The translations under genes were made by a program, and so were the position numbers. The notes under the pieces were generated by a model that saw nothing but the letters and a program-made list of their open reading frames with translations, was not told the DNA's origin and made no database searches. From the IMG/VR virus record IMGVR_UViG_3300038345_000144: a stretch of DNA of 64,000 nt, one strand, 5' to 3'. This document shows, in pieces, positions 1 through 64,000 of this stretch. Position 1 is the stretch's first letter, and every line of letters begins with the position of its first letter. The DNA is from a virus (Duplodnaviria; Caudoviricetes).

Positions 1-40
1 ATTTTGTATGTCTGCCCCCATAATTTTTAAGTTTTTTCTG

Positions 41-298
41 TTATGCGTCGGCAATTACCAGATGTTCAGTTGTTCTCACGGAACGCTTGACGAAAGCATC
101 GGCAAGTCCCTTATCAATGATGAAGTCCCAAGCCGCATCTTCTGTGTTAAATCTCTTTGCTCTGCCCATCCAGTATGATGTTCCAACTTCTCCGTTATCC
201 TCAACATCATCAGTAACGAACAGGTTTACAAAACCGCCACATACCTTCGTAAGAGGTACTCCAACTACATAACTAACGATGCACTTTTCAATAACCAT
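41..298 (-). CDS. hypothetical phage protein
   Basis: ORF 41..358; start moved to ATG at 298 (MVIEK) because it follows an AAGGA RBS and the upstream part overlaps a promoter. Confidence 0.6.
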   Translation of the reverse strand: MVIEKCIVSYVVGVPLTKVCGGFVNLFVTDDVEDNGEVGTSYWMGRAKRFNTEDAAWDFIIDKGLADAFVKRSVRTTEHLVIADA

Positions 299-337
299 AA
301 CAATATCCTTTCTCAACAACTCTTTGTTGTTGTGCAT

Positions 338-367
338 ATTATACCAAATCCGTAACACATTTGTAAA
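338..367 (-). promoter_or_regulatory. sigma70-like promoter TTTACA-N18-TATAAT
   Basis: minus strand TTTACA (367-362), 18 nt, TATAAT (343-338) with TG upstream of -10. Confidence 0.75.
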
Positions 368-435
368 GTGTCTTACGCCTTTTGGTATTTCTTTATTATA
401 ATTAAATAGCCTTTCGCAGGGCTTGGATATTGATA

Positions 436-552
436 TTACTTGGTTTTTTGCTTGTCTTCACAACCGTCTCTGTGGTCACAATTACGGCAAGGGCAGTGGC
501 AATCGCCATCTACATTGTAAGGACAACCTCTGTTATTACTCGGACATTTCAT
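436..552 (-). CDS. small Cys-rich protein (MKCPSNNRGCPYNVDGDCHCPCRNC...)
   Basis: 38-aa ORF read by hand; start abuts the stop of 553..885. Confidence 0.5.
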   Translation of the reverse strand: MKCPSNNRGCPYNVDGDCHCPCRNCDHRDGCEDKQKTK

Positions 553-885
553 TTAGTCAGCCACCTTTTCTGTTTCGTTATTCATAAACTGGATGAAGTA
601 TTTAGCCTCATCAGTATCTATGATACCTCTCTGGCAATCCTTGAGACCCTGATTGTAGCGTTCATCACCCTCAATCTTGTCCATCTTGCGAGAGATATTA
701 ACCAGTTTATCAATTTCTTCGTATTTTGCAAGTCTATTCTTATAAACCCACATACGACTCTGGGCTACGGCAACCTCATCACGGTCCTTTGATGTGGCAA
801 TAATCTGCTCACAAGAAGCAATCGCATTTGATAAATCCTGCCTCTGTACCAGCGTTCCTACGAACTGAACATCATAATCGGTCAT
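553..885 (-). CDS. hypothetical protein sharing YNQGxKDC...TDxAKYF motif with 33516..33830
   Basis: ORF track, AGGAG RBS, motif comparison. Confidence 0.7.
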   Translation of the reverse strand: MTDYDVQFVGTLVQRQDLSNAIASCEQIIATSKDRDEVAVAQSRMWVYKNRLAKYEEIDKLVNISRKMDKIEGDERYNQGLKDCQRGIIDTDEAKYFIQFMNNETEKVAD

Positions 886-2728
886 AACTTTCCACTCCTT
901 TATTATTCTTCAATTTTATAAAAGGCTACTCCACAACGACTACAATGCTTTGGAGGAATTCCATCATCATTATCGTCATACCATTCAACAGACGCTCCGC
1001 AAGCAGAACAAACGCCCTGATTGTACCCGTCATCCGACAATTTTACTGTAAGTACGGCAGGTACGGAATACTTGCCAATAATGTCAAGCACCTGATTTAT
1101 CTGAACATAGTCTTTGCCATCTGCACCACTCTTTTTAGTTTCTAACTTACAGATGTCCTTCTTGATTTCTTCATTTGCAGGTAAATAAGGCTTACTCTGG
1201 GTTCTTCTAACCAACTCATCAGTTATCAGACTTCGCATTTCGAGGTCTGCCTCTGTCTTTGCCTTATAATTAAGTTCTTCAAGCGATAGTGTTTGTAACC
1301 ACGCTCTTGTTTTAAGAATTGTATCGTTGTCCATTTTTAGTTCCTCTTTCACTTCTTACGCTCATAATAGCATATTGTCTACTAATAGGTAAAGGGTTAG
1401 ACTGAATTTCTAACCCTTAAATTCAATTCCATATTCTTCTAATGTCTTGATAATTCTCTCTGCCTTATGCCCATCAGTCTCCTTAATGCAGGCTCCGTGA
1501 GCAATATAATACATACCGTTCTCAAGCCAAATGGTCTTAACGCCGTCCTCAATAACGAACTCGTTAATGTTCAGACCCTCTGCAAAGTCCAAGAATTCCT
1601 CTGGCTCGTCAATAATCGAATAACACTCTTCAATAATCTGCTGAATAGGTTTCATTACGGTAACTCCTTTAGAAAAATTCCCTTTTAGGTGGTGTCGAGT
1701 CTATTACCTTCTGTATAGCAGAACGAATGTTCTTTTCTGCGAGAGCCTCTAATTCTGCTGGAGATTTATTGTACTTCTTACAATATTCTTCAAGAATATT
1801 CATATCAGACATAAAGAACCACTCTTTAGGGATAGCCAACTGTTGCCACTCCCTATCGAAGGTGAAAACCTCAACGAGAAACTCGCTTTCTCTATCCTGC
1901 TGAATATTTGCCTGACAATAACGGAACCCACACAGGTCAAGAATATGACCGATGTTAGCCATTATTTCCAAATATCCCTGATAAGCAGTACGGATTTCAT
2001 CTTTATTAGCAAACATTTGTTTGTCTCCTTACTTACTTCTGTACTATTATTAGTCCCAACTCCTGGTCCAACCTTTTGCCCAGCCATTCTTTGCCTGTTC
2101 GTCATCGAAGGCTTGGTTCTTCATAGCCCTTTCCATAAGTTGCATAGTCTTATAGCAAGGTCGGTCTGTCTTACCACAAGTAGGATATGTTTCAAAACCA
2201 CCGCAAGATGGTCTGGGGTTCAAACAATATCCATCAATAATGTCTTTGGTTTCTTTTTCGTAGCCCATAACAATTACTCCTTTAGTTTTGGAACCTTGAT
2301 TTAAGTTCATCGTATTTTGACATCATTTTCTTTGCACATTCAGGGCAATATTCCTTTGGTATCTTACGGGAAACCATTTCATATCCGCATACAGCACACT
2401 TATATCTGTGCTTTGCAAACAGTCCCGTTCCCTCACTTCCAACTTCTATCCAATTGTTTTTTATCTGATTATTATTTTCCATATCCATTATCTCTCATTC
2501 TCTTCTACATCTCTTAAAAGAATATCCCTGATGGTGTTGGGGGGTCTCATATTACGCCTTTCAGAATAAAATTCACACCAGCCTCCAAACTTTCTAAAAG
2601 GACATTCCTTCGAACAACTTACTCCTTTGTTTCCTGCCATACCAGTCTGTTTCTTATAAAAATCACAAATCATAAGAGCGAGTTCTCTCGGTGGTAAGGC
2701 TTTTACCTGCTCAATAAACACATCTAAA

Positions 2729-3022
2729 TTATTCATTAAGTTTCAGACCTCCTCCACAATATTTGCACTGTCCATCGTCAAATCGACTTTGTTTCCCGCA
2801 GAACGGACAGGTAACAATCTTCTGTTTCTTATACTCATTTTCCTCGGCTTCTTGCTGTTTTGCTTTAATCTCGGAAGCCTTCTGTATCATTTCTCGGTTA
2901 TTCTTACCTACACGGGTAAAGTATTTTACCAAGAAGATGATAACGGCTACGGTAGGGATTGATGCCATAAACATCAAACCGAAAGTCTGTAAGATAACCC
3001 AAAGTACATCACCACTATTCAT
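2729..3022 (-). CDS. single-TM protein with C-terminal zinc ribbon (paralog of 43262..43555)
   Basis: N-terminal hydrophobic helix; CPFCG...CKYCGGGLKLN. Confidence 0.75.
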   Translation of the reverse strand: MNSGDVLWVILQTFGLMFMASIPTVAVIIFLVKYFTRVGKNNREMIQKASEIKAKQQEAEENEYKKQKIVTCPFCGKQSRFDDGQCKYCGGGLKLNE

Positions 3023-3284
3023 TATTATCTCCTAACTTGGCTCCACAATACTTGCAGGTATCAGCCTCACCGATATTGGTCATTCCACAATATTTACAGG
3101 TAATCATCTGTGTACTTGCTAACTTGTCATCTGCCTTTTTCTCGGCTTCTTTAGCCACTTTATCAAAGTTCTGACGCTCTTCGTTGTGTTTCTTCTTACT
3201 TACTACTCCAATATAAATAAGCAGTCCAATAAGACCGCCGTACACTGCCATAGAAAGAATAAGTGAACCTATCCAACCACCCAT
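3015..3284 (-). CDS. single-TM protein with C-terminal zinc ribbon (paralog of 43548..43808)
   Basis: TM helix; CKYCGM...CKYCGA. Confidence 0.75.
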   Translation of the reverse strand: MGGWIGSLILSMAVYGGLIGLLIYIGVVSKKKHNEERQNFDKVAKEAEKKADDKLASTQMITCKYCGMTNIGEADTCKYCGAKLGDNNE

Positions 3285-4933
3285 TTGTTGTTATCCACCT
3301 CTTTCATAGCAATATAGATGAGACCCTCGGTATAGTCCATACCCTTAATCTCATCCTTATACTTCGCATATTCTTCAGGAATACTATCATAGTCAAAGCC
3401 ACACTGGATAGCCCACTCAATCAATAATTTCAGAGCAGGGTTTTCCTGTATTGCCTTAATGCCTTTTTCAAGAGAATAATAATAATCCAAGTCCTCGGAG
3501 TTAGTAGATACCACAAGTTTCTGTACTGTTTTAAGGTTTTTTATAGCCACCTCATCGGTGACTCTCTTCTTACTCTCTTCGGCTTTTGCTTTTACTTTTA
3601 CAGGGTCAAGTGCCATATTACTGCTCCTTTTCTTCCCAATGTGTAGGCTGGTCAAATGTAATCCAACCGTCTATGTAGTCTAAATAACCATTCTCGCAAC
3701 CCTCACAAGTCTGGCTATTTTCATACTTACAGTTATAACAATCTTTGATATTATCACACATATATATTATCACCTTTTCATAGTCGCACCGCAACGACAA
3801 GTATTACTTAACTGGGAAACATCTTCTACACTGACTGCCCTACCACAAAAAGAACACCTAAACCAGTCCTTATATACGCCCTGATTACGCTCTCTCTTCC
3901 ACTTTGCAACGGTTCCCTTTGGTGCTTCAGGACAACTAACGAAATTAGCATTTTCCTTACACTCCAAACAAGGTTCTTTCAAATCTACACCGTAATATCG
4001 GCAATCCTCACACTTCATAGTCAGTCTCCTTATACTAATGTTAAGTTGTCCTTCTTGTATAACGCATAACCAAATGGCATAGGCGACCAAGACTTGATTT
4101 CGTCGGCATAGTCTAATTCTACACCTGCATCTTCAGGGTCAACCCAACACCACTTGTCTTTATGGTCGTTTGTACTGTTCTTGGGTAAGAAAGTCCACCT
4201 TGCCATACTTACTACATTTCCCTCGACAGGGTTAATGGGAATAGTAACAAGATAAAGACCTGCCTCTTCAGGAGGTCTTACTGAACAGAGCGTCCACTGG
4301 AGAACTTCCTTTTCGTTACCAACTGCCAAACATTCTTTCTTCTTTTGCTTCAGGTATTCTTCTCTCTGCTTCGCCCATTTAAGATATTCTTCTTCAGTTA
4401 CCTGCTTACGAACAGTTCCGCAACCGACACAAACCAACTCATAAGTTGAGTAGCCCGCCGCATCGGTGTGTTTTACCATCTTAAAATATTGGCACTTACA
4501 TTTTTTGCATACACCAGTCTTACTCATTATTTGCCTCTTTCGATGCTAATTCAATCTTGTTAAGTTCTTCTTCGACTTTTTCAATATAATCAACCGTAGG
4601 GTCATATCCTTCCTCAAGAAGAGCCAGTTCCCTTTTAGCCTGACGTTCAATCTGCCACTTATTGATAGTGTAAATCAACATATTGTTGGTGTTGCTTACT
4701 TCACCAATAAAAGCAGTCAACTTATCCTTGTCATAGTCGTAAGAATGAGAAATCCACTCATTCTCACACGCAATACAGGTAAACTTAAAGAACTTATTAT
4801 ATGAGTCAGACTCACACGGCACAATTTGAGGTAGCCAGTGTGAGTGTCCACATTTAGGGCAAACATATCCCTGTGATAAAGCCTTACGCTTCCTGTATGC
4901 TAACTTGTTCATTTCATCTTCCATTTTTTACTC

Positions 4934-5500
4934 CTAATTATCCTGTGGTTTTCCAAATGGGAATTCCACCTTATAGACTGTCTTGTAGCCTGTATAGCCG
5001 TTCAATTTTTTCATTGAAGGCTCGTAACAATCTATATGCTTTCCACGGACCCCCGACCCCGTATCTTCGCAACGGTAAAGTCGTCCGTCCACCTCTATAT
5101 ATGTTCCAAAACCAAGCACACGAACATCGCTCGCACAAGTAGTAATGTTACCCTGATGTACTGTGGTTCCACTGGCTGTTTTCTTACAACCAGTTTCTTT
5201 ATCACTATAAGCGGTAATGTAATATGTACCGATAGGCTTTACCGCATAAAACAAAGCACTCATATTTACTTCTTCTTCAAAATGAGCGTAGAATTCAGGC
5301 TCAATATCTTTTGCTGTTTCCTTTTGGGGATTACTCTTCCAGTAAACATAATGCTCAAAGTAGTCGGGCATTTCAATAACCAATGTCTCGACTGGTGCTT
5401 CTTCATAAACAATGGTCTGACAAGCAAGCATACCAAAGAGAGTTATGAGCATACATAACGCTGAAAGTATTGTGATTTTAGTAAAAAAACTTGTACTCAT
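4934..5500 (-). CDS. 3D-domain protein (peptidoglycan lytic transglycosylase-like) with signal/lipoprotein N-terminus
   Basis: ITAYS...TASG...ASD..VLGFGT.IEVDG..Y..EDTG..VRGKHID motif string; hydrophobic N-terminus ending MLAC. Confidence 0.85.
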   Translation of the reverse strand: MSTSFFTKITILSALCMLITLFGMLACQTIVYEEAPVETLVIEMPDYFEHYVYWKSNPQKETAKDIEPEFYAHFEEEVNMSALFYAVKPIGTYYITAYSDKETGCKKTASGTTVHQGNITTCASDVRVLGFGTYIEVDGRLYRCEDTGSGVRGKHIDCYEPSMKKLNGYTGYKTVYKVEFPFGKPQDN

Positions 5501-5534
5501 TTTAATTATTATCTACCTTAACTAATGTAAAATA

Positions 5535-5564
5535 AGTATATCATATAGTCTGACGGATTGTAAA
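5535..5564 (-). promoter_or_regulatory. promoter TTTACA-N18-TATACT
   Basis: hexamers read upstream of the 3D gene. Confidence 0.65.
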
Positions 5565-5568
5565 CCCA

Positions 5569-5865
5569 TCAGTTCTTGTCGGCTTCTACAAGAGTGGGAA
5601 GGGCATTTACACGATACTGATGACAAATACCGTAATCACACTTCTGACAAGTAAGGTCGTAGGAAGGCGGGCAGTCCATAACATTATTAGGACATCTGAA
5701 ATAGATAATCTTGCTGACATCCTTCAATGCTCCGTGACCCTTTGGCAATACTGTGCCGTTTCTAATTAACGAATAAAATGAGCGAGCGTCAAGGCTTTCA
5801 AAGTAGTCCTTAAAGTCGCCTGTTTCCATTACTTCATCGGGGATTGTAATTACTACTTCTGCCAT
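5569..5865 (-). CDS. phage hypothetical protein, 'I.IPDE...NGT.LP.GHG.L.D' family
   Basis: similar to 31285..31542, 31548..31841, 32058..32354. Confidence 0.7.
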   Translation of the reverse strand: MAEVVITIPDEVMETGDFKDYFESLDARSFYSLIRNGTVLPKGHGALKDVSKIIYFRCPNNVMDCPPSYDLTCQKCDYGICHQYRVNALPTLVEADKN

Positions 5866-6152
5866 TAGACTGCCTCCTGCTCCTTTTCAAGGTTCTTGTA
5901 ATACTCTTCTGTTGATACAGGAACAGATGAAGTCTCTGCCTTCTTATCTCGGATGTTCTCTGTATTAGGTCTTCTCAACATAGCACCAAATGTGCAACCC
6001 AAACCAGCAACTCCGCAAATGCAGAAGCCTGTACCAATCATCTTATAAAGCAGTACGGGTGTTGCTACTGTAAAGTAAAGGCATACGAAAATGCCGATAA
6101 TTCCTGTAACTACTGTAATAATGTCGATTGTCTTTCTTGTCATAGTATTCAC
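5865..6152 (-). CDS. two-TM membrane protein
   Basis: two hydrophobic helices. Confidence 0.65.
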   Translation of the reverse strand: MNTMTRKTIDIITVVTGIIGIFVCLYFTVATPVLLYKMIGTGFCICGVAGLGCTFGAMLRRPNTENIRDKKAETSSVPVSTEEYYKNLEKEQEAV

Positions 6153-6173
6153 CTCTTTCTTTGTGATGATTTT

Positions 6174-6203
6174 ATTATACCAATAGCGTTATGATTTTGT
6201 AAA
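6174..6203 (-). promoter_or_regulatory. promoter TTTACA-N18-TATAAT
   Basis: exact hexamers with TG extension. Confidence 0.75.
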
Positions 6204-6278
6204 GTATATAAATAAGAAAAAACAAAAAAGATAGGACATAAAGCCCTACCTTCCTTGTAATAAAAGCGATTGTGTAAA

Positions 6279-6671
6279 TTACTTGTTAGCCTTCTTGCCT
6301 CTGTTCTTCTTTGCTTCGACAAACTCTGTATAGAAATCTTCCATTCTACGCTTTCTCTTGTTGATTGTCTTGGCTCTCATAGTAAGATTGTGGCAGTAGT
6401 CGTCAAGTTCTTCCTTGCTGGTGATGACATAGTAACCGTTCCTATCTGCCGCCAGAGGCATATGGTACAGATAAGCACATTCCTTAATCATCTTTCTGAC
6501 TATCTGATGTGTGTCATCTTCGTCAATCTCAAGGAGTATGGCAATCTCGCCTGAAGTGATACCGTGGTCTCTGCCCTTATGTGCAAGAAGAATTGACTTC
6601 AGTGCCTTCATTTCAGGGCTTGCCTTCTTTGTTTCTACTAATCTCATAGATTTGAAATCCTCCATTTTCAA
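6279..6671 (-). CDS. winged helix-turn-helix DNA-binding protein
   Basis: ITSGEIAILLEI...VRKMI....P......GYY pattern typical of phage wHTH proteins; own promoter TTGACA-N17-TATCGT at 6728-6700. Confidence 0.6.
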   Translation of the reverse strand: MKMEDFKSMRLVETKKASPEMKALKSILLAHKGRDHGITSGEIAILLEIDEDDTHQIVRKMIKECAYLYHMPLAADRNGYYVITSKEELDDYCHNLTMRAKTINKRKRRMEDFYTEFVEAKKNRGKKANK

Positions 6672-6765
6672 TAGGGTTTCGTAACTTGGTTACAGAACTA
6701 CGATAGCACAATAAATAAAATGTGTCAAGGGTTTTACCAATAAAAATAGTGCCATTTCTGACACT

Positions 6766-6810
6766 ACTTCAATTTACTTCAAAGTCAACTTCAAAGTCAA
6801 CTTCAAAGTT
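6766..6810. repeat. 12-bp tandem repeat ACTTCAAAGTCA x~3 plus one degenerate unit
   Basis: acttcaattt acttcaaagtca acttcaaagtca acttcaaagtt. Confidence 0.8.
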
Positions 6811-6836
6811 GTTTGTAAAGTTCTTTACCTATAAGT

Positions 6837-8807
6837 TTAGGGGTCAAACTGTTCCATTCTCTTAACTAATCTAACTGGGTGCTTACTGGTAAAGGTACAA
6901 TAAGTCTGCATCTGAAGGTCAAACGCATTTACTGGCTGTTTAACGGCATCAGGTATTGCCTGTCTTAACTTGATATAGCGATTACCATTACCTAACGCAA
7001 ACACGGCTCCCATAGGGATTACATTGAAATCTACTGATAAATCTGTCATATTACTTCTGCTTAATAATGATTACTGGAAGTTCCTGTTGGTCTAACTGCT
7101 CGGTTTCTATTGCCATTAACTTACCATAGGTATCAAAATATCTCTTACTATATTCCGTGGTAATTTCAACAGAGCCAATATCGGAAAAGACCGTTGTGGT
7201 GTCAAAAATATGTTCAAGACACTCATAACTTTCGCCTGGTTTTATTTCTTCGTGGTCAATAACAATTTTTACTTCCGTCTGGTTCTTTATAATCATTATT
7301 CTTCTCCTTTCTCATTTTCAAGGTCTGTTTTTAAGATTAAATCACCACATACCTTGCACTTTAGGTAGTGCTGGGCATATGGACCATACGCTCTTTCATC
7401 TGGTTCAGCGTAAATATGATGACCACGCCTTTTACACATATTCTGTCTTGCTTTATATCCGTTCATATATGTATTATACCGCAAATTATTCAAAATACTC
7501 TGCAAAAAGCCCACTATGTAGTGTTCTTGCGGTATGCTTGGTCGCTGTTTCCATAAAACGCTTTACATTAGCAGGTACAGTTTCAGGCTTTCTATATGAC
7601 TTACATCTATATCCTGCTTGGTCTTCATATCCGACACTACAATCATAAACTGACTTGTCGGGGTTATAAGTTACGCCTACTGACTTAATTTCAATCATTC
7701 GTCAATCCTTTTTCTTTTATAAGCACTCGTCTTACGGAGTTCTTTATATTCTTCTTTAGTAATCATAACAGCCTGAAGTACAAAGTTGTTGTGTTTAACA
7801 CTCGGCATCTTCTTCGCAATAGAAATCGCACTTAATATATCTTTTGCTTTAATAGCAAAAGTAATGGGTTGATAACGACCCGTGCCACAATGTCCTTGTT
7901 TTGCTGTTACTTTGAAATAAGGCATTTATCGGTTATACCAAATAACAAATGGGTATTGTGCTATAAATTCCTTTGTAATATTTTTCCAGTCAATATCATA
8001 ATCCCATACGGACTTATCGGTTTCAAATTTACCGTCGTGTAATCTACCGTTTCCGTCATATTCAATAAAACAGCCTTCCTTAACATATCTTTGGAATTCC
8101 CTTGTGGTAAATACATCACCAATAGGGGTGACGGCTTGTACTTCCTTTTTAGCCTGTGTGGGAATATTCTCCCAAGCCAAGTTTTCATCTTCATTGGCTT
8201 TAATCAACTGATTTTTAACCTTATTAAACTCTCGCTTGATTTCTAAAAATCTGGACATATCTGCTCTGGCTTCTGGAGAGTGCATTTCTTCCATTAAGCG
8301 TAAACAGGTTTGTTCCAATTCTTCTCTATCTTTCTTAAAAAGTGTATATGCTTTTAGAGCCTCGTTAATCAAGGCAAGTCTTTCTTCGGCTTTTGTCATA
8401 TCAAATACTCCGTTTCTGAATTATTGCTTACGGTTATTTAGTAATTCTTGACGCTTTTCTTCACTAATAGGTGTATATTGAGGCTTAAACGGAATTGCCT
8501 TATCTATTGCAACACCAATCATACAAACCAAAGCACCACCAATGCACATCAAAAACATTTTTTCATCGTACAATGCGGGCTTGAGAATATAAGAAATACC
8601 GCCTGCTCCTAAACAAGATATAGCAACAATAGTTAAAAATACCTGAATAGGAATAGGCTTATCACTTAATGAGCGTATTATAATGCACCGTCTATGTTCG
8701 TCTCGTTCCATTTGAGCCAAAGAGTTAACCTCGGCTACATATTGATTAACGGCATTTTGTTCTCTGTTTAATTTATGTCTTTTGAAAAATTCTTTTAACT
8801 TACCCAT
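6837..8807 (-). other. cluster of 7 small hypothetical genes
   Basis: ORFs 6837..7049, 7051..7296, 7296..7514, 7486..7698, 7695..7925, 7926..8399, 8421..8807 (last has 2 TM helices). Confidence 0.7.
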
Positions 8808-8813
8808 ATTTCA

Positions 8814-9926
8814 TTACTCCTGTACGGTTGTTTTGTTATCCGAAGTATAAATCTTTTCAAATGGCAGTCTCTTAATAGCAACATCACCAGTCTTGGTCAT
8901 AATCAAGCCGTCTGTATAGTTGGTATGTGTAACCAAGATATGAGGCTCAAGATTAGGGCAATCAGCCTTAATACGCTTAACCAAATCATCAACAGAGTCA
9001 AATCTGCCATAACGAATAGACTCCTGCCACTGGTTGTGAACATTTGTTTCGTCGATAGGACCGTAGAATGTGTCCTCAACGAAATTACCTCTGCCGTGTC
9101 GTGTAAGATAAGGGCGAGTTACATAGATAGCCTCGTCCAGTGTCTTACCATACTTCTTCAGACAGGCATTTACATTATAAAGACCTGTCTTGGACGGAGT
9201 TCCGTGAACCATATCAAAGTCTCCGTCAATAAGTAATCCCTGACCGTTCTCAAAGATGATGTTATCATACTTATCAAAGAGTTCGCCCAAATCAACGATA
9301 CGCACCTTTTCGACATTGTTCTTAATCTCTACTACATAGTTAAAGATTGTAGCACTGTCCAAGAGCATATCCTTATACATACTATCGCTGTTGCGATACT
9401 TCTGGGCATACTTTAACAACTTTGGAATACTATACTTTTGTCTGATGTCTTTCAAAAGGAAGAACAATTGTTCTATTGAGAGTTTCTGAACCTGCTCTAT
9501 GGTAACGCCAAAACCAGCGTTATTACGGTATACGCACTCCCAAATACCCATACCACAACTTCCTGCTTTGTCCTGTGTTTCCTTAAAGCAATTAAGAAAA
9601 ACATCGTCAATCAGTGTGATTTTAGTATTTTTGTCACAAAAGATTACTGGTGCTATCCCAGTGAGTTTCTGGAAGTCTCCGTATTCTTTACCAAGAGTGT
9701 ATAGGTCAGGGTGATATGTGTCTGCCCAATAGGTATCAGCACCGTTGAAAGAGCCAGAGGATAATTCGTGAAATACGAACTTCTTGTCTCCGATTTCAAC
9801 AGTATGCCCTGATTGAGCACCGCCATTATGTCTGATTACTAAATTCTTTCCCTCTTGGCTAAAGTGGTTTACGGCAAGTCCTTTACCTTCATCACCGAAA
9901 TTAGCACCAATAATCGCCTTTATCAT
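8814..9926 (-). CDS. divergent adenylosuccinate synthetase-like (PurA-family) ligase
   Basis: GANFGDEGKG, RHNGGAQSGHTV, FENGQGLLID, YVTRPYLTRHG motifs; Asp (not Ser) in the P-loop; lacks the canonical TTGRxR loop. Confidence 0.9.
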   Translation of the reverse strand: MIKAIIGANFGDEGKGLAVNHFSQEGKNLVIRHNGGAQSGHTVEIGDKKFVFHELSSGSFNGADTYWADTYHPDLYTLGKEYGDFQKLTGIAPVIFCDKNTKITLIDDVFLNCFKETQDKAGSCGMGIWECVYRNNAGFGVTIEQVQKLSIEQLFFLLKDIRQKYSIPKLLKYAQKYRNSDSMYKDMLLDSATIFNYVVEIKNNVEKVRIVDLGELFDKYDNIIFENGQGLLIDGDFDMVHGTPSKTGLYNVNACLKKYGKTLDEAIYVTRPYLTRHGRGNFVEDTFYGPIDETNVHNQWQESIRYGRFDSVDDLVKRIKADCPNLEPHILVTHTNYTDGLIMTKTGDVAIKRLPFEKIYTSDNKTTVQE

Positions 9927-10807
9927 ACTTCTATAACGCTTCCGTAGTTATCGAACTGAACATTCTTAATTGCACTGTTGACAATTCTCTGAACAGACGG
10001 GTCCAAATCACCAAGAATGTCCGTAGGGTTCTTACCCAAAACCTTACAAATAACTGTAATGATGACTTCAGGGAGATACTTTACAGATGTCTGGTCAATA
10101 GCAAGTGTCCTACCAGGAACCTGACTATGATTGTTCTGATAACCGTCAATGTTGATATGGAAAAGGTGGTACTTCTCTTCACAGAGTTTTCTTGCTTCAG
10201 ATGTTGGCATACTTTCACGATTTTCCTTAAATACCTTCTTGAATGTGTAGTCATAGATAGTATCGTGAACAGCCTCGTCACCGATAGTAAAAGCAAATCC
10301 CTTCTGATTTCTCTTCTTCATAGAGTCTGTATCTGTGTGCTTTGCAAGGAAATACCAGAACAACTGATAGTCCTCACCACCGTTACCATAACCGCCACCT
10401 TCAAGCCAGAGTTCCATTAACTGCTCGCCAATACGAATATCAGACTCGAACTGTGTAACCTGAAGTGGTGCGTCGTCCTTATAGTCGCCACAAGCGGCAA
10501 ACATCAACTGGGGGTCAGGAATAACCTGCGAAGCATACAACTTCTTCATAAGTTCGTCCAAACCGTTCTTAATAATCTCTGTTGGGAGATAACCCATAGA
10601 ACCTGTAACATCAAGTCCAATGGCGATAGGTGTAGAGTGCGGATGCTCGTCACTATCTCTGGACTCTCTAACTCCAATATACTTCGGGTCGAACTTCTCC
10701 AAGAGATTTCTATTCTTAAAGATTTCTCTTTCGTTAGAGTCGCTCTTAATCGCCCTCGATGCCTTCAACTTGTTCCAATCGCTGGATGTGTAACTTCCAC
10801 TGCCCAT
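9923..10807 (-). CDS. vWA-domain protein
   Basis: MIDAS-like LDVTGSM, GGGYGNGGEDY, FTIGDE. Confidence 0.85.
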   Translation of the reverse strand: MGSGSYTSSDWNKLKASRAIKSDSNEREIFKNRNLLEKFDPKYIGVRESRDSDEHPHSTPIAIGLDVTGSMGYLPTEIIKNGLDELMKKLYASQVIPDPQLMFAACGDYKDDAPLQVTQFESDIRIGEQLMELWLEGGGYGNGGEDYQLFWYFLAKHTDTDSMKKRNQKGFAFTIGDEAVHDTIYDYTFKKVFKENRESMPTSEARKLCEEKYHLFHINIDGYQNNHSQVPGRTLAIDQTSVKYLPEVIITVICKVLGKNPTDILGDLDPSVQRIVNSAIKNVQFDNYGSVIEV

Positions 10808-10828
10808 TTTTAATTACTCCTTTCGTTA

Positions 10829-11731
10829 TTAGTCTTCTGTAAATGGTACAAAATGGTGTCCATTATAACTTGACTGTAATATCTTATCCCACCAGTCAAA
10901 GTCATCATACGCCTCTAACATAGGCTTGCTTTCTATGAAAGTGATGACATCTTTCGGTGCTCTGTCTATATACATCAAGTCTTTGGCTATTTTTCGGGTT
11001 GCTGTTAGCAAACCGTTATCAAAATTAAAGAGAGGATTAACAAATTCCCAACCATCAAGGATATATACCTGATGGGTCTTGGGATTGATATACAAGTCAT
11101 ACTTATCTAACTCCCAAGTATCAATAGCATTATACTGGAAGAGGCAGGCAAAATTCTCCATACGAGAGATAATCCACGCAACCTGCTTCGGGTCTAACTT
11201 ATTGAAAAGTGCTAACGGATAAACATTTTCAGGCTTATCATATACCACCAGACATCTTCCGTCATCAAGTTCTATCATATGACTCAACAGAGGGAAGAAC
11301 ATAGCAAGTCCCTTAATATCGGCACTCGGATAGGAAAGTCCCTGAACCCTGTTGATTGCCTTATTAGCCACCTGACTATTCTTAAAGATGATGACAACCT
11401 TTGTACTACCAACATAAACCTCTTTTTCGTGATGCTCGTACTGGTAGTAATAACGGATATTGATGGGCTTATTCTTGCTCTCTACGGTCTTTGTAAGTTC
11501 GTTATTCCACTTATGGAGAACATCACCGTCAGAGTTAGCAAGGTCGTTAGCCAACTTATCCTTTACCAACATTTCGTCTCTTGTCTTGAGATACTCTTCA
11601 AAATCCTTATCATTCAGATAGATTTTGGAACCACAAAAGGGGCAGTTCATTTCACCCCTCGAATTGATACGATACTCTGCACCGCAGTTATCGCACCGAA
11701 TATTAAATAATTTGCTTTCCATAGAACTCAC
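10829..11731 (-). CDS. zinc ribbon fused to degenerate protein-kinase-like domain
   Basis: CDNCGA...CPFCGS; VAWIISRM...YINPKTH...LDGW resembles the kinase-like partner of vWA/PurA-like operons; no clear HxD loop. Confidence 0.55.
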   Translation of the reverse strand: MSSMESKLFNIRCDNCGAEYRINSRGEMNCPFCGSKIYLNDKDFEEYLKTRDEMLVKDKLANDLANSDGDVLHKWNNELTKTVESKNKPINIRYYYQYEHHEKEVYVGSTKVVIIFKNSQVANKAINRVQGLSYPSADIKGLAMFFPLLSHMIELDDGRCLVVYDKPENVYPLALFNKLDPKQVAWIISRMENFACLFQYNAIDTWELDKYDLYINPKTHQVYILDGWEFVNPLFNFDNGLLTATRKIAKDLMYIDRAPKDVITFIESKPMLEAYDDFDWWDKILQSSYNGHHFVPFTED

Positions 11732-11801
11732 CTTTCAGTTCTTTTAATAAATATATAATATCATAATATGAAAATACTTGTAAAGCGTAAAACCAACAAA
11801 A

Positions 11802-12530
11802 TTAGTCCTTTAGAAGTCTCATAACTTCATTTATTTTGGTCATAAGGCTCTGCCAACGGTCATCAATGTATGAGAAGTCTAATACTGAAGCCCTTGCAAA
11901 TTCATCAATTCCAATACAAGGAACAGAAAACTCATCATAAAAACAATCGTTAATATATGTTTGCAGAGAAATCTCATTTTCTGGATGTTTGTCTTTATTT
12001 ACAACAATTTTTAAGAGTCGGAAAGAATTTATTGCATTTTCACACGGAGGAACTTTGTGCTGTTCAAGTGCCTCTATCCCTGATAAATAAGGGAATAACT
12101 CGGTCATTTTATACTCCTGTGAGAACACGGAGGGAATACCATACACAGTAAGAATAAAATTATCAGGGTCAAAGACCTCAAAAATCTTTCTCATATCTTG
12201 CTTAACGGCTTCTAATTCTTTATGTGCTTTATTAGTTGCTATCCAAGAAATAGGAACACAAATACCTGATATAAGCAAAAAGCCTGCGGAGACATATACC
12301 CACCAATGGTTCCAAGTATCAGACAACACACCCGTGCATATCAACACAACGATTGCTATAAAACTAAAAAACAGAAAAGCCACGACTGTTTCTCCGTTAG
12401 AACCATAGTCCTCATTGGCTTTTATATAGCGTTCTTTATACTTTTCAATAATTTTGCCTTGTAAGACATCATTAAGTATATGAGTAACTTCTTTTGATGT
12501 TACTTGCGGTCTAATTATGGTATTTTGCAT
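11802..12530 (-). CDS. two-TM membrane protein
   Basis: two hydrophobic helices then a soluble domain. Confidence 0.7.
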   Translation of the reverse strand: MQNTIIRPQVTSKEVTHILNDVLQGKIIEKYKERYIKANEDYGSNGETVVAFLFFSFIAIVVLICTGVLSDTWNHWWVYVSAGFLLISGICVPISWIATNKAHKELEAVKQDMRKIFEVFDPDNFILTVYGIPSVFSQEYKMTELFPYLSGIEALEQHKVPPCENAINSFRLLKIVVNKDKHPENEISLQTYINDCFYDEFSVPCIGIDEFARASVLDFSYIDDRWQSLMTKINEVMRLLKD

Positions 12531-12597
12531 ATAAGTTTATTCCTTTACCTTGTTAATATGAACATATTAACATAAACCTATTCAGTTAGTAAAGTTT

Positions 12598-13020
12598 TTA
12601 CGACTCATAATTTGTCCACTTATACTCGTCATAGGGAGCATACATATTCTGTTCTTGTTTAACTTTGCTGTAATATGAAGTATATACCCAGTATTGCTTG
12701 CCATACACCTCAATCATTTCAAGTTTAGGTTTGGTTGCATATTTGTTCAACTCTTCTGTTCTATACGCATTGTTATCAATAGCCAGTTTCTCAATGTTAT
12801 ATTTATCTGGGTCAAAGGTTAAATGGTGTAAAGAACTTGCTGTTATGACAATAAAAGCCGTAAGCACAAGAGCACTTACACCAAATCCTATTGTGGCTCC
12901 AACAATAGAACGATACCAACCAAACTCTAATCCTTCACCAACAAAGACAAGAGTAATACTAAAGAAAACAACGGCTAAAATACCACAAAAAATTAAAGAC
13001 AATATAATACCTGAATACAT
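12598..13020 (-). CDS. membrane protein family A (2 TM + Y.IEQMA.DYNA domain)
   Basis: YNIEKLAIDNNA...YWVY. Confidence 0.75.
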   Translation of the reverse strand: MYSGIILSLIFCGILAVVFFSITLVFVGEGLEFGWYRSIVGATIGFGVSALVLTAFIVITASSLHHLTFDPDKYNIEKLAIDNNAYRTEELNKYATKPKLEMIEVYGKQYWVYTSYYSKVKQEQNMYAPYDEYKWTNYES

Positions 13021-13023
13021 AAA

Positions 13024-13683
13024 TCACAACTCCTCAAAAAAGTGTATCGACTTAAGAGCCTCACACATCAGGTTGTCTTTTCCCCAGAAATAAAACGGTT
13101 CTTTAGCCGTATTCAAGTAATTGTTAAGGTGTTTTAGGTTACGCTTGACCCTGTTGCTTTGCTCAACAGTGTTTATTGTAGGAACAACCGCACAACCTAC
13201 GGCTACCAGTCCAACCAAGCACAGTCCCACGCCAATACCCCAAGTTGACACTTTTAAGATTTCGGCAATTATCAACAAGGCACAACCAACAAGAATGGAA
13301 AGAAAGAACAGACTAATAAGTACAAGACACGCAGTAGCCGTGTTATTTACCTTCTTACCACTGTCAGTAAGTATAAAATTTCTGGTTTCAGGACTATATT
13401 TGATGTCGTCGTTATCCCAAAAGGGCAAATATTTAGACACGATTATATCCGACTCAAAAGTTGAACCACAATTTCTACACTTGCCCGTATAATAGGTATG
13501 TGTGATGATGTCCGAATGGTCATACTCCTGCTTAATCTCAATTCCATTAGTAGCGTGGCAACACGGACATTCTGACACTTCATTTTTGACGCTTTTAATT
13601 CGCTCACCCAAGTAAGTTCTTATAAGCGTTTTCTTTGCCTCAATATCATTTCTCTCTTGTACGCCATTATGTGTTATCTTCAT
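13024..13683 (-). CDS. membrane protein family C (zinc ribbon + 2 TM)
   Basis: CPCC...CRNC; paralog of 14649..15314; start refined to MKITHN. Confidence 0.7.
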   Translation of the reverse strand: MKITHNGVQERNDIEAKKTLIRTYLGERIKSVKNEVSECPCCHATNGIEIKQEYDHSDIITHTYYTGKCRNCGSTFESDIIVSKYLPFWDNDDIKYSPETRNFILTDSGKKVNNTATACLVLISLFFLSILVGCALLIIAEILKVSTWGIGVGLCLVGLVAVGCAVVPTINTVEQSNRVKRNLKHLNNYLNTAKEPFYFWGKDNLMCEALKSIHFFEEL

Positions 13684-13693
13684 TTTTCCACTC

Positions 13694-14179
13694 TTATCCT
13701 TTACGAGATAAATAAATACTTTCAGTAGTATCATCTACATAAATACTGTAATCAGCAAAATGCACCTTATTGATTTCTACTTCTTCTCCATCAAGATAAA
13801 CGGAATATTCCATTTGTTTTTGAACTTTTTTAGTAACTTCCTTTGAATAAGCGTAATTCTGTTTATTCCACTCATCAAATTCGACCTCCCATTTATCATA
13901 TCTTATAGGATATTCCTTTTTCTCTTTAGATAGTTTATATCCATTAACGGCTCCAACAATAATACATATCACTGCTAATAAACCAAAAAAGGAACAACCT
14001 GCTAATCTTTCTACATCGTCTAATATAATACATAATAGTATTATCAAGAAAATCCAAAGAAGCGTAAAGCCTATGGCTATCATTAAAACCGTTAGATATT
14101 CAGGGCTATGGTCAATTGGTTCCCACGGTCCGTCTCTAAAGTCAGGTATTAAGTTTCTTAAAACATCTTCATTTGACAT
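13694..14179 (-). CDS. membrane protein family B (2 TM + VYLDG.EV.INK domain)
   Basis: YSVYLDGEEVEINKV...IYLSRKG. Confidence 0.75.
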   Translation of the reverse strand: MSNEDVLRNLIPDFRDGPWEPIDHSPEYLTVLMIAIGFTLLWIFLIILLCIILDDVERLAGCSFFGLLAVICIIVGAVNGYKLSKEKKEYPIRYDKWEVEFDEWNKQNYAYSKEVTKKVQKQMEYSVYLDGEEVEINKVHFADYSIYVDDTTESIYLSRKG

Positions 14180-14183
14180 AGGA

Positions 14184-14645
14184 TTACCCCTTATCACTTA
14201 AATAAATTACCTGTTCATTATCGTTAATGACCACTTTGTAGTTAGAAATAAGTATCTTATTTATATCTACTTCCTGACCGTCTAAATAAACATTATAGGT
14301 TAATCTCTGTTGTGTAACTCGTTCTCTTTCGGCTTCAAATTTGGCTTTATCATCTTCGTAGGTAGCCATTTTAGCCGTATATTCGGGTAGATAGTTATTA
14401 TAGTTTGTCTTGATTGTATTGTAGGAGACTATCATATAAACACCGACTAATATGCCTACACAAGCCAAGACATAAAAAATACCTCCATCAGTAACACGCT
14501 CTACAAAAATTCCAACAGCAATACATAATATAGCACATATAAGTGTAACTATACCCATCGTTAATCTGTCTGGATTAGGTGTAACTGGTGCAGTCGGTTC
14601 TTCAAAGTAACCATAGAGTAGAATTAACCATTCGTAATTAGTCAT
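14184..14645 (-). CDS. membrane protein family B
   Basis: YNVYLDGQEVDINKI...IYLSDKG. Confidence 0.75.
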   Translation of the reverse strand: MTNYEWLILLYGYFEEPTAPVTPNPDRLTMGIVTLICAILCIAVGIFVERVTDGGIFYVLACVGILVGVYMIVSYNTIKTNYNNYLPEYTAKMATYEDDKAKFEAERERVTQQRLTYNVYLDGQEVDINKILISNYKVVINDNEQVIYLSDKG

Positions 14646-14648
14646 TTT

Positions 14649-15314
14649 TTACTCCTCTATTGCTAAATCTACTCTTCTGCCATAGTCGAATTCATTAAGA
14701 GCAGAAACCAGATTTGCGTTCTTCTGCATAGAATAGAAGTGTGCAGGGTGATTTGTTTCTCTTTCGTTATACTCATCTACAATTTTCTGATAATAGTGCC
14801 AATTGTCAAAAATTGACCAACTATGAATACCAAGAAATATTGAAATAACAATAAAGAATATACTAATAATAGAAGAGCCAGCACTTAACCTGTTACCCAT
14901 TTCAAGTGTCTGGAAGGTCTGTGGTAAACAGAAGAATGTTACACAGGCAAGGGCAACAAAAACAAGGGTTACAATAAGAGCAAGAATACCCTTTGGAGCC
15001 TTATTAACATACTTATTGTCCTTATAAACAATGTTAGATGAATTATTAACTCCACAAGTGTAAATTGGAGAGGTCTTAAACTTGCTCTTACAGTCCTCAC
15101 AAGTACACTTAATATAGTAAGCATCAATCGCATAGGCATCATCGTCAACACGACCTGCTCCCATCTTGCGTGTAATATTCTTTGAGTGACAAATAGGACA
15201 AACCGAAGCCTCTGCTACTGCTGACTCATAACTATCTCCCAGTTCTTTTCTTATTAGGGATTTAGTTTCTGACATCTTCTGTTCTGCTTCTCTTGAATTG
15301 TATGTAATTTCCAT
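14649..15314 (-). CDS. membrane protein family C (zinc ribbon + 2 TM)
   Basis: CPICH...CEDC; start MEITYN after AGGAG. Confidence 0.7.
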   Translation of the reverse strand: MEITYNSREAEQKMSETKSLIRKELGDSYESAVAEASVCPICHSKNITRKMGAGRVDDDAYAIDAYYIKCTCEDCKSKFKTSPIYTCGVNNSSNIVYKDNKYVNKAPKGILALIVTLVFVALACVTFFCLPQTFQTLEMGNRLSAGSSIISIFFIVISIFLGIHSWSIFDNWHYYQKIVDEYNERETNHPAHFYSMQKNANLVSALNEFDYGRRVDLAIEE

Positions 15315-15328
15315 TTTGTATCTCCTTT

Positions 15329-15739
15329 TCAATTAGTTTTTTCAATAGGGTCGTTATTTAGTAAATATTCTGGACGAGGTATCGGAGTTGGTGTGGGCGA
15401 AGGGGTTTCTACATAATAGTACCAATGCTTACTACCAAAAAAATCAACTTCGTGTACGCTCGGCAAATCCTTCATACTCTCTGGGCTGGCATATTGCATT
15501 TGTGCATTATAATCCTCTGCCAAGTGTTCTATATTATATTCATCGTTTGGATAGATAGTAATTTTGGTATTTAACACAAACACCCAAAAGACTATTGATA
15601 TAACGACCACAGCACCAACTGAATAAAGAGCAACTCGATTATCACTTATAATGGCACTTGCCAATGCTAATGAAAGTCCAAGCACCGTAATTAAAACACA
15701 ACCAAGTTCTACATAAGTGGTAATATATTCAACATTCAT
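15329..15739 (-). CDS. membrane protein family A
   Basis: YNIEHLAEDYNA. Confidence 0.75.
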   Translation of the reverse strand: MNVEYITTYVELGCVLITVLGLSLALASAIISDNRVALYSVGAVVVISIVFWVFVLNTKITIYPNDEYNIEHLAEDYNAQMQYASPESMKDLPSVHEVDFFGSKHWYYYVETPSPTPTPIPRPEYLLNNDPIEKTN

Positions 15740-15741
15740 TA

Positions 15742-16116
15742 TTATGTTGTTCCTTCCGTAGTTTCTATTCTATACTGTTCGACATCTTTTGGCTCGGACG
15801 GCAGTTCATAATAAGTCCACTGTTCCATCTTACCCAAAGTCATCTTTTCCACATACGCATAATATTGGTCTGATGTTTTGCGTTCTGCTTGGTGGTCTTT
15901 AGCCATTTGTTCAATATCGTAATCATACGCCAAGTAACGGGTTGTTTTTATTGAGCCACACATACCACACGCCACTATCAGTGCAATTAGGGAAAGAATT
16001 AACGCACCACGAACTATCCATAATCCGTCATCATAGACTACAAATGAGGTAAATAATCCTACAATCAGGCATAGTAAAAAGATAACAAAAATAGTTGCAA
16101 CTAATTTTATAATCAT
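15742..16116 (-). CDS. membrane protein family A
   Basis: YDIEQMAKDHQA. Confidence 0.75.
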   Translation of the reverse strand: MIIKLVATIFVIFLLCLIVGLFTSFVVYDDGLWIVRGALILSLIALIVACGMCGSIKTTRYLAYDYDIEQMAKDHQAERKTSDQYYAYVEKMTLGKMEQWTYYELPSEPKDVEQYRIETTEGTT

Positions 16117-16466
16117 TACAGCCATCCTCGTCTCTGTGATAACATTACAGTATGATTATTTTCGTCATAAGACACTCTATAATGGTCAACATCAATGGTA
16201 TTAACATCAACTTCCTGACCGTCAAGATAGAAGGTATATTGCTCATTGATTGCCTTCTGTAAGCACAATGACTTACCTCCAAATATTAAACCAATTCCAC
16301 CAAATACCATTATTCCAGCAACAATGATTGGAAAAATGCCCTTGTCCAGTGATACCTTTCTAACGAGTGAAAAGATTAAAAGGGGGAAACCAAAAGCAAA
16401 TAAAAATACTCCAAAGTAACTTAAAAGGTTAAATGCTAACATAGTAAATAAAACGGTCCTTTCCAT
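16116..16466 (-). CDS. membrane protein family B
   Basis: YTFYLDGQEVDVNTI...VMLS. Confidence 0.75.
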   Translation of the reverse strand: MERTVLFTMLAFNLLSYFGVFLFAFGFPLLIFSLVRKVSLDKGIFPIIVAGIMVFGGIGLIFGGKSLCLQKAINEQYTFYLDGQEVDVNTIDVDHYRVSYDENNHTVMLSQRRGWL

Positions 16467-16588
16467 ATAAATATAATAAGGTAATGTAATATAACCATAT
16501 CAGAAGTGCTACGAATTTGTAAAGAGGCAGGATTGAATTATACAATGAATATATAAAACGACCCCTTGAAATATCAATTATTTGACAT

Positions 16589-16617
16589 AAAAAGCCTCCT
16601 CATAGTCGAGAAGGCTT
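16589..16617 (-). terminator. intrinsic terminator
   Basis: aagcctcctc/gagaaggctt stem with T-run on minus strand. Confidence 0.55.
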
Positions 16618-16705
16618 ATTTTCTTATACTTTTAGCAATTTACCTTGAGATAGTTTATACCGTCCCAAGTCTGTATTGATTTTGTTCGTGCTTTGGTGAT
16701 GTAAT

Positions 16706-17122
16706 TTAATCTCCCCTTAAATATTTGTCTTGTTCTGATGGTTTTCTTACAAAACATATCCACTCTTCCGAGCCATAACCCTCATAGTGAATTATATACG
16801 GCTTTTCTATATAATTGACCTCGATTATTCTCGCATTATAGTCTACTGTCATTTGCTCCACATCATACATATCACACGGATATTTTGTTTGCTTGACTGA
16901 AGCAAGATTGAAAAGCATAACTCCCAATCCGACTACAATACCTAATCCACCAAATATCAACAGAGCAGTTCCCAAAAGTGCTCCAAATTCCGAATGTGGA
17001 GAGCGTTTTAGAGCAATCATTATCTTTATTATGGTCAGCATAATCAAGAAGATAATAAGGCATATAACAAATGTCAGAAGCCCACCTGCAACCCAATTAT
17101 ACAAACGGTCATAGACGCTCAT
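16706..17122 (-). CDS. membrane protein family A
   Basis: YDVEQMTVDYNA...HYEGYGSEEW. Confidence 0.75.
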   Translation of the reverse strand: MSVYDRLYNWVAGGLLTFVICLIIFLIMLTIIKIMIALKRSPHSEFGALLGTALLIFGGLGIVVGLGVMLFNLASVKQTKYPCDMYDVEQMTVDYNARIIEVNYIEKPYIIHYEGYGSEEWICFVRKPSEQDKYLRGD

Positions 17123-17123
17123 A

Positions 17124-17543
17124 TCAACTCTCCTGTATTAAATATTGGGCTTGAGGGTCAGGCTGTCCTACATAATACACCCACTCTTCTGTTCCATATC
17201 CTTCATAATGTATTAAATAAGGATTATGCTCTCTGTCGTCTTCGATAGTTCGGGCATTATAATCAATAGCCATTTGTTCTATATCATACTTATCCGAGTA
17301 ATATCCAGTTTTGGACACCTGACGACTTGAAATAACAAGTCCTGCAAGACTAATAAATATTTCGCCTACACAAATTATACTAATAATGGTTATAGCCGAA
17401 AATACCTTATCCACATTTATAGATTTAATTGCACAAGCAAGTATCAGTCCAATAATAATGGTTAACAAACAGACCACAAATCCTGCTCCAAGTGCAATTT
17501 CCCAACCAGTCTGTATTTGAGTCAAACGGTCTAAAACACTCAT
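17124..17543 (-). CDS. membrane protein family A
   Basis: YDIEQMAIDYNA...HYEGYGTEEW. Confidence 0.75.
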   Translation of the reverse strand: MSVLDRLTQIQTGWEIALGAGFVVCLLTIIIGLILACAIKSINVDKVFSAITIISIICVGEIFISLAGLVISSRQVSKTGYYSDKYDIEQMAIDYNARTIEDDREHNPYLIHYEGYGTEEWVYYVGQPDPQAQYLIQES

Positions 17544-17545
17544 AT

Positions 17546-17971
17546 TTATACCTCCTTATCAAGTAAGAATTTTGCTTGAGGGTTTTCTTCTACTTCAAAA
17601 TAAACCCAATCGCTTTTTCCAAATCCTTCATAATATGCTATATATGACATATTACTGTCCTGATTTTGCTTATATTTAATAGTTTCTCGTTTAGCGTGAT
17701 ATTCTTCTGCCATTTGTTCCACATCATATTCAGAGGCATTATATACAGTTTTAACAACCCCAATCTTAATTATGCTATAAGCAAAAATGGAGATTAACCA
17801 AACTGCACAAAACACCCACGCTAAAACGGCTAAAACAGTTTTACCATTATAGGATTGAGGCAATTCACACAATAAAGCAAAAACAAAAAACAACAATAGT
17901 CCTATTCCAAATATAATTATCAAATAGTTTGCCACAGTTGTTACTAACTCATATGGTCCCATATTAAGCAC
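17546..17971 (-). CDS. membrane protein family A
   Basis: YDVEQMAEEYHA...YYEGFGKSDW. Confidence 0.75.
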   Translation of the reverse strand: MLNMGPYELVTTVANYLIIIFGIGLLLFFVFALLCELPQSYNGKTVLAVLAWVFCAVWLISIFAYSIIKIGVVKTVYNASEYDVEQMAEEYHAKRETIKYKQNQDSNMSYIAYYEGFGKSDWVYFEVEENPQAKFLLDKEV

Positions 17972-17980
17972 CCTTTCTTT

Positions 17981-18466
17981 TTAATTGTTGTCACCCTTTG
18001 TAGCATTATGTTCATCAATCATTTTAGCAGTATTGATGAGAATTTGCTTCAACTGGTCGTCAATCTGGTATCTCTCGGCATTTTTACTGATAGATGCTAA
18101 AAGATTTCCATTATCCTGTCTTTCAGAAGATGCCTTCCAATCGGCAAACATTTCTAAAATATCTATCAAGTTCATATCATTGACACCCTTTGGGAAGTGT
18201 TCTGGATGATGTCTGTTCTTGGCATAATGGGCATCAAGAGCCGTTTTCAAATCTTCTTTAATGCACTTATTGTAATCCTCACTGCCGTAGGTAAGTTTTG
18301 CTAACTTGTCATTGACAGAAGCAAACCCCTCGGCTTCAGGACTTTCAAGTTTAGACCTATCGTGGTCTATACCTCTTTGTGTTAGAGCATCAGTAAGTAC
18401 CTTAATGTATTTACGGACTTTCTCTATATGCTTTATTGTATCTAATTTACTTTCTGCAAGTTTCAT
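17981..18466 (-). CDS. DUF5662-like HD-fold protein
   Basis: H...V, HDRSK, HY..NRHHPEHF, EMFADW motifs. Confidence 0.75.
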   Translation of the reverse strand: MKLAESKLDTIKHIEKVRKYIKVLTDALTQRGIDHDRSKLESPEAEGFASVNDKLAKLTYGSEDYNKCIKEDLKTALDAHYAKNRHHPEHFPKGVNDMNLIDILEMFADWKASSERQDNGNLLASISKNAERYQIDDQLKQILINTAKMIDEHNATKGDNN

Positions 18467-18545
18467 AATTGAATTACCTCCAATTTAGAAATTATAGTAT
18501 TATACACTTACCAAAGGTAAATGCAATACCTAAAATTCACAACTT

Positions 18546-21500
18546 TTACTCTGGTAATTCGTTAACAACAACCGTACCTGACTTGAAGTAAATAATGTGT
18601 CTCTGACCATTTTCGTCATCGAACATAATTCTTTCATCAGAATATTCAATATCAAACTTACCCCTGTATTCTGCAAGGAGGTCGCCGTCCATATCATATA
18701 CCATAACTTCTCTTGTGATACCACCGTTGAAGTTGGAGTCCTGTGTCTTCAAGGCTCTCTTACCTTCTTCCGTGCCTGTGTACCACCAGTTACCAAATAC
18801 CCAAATACCTGCAATAATAGCCATACCAACGGCTACAACTCCTAATGCACCAATCTTATAGTCATTATCCATAAGAGAGTATGCAATCAAACCTGCAATA
18901 ACAAGAACTACGAGTGTTCCTAAAATACAAAGAATTATACCACCAACTGTCATTTCTTTTCTGCTCCTTTCAGGCTGTTAATACAACCCTCAATAATTGT
19001 CTTAAATTCTTCTTTTGTAATGTCGTGAGAGCAATAAGCGTCTCTCAAAGCGTATTTATACCAACTCATCGTAAAGTTATTAGGCTTAAACTCAAAGTTG
19101 GGTAATGCCATAATCTTTTCATCTTCGCCCCAGTAATAGGGTCTGATGATAAATGTTTCGTTCTCAAACGGCTCTGCGTGGCACTCCATATTGAGTTCAT
19201 CAAGAAGTTTTGAGAATATCTTTTCCCAACCTCTTCTATCCTCGATATAGAAGTTTCCTCGGCTATGACCAAAGAGAAGATTACCCAGTTCAAGGGTTTC
19301 CGTTGACATCTGTTTCATTTTTTACCTCCGAAATGCCCCAACAAAGGCAGTGTTTAATAACAAGGTCTTTAATTTCCTCGTCCGACATATGTTCTATCTG
19401 TTCGGCTCTTTCATAACTGCCTGATGCCACGATAAGCGACATTCTGGCGTTATCAATGTTAATGTCAATTGTTGTCCTCATTAACAGGTTCCTTTCTGCT
19501 TACTGTGAATTTAGCGTTAGGATAGCAGGAATAACCATAGGCTGTCGGTTCGCTTAAATCCGCATTAAGAATATCTGCAATCAATTCTGCGTTGGACCTG
19601 ATGTTGCACATACAAATCATATCAGGATTGCCGATTTCATATACGGCATAGTCGCAGACAATTGGCTTAACAAAATATCTACTCATTTTACTTTTCCTCG
19701 TCCTTAATGTACTTAAAATACAAATCCTTTAACCTCTGACCCTTTTCTTCAGGGATAGGTGTAGGGTGGATTAACTTTTTTTCAATCGGAGACTGTGGTT
19801 TCTGCTTAATTTCATCACCCGTCCACATCTGCAATTCCTTTGCAATAGAGAAACCAGGCGGGATTGGTACAGGTGAAATATTTTCAGACTTATTTTTATC
19901 CAGTCTTACCGATGTGTTTGTATTTTCACTCATCTTTCGCTCTCCTCTACTTCGTTTGCATTTGCCATTTGGCGTATAGTTTCCTGACAACCCTCGGCTG
20001 ATGACTTATAAATGTTCATCTTCTTCGTATAGTATTCAGTAAATATCTTCTTTGCCTTATCCACATCCTTTTCCAAAAGATATACATAAGGAAACCACTG
20101 AAGAATAGTCTGAATTGTGCCAATATGAACAGTATCAATTATAGTCTTATGATAAGGCTTTATAATACGCATAGGGTTATCTTCAACCACATACTGATAG
20201 TCGCTGTTAAGAAACTTCTTTGTTTGTTCATCAATAGGTACTCTGATATATGGTACTTCCTTAACCAACCACTTATTTTCATAGTAATAAAAACGATAAA
20301 GTGTACCTACCTCATCAATCGTTGTGTTAAACAAACAGGGGAGTTCCCAACGATGTAAAGTATCGCCTGCCTTAATTCCTGCAAGGGTTTTTCTTTCTTC
20401 GTTTACCATATTATGACCCCTTCTTTGAAACTTCTACATTAGACAGATAGACCATTGTTCCATCTTTTTTCTCTAATGATATGGTATTTCTGTATCGGTG
20501 AATGAGTACATCATCATACTCTACATAAGTGTCTGTTTCTACAAAGTGAACGGTAACATCGTAATACTTCGGAGGTATTCCCGACATTATCCCACCAACT
20601 AACCAGAACATAGCAAGAAAACAACAGACAACCCTCATTCCCAAACTGTCGGATAAGAATATTCCGATAAAGAACAATATGGCAAGCAATAAGCACAGTA
20701 TGAGAACTACAACCTTAACAGTTACCATTACTTATCTCCCTTCTCGCTCTGACGGTATGCCTGAAGTTCCTTGAGCCAAGATAACATCTGACCATACTCT
20801 TCGACATTTCCCTCCAGAGTACCGATAATCATTCTGTCGGCAATACTTGAGCAACCTTCTGCCTTTCTTTCAGCAAGACCCTTGCTTGCTTCCTTAAACT
20901 TTGTTTCGTACTTCTGAATTGTACCCTCTAAAGTCATTTTCTTACCTCTTCCTTTATTAAAAATCGTGACCACCACGGCTCCTTGAGTCATTTGTGGGGG
21001 AACCGCCCAAGCCTCCGATAAAATCAACTATAATTGCAATTAGGATAACTATTCCTATACCAGCCACTACCTTAAGCATTTGTATCAACCTCCTCTACAT
21101 CAATTGTTGCATTGACAATTTGAATATGATGACCGTCATTTGTAATGACCGTTCTATCGCCGTTCTTACCATACAATAACTGGGCATCTTCATAGCATAC
21201 AGTTGTATTTGTATCTTCAAAATGCACCGTAATATTCTGCTTTTGAGCCAGCATACCATAGAAATCAAGTACGCCCATAGTTACGATAAATATAGCAAGT
21301 ACACCGCCAAGAAATCTCATTACAATCGCTCCTGACTTGTCGTTGGGGTTATCGGAAAACAGAAATTCGATTATCTCATTCAGTTTAACGATACCAACAT
21401 AAACGCCAAAAGCGAAAACAACCATTAAAATAAGTCCTACAATTCTCATTTTCTTATCCCTCCACCCTATACTGGTCTACTGAAACTTCGTCAAGGGGTA

Positions 21501-21807
21501 CATAATATACCCACTCGTCTGAACTGGTATAATACTTTAACACACAATTTACTCTATCCTGCTTGATAACCTTTGCATTAAAGTCCTCTGCCATCTGTTC
21601 GATATTATATTCATTAGGGCGATATTCCTTTATGCTCGCCTTATGAACCAAGATAACCGCCAGAGGTAGTGCAATCGCCATAGCCGCAAACATTGACGCT
21701 AACACTGCACTTTCGGGGTCAAATTTGCAACACGCCATAACGCAAATCACTGATATTGCAAGTGCTATAATCAAGCAGATGATAAAACCGATTGTACTAT
21801 TTGCCAT
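18546..21807 (-). other. cluster of small hypothetical and membrane-protein genes
   Basis: ORFs 18546..18953, 18950..19318, 19290..19481, 19465..19686, 19688..19933, 19930..20409, 20411..20728, 20728..20937, 21072..21449; 20411 and 21072 share a TVHF..T....Y.D motif. Confidence 0.7.
21454..21807 (-). CDS. membrane protein family A
   Basis: YNIEQMAEDFNA...EWVYYV. Confidence 0.75.
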   Translation of the reverse strand: MANSTIGFIICLIIALAISVICVMACCKFDPESAVLASMFAAMAIALPLAVILVHKASIKEYRPNEYNIEQMAEDFNAKVIKQDRVNCVLKYYTSSDEWVYYVPLDEVSVDQYRVEG

Positions 21808-21879
21808 TTTTGTATCTCCTTCTAAAGAAAATCACCCAAGTTAGATAACAAAGGTGATTTGGTTTATTGTTATGATGTT

Positions 21880-21909
21880 ATTATAGCAAATGAGTTATGA
21901 AGTTGTAAA
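21880..21909 (-). promoter_or_regulatory. promoter TTTACA-N18-TATAAT
   Basis: exact hexamers with TG extension. Confidence 0.75.
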
Positions 21910-21912
21910 GGG

Positions 21913-22981
21913 TTACTTTCCAGTTTTTGTAGTCTTTTTCTTATAAGACTTTACAGGGATAGCCTCATACTCTACCCACTGTCTTCTCCAAAGGTCTACA
22001 TCAACTTTTTTAGTTATTGCCATTAAAGGAGTAACCAACTCATCTTGGAGGTTGTAAAAGCGGAAGAATTCTTTTACGCCAGATTTACCCTCACATACTC
22101 CCTTCAAAAACTCTCGTTTTAAGAGTTTCTTCGGGGGTCCATTAACATAGGTTGCTTCTTCATAAAGACTGCTTTCAATTAAATACATCTGCATATTACT
22201 CAACCTCACTGATGCTTTCAATAACTTTCACTATTCTGTACTTGCCTGTCTCAAAGTCCTCTTCTTTAGATAGATACCAAGAGTTCAAGAAACTTGAGCG
22301 AGCCTTGTTTTCTGATAAATAGGTCTTGATAGCGGTGTTTCCTATGTTGTTAATAGGCTTAAACTCATAGTGTTGAGCCAACCCACAGAAAATCTCCCCT
22401 GTGCAGTTTACTACTACATATCGTTCTCGTTTAATATCAATTGTCATCTTCTGTTTCCTTTGCTTTGAACATTTCACAATCACTGTTAGGGTCTACTTCC
22501 TGTACCCACGGTTCTACATTACTCTTATAGTCTGGGTCAAGTTCTTTTTCCAGTTTATCCTGAATTAAGAGCATAATACAGCAGTAACTATCTTTGTACC
22601 CCTCGCCTACCTTAAAATCTTTAAGCAACTTTCGACCATAGACACATCTATCGCATCTTGGAGGATTTTGGGCTTCTTCCTTCCAATCCATAATTACGCT
22701 CCGTCCCCGAAATAAGGCTTGAGAAGTTCCTCTCTCTTCTTATCGGTTTCCTCAATAATTTCTGATGTCTTTTCGAGTGTAGCAAGCAACGCCTTAACAT
22801 CAGAACTATACTCACGGCGTAATTCACAGGCTCTACTTGCGGCAAGGTCGGCAATAGTCATAATTTCACTCTTTGTGAAAATGCTAAAGTCTTCGACCTT
22901 ATTCGCCTTTGCCTGAATAGTATCAAGTTGGTTAATCTTATTTGCTAACCTTTCAAAATGTTCGGTACTGGTATTACTCAT
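21913..22981 (-). other. four small hypothetical genes
   Basis: ORFs 21913..22221, 22196..22483, 22437..22691, 22694..22981. Confidence 0.65.
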
Positions 22982-22984
22982 TAG

Positions 22985-23698
22985 TTACTTTCCCCTGAAT
23001 GATGTCTTTGTGTCAAAGCCGTGGTTTACAATCTTATCCTTGTTTGTAGTACCCTCGGCAGTAGTTGTCTCTGAAGCAGTCTTCATAAGTGAGAAATACT
23101 CGTCAATTGCATAATACATTGTATCTGCGTCAATAAGATTAGCGATACCACACGCCTTGAGAAGAGGAAATGTCTCAATCCTCGTATAGTCGTAGGTATT
23201 CTTCTTTTTATTGTAAGTACGCTCGCTTGTCGAACTGAAATCGTGAGGAACCTCATAATCCTTATGAATGATTGCGTCCTTAAAGTCATTTGCGTGTGCT
23301 CGGACATTATCCTCAACCAATATCCTCTTACGAGTCTTATAGTTGTAGTTAAATACCGAATACTGCCACATTTGATTAAAACCAATCTGCTCTAACTTGA
23401 GAACCTTAAGGTCCCTATCATAATCTGTCCAAGAGGCAAGTACCTCAATGTCGTAATCTACAATCTCTGGAATATTATAATCCCTCTTTGCCCACTTTGA
23501 CGCTGTTACAAAGAAAAGCCAATAATGAGCACCGCACTGGAGAAGTAAGAAGATATGATTGTCGTCATCCCAAGTGCCAATACGCCGAATAATGCTTGCC
23601 TTTTGAAGTAGATAGGAGTTACGCCTGTCAAATACTAATGTATCTGTCGGGTCGTGAAGATAGTCATAATAGTCCTGTAACTTGTCAATAATTCGCAT
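22985..23698 (-). CDS. conserved-looking phage hypothetical protein
   Basis: starts MRII...DYYD, ends KI.NHGFD.K.SFR. Confidence 0.7.
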   Translation of the reverse strand: MRIIDKLQDYYDYLHDPTDTLVFDRRNSYLLQKASIIRRIGTWDDDNHIFLLLQCGAHYWLFFVTASKWAKRDYNIPEIVDYDIEVLASWTDYDRDLKVLKLEQIGFNQMWQYSVFNYNYKTRKRILVEDNVRAHANDFKDAIIHKDYEVPHDFSSTSERTYNKKKNTYDYTRIETFPLLKACGIANLIDADTMYYAIDEYFSLMKTASETTTAEGTTNKDKIVNHGFDTKTSFRGK

Positions 23699-23775
23699 TT
23701 TTCTTTTTACCTTTCGCTATTTTTTATAATAGCCCACCATTTATCTACACGCTTATTGCGGTAAATTACTAAATA

Positions 23776-24237
23776 TTACTTTGGGGTTGTTTCCCTTCCG
23801 TATTTTTCCTGTAACTTAATATAAAGTTCTCTTTCCTTTTTCTCTGCGAGTTCCTTTTTCTTCTGTTTAGCCTTTTCTTCGGCTATCTTCTTATTTTCCC
23901 TAATAGTCTGCTCAAACTGTTGTATATCAATAGGCTCATATAACCATTTAATAGGGAAAACCGTGCGGTTCAAATAAGTCCCATATCCGTCAGGGTCCCA
24001 CTCAACATAAATCAAAGGCTCATTGGAATACTTAATTTGGTCTTCAAACTTATAAGCAAAAGGTATTGTCTTATCTGCATAAGCAAAATCGGTAATTTCC
24101 CAAGCCTTACAATTAACATACCCTAATTCTTTTAGTTTGTTGATAACTTCTTTAAGAGGCTCTACCAACTTTCGCATTAAAATCAACGCATTAGCCGTTT
24201 CCTCTACCTTTTTGTTATCGTGAGTAATTTTAGCCAT
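23776..24237 (-). CDS. hypothetical protein with C-terminal coiled coil
   Basis: start refined to MAKITH after GAGG. Confidence 0.6.
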   Translation of the reverse strand: MAKITHDNKKVEETANALILMRKLVEPLKEVINKLKELGYVNCKAWEITDFAYADKTIPFAYKFEDQIKYSNEPLIYVEWDPDGYGTYLNRTVFPIKWLYEPIDIQQFEQTIRENKKIAEEKAKQKKKELAEKKERELYIKLQEKYGRETTPK

Positions 24238-24244
24238 TTTATGA

Positions 24245-24442
24245 TTACCTCTTCCATTCCCAAACATCATAAGTTTCAGGCTTACCACCCATATGAGTAT
24301 CGAAATACTCAACTTCCTTTCTTAATGTGGCTACTACCTCGCCGTCCTCATCAACAAGAGCCGTATAAGGCTTGGGTGCAGGTCCTCCACAATGCGTATC
24401 GTGGTAAGGTGTAATCTTTGCAATTCTGAATGTGTTGCTCAT
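24245..24442 (-). CDS. hypothetical protein
   Basis: AGGAGG RBS, downstream of promoter. Confidence 0.65.
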   Translation of the reverse strand: MSNTFRIAKITPYHDTHCGGPAPKPYTALVDEDGEVVATLRKEVEYFDTHMGGKPETYDVWEWKR

Positions 24443-24476
24443 TTGTATTTCCTCCTAATGTTTTATTAACAATGTT

Positions 24477-24563
24477 ATTATAGCAGAGAATATACAAATC
24501 TGTAAAGAGGTATATTCACTTTTTATTAGATACTTGCATTATACTACTCATTTGTAATATAAT
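24477..24563. promoter_or_regulatory. divergent promoter pair
   Basis: minus TTTACA-N18-TATAAT (24506-24477); plus TTGCAT-N18-TATAAT (24534-24563). Confidence 0.7.
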
Positions 24564-24600
24564 AAGTACGGTTAAACTAATGAAAGGAGGAAAAGTGGAA

Positions 24601-25149
24601 ATGATATACTTCATTAGTGACACACATTTCAATCACGATAAGGGTTTCATCTATGAGCCTCGAAATTTCGACTCGATGCCAGAAATGAACGAAAGACTTA
24701 TTGCGAATTGGAACAAGGTAGTATCACCTGACGACACTGTATATGTTGTTGGCGATTTCTTCTTGGGAGCAGATATGGATTATGTCTTAAATACCCTCAA
24801 GAGACTGAACGGCAATATCATACTTGTTCGAGGCAACCACGACTCTGATGCCAAGATTAGGCTATACGAGCAGACAGGTAAGATACTGGACATTGTGTGG
24901 GCAACACAGATTACATACAAGAAGAGAAATTTCTTCATTTGTCACTATCCGACTATGACCGCCAACTTTGGTGATAAGAAGAACCCTGATAAGGTAGTCA
25001 TCAACATCTTTGGTCACACTCATAGCCCTGACAAGTTCTATGAAGGAATGGCTAATATGTATAATGTGGCTTGCGACGCACACGACTGTACTCCCGTAAG
25101 TATCGAAGAAATATACTCCGATGTTATGGAAGCACTCTACAAGAGATAA
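24601..25149 (+). CDS. calcineurin-like metallophosphoesterase
   Basis: SDTHF, VGDF, GNHD, HYP, GHTH motifs; AGGAGG RBS before ATG 24601. Confidence 0.92.
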   Translation: MIYFISDTHFNHDKGFIYEPRNFDSMPEMNERLIANWNKVVSPDDTVYVVGDFFLGADMDYVLNTLKRLNGNIILVRGNHDSDAKIRLYEQTGKILDIVWATQITYKKRNFFICHYPTMTANFGDKKNPDKVVINIFGHTHSPDKFYEGMANMYNVACDAHDCTPVSIEEIYSDVMEALYKR

Positions 25150-25216
25150 GAAAAATCTCTATAATCAAATTGATGAGGGTATCTGTTGGTGAGAACAGGT
25201 ACTATTTTTTTGCAAT

Positions 25217-25241
25217 AAAAAAGCACCCTTTCGAGTGCTTT
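25217..25241. terminator. terminator between convergent genes
   Basis: aaaaagcac-cctttcga-gtgcttt. Confidence 0.55.
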
Positions 25242-25246
25242 CATAT

Positions 25247-26698
25247 TTACTTCTTATCGTCTAACATATTAGCAACCTGTTCCGCAACCTTTTCTTTAAT
25301 CTTATTCGCAGTTGCACGAATGAAAAATTCTTCAATAAGAGGGTTGATAATATCAGTAAAATCAAGGGAGTCAATGTAATCTTTAACTACCTGTTCGATG
25401 TGCTTTTTTACATCAGTTGTAAAGGTACTGTTTTTATCATCCCAAAAGAGTGCTCTACACTTTTTCTCAACAGTGTCTTCAAAGGCTTTCTCAATAAGGT
25501 CTTCCTTACGGTAATCGTATTTGCTATACTTTTTCTCAAGGATTTCATTAAACCTATTTTCAAGAGCCTCTCTATCAAGTTCTGTGGTCATATTTTCCAC
25601 ATAACTCTTTGCCATACGCTGTAATCTCTTGTTAAGCAGTTCCTTAATCTGCTCATCAAGTTCATCAGAATTGATTGTGAAACGAATGTTTGTTGATTTA
25701 TTAGACATTTTATATGTCCTCCTTTATTTAATTATTATTTTCTTTATCTGCGTAGGCACACCAAACCTGTGTATTGCAGTCTTTGTTTGGCTGTTCCCAG
25801 TACAATTTATTACCAAGTTCCCATACACTCTTGAGCGTAAACGGGGTATCACCAAAGTATTTCTTTGCCAATGCTAAAACAGTGCTGTGGTATGATAACG
25901 AACCACCAACCCAGTAATCTGTTGCACAATTCTCGTTCTTATATAAATACAAGAATGAAGTAACTTCCGTTCCCTCCCCGTCTGGTACTGTATTAGCATA
26001 AGTAACATTAGATTTGCTTGCAAACGGCTCCTTATCAGTAACAAAACGGAGATATTCTGATAACTGGGTAACAATCGCATATAATCTACCCATTGAGAAG
26101 ATAAATTCAGGATTGTACTTCTTCATATTCTTCATTCCGTAGTAATTGAATGAAGATGTATAGAAGTAACGAACCTCCGATGATAAGCGTTCAAAGTCAG
26201 GGTCTCCATACCACTTATAAGTCCCCTTTGCAACCGAGCAGGCTCTAATTGCCATAGCGTTAAGAGTTTCGTGGTCGTCCCTTAATGTTTTGTCTTTAAT
26301 CTCTTTAATAAGCCTATTAGTGAGTTCCGTAGGAATAAGCAATCCCGCTTTTTCTGATGGGTTTTCAAATCCCCCATTGTAAGTAAGGAGAGTGCCTCCA
26401 TTTTCAAGTTCAATTATATCTGCCATTTTATTCCCCCCTTATCGAGTCTGGCTTCAAGTTCCTTAATGTAGTCTACCAATACGCCTGTATAATATTCGTG
26501 AGAGCCACCGTCACCTATAATATGAGTAAGATATTCGATAGCGTGATTGATTTGAGCCAGTTTACGGACTTCTTCTTCACTGATGAATTCCCCAAACTCC
26601 TCCTCACTATACTGACTAATCAGGTCATAATAAGGACTATCAAGGCGTTTTTCCATTTCCGCAATCTTTTCTCTTTTTTCTTTTATCGTAAGTTTCAT
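25247..26698 (-). other. three hypothetical genes
   Basis: ORFs 25247..25708, 25728..26426, 26414..26698. Confidence 0.7.
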
Positions 26699-26741
26699 TA
26701 TTTTACTATACCCCTTTATACAAAATCAAGTATATTATTTG

Positions 26742-27872
26742 TCAAGTTCCATATTTCAAGGCTTCTTCATAGGTTATGAAGAAATGAATACCGCTTGCAC
26801 ATTCTTTCCAACGGTTTGTTTCAAATTTTTCAGAACACTTTGTAATTTTACCTACAACATACTGGGTATCAGTAGCAGGTGACTTAAAAAGTGGGAAGGC
26901 AACGGTGTCTGCGGGGTACTTTCTTCCGTTAAGGTACTGAATTTCCAAAACCTTTACCTTATCAGCACGGCACTTTCTACTTGTAGCAGAACTTCTCTTG
27001 GCGGTTTCTGGAATTTCAAGTTTAATGATACAATCCCTCTCTTTACCGTCTTTGTTGATTACTCTTCCCTTCTTCCACCCGATGAATGAGCCGTTTGAAG
27101 GACACGCCATTGGACACGGAACATTAGTACAGTCGGATATTTTAGCCGAGGTTCCAAATAAAGAAAGACCCGTAGCATTAGTAAAATCAACATCAATAAA
27201 TTTTGTATTTGATAAAACGGCATTGTCAAATTGAGATTTTGGGACATCTATTTTAAGTCCGTCAAACATACTGCCTATAAGTATTGAATTGTTAAAAGCA
27301 CACATACCAATGCTTGCATTAAGAAAAGTTGACTTTGTTAATGTTGCTCCTTCAAAATAATCACTGAATAAAGATGTGTTTATAACTACCATTTGATGTA
27401 AATTAGCACCCTTAAAACCACAATAATTAAGTTTAGAGAACTTAAAGGTCGCACACTGACCATTACACATCTTAAATGAACAGGAAGCAATTGACCCCTG
27501 GTTAAATTCTGTAAAACGCAAGTCGGCATAATCAAAGTTGTCCTGACTTAATGAAGAATGATTAAACATAGCCCCGTACATATTAGCGTACTTAAAGTCC
27601 GTAGCGGCAATTGTAGCCCAGTTAAAATTAGCACTAACCAACTTTGCGTGATTAAACACACAATGGTCAATATTTGCGAACTGAAAATTAGCCTTATTTA
27701 ATTGGCAATCACTAAAGTCGATAAATTTAAGGGTTTGGTATGATAAATCAGCCTGCTTACCCTGTTCCCCATTAGTTTTAAGCCAAAGGGCGTGTTCCTT
27801 GATAATGTTTGATAGTTTTTCTCCGTTAATACGCACCTTATTAGGCTTCTGCATAGGCTCCATATCCATCAT
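26742..27872 (-). CDS. pentapeptide-repeat protein with C-terminal DUF5758-like domain
   Basis: A(D/N)L/F xx repeats; C-terminus CP..GSFIGWKK...KLEIP..AKRSSAT.RKCRA...ECASGIHFF. Confidence 0.9.
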   Translation of the reverse strand: MMDMEPMQKPNKVRINGEKLSNIIKEHALWLKTNGEQGKQADLSYQTLKFIDFSDCQLNKANFQFANIDHCVFNHAKLVSANFNWATIAATDFKYANMYGAMFNHSSLSQDNFDYADLRFTEFNQGSIASCSFKMCNGQCATFKFSKLNYCGFKGANLHQMVVINTSLFSDYFEGATLTKSTFLNASIGMCAFNNSILIGSMFDGLKIDVPKSQFDNAVLSNTKFIDVDFTNATGLSLFGTSAKISDCTNVPCPMACPSNGSFIGWKKGRVINKDGKERDCIIKLEIPETAKRSSATSRKCRADKVKVLEIQYLNGRKYPADTVAFPLFKSPATDTQYVVGKITKCSEKFETNRWKECASGIHFFITYEEALKYGT

Positions 27873-27911
27873 AATTCGTGTATCTCCTTTGAGTTTTGTT
27901 ATGATACCATA

Positions 27912-28037
27912 ATCATACCAATTCAGATAATCATTTGTAAATGCCTATAATCAATCATTTTTAGGCAAATAGATACTCCCGTGTTCGATTTCTTTTCAAA
28001 TATACTCTTTACAAATGAAATACCCTTTTGCTATAAT
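27912..28037. promoter_or_regulatory. divergent promoter pair at strand switch
   Basis: minus TTTACA-N18-TATGAT (27941-27912); plus TTTACA-N18-TATAAT (28008-28037). Confidence 0.75.
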
Positions 28038-28070
28038 GAGTTTATTATAAAAGTAAAGGAGACAACCAAA

Positions 28071-28250
28071 ATGATACAGGGTAGAATTACCATTTCCCGA
28101 ACAAAGAGAGATGAGGTTTATATCACCGTTAAGGATATGGACTTTAATATTCTTTTTGAGGGTGAAATGACACTGTTGGATTATGCGGGAATAGTTACTG
28201 GAGAGGCAGAACTTCCTATTACTATTAAGGAAATTAACGGAGGAGTATAA
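28071..28250 (+). CDS. small hypothetical protein
   Basis: ATG after AAGGAG, just downstream of promoter. Confidence 0.6.
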   Translation: MIQGRITISRTKRDEVYITVKDMDFNILFEGEMTLLDYAGIVTGEAELPITIKEINGGV

Positions 28251-28255
28251 AAGGT

Positions 28256-29302
28256 ATGAATATTGAAGAAATCAGAGCATTATTAAAGACATCAGATTAC
28301 GACTTTTTAAGAACCAACGCCCATCTTGGCGATAACATTATTTGCCTTGCTTTAGGTGGTTCACACGCATACGGTACAAATGTTGAGGGTTCAGACCTTG
28401 ATATTCGTGGGGTTGCCCTTAATACAAAGGAAGAAATCCTTTTAGGTAAGGACTTTGAGCAGGTTGTAGACAGCAACACCGATACAACTATCTACTCTGT
28501 TAAGAAGTTCTTGAGACTTCTCTCACAGAACAACCCGAATACAATCGAAATCCTCGGTCTTCAGGACTGGCAGATTATCTACACAACTTCGATTTGGGAT
28601 ATGATTATGGCTGAAAAGGACGCTTTCATTTCCAAGAAGGTCATCAACTCTTTCGGAGGTTATGCTAACCAGCAGTTAAGAAGACTTGATAGTAAGTCTG
28701 CAAGAAATGTTGGTCAGGGCAATATCGAGGACTACATCAGAGGTTCTATCAGACACGCAGAAGAGGAAATATCTACACACTATCCTGAAATAAAGGGTGG
28801 CGTAAATGTTTATACTGATGTAGCGGTAAGTGAAGATATGGAGAGAGAACTCTTTATCGACCTTTCTGTAACACACTATCCGCTTCGTAGCCTTGTTGGT
28901 AGACTTAATGAATATAGTAATATTATTAAGGACTACGCAAAGTGTACTCATAGAAACGAGTATGCTATTGCTCACGGCAGAATTGGAAAACATATGATGC
29001 ACCTCGTAAGACTTTACCATATGTGTTTCGATATTCTCGAAAAGGGTGAAATCATCACTTTCAGAGCCGAGGACCACGACGAACTTATGGCTATCCGTAA
29101 CGGTTGTTACATCAATGCGGATAGTTCTGTAAAGGACGACTTCTATAAGTTAGTTGACGAACTTGAAGCACATCTTCAGGAAGATATGGCAAAGGCAACT
29201 TTACCGAGGGATGTTGACTATGATAGAATTAACGCACTTCTTTATAGGATTAACGAGGAAGTTATCGTAGGTAACGAGCCGAGCAGAAAGTTCGAGGTGT
29301 AA
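28256..29302 (+). CDS. DNA polymerase beta-superfamily nucleotidyltransferase (RlaP/Nuc-transf-like)
   Basis: GGSHAYGTN...SDLDIRG, NPN.IE.L, K.MMHLVRL. Confidence 0.85.
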   Translation: MNIEEIRALLKTSDYDFLRTNAHLGDNIICLALGGSHAYGTNVEGSDLDIRGVALNTKEEILLGKDFEQVVDSNTDTTIYSVKKFLRLLSQNNPNTIEILGLQDWQIIYTTSIWDMIMAEKDAFISKKVINSFGGYANQQLRRLDSKSARNVGQGNIEDYIRGSIRHAEEEISTHYPEIKGGVNVYTDVAVSEDMERELFIDLSVTHYPLRSLVGRLNEYSNIIKDYAKCTHRNEYAIAHGRIGKHMMHLVRLYHMCFDILEKGEIITFRAEDHDELMAIRNGCYINADSSVKDDFYKLVDELEAHLQEDMAKATLPRDVDYDRINALLYRINEEVIVGNEPSRKFEV

Positions 29303-32300
29303 CTCAATGGAACATATGTATGATATTACTGATTGGTCTTACCGCCACGAAACCTTAATTGTGTATGTAGGTGGCGAGACCTATCAGTTCTATTGTCCAA
29401 GTAGTTGTTTATACAATGACGGAAATGGTCCATATTATTGCTATCCGTCTAATGTGGACAAACACAAGCCTTTGGCAATAAGTTCTATAACCTATGAGCC
29501 TAACAAGTATAAGACTAACGGGCTGGAGTATCAAGTAACTTGTATTTTCTTCAGCGACACGGAACGAAATAAGCGTTATTACGAGGAGTATATCTAATAG
29601 GAGATAAAAAGAAATGAAAAAGAACCAGTGGCTTTCAGTAGCCGACTTAATTGAGATTTTACAGACAATGCCACAGGATGCAAAGGTTATTGTCAACAAT
29701 GATAACTTGTTTGAGAATGGTACTTATTATGCTACCCGTGACAGCATTGAGTTATATGATGACGATGAAAAGCAGGTTATCATAGGAACAAACTATAATA
29801 CACAGTCTTTGTGAGGTAATTATCTATGGGAAAGAAAATCGGTGACATTGAAGTAGGCTCAAGGGTATTTTGTAATGCTTGCGGAGCGTTGAAGGAATAC
29901 GAGGTGGTCGCATTTCGTATTGTTGAGTGGAGCGATGGTCTTCGTGGAGAAGTTGAAACTAAAGTAGTTAAGCCAAAGGGCGTTTTAGGTGGAACACAAA
30001 AGTTCTTCCTTGACCAGTTTATTGCTGGAGTTAATGAAGCACAGGATATGAAGATTTCCGATATTAGGAGGGACGGCTGATGAAGACTATTCAGCAGGCA
30101 ATTAAGACTTTTACAGCAGAAAGGGCTTGTTTAGAGAAGAAAATTAAGGGCTGTCCTGGTGGTAATTTGTGCTACGAGTGTCCTACTGCTTATGAGCAGG
30201 GTACTAACGGAGACCGTTTGGAGTACCTCGACCTTATTCTTCAGGTGTTGAGACATTCAGCCCCTAATGGAGAGTGGCAGGTTGTTGGTAGAATAATGAA
30301 GAACGGAAAGCCGTTGGCGGTTAAATGTTCAAGGTGTGGTAACTCCCCAAAGTATGCTGTAACCAGCGATTTCTGTCCGAATTGTGGTGCTATGATGACA
30401 TTAAGCGAGGAACTGAAGAATGATTAACGATGATGGTGAAAGATTTTGCGATAGATGTGGACAACTTATGTTGCCTAAATATGGTAACAGTTATGATTAT
30501 GTATTAAATAAGAGCACAGGCAAGATGTACTGTTGGAATTGCTACGAGGAAATGAAGGCAGAGGAAAAAGATAATGAGTAAAGTAACTGTTGAAATCCCT
30601 GACTATGTTAAGGGTAGGGTGCTTGTAGTATCAGAGGAATATATAAAGGAACATATGATTAACCTTTCAATGTTCACGCAGAAATTCATTGGTGAGGTTG
30701 ATTTATCCGCTTCAATTATTAAAATCATCGAACCAAACAAGGAGTAACTATGATGTATATGCCATACAGTTTTTATGATGCCGAAGATTATGATTGTTTT
30801 GGTCAGCATAAACAAACAGTTGGTCAGACCATTAAAGACCTGTTGTTGTGTTTTGTTGGCTTGGTTGTAATTCTCGGTATCTTCTTTGGAATGGTTTATT
30901 ATTCCACAGCAGAGAGTTATAAAGAGTGGAACAACGGCTACTGTCAGTGCGGTGGTTGTTGGAGATATGACGAGGCGGTAGGACATCGCCACTCTACAAC
31001 CTTTATGTATGAGTGCGACAGATGTGGTAGACATATTGAGCGTAATTCTATTGAAGAAGAAGTACAGACAGAAACAGGAGAAGTAGTCAATGGATAAACA
31101 AGGAGCGTGGATATTTCGAAACGGTAAATATCGCTGTACTATTTGTGGGAAAATGTCAATTTATAAATATAAAGGCATAGAAACCACCCCAACACCCTGT
31201 TTAACTAAACAATGCCCGTCTTGTGGCTCTGATATGAAAATTGCTTTAATGCAACAACAATACTTATATGAAGGAGAGTAAATTATGTTAATAGCAATTA
31301 AAGTACCTGATGAAATCTATAACGAGTTTATAAACGAAAATAACTATGAAGTCATTTATGATGGAAACTGGGTAGCCGAGGCTATTCATAAAGGAACCAT
31401 CATTCAGGATAATCTAATCAGTCGAAACCGTGTAATAACCGCCTTAAATGAGGCACAGACCGAATGGGACGAGAACTACAAGGGACTGGGTAAGGCAAAG
31501 CAGATTGTAGATGGTTTGCCTATTGATGTAAAAAAGGAGTAACTGAAATGCTATTACTTGTAAATGTAAGTGAACACAATAAGAACCTTATTGAACGCCA
31601 TTATAACGGCGAGGGCTTTGAGACTATCCCAGAGTCCGTGGTAGACGACATTATGTTTGCCATCAATAATGCAACGGTCCTCCCTACTGGTTGTGGTAAG
31701 TTGGTTGAGGCAGATGAAGTTGTAAAACTGGTGGACAAGCATACATTTGATACAACTGAAGGCGTAACGCTTGATGATGATATTACTTGTATTCTTGAAG
31801 AAGCCAAAACATATAAATTGGGAGAAAACAATGAAACATAACAATAAGTTTTATTATGGACGCAAGGACGATAAGATAATTGACGAAGAGTGGGATATAG
31901 CCGAGAAAACTGGAAAACCGCAGACTTGGTGGGTATATCCTGATTATAAGTATGAACCTTATAAAAGATTTGTTAAGTGTTATACACCCGCATTAGCCGA
32001 AGTTGTTAGAAAGCGAACAGGCTGGAAAATCGAACCCTTTTAAGGAGATATTTAACAATGAAAGAAGTAGTAATTCAGATGTCGGACGATATGTTCGAAA
32101 GAATAATGAAGGCTGAAAGTTTGCCTGATATGTATGGTACAGATATAGTAAACGCTATGAACTGTATCAAGAGAGGTATTGTTCTCCCCGACACTCACGG
32201 AGATATTAAGGACATTGACGAGGTATTGCTTGGTATAAGGTGGAAAAATGGTCACGGCTACGAGGCATATATGTATGCAAAGCCTATCTCTGATGGAATT

Positions 32301-33454
32301 GCTACACTTGTGCCTGCAAAAAGAAACGCTAAAACAACTGAAGGAGTTATATAAAGCAGATGAGCAAACGAAAGAGTAGTTATGAGCGTTGGAAGGAGCG
32401 TCAGAAAAACGCTTCCCCCTATGCAAATCAAGCCGTTTGTAGTAAATGCAGAAATTGTGAATGGGTGAGAACACACGCATATTGCAGTGGTTTTGGCAAG
32501 GCTACAAGATTGCCCTCTGACACTTACTGGAGCCTAAAACCAGGATATTGTACGCAATTTTATCCTAAAGGAAATACCGAAGGTTTAGGATTTATTATTG
32601 GTAAAGGAGACACAACAAATGAGTGACATTGAACAGAAAATTATCGGAAAATCCGTTAAAAGTGCCTGCATTGACGGGTATGAAGTAACTATTGAGTTTA
32701 CAGATGGAACGGTATTTAAGTATGAAGCCTCCGACGGAGGTTATTCTTCTTATAGTTTTAATGAGGTAAGATAAGATGAAGAGAGATATTAGACTTATAG
32801 ATATTGTTGCTATACTCTCTCCAAGACATTCCTATTGTGTAAGAATTAACGGAGAAGCACTCAAAGATTATCTGCGTAGAGATGAATTAACTTATGGTAT
32901 GTTACAGATGTATGTAGCGAAAATCGGTAGTTGTTATCATCTTAACGAAGACCATCTTGTACTTGATTTAGTAACCCGTGATAATTCTTTGGAGGGATAA
33001 TATAATGGATAATGAAAACGATAAGGAACAGGAGTGTTCAGGCAACTGCGACACTTGCCCTAATAAAACATTTGATAGCGACAGTGCTTACGAGTTTATT
33101 TGTAATAAATACGGTTGGGTAGTTTAATGAAAAACAATTGTAGTGAATGTGTGCATCATTATAAAGATTTAGGCTATTTGCCAGAAGAGTGCTGTGTTTG
33201 TTATATTGACGAAGACGGCTATCATTCAGAGTTCGTTCAGATAGATAGAGAAAAGTGTGCTACCTGTCGAAAGAACGCAATAGAGGTATGTGCAAATGGC
33301 GTACCTGATTGTGAGCGTGGTCTCCCGTGTTCACCAACCCCTACCCGTGAAGAATATGACAAAATGATAGATACTACTCTTAATCTTATAAGAGAGATAA
33401 GAGAAATGGTTAATAATAAACCAGAATAATGAGTTACCCAGTTAATCCTAACTC

Positions 33455-33484
33455 TTGACAAATAGAGTTGCTAAAGCGTATTAT
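33455..33484 (+). promoter_or_regulatory. promoter TTGACA-N18-TATTAT
   Basis: hexamers upstream of AAGGAG and GTG 33516. Confidence 0.65.
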
Positions 33485-33515
33485 AGTGTTATATTACACG
33501 AAGGAGAATACGCTT

Positions 33516-33830
33516 GTGAGTAATTTAGCAATAATTCAGGCATACGCACAGAGTACACATAAAACACACGACACCCAGTACAATCAGGGAAGAAAGGACT
33601 GTATTGAGGGAAATATTTGGACGGATAATGCCAAGTATTTTATGTTGTGTGAGAATTTTCATTGTTATAAGGAGCCTACTGGCGATGTGGCTATCCAGTC
33701 AACAGGTAAGCCACAGGAGACCGTAGACAAGATGCTTGCTATGGCAGGTAATGAGAGGGTTACAAAGGGTGGAGCCAAGATTACTCCTATCCCCGTCGCC
33801 TCACCGAAGTTAGATTTCCCTAATAAGTAA
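33516..33830 (+). CDS. hypothetical protein sharing motif with 553..885
   Basis: YNQGRKDCIEGNIWTDNAKYF. Confidence 0.6.
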   Translation: MSNLAIIQAYAQSTHKTHDTQYNQGRKDCIEGNIWTDNAKYFMLCENFHCYKEPTGDVAIQSTGKPQETVDKMLAMAGNERVTKGGAKITPIPVASPKLDFPNK

Positions 33831-35561
33831 GTGTTTTGGAGGTGTTGAAAATGACAAATATTAAGAGTTGTTTATTGTGTAAAAACTATAATACACATCC
33901 TTGTGAATGTGAGCACTGTGAGGATTGGGATAATTTCCGTATCTCTGAAAGCGGAAAAGCATTAAGAGAAAAGATTTATGGTGACGGTTATCAGGACGGT
34001 CATAAAGACGGTTATGATAAGGGTTATGATGACGCACAGGCAAATAATAACAGACCACAAGGCAAGTGGGAAAAGCACGACACTTGGGACTATTCCTGCT
34101 CTATTTGTGGAGAAACATCCACGGTAGATGATGGAATTGTTGAGGATTTGCCTAACTTCTGCCCTAATTGTGGGGCATCAATGAGAAAAATAAGTAAGGA
34201 GTAATAATTATGATTTCAGCAAAAGAAGCCAGAGAAAAGGCAGAAGCCAAGTATGAGCAGGAAGTTATGCAGGAACTTGCGTTCATAGAAGAGCAGATAC
34301 TTAAATCCGTAGATAAGTGTAATATGTCTGTTAACATAGTTACTGATTTACACGCTAAAACAACTGGTGAACTTGAAAAGTTGGGATATAGGGTAGAAAT
34401 GACTACATCTCAAAAAGAGGGTACAGAATACACAATCTATTGGTGATTTCTAAAGGAGAAGAGAATAATGTTTAGCGATGAAACCTATCAGATTAACGAG
34501 GCTATCAAGGTCTTGAGAGACCTATGTTCCTATCAGGGCAATTGTACTGAAAATTGTCCTATGTATCAAAATTGTCATAAGTTTAAGGACCATATAGGCA
34601 CAAGCCCTGATGAGTGGGAATTGATACCCAACCCTGATGAAGTGCCTTTATATAAATATGAATTGGTTTTAGGTGATGATAAGCCAACTTGTTTTATGTC
34701 CGATGCTTATAATGTGCTTGTCGATGAGGTCACTTCTTATACTAATAATATGGGCGTGAGAACATTCTGTATGTTTTCCCCTATGAACAACAAAATGGAC
34801 TTCTTCTTGAGAGAGATAGGCAGAACATTAAGAGACGAGTCCACGGCAGTATATAAAGCCTATGAACAGGCAAATGGTAACTTTCACCAGTTTGACAGGT
34901 TTTTAGGAAAGTACAAGGGTTCGAGAAAGGATGATGAAGAATGATTGCTGATAGACGACTTTTATTTGAGGGCGAAGGTATTTCAGGGGATAATCTCCGA
35001 GTTTGGAGAGTTACCCGCCTTACTAATGTTTATTTGAGATTTGAGTCCAAGCCCGCCGATGTGGATTGGCGAAAGGCAACTTCTATTGATGTTCCAGAAG
35101 CAGATTTCATAAAGGCGTGTGGATATACATTCGGGGGAATATTCGGGGGAATAAATGAGTAATATGGCAGTAAATATAGAAGCCTCTAAACGAGTAATTG
35201 AAATTAGACAATCAAAGATGCCGTTGGATTGGGTTATATATAACAACTTGAGAAAGACGGCTGTTAGGTATCATATGGACAGGGGGACGGGTAAGGTAGT
35301 TTACGAAAGAGTCCCCTATGATTTTAGATTTGAGGAAATGAGTAAGGGCGACAATTGTTAATATTGGAGGAATTAGAATGGTAGTATCAGATTTAAGAAA
35401 AGTCGTGGTATCATACCAAAAGGTATATATTTTGAACTCTGATTACGATGTTGAATGTGAGTGTGAAACGAAGGATATACCTAAAAAGTTCTTAAACCAC
35501 ACAATTGCCGATGTAGAAGTACAGGATAATGTGCTGATGATTAGATGTGAGGACTTATAAA

Positions 35562-36161
35562 ATGATTAGATGTGAAAAATGTGGCAAACCGATTACACAT
35601 ATTCTCACGAACATCTTTGACCGTGAGGGAAACGACTATGAGCAAAAGATAGAGATTAAGTCGGACCATAGTGCTGTTATTTTCCGTATTGACGCTAACT
35701 GGGTAGGCTATGAATTGACCGAGGAAGAGCAGAGAGAGTGTATTCTTTGCCCTCATTGTCATAAGTACCCGTTTAATTGCGAGGAAATCCACATCTACGA
35801 TAATGATATAGATGTGGTTATGTTTATGGACGACAAGCAGGTGGAAAAGCAGGACTCGGAGGTTGAAAGTTGGATAAAGAAGTTTAAGTTTATCGGTGCT
35901 GATAACCTTGAGACTGTATTCACTGGTGGTAATTGCTATTATTTTGCTGTTATTTTGAAGGAACACTTCGGAGGCGAGATTTATTACCTACCGATTGCTA
36001 ATCATTTTGTCTGCCAGATAAATGAGAATTTCTATGATATTACGGGAAAGGTTATTCCTGATGAGAAACCTATATGCTGGGCAGACTACAAGAATTATGA
36101 CGAGTTGGAGTATAATAGAATAGTTCGAGATTGCTTGAATTTTGATACGAGAAAAGTCTAA
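35562..36161 (+). CDS. zinc ribbon fused to papain/transglutaminase-like domain
   Basis: CEKC...CPHC; GNCYYFA...NHFV...YDITG (Cys-His-Asp order). Confidence 0.55.
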   Translation: MIRCEKCGKPITHILTNIFDREGNDYEQKIEIKSDHSAVIFRIDANWVGYELTEEEQRECILCPHCHKYPFNCEEIHIYDNDIDVVMFMDDKQVEKQDSEVESWIKKFKFIGADNLETVFTGGNCYYFAVILKEHFGGEIYYLPIANHFVCQINENFYDITGKVIPDEKPICWADYKNYDELEYNRIVRDCLNFDTRKV

Positions 36162-36175
36162 TAAAAACGGAAAGG

Positions 36176-37162
36176 TTGTGTTGTATTTTGTTTAAGAAAA
36201 TAGTTTATGTTCTTTGGGTGTTAGCAAACCTCTATGTAATTTATTCAGGAGGAAAGACTTGTTATATCTATTATACGGCAGGCAATACGCTTTATGCTGT
36301 ATTGACGGGATTGGCTGTTGTAGGTTTTACTCTGCTTACTGCCTTTATCATTTATAGAGATGTAAAGAGTTACTATAACAAAAAGAACGGTGTTAAGGTA
36401 TATCCTTACGACTGTGGCAACTGTAAGAATGAGTCCAAGTGTCCTAATAAGTTTGCCAAAATGAAGTTATGGTGTGATATTGACGAGTGCAAATATTGGG
36501 AGGCAACGGAAAACGATGACAACAACGGTTAAAGAACAGGCAGTTGGAAATACTTTTCTTTATGAGCCATTAGGTCTAACAATTAGCCCTATCGCTTATG
36601 ATAGAGAGGCTTTATGGAAGCCCGAACTGATTAACAAAACATTTGTTTGTCCCTGCTGTGGTACAACTTATATAGCAGATAAGGCAGGCTTTATTCCCAA
36701 GTGTGAAAACTGTGGGGCAACAATGCAGGAGGAACCCTAATGGTTTCATTTTATGTAATCAAAGTAACCGAGGTCAAGCAGTATAATTGCCTTCAATTTG
36801 ATGCCCGTAGCGTCTGCAATAACAATGTGGTCTGTATGGGTACTAACGGAGTTAAGAAGTATTTTAAGGAAAAGAACCTAACCCCAACTTCTGGCACTAC
36901 TGCGGAGTCAAAACATATTGTTGACCCTATGGACAACACTTGTACGATTTGGTACGAATATGAGGCTGTTAAGGCTAAATTATATCAGTAAAGAACTATG
37001 ATTACTAAAGAAGATTTGATATTTTGCTTAAAAGCACGAAATGTCATATACGATGAGAATTGTGAGAATTGTAAGTATCACGATAACTGCAATAAGGTCT
37101 TTCGCAGTGTGATACTCACTAAAGTAATCAAACTATTAGAAGAAGGCGACAAAAAGGACTAA
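36176..37162 (+). other. four small hypothetical genes
   Basis: 36176..36532 (TM), 36474..36740 (Zn ribbon), 36740..36991, and a short ORF from 36998. Confidence 0.6.
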
Positions 37163-37166
37163 AACG

Positions 37167-37209
37167 AAAAATCCCTACCTATCATAAGATAAGTAGGGAT
37201 TGTTTTTTT
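37167..37209. terminator. bidirectional terminator at convergent strand switch
   Basis: aatccctac...gtagggatt stem flanked by A-run and T-run. Confidence 0.8.
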
Positions 37210-39261
37210 ACTCTTTAATACGACCTATGAAAGCGGCGTTTCTCAAGGAATATGTGACTCCATCAGGGTCATACAAAATTCCTTCAGATAAATGGTCGAA
37301 TTCAAATATTACGGAGTAGATATTGCGTTTCGGGGTAATATAAAGTACATCACCAGGTTTTATGGTCATACTGTGCTCATCACCCGTCAAAACATTATCT
37401 GCATTGGAGTAGATATTGCCATATACAAAGGAAATAAATTCTTTATCAAGTTTTACCATATCATTCTCCTACATTCTTTCTGTAACACTCAAGGTATTCC
37501 TTGCATACATCAAAGAGGTTCTCAATGGAGCCATTTTTACCACAAATGTCTTCTTCACAAACATCACTGTCACACCAGTCACCATTTTCATCGAGGTAAC
37601 TCATTTCAAACCAGTTGTTTGAGTCAACATAGACCTTTGAACTGTCATAAGCCTCACCTGTGTCAAACAATTTCTGGACTTCCTCTGGGAAATCAATATA
37701 TGAGGAAAATGGACCCTCGCTGTCATCACAAGCCCTGCCTGTTGGGTAGTAGAAAACCCTAACTTCGCCCATAACCTCAAGTTTAGCCTTAAACTTGCCG
37801 TCAGCACTGGTGTAGACACAAATGGTATCACCAGAAGCCATTTGCATTGAGTCTTTGATTTTTGTCATATCCTCAAATACTTCCAACTTTGCTCCGTCTT
37901 TAACAAATACTTCTTTTGCCATAATCAGTTCTCCTCATACCTTTTATCATATAATTTACAGCACTCAATCTCTTGAGGACTGCCCTTATCAGAAATAACT
38001 TCAGGTTTTGCCTGCATCACTTCTCCAAAAATCTTGGATAACTCAACAATGTGATATGGAACGTCAGTAATATCATACTTTTCAAGGACTTTCCACCAAT
38101 CACTTATAGCGGTTTTTTCCAATTCTTTTATTGCTTCTTCAGGAAACCCGTGGTCAGCCTCATAAAGACAATCTCTAACCCATTCGTCTATAAAACATTC
38201 AGGTATGCAATCAATTACGGACACGCCCTGACCAGACTCTACTTCGGCTAATGGTAATTTGTCATAGATGCCATAATCAAAGGTTTCTTCACCAATACGA
38301 TATGACGAAATAATATACGCATAGTTATTATAGGCAACAATTGACATTTCACCACTGGTAAGCCAATCTACAATCTCGGATATAGTCATTTTACTTGTTT
38401 CCATAGGGTTCTCCTTTACATATAAAATTCACCAATTCGTGCCATTAAGGACTCTAAAGCAACATCGTGGTCGCCAGGTCCACCGAAATCGTCAATAAAG
38501 TAGCCTAAATTATCGTCAACTACATAGAAGATGTCGTCATATCTTGGGGTCTGAATATGGAGAGAGCCGTTAGTTACATCAAACTCCCATACAGAACAAA
38601 TGCTGTTATCCAAATCAGGTAGCATCTTATTAAACTTAACCACCAAGCCACCGTTGGCAATTCCTTTATCGTCTAAATTGTAGAAATCTACATTATTTAC
38701 GGATATACCGCCAAACATCTTCTCAACTGAAATGCAGTTCATAGATGTTCTACAACCGACTCTGAAGAAAGTTACTTGGTTTTTATCTCCAATTCTGTTG
38801 TTCCTAATCATCTGCAATTCTTCATTAGTAATCTGTCCCATAAGTGTTCTCCTCTTCTTTAATTACCATCTTTTCTTACAACTCTCCAAAATACGAGTAG
38901 CCAGTTCTTGAGAAAATTGGTCTTCAAAAACGGTGCTTTCTAAACCCGCATCGCAGGCAACATCAAAAATCGCATTAACAATATATGGGGAGTTATAAGG
39001 TTCTGGCTCATTCTGGTCCCATTGAATGTAGATATAGATTAAGATATTTGGTAAATGATTTAGTGACTCTTTGGTGGACTCATAGTTATATGCGTCCTTT
39101 CCACCACAAATCCATTCAGCCATACTTTCAATAAAGCCAGGTTTTTTAGGTACTATTACGGCAAAATACTTACAGCCAGCACTGTCGTAAAGTTCCTCAC
39201 TGTCCCAATCCAACTTTTCGAGGTACTCCAAGATACCGTCTAAACAGTTTTCACTAATCAT
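37208..39261 (-). other. five acidic hypothetical genes
   Basis: 37208..37459, 37461..37922, 37925..38404, 38416..38841, 38863..39261. Confidence 0.7.
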
Positions 39262-39285
39262 ACAAAATCTCCTCTCAAATTTTAT

Positions 39286-39927
39286 TTAGATTTCTTTATA
39301 ACTCGTAATTTCAACAAGGTAATAATCTCCTTCGTCTGTTACTTTTACCAGTTCTTTATTGCCTTTACTTAAAATATGATACTTATTTCCAGTCGTACCG
39401 CCTTCTAATGAAGCCTCGGTCCAAACACCAGAAAAGTAATCTTGAGCGTTCTGGTAGATGGTTTCTGCTGTATCTCGGTTATCGGTAGTAATAGTTACTT
39501 TGATGTTCGAAGCATCTGTCCAATAACCAGTAACCGCCTCGGTCTTAAAATTCTTGTCAAGTTGTGGGTCAACCTTCACATTATTTATGCTTACTGAACG
39601 GAGTACAACACCCCTGCGATTGTCCTGCGACCAGCGATAATCGTCACTGGTAAAACGATACACGATAGCAGTATTATCTGGAAGGGAGCCTAAATATGTG
39701 CCGTCCCCCTGCTGGTCCTCGGAGGGAGAATAATTAAGAGTTGAGGCATATATACTCCTGCCCTTAAATAACTTCTCAAAAGAAACCGACTCAAAAGTGT
39801 CCTCCTTGATAACATCTATCATTGAGATAGCCTCTTCTCCTGCCTTTTGAGGGGTTATAGAATTACAAGAGCAAAGCCCAAGTGTTAAAGTTGCTATCAA
39901 AGCAATACTTATTAGTTTCTTTTTCAT
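39286..39927 (-). CDS. putative lipoprotein
   Basis: MKKK + hydrophobic stretch + LGLCSC lipobox. Confidence 0.75.
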   Translation of the reverse strand: MKKKLISIALIATLTLGLCSCNSITPQKAGEEAISMIDVIKEDTFESVSFEKLFKGRSIYASTLNYSPSEDQQGDGTYLGSLPDNTAIVYRFTSDDYRWSQDNRRGVVLRSVSINNVKVDPQLDKNFKTEAVTGYWTDASNIKVTITTDNRDTAETIYQNAQDYFSGVWTEASLEGGTTGNKYHILSKGNKELVKVTDEGDYYLVEITSYKEI

Positions 39928-39951
39928 ATATCAGTTACCTCAAAATTATTA

Positions 39952-40608
39952 TTATTTATCAACTATGTCAGTGTCCATATTTGCCCAGCCATAAGCGTCC
40001 ATAGGGTGATATGGGATTTCAGGGCTAACGGTGTCCATAAGATAAATCATATATTCGCCGTCTTGCTGGGTCATATAGATAACATTGATACCATCAACCT
40101 TACCAATCCACTCGTTATCCCCAACAGATGTCTCAATAGTAGGATATTTACCAATATATAAGCCTACCAAGTCGCTATAAAGGTTCATAGCCTCGTTCTT
40201 ATCTACAACGCTTACTGCCATATACATAATAGTATCATCGTGAAGTGTACCCATCAATTTAGACTTAACAGGTTCCGCAGTAAGGTTCTCGATACATACG
40301 GTCCTAACACCTGTTACGCCGTCACCCTCAAGTCCACTCCAGTTGTTACCCTCAAAGTTATACTGTACTGCCTTACGGTCAGGAACAGCGTCCTTATCGT
40401 AGCCAGCCCTATCTACAAAAGAGTCGTTTGTTCTGCTGAACTTGTCGTTATCGAACCTTTGTTCAAATTCATTTGAGTCAAATTTAGTTGAACTATTAAA
40501 CGCATTGATAATATCAATGGCTTCGGTCTTAACAGGCTTCTTGGTGCAAGAACAAAGTCCCATAATCATAATTGCTGACATTACTAAACATACAAGTTTC
40601 TTTGACAT
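39952..40608 (-). CDS. putative lipoprotein (distant paralog of 39286..39927)
   Basis: MSKK + hydrophobic stretch + MGLCSC; shared EAI..I, PD..A..Y.F, VR.V.I.N. Confidence 0.75.
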   Translation of the reverse strand: MSKKLVCLVMSAIMIMGLCSCTKKPVKTEAIDIINAFNSSTKFDSNEFEQRFDNDKFSRTNDSFVDRAGYDKDAVPDRKAVQYNFEGNNWSGLEGDGVTGVRTVCIENLTAEPVKSKLMGTLHDDTIMYMAVSVVDKNEAMNLYSDLVGLYIGKYPTIETSVGDNEWIGKVDGINVIYMTQQDGEYMIYLMDTVSPEIPYHPMDAYGWANMDTDIVDK

Positions 40609-41968
40609 TATAAATTACCTTCCTTTTTGGGTTTATTGAACATTACTATAAAAACAGGAACATATAAACTGACATAAGCAGTGGTTCCTATTGCCCACGA
40701 TGTCATCAGGGTCTTGGCATAATTAGCCTCATTTGTAGCCTCGATATATCGCATATCGTCACATATAGCCAAGTCCGAGTGTTCTTTAAGCCAGTTTTTC
40801 TTTTGATTGGCGTTGTGAATTGTTGCCCCTAACCCGCTACTTAAAACGATTAAGACAAGCGTTGCTACGATAAACCATATCTTTATCTTTATTTTCATAT
40901 ATCTTCCCTTCTATAACTGTTAAGCGAACTCAACACATACTCGCTCATTTTCGATGTAAAGTGTCGGTTCTCCAACAAAATACTCTGAATAGGTATCTGC
41001 TATGTTGCTCTGAATATCCTTTACGACAGCAAATTCCTCTGGAGTGAGGTTGTCCAACTGCTTATTGTAAAAAATCTCTTCCAGTTTCTCGTCTGTGATG
41101 TCCTTATTCTTGGACATACCCTCCAAGAACGACATACTGACATCATAACAAACAATTCGCATAGGCACAAGGTCTCTCTTCTGATAAAAGTCCAACAGGT
41201 TCATATGAATATCTACGAACTCATTGTTGTCCTCTCCGTAAACCCTGATATAACCACAACGAACCCTATCCCATAGGGTTTTAACAAAATCCTTACTATA
41301 CATTAGTTTCCTCCTGCCTCATTTGTTGAAGGCTCTGCTATCGGGTTAGCATCAGCAGGCTCATTTTCCATATATTCTGAAGGTATAATACCCTCGTCCA
41401 ACTGTGAGGACATTTTCTCAAACTCCTCGATATTGGATTGAGCCACTTGATAGTCCTTCGCCGCCTGTGCGAACTCCTGTGGTGACATTAACTCATTGGC
41501 AAAATACTTGCCTGAAGCCACAATCATTATCAATATGAGAATGAAAATCAAAATCATATTAAATCTCTTTGACTGGGCTTTACCAGTAGCCACTTCCTTA
41601 AACTTCTCCGTGGTAAATGGCTTGAGTAAATAACGCTTAAAATACTTGGTTTCTGGGTGTTCGTTAGGTATGAATATCCAATGTTCATCGGACTCATACG
41701 CCATTTTACATAAAGTAATAGGCAATACTTCCTGAAAGGCATCAAACTTTTCAGGCTCATTATCGCCTACTTGATAAATAAAATCTCCGTCAAGGAAAAT
41801 CATATCGTTCTCTGATAACTCGTACTTTCCTTGAATATAACCAATCAGGTTAATAAAGGTATCGGAACGGCTCAAATCAACTGGAATATCGTCCTGATAC
41901 TCAAAGGGTGTGTAGTTTAGGAGTTTACCGTTATAATACACATTTCCCTTAAACTCGTAATGTGTCAT
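40608..41968 (-). other. three hypothetical genes (two with TM helices)
   Basis: 40608..40898, 40920..41303, 41303..41968. Confidence 0.7.
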
Positions 41969-41969
41969 T

Positions 41970-43193
41970 TTACACTTCCTCCACTACTTTTTTGATTTTC
42001 TTTACTGATTTAAGGTTCTTCTTCAACTCTCTGGTGGCTTCATCATACAAGTCCTCGAATTCCTGCTTGGTAATGGAGCCTTCAGGGACATAGAAGCCAT
42101 CATATACATTAGAGGCAATAATACCTCTTGATTTCAACTTTTCGAGCATAAGGATATGTAAGTTGGACTCGTAGATGAAGATTTCTGCCTGACAAAAGGC
42201 TTTCAAATTCAAGACTTCGTGCAAGGCAACTCTTACCTTCTCGGTAATATTGAGCAAGGTATCATCAAAATACTTTTCAACTTTCTGGCAAGCAACTACA
42301 TATTCCTTATCGGATTTCTTACAATGGTCAAGGTATCTCTGCCTACGCTCATAGATGAAGGTCCTGTACTTCAAGGAACTCTCCTTCATATAGATAGGCA
42401 TAATCAGGTCTTTGAACATCTTTCTGACTTCGGGAGACCACGGCTTATTCCAGCCACACGCATTATAGAGTATTTCATACATATCAACATCGTGGGGCAA
42501 GAACTTATTGTGTCCCAAATTATAACTTAACCTATAAATTGATGCGTTGGTATCAAATTCTTGTAACGGTGTACCGTCATACTGTTTGTCAAGAAGTATG
42601 GCTCTGGCATTATCCTTATGCTTTTCAGGGTTCTTTGTACCACATAACGGGCTTGTAAGCCTCTTTCTACCCTCACGGAGATAGTCTAACTTGATTTTTC
42701 TCTGGGGGTCGGCATTAAGTTCGTCCAGTTTCTCAACAAAATCAGCGTAGGTCTTTGTATATTCTGCAATTTGCTTGGCATCTTTGAGGTCTTCCTCGTA
42801 CATTTCCTGCAATTCTTCAGGAGAGGCATAAAATTTCTTCTTATATTCGAGAAAGTCAAAGAACATAGGTTCTTCTGCTGTAATATTAGCCAAACAATCG
42901 TACCCATAATTATCAATCAAATACTGATTGAGTTTGTCACGGTTAACTGTATAGATATTATTCTTCCAGTGTGTACCTTTCTTGACATTAAAATATCGCT
43001 TATCAGCAAGACAAAGACCACCAAAATCAAGCATCTTCTGAATATGCCTATTTATGGTGACACGACAAAGATTAAGATAACTTCCCAAGAGTTCCTGATT
43101 AACAGGAAAATTGTCCCCCTGATTATTGTAATAGGAGAACACAAGGAAGAATATCATAGTATCTTCTTCGTGGTTCTTCGTCTTTTTATACAT
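41970..43193 (-). CDS. N-terminal wHTH fused to divergent family-A polymerase-like palm
   Basis: QELLGSYLNLCRVTINRHI (HTH); EFDTNAS (motif A-like), R..FK.L (motif B-like), YESN...NVYDGFY (motif C-like). Confidence 0.5.
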   Translation of the reverse strand: MYKKTKNHEEDTMIFFLVFSYYNNQGDNFPVNQELLGSYLNLCRVTINRHIQKMLDFGGLCLADKRYFNVKKGTHWKNNIYTVNRDKLNQYLIDNYGYDCLANITAEEPMFFDFLEYKKKFYASPEELQEMYEEDLKDAKQIAEYTKTYADFVEKLDELNADPQRKIKLDYLREGRKRLTSPLCGTKNPEKHKDNARAILLDKQYDGTPLQEFDTNASIYRLSYNLGHNKFLPHDVDMYEILYNACGWNKPWSPEVRKMFKDLIMPIYMKESSLKYRTFIYERRQRYLDHCKKSDKEYVVACQKVEKYFDDTLLNITEKVRVALHEVLNLKAFCQAEIFIYESNLHILMLEKLKSRGIIASNVYDGFYVPEGSITKQEFEDLYDEATRELKKNLKSVKKIKKVVEEV

Positions 43194-43261
43194 TAACTAT
43201 AAATTCCTTTCAATTATCTTACTTGGCTAACAAAAAATTCAGTCACTTCTCACATTCATAA

Positions 43262-43555
43262 TCATCCATTAAGTTTTAATCCCCCACCACAACTACTACA
43301 TTGACCATTACCGTAAGGAGTTTGTCTACCACAAAACGGACAGGTTACAAGTTGCTGTTTCTTACGCTCATTTTCTTCGGCTTCTTGATTTTTAGCCGTA
43401 ATTTCAGTTATCTTATCCTGCATTTCTTTATTGTTTACAATCAATTTGGGTAAAACCTTACGAATAAAGATAATAAACCCTACAATAACGGCAACGAACA
43501 CTAAACATACTATTAGATTACTGACAATAATAGTAGTAATTTCACTTTTATCCAT
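43262..43555 (-). CDS. single-TM zinc-ribbon protein
   Basis: paralog of 2729..3022. Confidence 0.75.
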   Translation of the reverse strand: MDKSEITTIIVSNLIVCLVFVAVIVGFIIFIRKVLPKLIVNNKEMQDKITEITAKNQEAEENERKKQQLVTCPFCGRQTPYGNGQCSSCGGGLKLNG

Positions 43556-43808
43556 TTAATACTGCTCCACAATATTGACATACCTTATGGTCGCTTGAAT
43601 TATCCATACCACAATGTTGACAGGTAACAATTTTAGATTTAGCCAATTTATCTTCAGCAAGACTTTCATCCTTTTTAGCCTGTTCATCAAACGCTTTTCT
43701 ATTTTGGTGCATACCCTTCATAAGTAGTTTACCTATAACGATTACGCCAAAAGTAAAGCCCCCAATTAAAAATATAAAAACACATACATAAGCCAAAACT
43801 GTTTTCAT
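43548..43808 (-). CDS. single-TM zinc-ribbon protein
   Basis: paralog of 3015..3284. Confidence 0.75.
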   Translation of the reverse strand: MKTVLAYVCVFIFLIGGFTFGVIVIGKLLMKGMHQNRKAFDEQAKKDESLAEDKLAKSKIVTCQHCGMDNSSDHKVCQYCGAVLNG

Positions 43809-43903
43809 TATAAGAGGTTCTTCCTTATTTTATTATAATTAAATAGCCCTCTGTACGCATAGTTACAGAGAGCCATTTATTACAATTTGATTACAAATAT
43901 GTA

Positions 43904-44578
43904 TTACTCGGCTGATGTCTCTGCTGTTGTTTCTTCAGTTGTTTCGCCTTCAGAAGTCTCTGAAGTTTCGCTTGTTTCAGCAGTTGTTTCCGTTGTTTCA
44001 ACTGTTGTTTCACTTGTTGTAGTGCCTGAAGTTACGGCTTCCTTGAAAGAAACCTGTGAGGCATCGCCCGCAATACAGATAGCAAGAAGTCCTGTTTGTC
44101 CGTCATTACTTACAACGGAGAAAGTAAATGCCAAAGTCTGACCTTCCTGTACGACATTCTCGGCTACGGCAATAACAAGAGTACCGTTGTCAAATGAGTA
44201 AGCATACTGGTCGGCGTTCAGCATCTTGAGTTCCTGTGCTACACCATTTTCATCAAAGGTAATGCACTGGACATCTGAATTCTGTGCGATTTCTGCTGTA
44301 AGTGTTGGGGAAACGATAGTCAGTCTAACCTGCTGACCGTTAGGAATAACGGGGAGGTTCTCTCCGTCCTTTGTAGGAGCAATCGTAGCACCTGTAAACT
44401 CGATTGAAGTAATATCAAGTCCTACTGCTCTGTACCACTCGTCTGTGGTTACATTATTTGTGGTGGTAACTACTGCTGAAGATGGAGTAGTTTCTGAAGG
44501 GAGTGTCTTTGAGCAAGCAACTCCTGACAGACACATAGTTCCAATTAAGGCAGTAGCCAAAATCTTCCTTACATTCAT
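43904..44578 (-). CDS. putative lipoprotein with Thr/Glu/Ser-rich tail
   Basis: GVAC lipobox; low-complexity ETTxET tail; IAGDASQVSF. Confidence 0.8.
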   Translation of the reverse strand: MNVRKILATALIGTMCLSGVACSKTLPSETTPSSAVVTTTNNVTTDEWYRAVGLDITSIEFTGATIAPTKDGENLPVIPNGQQVRLTIVSPTLTAEIAQNSDVQCITFDENGVAQELKMLNADQYAYSFDNGTLVIAVAENVVQEGQTLAFTFSVVSNDGQTGLLAICIAGDASQVSFKEAVTSGTTTSETTVETTETTAETSETSETSEGETTEETTAETSAE

Positions 44579-44626
44579 AAGTTAATTTACTCCTATTATT
44601 TTAAGTCTTCCGACTGATAATGATTT

Positions 44627-44656
44627 ATTATACTACGAAAACTTATCGTTTGTATA
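44627..44656 (-). promoter_or_regulatory. promoter TATACA-N18-TATAAT
   Basis: hexamers upstream of lipoprotein gene. Confidence 0.6.
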
Positions 44657-44696
44657 GTGTTTTTGCCCTATTTTTACGGGTTTTTCCTGTAAAAAT

Positions 44697-45471
44697 TTAG
44701 CCACCATTTAATTGATTGAATATAATGTTTATCAAAACACCGTCATAATCAGTCAAGAACCCTTTATTTTGCTCTCGTAACGGCTCCTGACAAATCTGGG
44801 ACATTGTTTGCTGTGGTACTGCCACCTTATCCAATGTGATTGTCCTGCCTTCAAGGGTTATTACAGGGAACTCGGTACTGACCAACTCGGCTAACTCCGA
44901 ACAAATGTCTTTAATCTGGTTAGCGGAGTTTATGTTGGTCGCTCTCTTGCTCTCATAATAGATATTAGTAACAAATAGGCGGTCATCTACGGCAAAATAC
45001 CAAATATCATCTTGTTCACCAGTTTCCTTACCTGTCAAAGTCTTCTTTAACTGCTTGAAATCAGGTTGGGACATTGATGTACGGAGATAAGTAACCGACT
45101 TATCAGCCTTAATGGAGTCATAAGTGGTATTATTAGCCAACTTGCCAAATTTCTCATTAAGTTTAACTATCTGTTCTAATCGACTTTTCAGATTTCCCAT
45201 AGGTCGTTATCACCCCTTATCTACAAACTACTTGGGTCCAATCAGTCGGGTCTTCCCAGTAATTATCCAAGTTCATATTCTTGATTTGACCGATAATTTC
45301 CATCTTCTGCTCTTTGGGTATTTCTAACTCATAGAACTGGTCGTCATCAAAGGTGTGAATATAGAACGAAAAGTATGGTCGCTGTTTAGTTGGATAAACT
45401 ACCACAAAATCACCGTCTGATTGATGGTCAAATATAAACGAATTGTCATTAAATCTTTCTAACTTTACCAT
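44697..45471 (-). other. two hypothetical genes
   Basis: 44697..45200, 45217..45471. Confidence 0.65.
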
Positions 45472-45486
45472 AAATTCCCTCCAAAA

Positions 45487-46188
45487 TTAACCAATCGGGT
45501 CTGGGTCTTCAGGAGAAGGAGAGTTCGTCTGGGTAGGTGGAGCAAGGGCTATATCAAAAGCCAGCCACGATACCTGTGAAGCGTCCCCAATAACACAAGT
45601 TCCCATATATCCGCTACGATACTGCGTGTTATACACATAAATATCAATGATTGAGTTGTTTTCTGTTGAGATTACTCCGTCAACGATACGCAATTCAACG
45701 CAAGGAGTATCATCTCCAAGAGAGATGTTCTCATAAATATACTCATCTTCATCAAGGAATTTTGAGTTAACTACCTGACCGTCCTTATCGAACTCCGCAT
45801 ATCTGATAAATACACTGGTATTTTCACCGTAAGGGTCTACCAATGCCTCATCTGCATTAAAGGCAACCTGTAATACTACGGGAGTGCCAAGCGGAACCGT
45901 AGGTAAATTCCTGCCGTCCTTTGTCTTTGCTCTCTCGGAGTTTCTGAACTCAATGGACTTTATATTCAGGTCGATTACCTGATAAGCGTCACCAATAAGG
46001 TCATCAATACCCGTTGTAGTCGGAGTTGGCTCGGAGGTTTCTGTTGTACTCTCGGTAGTAGCCGTTGTTTCTACTGTTGTAGGTACTGGGTCAAATGTAG
46101 GCTCTGTTTCTGGTGTTTTAGAAGCACAAGCCACACAAGACAGCATACTTGCTATAATAATTCCTGATAAAATCTTCTTCATATACAT
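45487..46188 (-). CDS. putative lipoprotein (paralog of 43904..44578)
   Basis: CVAC lipobox; Thr/Pro linker; TKDG.NLP and IGDASQVSW shared. Confidence 0.8.
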   Translation of the reverse strand: MYMKKILSGIIIASMLSCVACASKTPETEPTFDPVPTTVETTATTESTTETSEPTPTTTGIDDLIGDAYQVIDLNIKSIEFRNSERAKTKDGRNLPTVPLGTPVVLQVAFNADEALVDPYGENTSVFIRYAEFDKDGQVVNSKFLDEDEYIYENISLGDDTPCVELRIVDGVISTENNSIIDIYVYNTQYRSGYMGTCVIGDASQVSWLAFDIALAPPTQTNSPSPEDPDPIG

Positions 46189-46200
46189 AAATTCCTTTCG

Positions 46201-46959
46201 TTATTTCCTATTTATCCAGTTGGTAAAGACTTCAGAGTTCCTAAATACCTGGAATTTCTGTGCGTCATTACCTGATTTTACAATACCTTCGCCTTTATGT
46301 GTAGGGTCAATTTCAGGATTACTCTTACTCTCGGCAAAGAATAATTGTTTAGCGTTGGTGTGGTCCGTACCTAAAATTACTGGGAAAGACTCGTTAACAT
46401 ACGGAAGAGCATAATCATACTTCTGCTCCGATACGCCCCTACACTCAATAATTAAGTGAATATTCGGATATTTCTGGGCAAGGTCAAAGAGCCTTTGCTC
46501 AAGTTTATGGTTGGGGTAGTCGTCCCAAAAACAGGTAATATCAGGCACAAAGACAAATATATCGAAGTGATAAGCGTCGCCAAATGAATTGGTCTTGGGT
46601 TGAGCCATTTTTTCAATGTCCTCAAAGAACTCATCTTGGTCTTCTGTACGGGTAAACAAAGTGTCCCTCATCAGTTTTCTGTACTCAAAGAGGTCAACTC
46701 TCGTTATGTCAATACCATACAGCACAGAGTTGGTGTGATAATATTTAGTCAACTCATCAACCACATTTCGTATCATATAGGAAGTTCCTGCCCCAGCACC
46801 TCCGATAATAAAGAGGTTCTTTAACTTCTCATAGTCCCAGAAGATTACCTCATCATCGGCATATCCTACTGGAATAAGATGTGGATGGTTTTTAAGATTA
46901 AAGCCTACTGCAAAATCAGTAAAGGTTCTTTCTGCCTTTCGCTTACTAAATCCGAACAT
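46201..46959 (-). CDS. FtsK/HerA-like P-loop protein with degenerate Walker A
   Basis: IPVG....WD...NLFIIGGAGAGTS (Lys absent), GIDIT, IHLII, GEGIV. Confidence 0.55.
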   Translation of the reverse strand: MFGFSKRKAERTFTDFAVGFNLKNHPHLIPVGYADDEVIFWDYEKLKNLFIIGGAGAGTSYMIRNVVDELTKYYHTNSVLYGIDITRVDLFEYRKLMRDTLFTRTEDQDEFFEDIEKMAQPKTNSFGDAYHFDIFVFVPDITCFWDDYPNHKLEQRLFDLAQKYPNIHLIIECRGVSEQKYDYALPYVNESFPVILGTDHTNAKQLFFAESKSNPEIDPTHKGEGIVKSGNDAQKFQVFRNSEVFTNWINRK

Positions 46960-46975
46960 ATTATCAATTCCTTTC

Positions 46976-47746
46976 TTAAATGGTTGCCAAATGTCTTTCT
47001 ATATACTCTACTGTCTCTGGGACTTCTGAATAGGTTTCCCAGTAGTCAAGTATCATATTTTGATATACACTCGCCCAGTATTCATTAACATCTGATATTT
47101 CGTGTCCGTCACCTATGGACACACAATCAGTAAAGTTATACTTCTCTTTATTGAAAATATTGACGAACTCATCGGTCTCTGATGCCCAATCAAATTCATA
47201 ATCAAGGGCGTGACCCAGTTCGTGAATAGCAGAACGGTGGATAGACCACTCATCTGCCCTAATATAGATTGTACGCTCACGGTAGATAGTCAGACCACAA
47301 ATGCTTACTGAATATCCATAACGGGAGCCAAAGTCCTCATCCGTCAGGTCAAATGTCCAGCCGTCATCATAGAGAAACTGAAGATGGTTATAGGGAACTT
47401 TTGCCAATTCTTCATCAAAAATGTTCCCTAAATCAACTGGTTCTTCATAATCTTCTTCTTCAGGTTCTTCCTCAATTTCAACAAAATTAAAAATCGGGGT
47501 AACATACTCAATCTCGTTCATCAAGTTACCACGCTTGAGCATTTCCTGACGCTCAATCACCTTTTCTGTCGGTGTTGGGGACGGGGACGGAATGATTATC
47601 TCAAAATCATTTAACTGTTTGCTTACTCTTAATGTTTCCTCGGAGCAGTCAATAGATGCCTTCTCATCATATCCAAAATTATTGTTGGCAAAAATAATCA
47701 CAACGATAAACGCCGTGATGAAAGAGGCTAATACCTTCTTTATCAT
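46976..47746 (-). CDS. secreted or membrane-anchored zinc metalloprotease (anthrax lethal factor/Pro-Pro endopeptidase-like)
   Basis: signal-like N-terminus; HELGHALD plus downstream EYWA. Confidence 0.75.
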   Translation of the reverse strand: MIKKVLASFITAFIVVIIFANNNFGYDEKASIDCSEETLRVSKQLNDFEIIIPSPSPTPTEKVIERQEMLKRGNLMNEIEYVTPIFNFVEIEEEPEEEDYEEPVDLGNIFDEELAKVPYNHLQFLYDDGWTFDLTDEDFGSRYGYSVSICGLTIYRERTIYIRADEWSIHRSAIHELGHALDYEFDWASETDEFVNIFNKEKYNFTDCVSIGDGHEISDVNEYWASVYQNMILDYWETYSEVPETVEYIERHLATI

Positions 47747-47772
47747 CTATTTTAATTTCCTCTCAAATCTGA

Positions 47773-47988
47773 TTAAAATATAATATCGTCAAGGAACCCG
47801 CCATAAAGCGTACATCCCTTTTCTCTCAACATCTCGGCAAACTTATCATAGTCGTTATACTCATCGCCTTCATCGCTCCTGCACTGGTCAGCAATTTTGG
47901 CAATTTCGTCATAGGACAATTCAGTAATGATTACCCCTGTGATATTCTCATTTTCGTGTGGGTCACGGATTAAAATACAATTCTGCAT
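47773..47988 (-). CDS. hypothetical protein
   Basis: AGGAG RBS. Confidence 0.6.
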   Translation of the reverse strand: MQNCILIRDPHENENITGVIITELSYDEIAKIADQCRSDEGDEYNDYDKFAEMLREKGCTLYGGFLDDIIF

Positions 47989-48015
47989 AATGATTTCTCC
48001 TTTTTTATTGCAATC

Positions 48016-48051
48016 AAAAAGTCACACTACACCAATACAGTGCAGTGTGAC
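48016..48051 (-). terminator. intrinsic terminator
   Basis: gtcacact/agtgtgac stem followed by T-run on minus strand. Confidence 0.6.
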
Positions 48052-48066
48052 CTTGATAGGTTAAGA

Positions 48067-48324
48067 TTAACGATTGAGTTCCTTTTCGTATGCCTCGTAG
48101 TAAGCAACGAAAGCACCCATAGCGTCAAGTGTGGCATTTGAGTCCTTTGCGTTCTTGGAGTCTCTACTTGCTTCGGTCATACCAGTAATTAGGCTCTCAA
48201 TATCGTTCTTTCCAATCCTCTCGACAATCTTTGTAGCAGAAAGATAACCCTCTGTCTTGTAGATGTTTATATCCTTCTCCTTACAGCCCTCTTTAATCTT
48301 TGCGTAAATGTCTTTTATTTGCAT
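48067..48324 (-). CDS. hypothetical protein
   Basis: AGGAGGAG RBS. Confidence 0.65.
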   Translation of the reverse strand: MQIKDIYAKIKEGCKEKDINIYKTEGYLSATKIVERIGKNDIESLITGMTEASRDSKNAKDSNATLDAMGAFVAYYEAYEKELNR

Positions 48325-48351
48325 ACTTTCTCCTCCTTTTAATTTTCACCC

Positions 48352-49866
48352 TTAATTATTTGTTTGAATGTAAGCAATAATAGCGTTCTTATCGTTCTCT
48401 AATCGCTCATAGATAACTTCATTTAAGACCTTGTTTAAGATTTCACCAACTTCTTTTCCTTTATAGCCTAAAGCCATAACATCATTTCCGTTCACGGCTA
48501 AATCTTTTATATTATAACAATCATTCTTGACTTTGTTAATAGGTATCGTGAGGTCTTTTCCTTTAATTTTACCAAGTCGATACAATTGTTCTTCACCAAT
48601 CTGGTTAAGCCATAATTTTATGTTAATGCTGTTATCTTCTTCAATACCATAGTCTCTCCACTTAACCAACTGAATAACACTATCTCTTGTTTCACCGTCA
48701 AACTTCAGGTCGTTCATTACGGTTTCAGCATCTTCTATTGTCCTGAACATTGTAGCAAATTTAGTAATAATATCCTCTGACTCTACTCTTGCATTGATAA
48801 TAAATCCATCAACTCCCATTACATAAGCAAGGATTGGAGCGTAGTCTGATAATACTCTAAAGAAGCGTGGTGATTTAGCCATCTTAATCAACTCGGCGTT
48901 AATTCGTTCTTTTGATACTTTCTTTAAGTTCGGATATAACTTAAAAATCGCCCACTTTGTCTCATCATCAATTTCAAAATCAAACACGGCGGCGAACCTG
49001 ATGGCTCTCATAATTCGGAGAGCGTCCTCGTTGAACCTATCCACAGGTGAACCTACGGCTCTTACTTTTCTGCTGTAAATATCAGAGCAACCGTCAAAAG
49101 GGTCTACAACATCACCGTTATTGTCCAAAGCAATAGCGTTCATTGTGAAGTCTCTTCTCTTTAGGTCTTCTACTACATCACCAGTAAAGGCAACGCTGTC
49201 TGGGTGTCTGCCATCTGAATAATCCCCATCAATTCGATAGGTAGTAATCTCATAGCCTTCACCGTTTCTCATTACCGTAACTGTACCGTGCTTTAAGCCT
49301 GTTTCGATGATTTTATGGTCTTCAAAAACCTTTTCCACCTGGTCAGGCTTTGCTGATGTGGTAATGTCCCAATCGTGAGGGTCTCTTTTCATTGAAGCGT
49401 CACGAACACAGCCTCCGACTACATAAGCCGAATATCCAGCGTCGTTAAGTCTTTTAAGAATAAAAGAAACATCTTCAGGCTTCTTTGTACCCTTTAATTT
49501 AGCCTTTTCTGTGTCCTCAATGATATACTGAAGGTCAACCGAGCCGTGAAAACCAACCCAAGTGTTAAAATCACCGAGAGTCAATTCAGCGTTCTTAAAA
49601 CCTCTGGAAACATCAACTTCCCAAGTCTGACTTAAAACAAAATCTACAAAGTCATCTTCGAAAGTATCTACCTTTGATACCTTGTAATTATCATCAAGTC
49701 TACCCAATATAGTAAACAGCGTTCCGTTTTTTTGCGGTCCAATGTGTAATTCCTGTATGGGTAGTTGTTGTTTTTCTACAAAGAGTTTTACCGCTTGTTG
49801 TAGAAACTCCTCGTATATAGTTGTTTCTTCATTTATCTTATCCATACTTTTCTTCCTTTTTATCAT
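48352..49866 (-). CDS. cca: CCA-adding tRNA nucleotidyltransferase (class II) with ~130-aa N-terminal extension
   Basis: VGGCVRD, DWDITT, EITTYR.DG.YSDGRHP, DLKRRDFTMNA, EDALRIMRAIRF, ERI..EL. Confidence 0.9.
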   Translation of the reverse strand: MIKRKKSMDKINEETTIYEEFLQQAVKLFVEKQQLPIQELHIGPQKNGTLFTILGRLDDNYKVSKVDTFEDDFVDFVLSQTWEVDVSRGFKNAELTLGDFNTWVGFHGSVDLQYIIEDTEKAKLKGTKKPEDVSFILKRLNDAGYSAYVVGGCVRDASMKRDPHDWDITTSAKPDQVEKVFEDHKIIETGLKHGTVTVMRNGEGYEITTYRIDGDYSDGRHPDSVAFTGDVVEDLKRRDFTMNAIALDNNGDVVDPFDGCSDIYSRKVRAVGSPVDRFNEDALRIMRAIRFAAVFDFEIDDETKWAIFKLYPNLKKVSKERINAELIKMAKSPRFFRVLSDYAPILAYVMGVDGFIINARVESEDIITKFATMFRTIEDAETVMNDLKFDGETRDSVIQLVKWRDYGIEEDNSINIKLWLNQIGEEQLYRLGKIKGKDLTIPINKVKNDCYNIKDLAVNGNDVMALGYKGKEVGEILNKVLNEVIYERLENDKNAIIAYIQTNN

Positions 49867-52151
49867 TCATCTTGTTCATCATCAGTATAGCCGTTGTCCC
49901 AAGCCAAGCGTAATTTAGCCTGATTATTTTCGGCATCACGGTACTTCTTTACCGTAGAGTTAAACAAGGCTGTAAAATAACCTAATACACGACCATCAAT
50001 AACACGACCTTCTACCATAAAGGTATAAAAAATCACTTCAAGTTGGTCATCATTTGCTAATACATCAACAATAATAGAAGATACATCTTTTCCGTCATTA
50101 TAGACCTGAATAAGTCCACAACTCTTTATATCCGCTACTATATCATCTATATCAGCCTTAATCTTACAGCCAGAAGCAAATTTAGCCGTTTTCTTAATGG
50201 CATTTTTACTGCTCATCAACTTGGCTTTTTGGGCTACGGTCAACTTTGTTCTTTTAATATAATTTTTTACTGTTGATACAGGTATTTGTTCAAGTATCTC
50301 ATCAGACAAGTCAGCCTCTAAAACCTTATCTATATAGTGTTTGTCTATCTTTTGAGCAATTTTAATGATTTTCTTTGCGTTATACTCATTGATGTCCCTT
50401 ACACTATAAATTAAAGACGCATACTTAATGACCTTGTTTCTTATTTCTTTGGAATTAGTTGTAATGTCTTGATAAGTAGTCTCCGTGGCTAATTTATGTA
50501 TCATCATACGCATAACATCATCATCTGATTGCTTTGATACTAATAGTTTTTTCAAGAAGTTAAAATAAGTATCAGATACATCAATTTCCTCAATGCCGTC
50601 AATTCCTCGTACCAACAATGACCTGTTTTCCACACAAAAATCATAAATCTGGTCAAAAAATTGATTAACTACCTTTGGCTCTAACCAACTTTGATACCTA
50701 CATAACAGGTTTAATAAAGAACTATTATATATGTCTTCAAAATGTTTATCATCTAAATAAGAATTAAAACAAGTTGCTAAAATTTCAGAAAACGAGGTAT
50801 CGACTAATCTGCGTCTAAAATAATACCACTCATAATCACTCTTGTCATAAGTTTTATTATATTTTGAGGCTATCATAGTCTTAATAACATCAATACCAGT
50901 CAATACCTTTGTATAGTCGTTATCCTGAATGTCCAATACCGCCGATACCTGGGCAATCTTGTTCTTTAATATTGGGGTGTTTTCAGCAATTCGCTTTTGT
51001 CTTTCTTGCTCTTCTTGTTGTATTTTCTTTTGTCTTTCTTCTTCGGCTTTTTTGGCTTCTTCGGCTCGTTGTTTTGCTCTGCCTGAAACCAAATCCTCTA
51101 TTTCAGACTGGCTTAAAGTTCTATATGAGTTATCAACTTTTTGAAATCCAAATTGCCTGATGGTTCTATGGTCGCCATAGTAAGAATATAATGGAGCACT
51201 GCTATCCTTTTTATAAGAAGCATAGAGGCTTAATATATAGCACCCATTACCATAAAAATCGGCAAACAAATTCCAATGATAATATGGATGGTTGGCTTGT
51301 GGAATATATTTAACAATATCGGCTCCCCACATATTTAATGATTTTTTATCTTTATTATAAGATAACCAAGCATTTCGTAATTCATTATTAGATATATCTA
51401 ATAACTCAAATGCTTCTTTAGGGTCAGTTCTTTGAGAATTAAACCAAAACGCATTATCTCGTTTTTCAATAGTAGTTACTCTGATATGCCCATCTTTTTC
51501 TAACATCTCAAATGGAGTACCATCAATAATATGATATGCTAACTGGCGTAAAGTACCCTTATTAACCGCACTTAACACCTTTGGTACATAGATTTTGTTT
51601 TCCTTTTGTTTAAGATGCTCCCCTAAAATAACATCAGCAAAAATGCTAATATATTCCGCACTATCAGTAGTTTCAACTTTATACTCAAAGGGTTTTTCCC
51701 ATTGACTTTCGGTTTGAGACTTCCATAATGACGATATTTTTTGCTCTTGTCCAAAAAGCGTATCATCCGTAGACTCATCTATGAATTCGGAACCGTCACA
51801 ACGAGATTTAATAAAACTTTGATATATATGCCCAATATACTTTTCTGCTGATGTTTCGAGTGCTATTCCAAGATGTCCATATATATAGCCCTTATAAATA
51901 TAAACTGATATACATAAGTCTATATTGTAATTTGAGGAGGGTACAGTGTCCAGTTGTATGCCAAACCTATCAATTGGCTCATATCCCATACAATATCCTG
52001 ATAAAGCAGATGGAGTTCTTGTAAAAACCTGTTCTAATGCTTTATCATATATATAATTAAGTTTAGATTTAACTTCGGCTATTATTGGAGCATAATCGGT
52101 ATTTGTATCATTCAATTCCCATACATTTTTCATACTAAACCTCTCTCTCAA
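49863..52151 (-). CDS. large AT-rich hypothetical protein with central coiled coil
   Basis: 762-aa ORF; no motif recognised. Confidence 0.75.
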   Translation of the reverse strand: MRERFSMKNVWELNDTNTDYAPIIAEVKSKLNYIYDKALEQVFTRTPSALSGYCMGYEPIDRFGIQLDTVPSSNYNIDLCISVYIYKGYIYGHLGIALETSAEKYIGHIYQSFIKSRCDGSEFIDESTDDTLFGQEQKISSLWKSQTESQWEKPFEYKVETTDSAEYISIFADVILGEHLKQKENKIYVPKVLSAVNKGTLRQLAYHIIDGTPFEMLEKDGHIRVTTIEKRDNAFWFNSQRTDPKEAFELLDISNNELRNAWLSYNKDKKSLNMWGADIVKYIPQANHPYYHWNLFADFYGNGCYILSLYASYKKDSSAPLYSYYGDHRTIRQFGFQKVDNSYRTLSQSEIEDLVSGRAKQRAEEAKKAEEERQKKIQQEEQERQKRIAENTPILKNKIAQVSAVLDIQDNDYTKVLTGIDVIKTMIASKYNKTYDKSDYEWYYFRRRLVDTSFSEILATCFNSYLDDKHFEDIYNSSLLNLLCRYQSWLEPKVVNQFFDQIYDFCVENRSLLVRGIDGIEEIDVSDTYFNFLKKLLVSKQSDDDVMRMMIHKLATETTYQDITTNSKEIRNKVIKYASLIYSVRDINEYNAKKIIKIAQKIDKHYIDKVLEADLSDEILEQIPVSTVKNYIKRTKLTVAQKAKLMSSKNAIKKTAKFASGCKIKADIDDIVADIKSCGLIQVYNDGKDVSSIIVDVLANDDQLEVIFYTFMVEGRVIDGRVLGYFTALFNSTVKKYRDAENNQAKLRLAWDNGYTDDEQDE

Positions 52152-52152
52152 T

Positions 52153-52186
52153 AAAAAGCACCCTTTATAGTATTAAAGAGTGCTTA
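52153..52186 (-). terminator. intrinsic terminator
   Basis: aagcaccctt/aagagtgctt stem with T-run on minus strand. Confidence 0.55.
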
Positions 52187-52242
52187 CTTACATTTATATT
52201 ATATATAAATAGTCGTTCAGTTAACCAATCACGGCATATAGA

Positions 52243-54480
52243 CTACTGTAATGCCTTCTTTTTCCGCTTATTCTCAATCTTGCATAATACCGAGTCTGCC
52301 CACCACCAAAAGAGTCTAACTATGCACACAATTAAAAGCAACCCCAAAATCGCCCCAAGAAATTGTATAAACAACACGAATATCACATAAAAGACAGGCA
52401 TATTCCACGCTACACTTAAATCTGTTACCCAGTCGCCTAACAAAACACAAATAACATAGAGACTGCCAATGAAACTGGCTAATGCTCCAACGACCCCTAA
52501 CATAAGAGCCAGCATTATGCCAAACTGTTTCAATGGTCTTTTGAGTTCCAATTTTTTATTCATTATCACGATACCTCCTCTATGGTTTGAAACTGATAAT
52601 GACACCACAGGTTTTTTAATTCATCATAAGTAAAGGTGATAGTCATATCAGACGGCTCTTTGTTAGCCTCAAGTACCTTCTCAAAGAGTTTTTGCTTAAT
52701 AGTAATATTGGTTGGTTTTTCAGGCTTACTATCTTTCGTGTCTGATGTAGGCGGGTAAGAATGAACCGTAAGCCAATATTCAATAGGACTATCCAGTGTT
52801 ATCTCATACTTCTCCCACGGCTCCTCTTTACCATCATTTATGCCTCCACAAAAGTAATACTTATCATCTTCTTTGATAATATAAGCACACCAACCACCAT
52901 AGACAATATAAAAAGTAGTACCAAGACCCATATAGTTGATTACCTCTCTTGCGGTCTTGCAATATATACCGTGTCTTGTCTCTACTTCCGACATTAAAAA
53001 CTTATCTGACATCATAAATATTAACCCTTTGTAGCCAAGTAAATTGTTTTATTCTCATCATCAATAGTACAATGATACTGACTAAACATTATCTTATCAT
53101 ACTCAACTGGCTCACTATTTAAGTAAATGTCATAGGTTTTACGCTCTTCCAAGCGTTCTTTGTTGGTTTCTTGCATTTGACTCATTTGCGTCTCATAAGT
53201 TTGTTTAGATGTTTCCCAATCAACCATATTTGTAGTAGCAACAAAACAATTTACCACAAACAAAATAGCCCAAAGCCAGCAACTACCACCTCTTTCAAAT
53301 AAAGAAGCCCCTGTCAAGACCAGACATAAAAACATCAATACTCCTGCAAAGATGCCTATAAGTAAAGCAAGTCTATCAGGCTTGGTTACAGTTTCACTCA
53401 AATAGTTCAATAAAAATTCTTCGTTAGACATTTTGTACTCCTTTTATAACATCATATATTTTTGAAATCATTAGCAGGCTACAAAGAAGCACTACTGATG
53501 CCTGTATTATACCAATCAAAATTTCACCGTTGGCAAACCAAAGTGTCGCTGAAATGGTAAAACAGATAATAGTTATCAATTTCAAAATAGCATCGGCAAT
53601 AGTAAACTGCCTCCAATTCACATAGCCCTTCTTTTTATCTTTCTTCATTAGTAATTAACTGCCTCCTGTCGTGTTATAGCGTTCATACACGCCAACCTTT
53701 CTCCATTTCTTTGTTAATTTCTACCCTTAAATCCTCTATAAACTGATTAAGGTTATTATAATAAGTGCAGGTTTTAGACATATTCAAAGTATGCTTTAGT
53801 CCGTCGTCCATCCCCAGTACAATCCTATTAGGTTCATTATCAGGCATCATTACCTTAACTAATTTTTCAGGATTGATATATAAATTAAATTCAGGTATTT
53901 TAACTAACATTTATATAACCCAACCTTTGCTCATTTCTTCACTAATGCTTTTGCGTAAATCCTCTACGAACAAATCCAGATTGTCATAATACTTACTTTC
54001 CTTTGATAAGTTTACATTACTCACCGTATCGTTATCAAAGTGAATTTCAATCTTATTGGGCGTGTCATCGTCTTTTCTTATTTTTACAATTTTTTCAGGA
54101 TTTACATATAAATCACAAGAGGCAACTTTAACTAACATTTATACTGCCTCCATTTCTTCTGTTAACTTCAACATCTTATCCTTATAATAGTCCACAATGA
54201 TTTTCCAAAGGTCCTCATCCATTGGTATATCAATACTATGTGCCAAATGGTAATTAGGCATTATATCCCAAGATTTGCTTTCCCTTCTATATCGAAGAGA
54301 ATGGAAAAAGCGAAGAAAAATAGAGTTAGTGCTATGCCCCTGTCTTTCAATTTCCTTTTTAACACGCTCGTCCTCGCTATGCTTTCTATCAGCACCATAT
54401 TGAAGGTCTTTAATAAGTTCTGCGTACTTATCACGCTCACTCTTTAATGCGGTGTACTTCTCATACTGTTCCGAAGTCAT
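52243..54480 (-). other. seven small genes including tandem paralogs 53683..53910 and 53911..54138
   Basis: both paralogs MLVK....LY.NPEK.VK...YY.NL..F.EDLR....EM.KGW. Confidence 0.75.
53021..53431 (-). CDS. membrane protein family B
   Basis: YDIYLNSEPVEYDKI...IDDENKTIYLATKG. Confidence 0.7.
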   Translation of the reverse strand: MSNEEFLLNYLSETVTKPDRLALLIGIFAGVLMFLCLVLTGASLFERGGSCWLWAILFVVNCFVATTNMVDWETSKQTYETQMSQMQETNKERLEERKTYDIYLNSEPVEYDKIMFSQYHCTIDDENKTIYLATKG

Positions 54481-54512
54481 AAAATCTCCTTTTATCTTTT
54501 TGTAATGATTAA

Positions 54513-54542
54513 ATTATATTAAAAGTGATGAATACTTGTAAA
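54513..54542 (-). promoter_or_regulatory. promoter TTTACA-N18-TATAAT
   Basis: exact hexamers. Confidence 0.75.
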
Positions 54543-54553
54543 TGGTCTCAATT

Positions 54554-54604
54554 AAAAAACCACTTTACCATTTTTGCTAAAATACAGCAATTTTGGTAAA
54601 GTGG
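54554..54604 (-). terminator. intrinsic terminator closing the transcript that carries array 2
   Basis: 11-bp stem ccactttacca/tggtaaagtgg followed by T6 on minus strand. Confidence 0.75.
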
Positions 54605-54610
54605 CGGTCT

Positions 54611-54770
54611 CAAACGCCCTCCGAACTCGGAGAAATGAAAACTAAATAGTTTCCGTTGGCGAGAAGATAGAGAAACCCCCATAAAGAGAAACCCCCATAA
54701 ATGAGGAAAACAGGTTCAGCAACCCTTACAGATTGAGTCTGTATGAAATACCCCCTGTTATGTAGGGAAC
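54611..54770 (-). CRISPR. degenerate type I-E-like mini-array 2 (3 repeats, 2 spacers, one 16-bp internal duplication)
   Basis: GTTCCCTACATAACAGGGGGTATTTCA, GTTTTCCTCATTTATGGGGGTTTCTC, CATTTCTCCGAGTTCGGAGG; spacers of 32 and 31 nt. Confidence 0.7.
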
Positions 54771-55010
54771 TTACCAATAAAGATTATAACAATCCTTATA
54801 ATCACAATCTGGGTCAGAAGAGTAAACTACCATAACCTCATACCCAAGTCGTTTTAACTCTTTTTTAGTAGCCTCACTTCTGATAGTGATTTTCTGTACG
54901 GTATTTTCACCTCTTGCGATAGCCCGCTTAATTGCACCTTCGACACATTCTATTTCGCTTTGAGCCTTTGTCAATTCAGTCATTTCCTTTGCAGTTTTAG
55001 CGTCAATCAT
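54771..55010 (-). CDS. hypothetical protein (paralog-like of 34210..34446)
   Basis: MI.AK.A.E...L..LGY.V......Y...W in both. Confidence 0.7.
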   Translation of the reverse strand: MIDAKTAKEMTELTKAQSEIECVEGAIKRAIARGENTVQKITIRSEATKKELKRLGYEVMVVYSSDPDCDYKDCYNLYW

Positions 55011-55019
55011 AATGCCTCC

Positions 55020-55472
55020 TTAAAGTTTGTAATTAAACGCTTCCAGTGTTCGTAAAAAACAGGTCATATTGGGGGATTTACCTTGTGTTTTCCACATAAC
55101 CCACCCCTTACTATCATATATCTGCATAAGTGCCGATACAATACCAGCACTACGAGAAACACCAGCGTCGCAGTGAACGATAATCATATCTACTCTTTCA
55201 AACCAATGTTTTACAAAGGCACGGACCAGCATAGCGTCTTTATGAGTCATACAATGCTCCTTTGACCCCTGTAAAAACATAAGAGGGTCATCAGCCTCTA
55301 CATCATCAAAAGCCAATGACAGAATAGCCTGTACCTTATTGGTATCAGAGCAAAATACTTTAGGCGGGTCGGTGTCCCAACTCGACTTTATAGATATAAT
55401 TATGGATTTACGAGGGTGTTTTTGATTACAAAATCTTTCGCAAGTTGCCCTCGACACTGCCTTATATATCAT
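55020..55472 (-). CDS. protein-tyrosine/dual-specificity phosphatase-like (Cx5R)
   Basis: VHCDAGVSRSAG, FDD acid loop, SPN. Confidence 0.85.
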   Translation of the reverse strand: MIYKAVSRATCERFCNQKHPRKSIIISIKSSWDTDPPKVFCSDTNKVQAILSLAFDDVEADDPLMFLQGSKEHCMTHKDAMLVRAFVKHWFERVDMIIVHCDAGVSRSAGIVSALMQIYDSKGWVMWKTQGKSPNMTCFLRTLEAFNYKL

Positions 55473-57047
55473 TATGTTTCCTCGTATTCAGAAAAATCCT
55501 GATGAATTACTCGAAGTACAACTCGGAACATCGCATTAGCATCTTTCTGATTAGCAATCTCTCCTGCTTCTTCAAAGTTAGCAATACTTTGACGCATCTT
55601 GGTATCAACAATAAACAGCAGAGGAAATTCGTGCTGTTCAGCCGTATCACAATACGCATCAAACTTCTTTTGCAACTCATAACAATCGTCAAGTGTTATT
55701 GTTCTCATAACAAACTCCTTAACCGTCAATCATATCAAAGAACTCTTGTTCAGGGTAATAATTAGACTTATACTCATCGCAAGTTGCACACTCTTCTGTA
55801 TCACAATATGCACAAGAACTGCAATCACGATTACAAGCCTTCTTCATTAACTCTTCAAATCCTGTCATTCTGTCTCCTCCTGAAGATAAATCTTCTTCTT
55901 AATATTGACTATTATCAATAACTCTTCCATTTCCGCAATCAAATTATCGGTTGAAGTAGTATCTCTATTAGCGAGACGCTCTGTAAACCTATGTCTTTTG
56001 AGAATACGGATTGCCTTTCTAACCTGTCTGGGAGTAATGGGCTTGTCGCCCTGATACTTAACCGCCAGTTCGTGTAAAATCTCGTCACTCATTGTCATCA
56101 TCTTCACCAATAAACTTAAATCGGGCATAAAAACCCTCATTCTTCAAAGTCTGCTTAATGCGGTCTAATGTGGACATATCCAAATATGAGCCATTCAAAG
56201 AAATACCCGTAAGCCAAGTATCAGCAGTAATCTCACCAGAGTCCAACTTATCTCGATTGATTATTCCGTGAAGAAAATGCTCTCGTCTTTCGTCCTGTGT
56301 CGATATAAAATAATCACCATTACGCTTAAAAATGGTGAAGGTAACAGGTTTTGCTGTAATCTCTTTTGTAGTAATCATAATTATTCCTCCGTATGATAGC
56401 CAATATAATCACGGATTTCATTAAGAAATTCCTGTGCTTCCTTACCCATAGAACTCATACTGCCTTCGGGTCTGTCCTTGAACTTTGCTGTTTCGATGAG
56501 GTCATCTACGAGCAACTGAACTAACTCAATCTTCTCATTGAGGTTCTTCTTTCTCTGTTCGTCGATAGCGGAGTCCCCGTAAGGCTCCGTGCTTCCAATT
56601 AACTTGTTAACGATTTCGTATGTACTGTATGTCATTTTATCTCACCTCGAAAATTACCTTGTAGCCTAAATCCCTCAAATCTTCTGTAAGTTCCATTAGG
56701 AATGTATGAAGTTCCAAAACACCTACATCAATGTGGTTGAAGTCCATACCTCTCTTGTCCTTTGTTTTTACCTCAAACAAACCACCGAAATTATTTGTAC
56801 TCTTGCTGACGGTATAAAGAATAGGGCGTTCTGGGTCAATACAGTCCTTTGGCTCACGGAACCCAACCTTTACCATCTCATCGTAGGTCATAGGTACTCC
56901 CTGTCGCTCACACTCTTCGATAATATCGTCAATATCGGAGTCATTGAGGCTTTCCCTACCCCTCTGTTCTTCTTCATCTAACTTATCCAAAATGATTTTT
57001 CTGATGAGTGCCTTTCTCTCTTCTTCTGTGAAAGTCTTTGTTGCCAT
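55472..57047 (-). other. cluster of small hypothetical genes
   Basis: 55472..55729, 55865..56140, 56085..56378, 56381..56635, 56637..57047. Confidence 0.7.
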
Positions 57048-57079
57048 TAAGTATCTCCTCCTGACTTAACTATGGTCAT

Positions 57080-57109
57080 ATTATATTAAATTAGCACCTA
57101 ATTTGTCAA
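57080..57109 (-). promoter_or_regulatory. promoter TTGACA-N18-TATAAT
   Basis: consensus hexamers; probably drives the operon ending in array 2. Confidence 0.8.
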
Positions 57110-57133
57110 TGGTTACATAAAGAAAAAGTGAAG

Positions 57134-58024
57134 TCAACACTGATGCGACTTCACCTCTTCGAGAGTTAAGATGTCCTTCTTACCGCATTTTTTACACCTG
57201 CAATAGAAGTTTCCGACATCTTTATATACATACGCTAAATTATCAATTTCTATGCCGTTTAAGGTAATGGGGAATGGGTGTGTAGTACCACCACGCAAAA
57301 ACGACCTATAAGAAGAGCATTTGACCGTTACCCCGTCCTCAAACTTTACTATAAAGTTCTTGGAGTTGATATAATTACTGATTTCTGCGGTCATACCATA
57401 CTTGGTCATTACTTTCTCACCCAGTCGGTATGATGCGGGCTGACCATTGTTATTTGGAGTTTTGTGTTTAGGGTGTCCTATCTTACCTCTCTTAAAGTTA
57501 GTGTAAGATTTGTGATAAACCTCCACGCCATCTTCAAATCTGATGTCAATATCCTGCCTGCCTCTATAAGCAATAACCGTCATCATAAGACCACACTTGG
57601 CTCTACTCTGCTCGTTCAGTCTTTCCTGCTTACGATGTTCAATAGTAGCCGTACTGCTACGCTTAAATCTATCGTCAGGGTGCTGTGTGTTGCCTAAAAG
57701 AAAACTTGCATACTTGGTCTTTATTTCTACCCCGTCCTCAAACCTGACCGTCATATCATCGGCATTATTGTATTCAATGATAGTCATAGTGTGACCGAGA
57801 TTATTCTTCTTGGTCTCTCCAACTCTATATTTATAGGCTCTTGAGTAGTTAGGGTTCTTAATGTAGCCCTTCAAATAGTGAGTATATCTCTGTTTATAGA
57901 CTATCGTACCGTCCTCAAACTGAATAGTAACATCGTCGATGTTCTTATAGTCAATTATGGTCATCATCTGTCCGTTAGATGCCCGCATTGTCTCCCCAAT
58001 GCGAAGGTCTCTATAATTTAACAT
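57134..58024 (-). CDS. repeat protein 3: four GE...G..MTII.Y....D..V.FEDG repeats + C-terminal Zn site
   Basis: manual alignment; ends FYCRCKKCG..D...EEVKSHQC. Confidence 0.85.
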   Translation of the reverse strand: MLNYRDLRIGETMRASNGQMMTIIDYKNIDDVTIQFEDGTIVYKQRYTHYLKGYIKNPNYSRAYKYRVGETKKNNLGHTMTIIEYNNADDMTVRFEDGVEIKTKYASFLLGNTQHPDDRFKRSSTATIEHRKQERLNEQSRAKCGLMMTVIAYRGRQDIDIRFEDGVEVYHKSYTNFKRGKIGHPKHKTPNNNGQPASYRLGEKVMTKYGMTAEISNYINSKNFIVKFEDGVTVKCSSYRSFLRGGTTHPFPITLNGIEIDNLAYVYKDVGNFYCRCKKCGKKDILTLEEVKSHQC

Positions 58025-59070
58025 TTATGGTTTCTCACTTCTTCCAAATCCATAATGTCGGACATACCACACTTTGAGCAAGTACAATAGAAGTTACCAG
58101 TATTGTTGTAAACATAAGCCAGTTTCTTCATTGTAACATCGCCAATAGTATAAGGTAACAGACTTCTGGCACAATAGCCTCGTCTGAAGCCTGAAATGGC
58201 GATATGCTTAACAATTCTACCGTCCTCTAACTGAACATCAAGATTACGAGCACCGTGATAGTCAATAATCTTCATTTTAAGACCGTAGTTAGTCATAACT
58301 TCCTTGCCTATATTTCTCTTCTGTGCCTCTACGGTTCTTACAGAGAGATTAGGGTTACGGATATTGCCTGTTACAAAGTTACTGTACTGGCGATTAGGAA
58401 CAATAGTACCGTCTTCAAACTGGACATCCAAATCAATATTGGAGCCATATCTGATAATAGTCATCATCTGACCATTAGTAGCAAGATGGGTTTCTCCTAC
58501 TTTAGTTTCCGCATTTTTAGCCGTCAAAGACTTCTGCCAGTAATGAGAATGATTAGTAGGGTGTAAAATTTCACCACGCCTAAACGCTCCATATTGCTTA
58601 TTCTTAATGATTTCTCCATCTTCAAACTGAATATCAACATCACTGGCATTATGATACCTGATGATTGTCATTAGTAAACCACAATTTGACCTACTGGTTT
58701 CCCCAATCTTTGAATTTATAGGAACATCAATAGTGCCTACCTGAAAGTCTTTGTATGTCTGATTGTTGGCAATCTCTCCACTTTCAAATAGGACATCTAT
58801 ATCGTTGGGGTTTCTATAATCAAGGATAACCATTTTGGGACCGTGTACCGACTGGTTAATTTCACCTATCTTCTCCCAGTTTGGATTATGCTCCGTGGGT
58901 CGTTGTATTTCGCCTTGCCTAAAATGTTGATAACGCTTATGCACGGCAATTACACCGTCATCAAATCTAACGGTTACATCTTTATTATTACGATAAGCAA
59001 TCAAGGTCATCATCTGACCTGTTACTTTATGCTTATACTGTTCGCCTATCTTCGTAAATCCGACAGACAT
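58018..59070 (-). CDS. repeat protein 2: five repeats + C-terminal Zn site
   Basis: manual alignment; ends FYCTCSKCG..D...EEVRNHKC. Confidence 0.85.
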   Translation of the reverse strand: MSVGFTKIGEQYKHKVTGQMMTLIAYRNNKDVTVRFDDGVIAVHKRYQHFRQGEIQRPTEHNPNWEKIGEINQSVHGPKMVILDYRNPNDIDVLFESGEIANNQTYKDFQVGTIDVPINSKIGETSRSNCGLLMTIIRYHNASDVDIQFEDGEIIKNKQYGAFRRGEILHPTNHSHYWQKSLTAKNAETKVGETHLATNGQMMTIIRYGSNIDLDVQFEDGTIVPNRQYSNFVTGNIRNPNLSVRTVEAQKRNIGKEVMTNYGLKMKIIDYHGARNLDVQLEDGRIVKHIAISGFRRGYCARSLLPYTIGDVTMKKLAYVYNNTGNFYCTCSKCGMSDIMDLEEVRNHKC

Positions 59071-59924
59071 ATATGCTCCTTAATCTCCTTTAGGCTCATT
59101 ACATCAGACATTCCGCACTTACTACACTTACAAAAGTAATTGCCTTCATCCTTAAAGGTATATGCAGGCTTCTTCATTACTATATTTCCTATTTTATAAG
59201 GAAACGGGTGCTTAATAAGTCCCTTACGGATTGCGTCAAACCTGTTATGTTCTGATATGTAGCCGTCCTCGAACTGAACGGTCATATTATCGTATTTATC
59301 ACTTGCGATAATGGTCATCATCATACCATTAGCCGACATATACTTCTCTCCAGTTCTATTCTTAATCTGACAGTAACTATGAGAGTATTGAGGGTGTCTT
59401 ATTTCGCCTTTAAGAAAGTTGAAGTAAGAACGATGCTGAACTACCACTCCGTCCTCGAACTTTACATCAATATCGGTAGAAGTCCTATACTCAATAATGG
59501 TCATTATTAAGCCATTAGAGGCTTTATGAGACTCTCCAAGTCGGCGGTTTTTGAAGTAGTTAGGGTTCTTCAATCTGCCCTTTTGAAAGTTCACATATTT
59601 TGTATGACGAACAATTGTTCCGTCTGCAAATTGCACATCAACATCTTCACAACCACGATAACCAATTATAGTAACCTGCTCACCATAATATGAGGTATTA
59701 GTTTCTCCGATACGCTTTGTATTAGGTATCTGGCTACGATTAGCCGTAGGTCTGTTAGGATGTCCGATTTTGCCCTTCTTAAAAGCACAGTAATACTTAT
59801 GCTTAACCACAACTCCATCTTCGAACTGAATGGTTAAGTCTTCCGAACTCTCACCACCAATAATAGTCATCATCATACCATTATTGGCTCTGTTCTTTTC
59901 GCCTAAATGAATTGCACTTACCAT
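59046..59924 (-). CDS. repeat protein 1: four repeats + C-terminal Zn site
   Basis: manual alignment; ends YFCKCSKCG..D...KEIKEHIC. Confidence 0.85.
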   Translation of the reverse strand: MVSAIHLGEKNRANNGMMMTIIGGESSEDLTIQFEDGVVVKHKYYCAFKKGKIGHPNRPTANRSQIPNTKRIGETNTSYYGEQVTIIGYRGCEDVDVQFADGTIVRHTKYVNFQKGRLKNPNYFKNRRLGESHKASNGLIMTIIEYRTSTDIDVKFEDGVVVQHRSYFNFLKGEIRHPQYSHSYCQIKNRTGEKYMSANGMMMTIIASDKYDNMTVQFEDGYISEHNRFDAIRKGLIKHPFPYKIGNIVMKKPAYTFKDEGNYFCKCSKCGMSDVMSLKEIKEHICLSDLRR

Positions 59925-61534
59925 TACTTAACACCCATTACATCAAGAACTGCCTGTACTGCTACATTCTTTGCACGACAGAACGGTGGAAGTGGTACGG
60001 CTTTTGGTGCTTTCTGTGCCAAGATATAATCTCTGGTCATAATACGGCAGTCACCACCCTTTTCAACCCAACGCTCCCACGCTCTACGACACGGGATAGC
60101 CTCGATTTCAGCCACCGCCTTACCAATAAACTCTCGGTAAGTAGCCTCGTTTCCAGTAGCGATAAGGTTGAGGTCATCATAGTAGAGTTGGTTAATGTTA
60201 TACAAACTACCACTCTTTGGTGTCCTCTTCTTGTGTTTTGCAATAATTTGCTTCAACTCGACAAGCCTATCAGTTTCTTCCTGTGTAAGTTTTACAGGAT
60301 TTCCTGCTTTATTCTTGGAGTTCTGCTTCTTTACTAAAGCCTTATATTCTTCGAGGATAGCGTCAGGCACACCACTTTCATCTTCCTTGTTGGAAACGAA
60401 CATAGTGTACTTTGACTTTCTATGCACATTATCTACTACATCGAATACAATCTTTGGTCTTGCGTCACCTGTGGATAATGCTCTACCCAACTGCTGTGCA
60501 TATACAGTATTTGAGTATGTTGAACGGTACATAATGATACCTGTTAGGTTGTCAACGTGATAACCCATATTAAGCATTTCACACGAATAAATAAGGTCGA
60601 TTGTTTTGTCCTTACTCTTCAATTTACAGAGTTTCTTGACATTCTTTGCATATTCAGTTGTTTCTGAAGATACGATAGTCTCCCTAATCTTGTGTTTAGG
60701 ATATGCCGTAGCAAACCAACGCCTTACCGCCCTCTGCTTATCCTTCATATGTGCAAAGTTAGAGAAGAAGACGATATACTTCTGGTAATTTGTCTTGATT
60801 TTAGCGGTCTTGAGAGCCATCTTGATATTGACATCCATACGGTTAAGGTTAGCCAACTCAATCATCTTACCATTGAGAAGTTCTCTGGCGTAGCCCTCAT
60901 CTTCCTCATCTACATCAACCTTGAGCATAATATCCTTCTTGATATTAGACACAACATTAGGGTCTGATGAGTCAAAATCACAATAGCAATAGTATGGCTT
61001 CTTAATGATACCATCCTGAATAGCATCGTGGAGAGTGTACTTTGATGTTGTAATATCGTTAAAGAACATCGCAGTAACATCAATCATATCCATTCTATCA
61101 GGGGTAGCAGAAGCACCAAGTAACTTTGCTTTCTTATTATCATTAAGGATAGAACGCAAACCGTCCATTGTCTCTGGAGCACCAATTCTGTGATACTCGT
61201 CGCAAATGATAAGGTCTGTTCCCTTAATTGCTTCCATATCCTTTTCTGTAAGTTGTGTAACCTTCTGATAGGTCATAAATGTTACATCAGGGATATAACT
61301 GTTCATCAACAGTTTGTAGTCCTTTCCATAATAGAAATTGAATACAGCCTGTTTTACAACATCTGTCGGATATAGGTATAAAATCTTTTTATAATGTCCA
61401 CTCTTGATAAACTTTGTAAGAATACCAGTCTTTCCAAAACCAGTAGGTCTTATGATGGCACACTTCTTCTTTTTGTCAAGAAGTTTCAATGCCTCTTCAT
61501 AAGTTTCCTTTCTTAAGCGGTCTATTTTCTTCAT
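59924..61534 (-). CDS. superfamily 2 DExH helicase/ATPase (ResIII-like)
   Basis: PTGFGKT, DEYH, SAT, LNMGYHV, QQLGRAL; no nuclease domain recognised. Confidence 0.9.
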   Translation of the reverse strand: MKKIDRLRKETYEEALKLLDKKKKCAIIRPTGFGKTGILTKFIKSGHYKKILYLYPTDVVKQAVFNFYYGKDYKLLMNSYIPDVTFMTYQKVTQLTEKDMEAIKGTDLIICDEYHRIGAPETMDGLRSILNDNKKAKLLGASATPDRMDMIDVTAMFFNDITTSKYTLHDAIQDGIIKKPYYCYCDFDSSDPNVVSNIKKDIMLKVDVDEEDEGYARELLNGKMIELANLNRMDVNIKMALKTAKIKTNYQKYIVFFSNFAHMKDKQRAVRRWFATAYPKHKIRETIVSSETTEYAKNVKKLCKLKSKDKTIDLIYSCEMLNMGYHVDNLTGIIMYRSTYSNTVYAQQLGRALSTGDARPKIVFDVVDNVHRKSKYTMFVSNKEDESGVPDAILEEYKALVKKQNSKNKAGNPVKLTQEETDRLVELKQIIAKHKKRTPKSGSLYNINQLYYDDLNLIATGNEATYREFIGKAVAEIEAIPCRRAWERWVEKGGDCRIMTRDYILAQKAPKAVPLPPFCRAKNVAVQAVLDVMGVK

Positions 61535-61568
61535 AGTGTAAATTACCCCTATTTTCAGTAATAGAGTT

Positions 61569-61597
61569 ATTATATTATAATAGTCAGCATTTGTAAA
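61569..61597 (-). promoter_or_regulatory. promoter of helicase operon TTTACA-N17-TATAAT, abutting the last repeat
   Basis: TTTACA 61597-61592, TATAAT 61574-61569. Confidence 0.7.
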
Positions 61598-62022
61598 GGA
61601 ACCTCCGAAAGTCGGAGAGATTTACCGTCTGCGATTACCGAGCCGTCCCTCATTGAATAACCTCCGAACTCGGAGACAATAACACTTAAACTTATAAGAC
61701 TGTGTACCCCTTGAGAAAAACCTCCGAACTCGGAGAAGTATCGTTGGAACTGCATATCCGTGTGACGATTTGTGATAAACCCCCGTAAATACGAGGAAAA
61801 CTTGCAGGTTTAATTGTTGCCTCCTGCCCCATAGAATAACCCCCGTAAACGAGGAACCAAAAGGTAGCACTGCCCGTCAAGCTATACGAGTGAGAAACCT
61901 CCAATTTGGAGAAAAAGTTGCCTCTTGTTTATACTTATGCTAAACCTCCGACACGGAGAATACTGGTTAATCACTGATAGAAAATTTCCAGCATTGAAAA
62001 ACCTCCAAACCTGGAGAAACAC
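61597..62022 (-). CRISPR. degenerate type I-E-like CRISPR-like array 1 (8 repeats, 7 spacers), no cas genes in window
   Basis: hairpin repeats (approx. GTNTTCYYC-loop-GGRGGTTWWTCA) at 57-60-bp period (one 47); spacers 31,21,31,31,32,33,31 nt. Confidence 0.8.
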
Positions 62023-62034
62023 TTTATTTACTAT

Positions 62035-62064
62035 ATGATACCAAGTTGAATGATTTTTTGTAAA
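62035..62064 (-). promoter_or_regulatory. dedicated promoter of array 1, TTTACA-N18-TATCAT with TG extension
   Basis: predicted start lies a few nt before the first repeat. Confidence 0.7.
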
Positions 62065-62069
62065 TAGCC

Positions 62070-62107
62070 AAAAAGAAAAACTCCCTCTAATCGAAATTAG
62101 AAGGAGT
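62070..62107 (-). terminator. intrinsic terminator after topoisomerase gene
   Basis: actccctctaat-cgaa-attagaaggagt stem followed by TTTTTCTTTTT on minus strand. Confidence 0.75.
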
Positions 62108-62147
62108 CTTTCCTAATGAAAGGTATAAAAATGAAGAAACGCTCGCT

Positions 62148-64000
62148 TTATTTTCCGTGTACTTCAGTAATTTGTTCACCCTTTTTGAGTTTGAGAACTA
62201 CCTTACCACTGGCACTTCTACCCGCCTGAACATTCTGACCAACAGCGTCAATAGTGACAGTTCTCTGGTTAGTGGTAATCTCGATGTTCTCGTCCTCTTT
62301 GAGTAACTTAACAGCGATAACCTCGTCACCAGCAACCTTTAAGCCACATACCGTTGTACCGATAGCCTTACTAATCTTCAAGCAATTATCGACAGGCATC
62401 TTCTTACCAACACCAGTCTTGGTAACAAAGTAGATATAAGGCAAGTCAACATCTTCGGAATAGATAGCAATTACCTTTTCGTTCTTACCGATTTCAGGTC
62501 TCAAATCAGAGATATTGTTACCCGAAGCGGCAGGCATTACTACATCAATAGTATTTGACTTAATCTTATACATATTACCGAGGTTAGTAACCATAGTTAC
62601 ATACTGGTTGCCCTCAACTGTAATAAACTTACTGTCTTCGTCAGTAGACCTAAACTTTGTAGGGTCAACTCTCTTGAGTGTCTGTGCTTCTGTAAGAACG
62701 ACCTTGAATATCTTTTTAGGCTTTGCGACCTTTGGCTTTGTAACAGCAACTCTAATATCCTGCATTTCAATATCTTCGAGTTGTGTTTTTCTTTCCCAGC
62801 CGTACTTATCAACAAGAGCATTAAATTGCTTAACGAATAACTTTGTACGAGCCTTTTCGTCGTTAATCAACTTCTCGTCTTCAGCCTTCTGCTTCTCCAA
62901 AGAGTCCTTTTCGTCATTCAACTTCTGCTTTTCGAGGTTAGCAAGTTTACCGAGTTGTGTAGTTACGATAGCCTCTGCCTGTACTTCTGTGAAGTGGAGA
63001 GCCTTACCGTTCTTACCCTTAAAGGCTTTCTTAACGATTGCCTGCTTTGCATCTTCGGAAGACTTGGAGGATTTGATTGTCTTGATAATCTCGTCAATTA
63101 CATCTAAAGCGGAAAGCAAACCATAGAGGACTTCCAATCTGTGATTAACTTTATCAAGGTCATATTGAGCCTCTTTAACAATAATCTCCAAGTTCTTTCT
63201 TACAAAATATTCGATATACTTCGGAAGTGTGATAGTTTCTGGCTGACCACTCTCACCGATAGCAATATGAAGGTCGGTAATGTTGATTTGAAGAGGTGTT
63301 TTTCTATAAAGAAGTTCTCTTACATATTCAGCAGTACCCTCTTGACACATAATTTCAATCAAGAAGCCGTTTCTATCACAACGGTCTGCCATATCAACAA
63401 TCGGCACATTATCCGTAGTCTCTACGAGTTTCTTAACCTTCTCTCGATAATCTTTAGGGAAGTAGCCGTAAGGGAGTGAATAAATCTTGATAGTGTCACC
63501 TTCAATTTCGGTTTCACCTCTTAATCTGATTGTACCCTTACCAGTCTCATAAATACTGGCTAACTCTGACTTGTTGATGATGATACCACCCGTAGGGAAG
63601 TCAGGGAAAACCTTTGTGCAATCAACCTTACCAGTCTTGATAAAGTTCAAAATCTGGTCTCTTATCTCGAAAAGGTTAGAACTTGACCAAGTAGCCTTGA
63701 TACCATAACCCATTCCTAACTCATTTGTCATAAAGAGTAATGGAAGTTTAGCAACCCAATCCTGCAAGATAGGTTCAGGACACTCCTCGGAATAGTTCTT
63801 ACCCATATGCAAGATGTTTGTGTTATAGAACAACGCATCCTCAAGCACTTCTGCCATTCTGATTTCTGTATATCTCTGATTTGATACTTCAGGACCACCA
63901 ATCAAGGAGCCGTAACCACCGTGACCGTCAAGAAGCGGTACAGGATATACGAAATCTTGAGCCATACGAGCCATAACACCATATGCTCCTGCGTGAGGGT
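62148..64000 (-). CDS. gyrA: type IIA topoisomerase subunit A (GyrA/ParC-like), 5' end outside window
   Basis: PH...Y..MARMAQDF, PLLDGHG..GS, RYTE active-site Tyr, PDFPTGG, C-terminal beta-pinwheel-like repeats; frame open to the window edge. Confidence 0.9.
   Translation of the reverse strand, partial: PHAGAYGVMARMAQDFVYPVPLLDGHGGYGSLIGGPEVSNQRYTEIRMAEVLEDALFYNTNILHMGKNYSEECPEPILQDWVAKLPLLFMTNELGMGYGIKATWSSSNLFEIRDQILNFIKTGKVDCTKVFPDFPTGGIIINKSELASIYETGKGTIRLRGETEIEGDTIKIYSLPYGYFPKDYREKVKKLVETTDNVPIVDMADRCDRNGFLIEIMCQEGTAEYVRELLYRKTPLQINITDLHIAIGESGQPETITLPKYIEYFVRKNLEIIVKEAQYDLDKVNHRLEVLYGLLSALDVIDEIIKTIKSSKSSEDAKQAIVKKAFKGKNGKALHFTEVQAEAIVTTQLGKLANLEKQKLNDEKDSLEKQKAEDEKLINDEKARTKLFVKQFNALVDKYGWERKTQLEDIEMQDIRVAVTKPKVAKPKKIFKVVLTEAQTLKRVDPTKFRSTDEDSKFITVEGNQYVTMVTNLGNMYKIKSNTIDVVMPAASGNNISDLRPEIGKNEKVIAIYSEDVDLPYIYFVTKTGVGKKMPVDNCLKISKAIGTTVCGLKVAGDEVIAVKLLKEDENIEITTNQRTVTIDAVGQNVQAGRSASGKVVLKLKKGEQITEVHGK

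Follow-up and report, generated by a model that had tools for sequence, protein, structure and literature searches.

The locus described here is a mini-array of three hairpin repeats with two unique spacers between them, located at 54554-54770 on the minus strand of a 64-kb window (i.e., the whole stretch of phage DNA that was analysed), the same strand that carries all the genes around it. In minus-strand order, the region comprises the TAA stop codon of the open reading frame 54771..55010, repeat R1, spacer 1, repeat R2, a 16-nt copy, spacer 2, repeat R3, a terminator and a promoter-like site. The frame that precedes the array, ORF79 (54771..55010, minus strand), has a good ribosome site and encodes a 79-aa protein of phrog_5321, whose function is unknown; it is the last gene of an operon of eight tightly packed small genes, the likely start of which is a perfect promoter-like site (TTGACA-18-TATAAT, 12/12) at 57080..57109 on the minus strand. 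A terminator scan from 57109 to the array returned just two weak hairpins, both within a phosphatase ORF, and none was convincing. Directly 3' of the array, an intrinsic terminator (54554..54605, minus strand) consists of a long hairpin (-24.4 kcal/mol, z -5.85) with a U6 run behind it, and next to it lies a fresh promoter-like site (TTTACA-18-TATAAT; 54513..54542, minus strand) for the next gene (54139..54480). The position at the 3' end of an operon, with repeats running from the base after a stop codon to a strong terminator, is as a sequence-only reading of this DNA had described it, and the array is most simply regarded as the 3' tail of the operon transcript. Another promoter-like site (TTGACA-16-TAGAAT, 11/12; 54947..54974, minus strand) lies inside ORF79 and could also give rise to transcripts of the array; in X2, one of the strains compared below, a SNP at 54971 falls in its -35 box. 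In X16, the one RNA run that contains part of the stretch, a single 255-nt contig spanned 54910-55010, short of the array. Elsewhere among the 124 ORFs of the window, one matched Pfam PF07737 (ATLF, anthrax lethal factor N/C-terminal domain; E 3.2e-6), and another displayed an adenylosuccinate synthetase match (3e-27).

All parts of the array are on the minus strand. R1 (54743..54773; GTTCCCTACATAACAGGGGGTATTTCA) begins at 54770, the base next to the TAA of ORF79, with a stem-loop at 54768-54751 (TTCCCT/AGGGGG, 7-nt loop) and the tail TATTTCA at 54750-54744. As the array abuts this stop codon there is no room for a leader, and its absence, already pointed out from the sequence, was corroborated. 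Spacer 1 (54713..54743) has 31 nt and is identical in three strains; it is followed by R2 (54684..54712; TGTTTTCCTCATTTATGGGGGTTTCTCT), with a stem-loop at 54707-54692 (TCCTCA-TTTA-TGGGGG) and the tail TTTCTCT. The second copy of a 16-nt tandem duplication (54669..54684), corresponding to the 3' half-stem and tail of R2, then precedes spacer 2 (54639..54668, 30 nt) and the terminal repeat R3 (54610..54638; TCATTTCTCCGAGTTCGGAGGGCGTTTGA). The stem-loop of R3, TCTCCGAGTTCGGAGG, is the same as that of repeats 6 and 7 of array 1, an eight-repeat array of the same family (61594..62022, minus strand), and its tail is degenerate (GCGTTTGA). The 15-mer CTCCGAGTTCGGAGG, previously said to be shared by one repeat with two repeats of array 1, indeed has exactly three copies in the window, at 54618-54632, 61661-61675 and 61721-61735, whereas shuffled sequence gave 0.07. 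The boundaries first drawn make the spacers 32 and 31 nt long; with the boundaries adopted here, which give each repeat a 5' flank of 5 nt and a tail of 7 nt, the spacers measure 31 and 30 nt. The 16-bp tandem duplication repeating the 3' half of R2 was likewise found, both by TRF (54669-54701, period 16, 2.1 copies, 100%) and by a repeat search, which placed its copies at 54669-54684 and 54685-54700; the sequence thus bears out the observation in all its elements. Through the duplication, an ATG also arises eight bases after a stretch of GGGGG; the 44-aa frame that starts there (54548-54682, minus strand) crosses spacer 2, R3 and the terminator and is probably meaningless.

The relationship between the two arrays was assessed with covariance models built from array 1 alone, using four of its repeats first and then all eight, and run over the whole window with filters off. 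With the eight-repeat model, R2 scored 29.9 bits (E 4.7e-6), a value that falls among those of the array-1 repeats themselves, and R3 scored 17.5 bits (E 0.02), losing points in the tail only. R1 reached only 8.9 bits, a score that alone is not significant, and approximately 30 matches as good were found in the 128 kb of searched sequence; it lies on the right strand, 43 nt ahead of the R2 stem, with a tail fitting the consensus, and by our arithmetic the chance of such a match on the right strand at a distance of 42-44 nt is roughly 7e-4. As a member of the family R1 is weak, and it is assigned to it by position. With a score of 0.4 bits, the extra copy produced by the duplication is not a repeat in its own right. 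Stem-to-stem gaps in the mini-array are 43 and 42 nt, and those of array 1 are 42, 32, 42, 42, 43, 44 and 42 nt, six of the seven falling within 42-44 nt. Thus, the proposals that both arrays belong to one repeat family and share the same geometry at separate loci are borne out, with models from array 1 alone recovering R2 and R3 and with R1 remaining weak. The only other matches below E 0.05 in the whole window were at 32723-32748 and 56528-56551 on the plus strand, each of them solitary and inside or beside ORFs. The former (18 bits; CCTCCGACGGAGGTTATTC) is the only repeat-like hairpin with a fitting tail outside both arrays; being solitary and inside the small ORF 32598..32774, it was rejected as a repeat and is probably a product of chance.

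No Cas family was detected among the 124 ORFs of the window, and a comparison with GenBank phages gave no DNA match or useful protein match for this phage. Its helicase was likewise absent from IMG/VR, and its phosphatase ORF from JGI metagenomes. A search of IMG/VR with a pattern of two consecutive repeats matched one record, IMGVR_UViG_3300021431_002946 (hereafter G001), a genome of 467,383 bp with terminal repeats that is rated complete. The CCA-adding enzymes of G001 and of the window are 54% identical, and G001 is therefore a distant relative. Using the model from the window, at least six arrays of the repeat family were identified in G001, all on one strand and with a 59-61-nt period. 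One of these, of five repeats, is located directly behind cas6e in an operon with the order Cse1-Cse2-Cas7-Cas5-Cas6e-array-Cas3, and at least five further arrays are dispersed. Cas profile scores were 83 bits for Cse1, 146 for Cas7e, 75 for Cas5 and 68 for Cas6e; Cse2, with 22.8 bits, fell just below the cut-off, and Cas3 displayed HD and helicase domains. No Cas1 was found in the complete G001 genome by a search whose control was positive in seven reference genomes. In the Cas3 of G001 (L019:10271-12982), residues 19-89 also form a Cas2-like domain at the N terminus (PF09707; E 2e-8), and this protein is a Cas2-Cas3 fusion within an adaptation-less type I-E-like system. The presence of the repeat family within this cas operon, together with the lack of Cas1, ties the family to an adaptation-less type I-E system in the lineage, and the finding of the same system in G001 by a structure-based model indicates that the architecture characterizes the lineage and is not peculiar to one assembly. 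In G001, the upstream stop codon precedes the array by 4, 7, 44 or 45 nt, a layout that is therefore usual for the lineage. Further, the last repeat of an array has a degenerate tail that runs into the -35 box (TTTACA) of the promoter behind it, namely that of a helicase operon in the window (61569-61623) and that of cas3 in G001 (L019:10189-10270); this overlap with the next -35 box in both phages sets the arrays exactly between transcription units. The Cas proteins acting on the mini-array would most likely be the phage's own adaptation-less type I-E set, of the kind verified in the related G001.

The fold of the repeats was compared across 32 units, 11 from the window and 21 from G001. They share a plan in which a 5-nt flank precedes a 6-bp stem closed by a loop of 3-7 nt, the tail behind it has 7-8 nt, and successive stems are 42-44 nt apart. 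Stem positions were paired in 189 of 192 cases, although 30 of the 32 stem-loops were distinct, with T-A/C-G and A-T/G-C swaps in the stems; all six pairs are kept in each of R1, R2 and R3. A T.G wobble at the base of the stem is present in 30/32 units, and since it would be an A.C mismatch on the opposite strand, the conserved structure corresponds to an RNA fold of the transcribed strand. The tail behind the stem follows TT(T/A)TTC, the C at its sixth position being lost in six of eight terminal repeats vs one of 24 internal ones (Fisher p 2e-4, both phages); R3 (GCGTTTGA) and array-1 repeat 8 (TTCCTTTA) both obey this rule. Such a pattern would follow from a role of the tail as 5' handle for the guide that comes after it, and would not be predicted for plain hairpin elements. 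The array displays regular stem-loop repeats with a 7-8-nt 3' tail and unique spacers between them, the tail being constrained only where a spacer follows. It departs from the textbook definition of a CRISPR array in two respects, the near-identity of repeats and the leader with an adaptation module. R1, R2 and R3 differ in their stems and loops, structure and tail being conserved and sequence not, and TRF and the repeat search of the array gave the 16-nt duplication alone. As the repeats retain only the hairpin shape and the short tail, standard CRISPR finders miss the array. The repeats had no match to Rfam CRISPR-DR families, whether the gathering score or a limit of E 10 was applied, and a tRNA-like or other Rfam family was ruled out for lack of matches. 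Structured spacers were also considered and rejected: the fold of spacer 1 is slightly better than those of its shuffles (p 0.04), unlike that of spacer 2.

Parts of the stretch were present in 20 public runs from 16 studies, mostly of cattle gut. In the Logan assembly of run X1, made independently from the probable source sample, a contig of 184,946 nt showed zero differences, duplication included, while contigs from X2 and X3, which belong to other studies, had exactly 16 nt missing at 54669. The duplication, for which an assembly slip had been contemplated, is therefore real and a strain variant. X2 differs at 24 of 871 positions (~2.8%), and the segment 54652-54842, which includes R1, spacer 1, R2 and the end of the ORF, is free of changes in both X2 and X3; at the X2 rate, ~5 changes would be expected over these 191 nt (Poisson P ~0.005 by our arithmetic, or ~0.05 for the array part of the unchanged block alone). 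Spacer 2, with three SNPs in X2 (54647, 54648 and 54651) and one in X3 (54651), varies about as much as the non-coding DNA next to it, and one SNP falls in the 5' flank of R3. Across the three strains, no change affects any of the three hairpins or either functional tail. The most variable part between strains is 54481-54553, the promoter and 5'-UTR of the downstream gene: its 73 nt contain six SNPs, and both X2 and X3 have GTAT inserted after 54484. All strains carry the same spacers, which are thus inherited and not newly acquired.

In the source strain, the duplication places 16 repeat-derived bases between the predicted R2 cut and spacer 2, which probably spoils the 5' end of guide 2: this guide would start with a wrong seed, unless the weak second hairpin is cut as well. 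Because spacer 2 varies and the duplication is disruptive, at least guide 2 may be decaying. Extended to the whole locus, this would make the array a decaying relic of a once-working one, carried without function, an alternative that we regard as improbable. It accommodates the low score of R1 (8.9 bits), the three SNPs in the 30 nt of spacer 2 in X2, a density similar to that of the adjacent promoter region, the tolerance of a duplication that should disturb guide 2, and the failure to find spacer targets; however, hairpins and functional tails have stayed intact in three strains next to a segment that gathered six SNPs and an insertion, and each unit retains its full set of stem pairs.

Regarding targets, no credible protospacer for either spacer was found in GenBank phages, IMG/VR, GTDB genomes, JGI metagenomes or G001. 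A relaxed pattern of spacer 1 matched two genes in the JGI metagenomes, one of a carboxylesterase (L002/L003, 27/31) and one of a Reg_prop/Y_Y_Y adenylate cyclase (L001, 26/31); about 0.5 matches for the relaxed pattern, and about one 27/31 match in such a collection, are expected by chance, and both genes were rejected as targets as chance-level matches. The carboxylesterase match is located at a NYRLNLYGF motif in two metagenome contigs (L002:1745-1773 and L003:3488-3516), with mismatches at spacer 1 positions 12, 18, 24 and 25; three of these are every-sixth positions, a pattern partly forced by the search pattern itself.

The lack of a cleavage target for both spacers and of any cas gene in the 64-kb window would also suit a decoy or regulatory array hijacking host Cas proteins, either as an RNA anti-CRISPR or as 'Cracr' crRNA-like RNAs, with repeats that mimic the host type I-E system and soak up Cas6e/Cascade or steer them against host immune genes. 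There is precedent for this in phage type I-E Cracr arrays of two or three spacers that are processed by host Cas (bioRxiv 10.1101/2024.10.29.618823). Nevertheless, we find it unlikely for the mini-array: Cracr and Racr pseudo-spacers are short (~21-24 nt), a length that the full-length spacers of 30-31 nt do not fit; the repeat family occurs inside the cas operon of G001 itself, so that a cognate phage Cas6e exists in the lineage; and a pure decoy requires neither conserved spacers nor a difference between terminal and internal tails. A role unrelated to CRISPR, as weak terminators, mRNA 3'-end stabilisers or sites for some other RNA- or DNA-binding protein, is very improbable, for although a terminator scan flags R1, R2 and four array-1 repeats as a hairpin with a T-rich tail and single hairpins fold no better than shuffles, the repeat hairpins are weak (-5 to -8 kcal/mol, with interrupted tails, vs -24.4 for the real terminator), the T.G wobble at the stem base speaks against a DNA palindrome, and the fixed 42-44-nt spacing, the unique spacers, the terminal-only tail loss and the place behind cas6e in G001 would all be left unexplained.

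With these alternatives weighed, we consider it likely that the locus is a genuine two-guide CRISPR mini-array of type I-E geometry in a huge cattle-gut phage. The interpretation put forward in the sequence-only reading is supported overall, with the qualifications that R1 is weak, that ORF79 may contain a promoter of its own, and that the duplication varies between strains. Judging from the promoter, the gene packing and the terminator, the array would be transcribed as the tail of the eight-gene operon mRNA, from which the guides would be excised. A Cas6e-type endonuclease would cut at the 3' base of each hairpin, leaving the upstream mRNA with the R1 hairpin as its end and freeing two guides: guide 1, formed by the 7-8-nt R1 tail as its 5' handle, spacer 1 and the R2 hairpin; and guide 2, formed by the R2 tail, spacer 2 and the R3 hairpin. 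Both would then load into a Cascade complex, which would recruit Cas3. Without Cas1, the repeats would never be re-copied, and their sequences would therefore drift while selection keeps the hairpin and the tail.

More tentatively, it is possible that the lineage of huge phages to which this one belongs employs 3'-tail guide cassettes within its ordinary mRNAs. If so, the Cas6e cut at the first hairpin would define where the operon mRNA ends and perhaps how stable it is; a guide would be made only when its operon is expressed, so that different guides would be timed with different gene classes; guides would be hard-wired without Cas1, evolving by point mutation and by small duplications such as the 16-nt one; and repeat diversification would shield the arrays from recombination. 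Should the reading of the locus hold, CRISPR arrays would exist in a form invisible to standard detectors, leaderless, with one to few guides, their repeats having only a fold and a 6-7-nt tail in common, and tucked into the tails of mRNAs at a distance from the cas genes. Some cas operons of huge phages and plasmids may then have been wrongly counted as 'array-less' or 'orphan'. These phages would also show that non-repetitive multiplexed guide arrays occur in nature, and would allow the evolution of guides in the absence of Cas1-Cas2 to be traced from strain to strain.

Among known systems, the repeats resemble those of canonical type I-E, such as E. coli K-12 CRISPR-I, in which Cas6e processes a 61-nt crRNA. 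The E. coli K-12 repeat, as read from its record, follows the same plan (GAGTT-CCCCGC-GCCA-GCGGGG-ATAAACCG, with 32-nt spacers), and the phage arrays share with that system the G/C-rich stem of 6 bp, the 7-8-nt tail as 5' handle, spacers of ~30-32 nt, a period of 58-61 nt and, in G001, the neighbouring Cse1, Cse2, Cas7e, Cas5, Cas6e and Cas3. The phage-repeat model did not recognize the E. coli I-E repeats, and the likeness is therefore one of plan and not of sequence. Unlike canonical I-E arrays, those of the phages are tiny, scattered, leaderless and tucked behind stop codons, their repeats are nearly all distinct, and G001 is devoid of Cas1. CRISPR systems lacking Cas1, Cas2 and Cas4, with compact arrays having a median of six repeats, have been described in huge phages (Al-Shayeb et al. 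2020, PMC7162821), and G001 and, probably, the phage of the window fit the description. The arrays reported in that article were found by standard repeat finders and are usually near effector genes, whereas arrays of unlike repeats, dispersed over hundreds of kilobases or placed in mRNA tails, are not described in the portion on which we draw.

Viral mini-arrays of one or two spacers, located far from cas genes, are known to use host Cas proteins in inter-virus competition (PMC11656645). These are likewise arrays of few spacers in virus genomes and away from cas genes, but their repeats are identical to those of the host and their spacers are directed against related viruses, whereas the phage repeats studied here are mutually unlike, the cognate cas genes are apparently the phage's own, and no target was found. 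Cracr arrays, in turn, are phage-borne and type I-E-like, carry two or three spacers and are processed by Cas6e, with Racr being single repeat units; in one Cracr array, a pseudo-repeat with a changed loop is poorly processed (bioRxiv 10.1101/2024.10.29.618823), which could be a precedent for the duplication or the weak R1 impairing processing in the mini-array. In contrast to the short Cracr spacers, which match host cas promoters, those of the mini-array are full-length, and the lineage in which they occur encodes a Cascade of its own.

Follow-up and report, generated by a model that had tools for sequence, protein, structure and literature searches.

A probable dispersed crRNA array with diverged repeats in a huge ruminant-gut phage carrying type I-E interference genes

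Between a topoisomerase gene and a helicase gene, a phage genome carries eight hairpin-forming repeats of which no two are identical. The window (the whole 64-kb stretch of DNA analysed here) contained no cas gene detectable by Pfam or PADLOC among 107 ORFs of at least 80 aa. What such an array is for, and which proteins would read it, is the question addressed here. An earlier note, made from the sequence alone, had described the locus as a cas-less guide-RNA array. Our answer, which we consider highly probable, is that it is one of several dispersed crRNA arrays of a huge ruminant-gut phage with its own adaptation-less type I-E system.

The window contained 134 mechanically chosen ORFs, with small genes densely packed, and the array occupied its largest non-coding gap. 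No Rfam family reached the gathering threshold in the window and no tRNAs were detected. The flanking genes gave no blastn match to GenBank phages, and a search of IMG/VR returned no relative of the helicase. Helicase relatives were found on metagenomic contigs of 50–500 kb, and the window stretch was present in bovine and sheep gut runs from 15 studies; the DNA comes from a huge ruminant-gut phage.

Layout of the array and its flanks

Reading of the minus strand from 62020 to 61595 revealed eight repeats of 25–28 nt separated by seven unique spacers (Table 1), confirming the eight minus-strand repeats of the earlier note at their positions. Each repeat consists of a short T-rich lead, a stem of the form YCYCN / NGRGG with a closing U.G pair, a loop of 3–6 nt and a tail GTTnnTCW. 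From R1 to R8 the units recur with periods of 58, 47, 57, 58, 61, 60 and 58 nt, and spacers S1–S7 measure 32, 22, 32, 32, 33, 34 and 32 nt. Type I-E arrays have unique spacers of ~32–33 nt and a period of ~61 nt; the periods here are 57–61 nt except for the one of 47 nt, which contains S2, probably part of a damaged unit. The note had recognised this short spacer correctly and given it 21 nt, one too few. The 3' stem-loop followed by a tail of ~8 nt, also a type I-E feature, was present in all eight units; R8 retains its hairpin, and its tail is degenerate and merges into a second promoter-like site. The stem and 8-nt tag described previously hold as hairpin and tail, with the correction that the closing U.G pair belongs to the stem, so the tail is 7–8 nt. 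Hairpin, tail and spacer length together support the proposal of a guide-RNA array with type I-E geometry. By contrast, the near-identical direct repeats that Cas1–Cas2 copying produces in type I-E arrays were not found: pairwise identity among the eight repeats was 0.50–0.81 with no identical pair, which supports the expectation that identity-based finders would miss the array.

Table 1. Coordinates of the array, its flanking features and the smaller array of the same family (positions are those of the window)
Feature	Position	Strand	Details
Topoisomerase IV/gyrase subunit A-like gene (DNA topoisomerase), 3' part	62148..63974	-	Pfam PF00521, E 2e-67
Terminator-like hairpin 3' of topoisomerase gene	62075..62112	-	17-nt arms, 4-nt loop, then TTTTTCTTTTT
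Promoter-like site of array	62035..62064	-	TTTACA-18-TATCAT, TG before -10; 10/12 matches in promoter scan
Repeat R1	61995..62020	-	GTTTCTCCAGGTTTGGAGGTTTTTCA; covariance model 37.1 bits; hairpin -6.4 kcal/mol
Spacer S1	61963..61994	-	32 nt; ATG at start; missing in strain L001
Repeat R2	61938..61962	-	TATTCTCCGTGTCGGAGGTTTAGCA; tail ends GCA, not TCA; covariance model 15 bits; hairpin -6.4 kcal/mol
Spacer S2	61916..61937	-	only 22 nt; missing in strain L001
Repeat R3	61891..61915	-	TTTTCTCCAAATTGGAGGTTTCTCA; covariance model 28 bits; hairpin -5.6 kcal/mol
Spacer S3	61859..61890	-	32 nt; common to strain L001, first 26 nt identical
Repeat R4	61833..61858	-	GGTTCCTCGTTTACGGGGGTTATTCT; covariance model 34.8 bits; U.G stem pairs valid only on minus strand
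Spacer S4	61801..61832	-	32 nt; ATG at start; missing in strain L001
Repeat R5	61773..61800	-	TTTTCCTCGTATTTACGGGGGTTTATCA; covariance model 23.8 bits
Spacer S5	61740..61772	-	33 nt; common to strain L001, differing at positions 6 and 30
Repeat R6	61714..61739	-	ACTTCTCCGAGTTCGGAGGTTTTTCT; covariance model 35.2 bits; hairpin -8.7 kcal/mol
Spacer S6	61680..61713	-	34 nt; two other spacers at its place in strain L001
Repeat R7	61654..61679	-	TTGTCTCCGAGTTCGGAGGTTATTCA; covariance model 34.9 bits; hairpin -7.7 kcal/mol
Spacer S7	61622..61653	-	32 nt; ATG at start; common to strain L001, differing at positions 15, 25 and 30
Terminal repeat R8	61595..61621	-	ATCTCTCCGACTTTCGGAGGTTCCTTT; covariance model 16.9 bits; hairpin -8.5 kcal/mol
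Second promoter-like site	61569..61597	-	TTTACA-17-TATAAT, directly before helicase gene; 11/12 matches in promoter scan
ResIII/DEAD-box helicase gene	59924..61534	-	Pfam; downstream of array
Smaller array, same repeat family	54618..54775	-	three repeats, two spacers; covariance model

Only ~10 nt separate the -10 box of the first promoter-like site from R1. We infer that this site is the array's own promoter, and the arrangement agrees with the earlier claim of a separate promoter and almost no leader. Type I-E arrays are accompanied by cas1–cas2 and by an AT-rich leader with an integration site; here the ~10 nt are all that precedes R1, and no cas1 or cas2 was found around the operon of contig L052 and no Cas1 in phage G002, both described below. 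The topoisomerase gene lies upstream of the array and is cut by the window end; the full protein of 703 aa was found on contig L053. The inverted repeat behind this gene has arms that are 88% complementary and is missing from the terminator-scan list. RNA contigs from two studies stop at 62141/62142, near this terminator-like hairpin, which is a weak hint at most. Between array and helicase gene there is no terminator; the second promoter-like site would serve the helicase gene, and where relatives lack an array here, just one promoter of this kind is present. The smaller array is followed by another terminator-like hairpin.

Conserved hairpins, changing units and spacer searches

Folded alone, each of the eight units formed a hairpin of 6–7 bp with an energy of -5.6 to -8.7 kcal/mol. 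The plus-strand fold of R4 reached -2.4 kcal/mol compared with -6.4 kcal/mol on the minus strand, and that of R5 -3.8 compared with -7.8 kcal/mol. Because the U.G pairs of R4 and R5 fold far worse on the plus strand, a minus-strand RNA is supported, and the orientation that had been deduced from the G-U pairs is borne out. The global fold of the 441-nt transcript mixed the arms of different repeats (z -2.2) and was uninformative.

A covariance model was built from fourteen 29-nt units. It matched all eight repeats, with E values from ~1e-9 up to 0.11 (R2), and on both strands of the remaining 63.5 kb of the window it returned the smaller array (54685-54713, 32.3 bits, and 54618-54632) and a few weak matches with E of at least 0.007. 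The scan that the earlier note had proposed, when run on the window, thus recovered the eight repeats and a second mini-array. A motif match at 32722-32747 on the plus strand was isolated and lay inside a small ORF, and was dismissed as chance. In an alignment of 37 distinct units from four phage lineages, 183 of 183 cells paired. Double-sided stem changes, located in three of the five stem pairs, occupied 24 cells compared with 6.5 +/- 2.7 in shuffles (0/500), a figure that is somewhat overstated and leans to structure, since the model guided the alignment and hairpin formation guided the choice of units. With this qualification, the compensatory changes support the claim that the stems covary.

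Comparison with strain L001 revealed a helicase 98% identical and flanks practically identical, but a different array. S3, S5 and S7 were common to both, with few substitutions; S1, S2 and S4 were missing, with hybrid repeats at the junctions, and the repeats flanking the two spacers that replace S6 had a different loop. Relative to the window, contigs of two further DNA runs skipped 118, 60 and 57 nt and replaced 101 nt by 41 nt; in run X3, one 60-nt unit was skipped at S4. Neighbouring repeats are often alike in loop and stem, as in R4/R5, R6/R7 and two L001 repeats. Judged from these sequences, array content changes by whole repeat–spacer units, and the "fixed guide set" of the earlier note has to be given up, since strains differ in this way. 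Its view that the repeats are not maintained by Cas1–Cas2 acquisition fits the missing cas1 at the L052 locus and in G002, two relatives described below. Turnover of units may come about through recombination alone, or a borrowed Cas1–Cas2 may contribute by acquisition as well. Five of the seven strain substitutions in the common spacers fall at every third position (p ~0.045); this bias hints that the spacers may derive from, or track, coding sequence.

The spacer search suggested at the outset yielded no full protospacer. The spacers matched only themselves in the window and all fetched loci. Searched against GenBank phages, the array gave only short chance matches; among them, a 25-nt AT-rich match in LR756501 spans a spacer–repeat junction, with no array there, and was attributed to chance. 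There was no match to plasmids. Searches of IMG/VR with S7, S5 and S3 carrying N at every sixth position, and with codon-degenerate patterns for the S7, S5 and S4 peptides, found no match, nor did a search with S7 at up to three mismatches against 401 sampled genomes belonging to the same class as a Tenericutes MAG. S7 reads MRDGSVIADGK and resembles a conserved NMRDGSVIAVGKGNPEWN segment of metagenomic rtcB genes. A metagenome scan with S7 returned 18 matches in several protein families, four of them in rtcB, the best with 27 of 32 nt; 20 positions were fixed by the pattern, and agreement at 7 of the 12 free ones falls short of significance once 18 tests are allowed for. The window, G002 and G003 yielded no rtcB, and we treat the likeness of S7 to rtcB as a weak lead.

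The type I-E genes of the phage and competing readings

The partner genes were found beyond the window. The 184,946-bp contig logan SRR1725612_2579 carries the exact helicase of the window and an identical eight-repeat array at ~92.8-93.2 kb, together with cas7e-cas5e-cas6e-cas3 at 141.0-143.5 kb on the same strand. These cas genes were located by an exact look-up of the Cas5e of sister contig L052; the corresponding look-up with the L052 Cas6e missed the window's contig. On L052 itself the operon reads cse1-cse2-cas7e-cas5e-cas6e-cas3, and six of six products scored above the Pfam cut-offs; its Cas6e aligns with Cse3 of the Thermobifida fusca Cascade structure 5U07. All 103 sampled words of the L052 Cas7e (P0175) also occurred in the genome to which the window belongs, 43.7 kb past the window's end. 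No cas1 or cas2 was present within 10 kb on either side of the L052 Cas7e gene, a span that takes in the entire operon plus no less than 6 kb past each end. Array and type I-E interference module lie on one phage molecule, ~48 kb apart; the genome thus contains the cognate cas genes expected of a type I-E array, though not adjacent to it. By sequence, the module comprises Cse1/Cas8e, Cse2/Cas11, Cas7e, Cas5e, Cas6e and Cas3. The label "cas-less" suits the window alone and not the contig, which carries cas7e-cas5e-cas6e-cas3.

A closer arrangement was seen in G002, a complete, terminally redundant 467-kb IMG/VR phage with the same kind of array, which was found through a two-repeat DNA pattern and whose operon was then found by a Cas6e scan of the record. 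There, cse1-cse2-cas7e-cas5e-cas6e is followed by five variable-stem repeats and then by a cas2-cas3 fusion; all operon products except Cse2 scored above the Pfam cut-offs. The covariance model recognised this in-operon array, between cas6e and the fusion, with 35.8 bits, and further arrays or units at no fewer than five other loci of G002, in which no Cas1 was found. IMG/VR repeat-pattern matches L011-L015 proved to be coding repeats and were rejected as arrays. Relatives of the G002 Cas7e form ~63 clusters with at least 48% identity on contigs of up to 532 kb, and bacterial Cas7e is only 22-26% identical to the phage type; these sequence comparisons set the phage Cas7e group apart as a type I-E lineage of phages.

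Given an I-E operon of the phage's own on the same contig, the functions proposed in the earlier note (hijacking of host Cascade, an RNA anti-CRISPR decoy or guides for a non-Cas effector) are no longer needed to explain the array. That an array without a phage partner borrows a host type I-E Cascade, as a mini-array against competing phages or for repression of host genes, could be argued from the lack of cas genes within the 64-kb window and from a Ca. Avisuccinivibrio MAG (chicken-gut Succinivibrionaceae). The arrays of this MAG are canonical, their identical repeats recurring with a period of 61, and the MAG repeat, TCTTCTCCGCGTGTCCGGAGGTTTTTC, is nearly the same as the phage repeat, tail included, so a host Cas6e or Cascade could read the units; with such arrays, a bacterial adaptation complex able to read these repeats is conceivable too. 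However, that MAG yielded no Cas6e, Cas7e or Cas1, the phage has a complete interference module of its own on the same contig, and the G002 array stands inside an operon. Viral mini-arrays, reviewed together with repeat decoys in PMC11656645, likewise are virus-borne repeat–spacer units without adjacent cas genes, but they depend on host Cas and copy the host repeat exactly, with no viral effector, whereas here all eight repeats differ and a phage effector is present. We judge borrowing of a host Cascade improbable as the explanation of the array, although it may coexist with use of the phage's own system, for example if host Cas1–Cas2 added spacers in trans. It is very unlikely that the units are RNA anti-CRISPRs, which would mimic repeats, titrate the host's Cas6e or Cas7 and thereby disable its immunity. 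The repeats are indeed I-E-like, numerous and spread across the genome, and solitary repeats of the Racr type are known in phages (PMC11656645), but Racrs consist of one or a few repeats without functional spacers, while this array has seven regular spacers, of which three are kept in strain L001, and the phage has cognate Cas proteins; unique spacers of ~32 nt at a conserved unit length would be purposeless in a decoy.

Two further readings dispense with guides altogether. In three of the seven spacers (S1, S4 and S7), an ATG begins the spacer exactly 7 nt past GGAGG, an ideal spacing with a chance of ~1e-4; this excess is real, and a crRNA array gives no account of it. Hairpins exerting translational control, with a stem-held GGAGG Shine-Dalgarno before tiny ORFs, would explain it, but four units lack a start codon, S1 stays open for just 7 codons, a 2-nt indel in L001 alters the frame of the S7-unit ORF beyond codon 11, L001 has no S4 unit, and the same repeat family occurs inside the cas operon of G002. 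The ORFs starting at the spacer ATGs are not conserved between strains and, on that ground, we do not think that they encode proteins; translational control is highly improbable. It is likewise highly improbable that the units are generic intergenic repeats, or tandem terminator or attenuator hairpins devoid of guide function. The terminator scan did flag four of them as a hairpin with a T-rich tail, yet such repeats would not be expected to keep a strict ~58-nt period with unique inserts, a conserved GTTnnTC tail and stems that covary across four lineages, or to co-occur with I-E genes.

Proposed mechanism, relation to known systems and implications

If the locus is a crRNA array of the phage's own type I-E system, the array would be transcribed from its own sigma-70-type promoter, and the phage Cas6e would bind each hairpin and cut at its 3' base. 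The resulting crRNAs of ~57–61 nt would begin with a 7–8-nt 5' handle, (G)UUnnUCW, continue with a ~32-nt spacer and end in the following hairpin, which would form the 3' handle; they would load into the phage Cascade, and Cas3 would be recruited to complementary DNA of competing elements or of the host chromosome. Without Cas1–Cas2 copying, every repeat would drift in sequence, selection would retain what Cas6e and Cascade read (the stem, through compensatory changes, and the GTTnnTC tail), and gain, loss and swap of whole repeat–spacer units would alter the content of the array. We infer transcription, Cas6e cleavage, Cascade loading and targets from the anatomy of the array, its co-occurrence with the cas operon and established knowledge of type I-E. 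Several points weigh against this reading. The array appears linked to the cas genes by repeat type and by co-occurrence ~48 kb apart, and no protospacer was found for any spacer in the databases searched. In type I-E systems, Cas5e and Cas8e read the crRNA 5' handle, and heterogeneous repeats, with two handle positions among those that vary, are unusual for this subtype. The 22-nt spacer should not fit a standard Cascade.

Compared with canonical bacterial I-E systems (E. coli, Thermus, Thermobifida), the phage system has the same gene order cse1-cse2-cas7-cas5-cas6e, plus cas3, and the same 3' stem-loop, ~8-nt tail, ~32-nt spacers and ~58–61-nt units. It differs in that cas1/cas2 and the leader are missing, cas3 comes last, the repeats are 50–81% identical rather than near-identical, the stem has only 6–7 bp, the arrays are dispersed and Cas7e shares the low identity given above. 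The type I-F system of Vibrio phage ICP1 is likewise of class 1, encoded by a phage and put to use by that phage, but it has cas1 and active acquisition, adjacent arrays of identical repeats and a known target, PLE.

Closest to the present case are the CRISPR systems of huge phages, almost all of which, according to the text of Al-Shayeb et al. 2020 (PMC7162821), lack Cas1, Cas2 and Cas4 and have compact arrays with a median of six repeats, some of whose spacers match host or phage genes. Both cases share a phage larger than 180 kb (in the present lineage, contigs of up to 408 kb occur), interference genes unaccompanied by cas1/cas2, arrays of small size, and a presumed use against competitors or host genes. 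That text covers type II, type V and an I-C variant; the I-E lineage found here is absent from its description, as are arrays scattered tens of kb from cas genes and arrays of all-different, covarying repeats. In a search of open-access papers and preprints, too, we found neither this I-E lineage described nor arrays lying tens of kb away from their cas genes, nor an array whose repeats all differ and yet covary. Adaptation-less CRISPR in huge phages was thus known already; for a divergent I-E lineage whose scattered arrays contain diverged, covarying repeats, no description was found.

A broader idea, which we put forward only tentatively and regard as more doubtful than likely, is that huge gut phages run CRISPR without acquisition genes of their own and keep their guides in many small, separately promoted arrays. 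The repeats would be driven apart with the Cas6e hairpin kept, as non-identical repeats resist recombinational loss. New guides might arrive by cassette exchange between co-infecting phages or through host Cas1–Cas2 in trans, and part of the guides, with the rtcB-like spacer S7 as the lead, might be directed against conserved host genes, for host shut-off and not defence. If this is true, diverged-repeat arrays would be the natural equivalent of guide arrays engineered to be non-repetitive. Compact, divergent phage I-E proteins that tolerate varied repeats may interest those who build multiplexed guide arrays.

For phage biology, the array suggests that identity-based finders, which would miss most such arrays, undercount phage arrays and hence phage guide repertoires. 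It offers an example, in four phage lineages, of what may become of Cascade guides once Cas1–Cas2 copying of repeats ceases: identity decays to 50–81%, the stem and a 5-of-7-nt tail motif appear to be held by selection, and guides come to be spread over many promoters rather than one array. Such repeats would provide a natural read-out of the features that Cas6e and Cascade truly need, and they raise the question by what route new spacers enter these arrays. Should host genes turn out to be the targets of the guides, CRISPR would here serve host takeover.

Spacer starts and strain differences

Three of the seven spacers of the main array open with ATG, placed exactly 7 nt past the GGAGG of the repeat stem (window 61994, 61832 and 61653), and one spacer in the complete relative phage G002 opens likewise at the same distance (L049:10100). 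A distance of 7 nt between GGAGG and ATG is the ideal Shine-Dalgarno spacing. The open reading frames that begin at these codons are not conserved and so do not account for the ATG excess at spacer starts. The last spacer, S7, translates as MRDGSVIADGK and resembles a stretch that is conserved in the RNA-ligase gene rtcB, as compared at two metagenomic loci (L070 and L073); the best match is 27/32 nt and statistically weak.

Spacers shared with L001, a strain with a 98% identical helicase, were compared position by position. Between one spacer (window 61740-61772) and its counterpart (L001:3703-3735), positions 6 and 30 of the spacer differ; S7 and its own counterpart (L001:3880-3911) differ at positions 15, 25 and 30. 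These substitutions fall mostly at frame-1 third codon positions, and three of them coincide with every-sixth positions, which Cascade leaves unpaired.

Cas3 and the cas operon neighbourhood

The Cas3 of phage G002 carries a Cas2-like domain at its N-terminus (PF09707, E 2e-8), as is likewise seen in the Cas2-3 fusions of type I-F systems; Cas1 was not found in the complete 467-kb genome of this phage. By contrast, the Cas3 of the window's own lineage, a protein of 800 aa, is without the PF09707 domain. Immediately upstream of the cas operon of the sister contig L052 lies a gene for a 635-aa protein with faint radical-SAM matches and a LAGLIDADG-containing intein (PF14890).

Further arrays and hairpin repeats in the window and its relatives

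A second small array is present in the window (see table). Its middle repeat contains a 16-nt duplication (TTATGGGGGTTTCTCT twice), and the array is followed by a terminator-like hairpin. Elsewhere in the window, RNA-library contigs from two studies share an end 6-7 nt beyond the topoisomerase stop codon, and DNA contigs continue past it; the shared end hints weakly that a transcript stops there, or may simply reflect strain divergence.

Features in the window and in related loci
Feature	Location	Strand	Content
Second array, main-array family	window 54618-54775	minus	three repeats, two spacers
Spacer S7	window 61622-61653	minus	
Shared RNA-contig end	window 62141-62142		
S7-like rtcB segment	L070:3477-3508		
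Array, main-array family	L003-L005:9120-9460		six repeats
Region without called gene	L007:5600-7100		hairpin repeat, four copies
Array, main-array family	L022:4900-5500	minus	two spacers
G002 Cas3 gene	L049:10272-12983		
Gene upstream of cas operon	L052:5865-7772		

The three contigs L003-L005, with 67% helicase identity, have no array in the topoisomerase-helicase gap; their array sits downstream of the helicase gene at a distance of about 3.5 kb (about 5 kb counted from the start of that gene) and differs slightly from contig to contig. At 60% helicase identity, L007 has a stretch of about 1.5 kb, following the helicase gene, in which a different hairpin repeat (GTTTGGTAGRTTCT...ATCACCAAAG) accompanies a tRNA-like sequence, and this region may be an RNA island or a further guide family. 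The array of L022, a contig of 10 kb from the bin of a Tenericutes MAG, lies next to a tRNA-like gene and to extended non-coding sequence; the contig is probably a fragment of a huge phage, not bacterial DNA.
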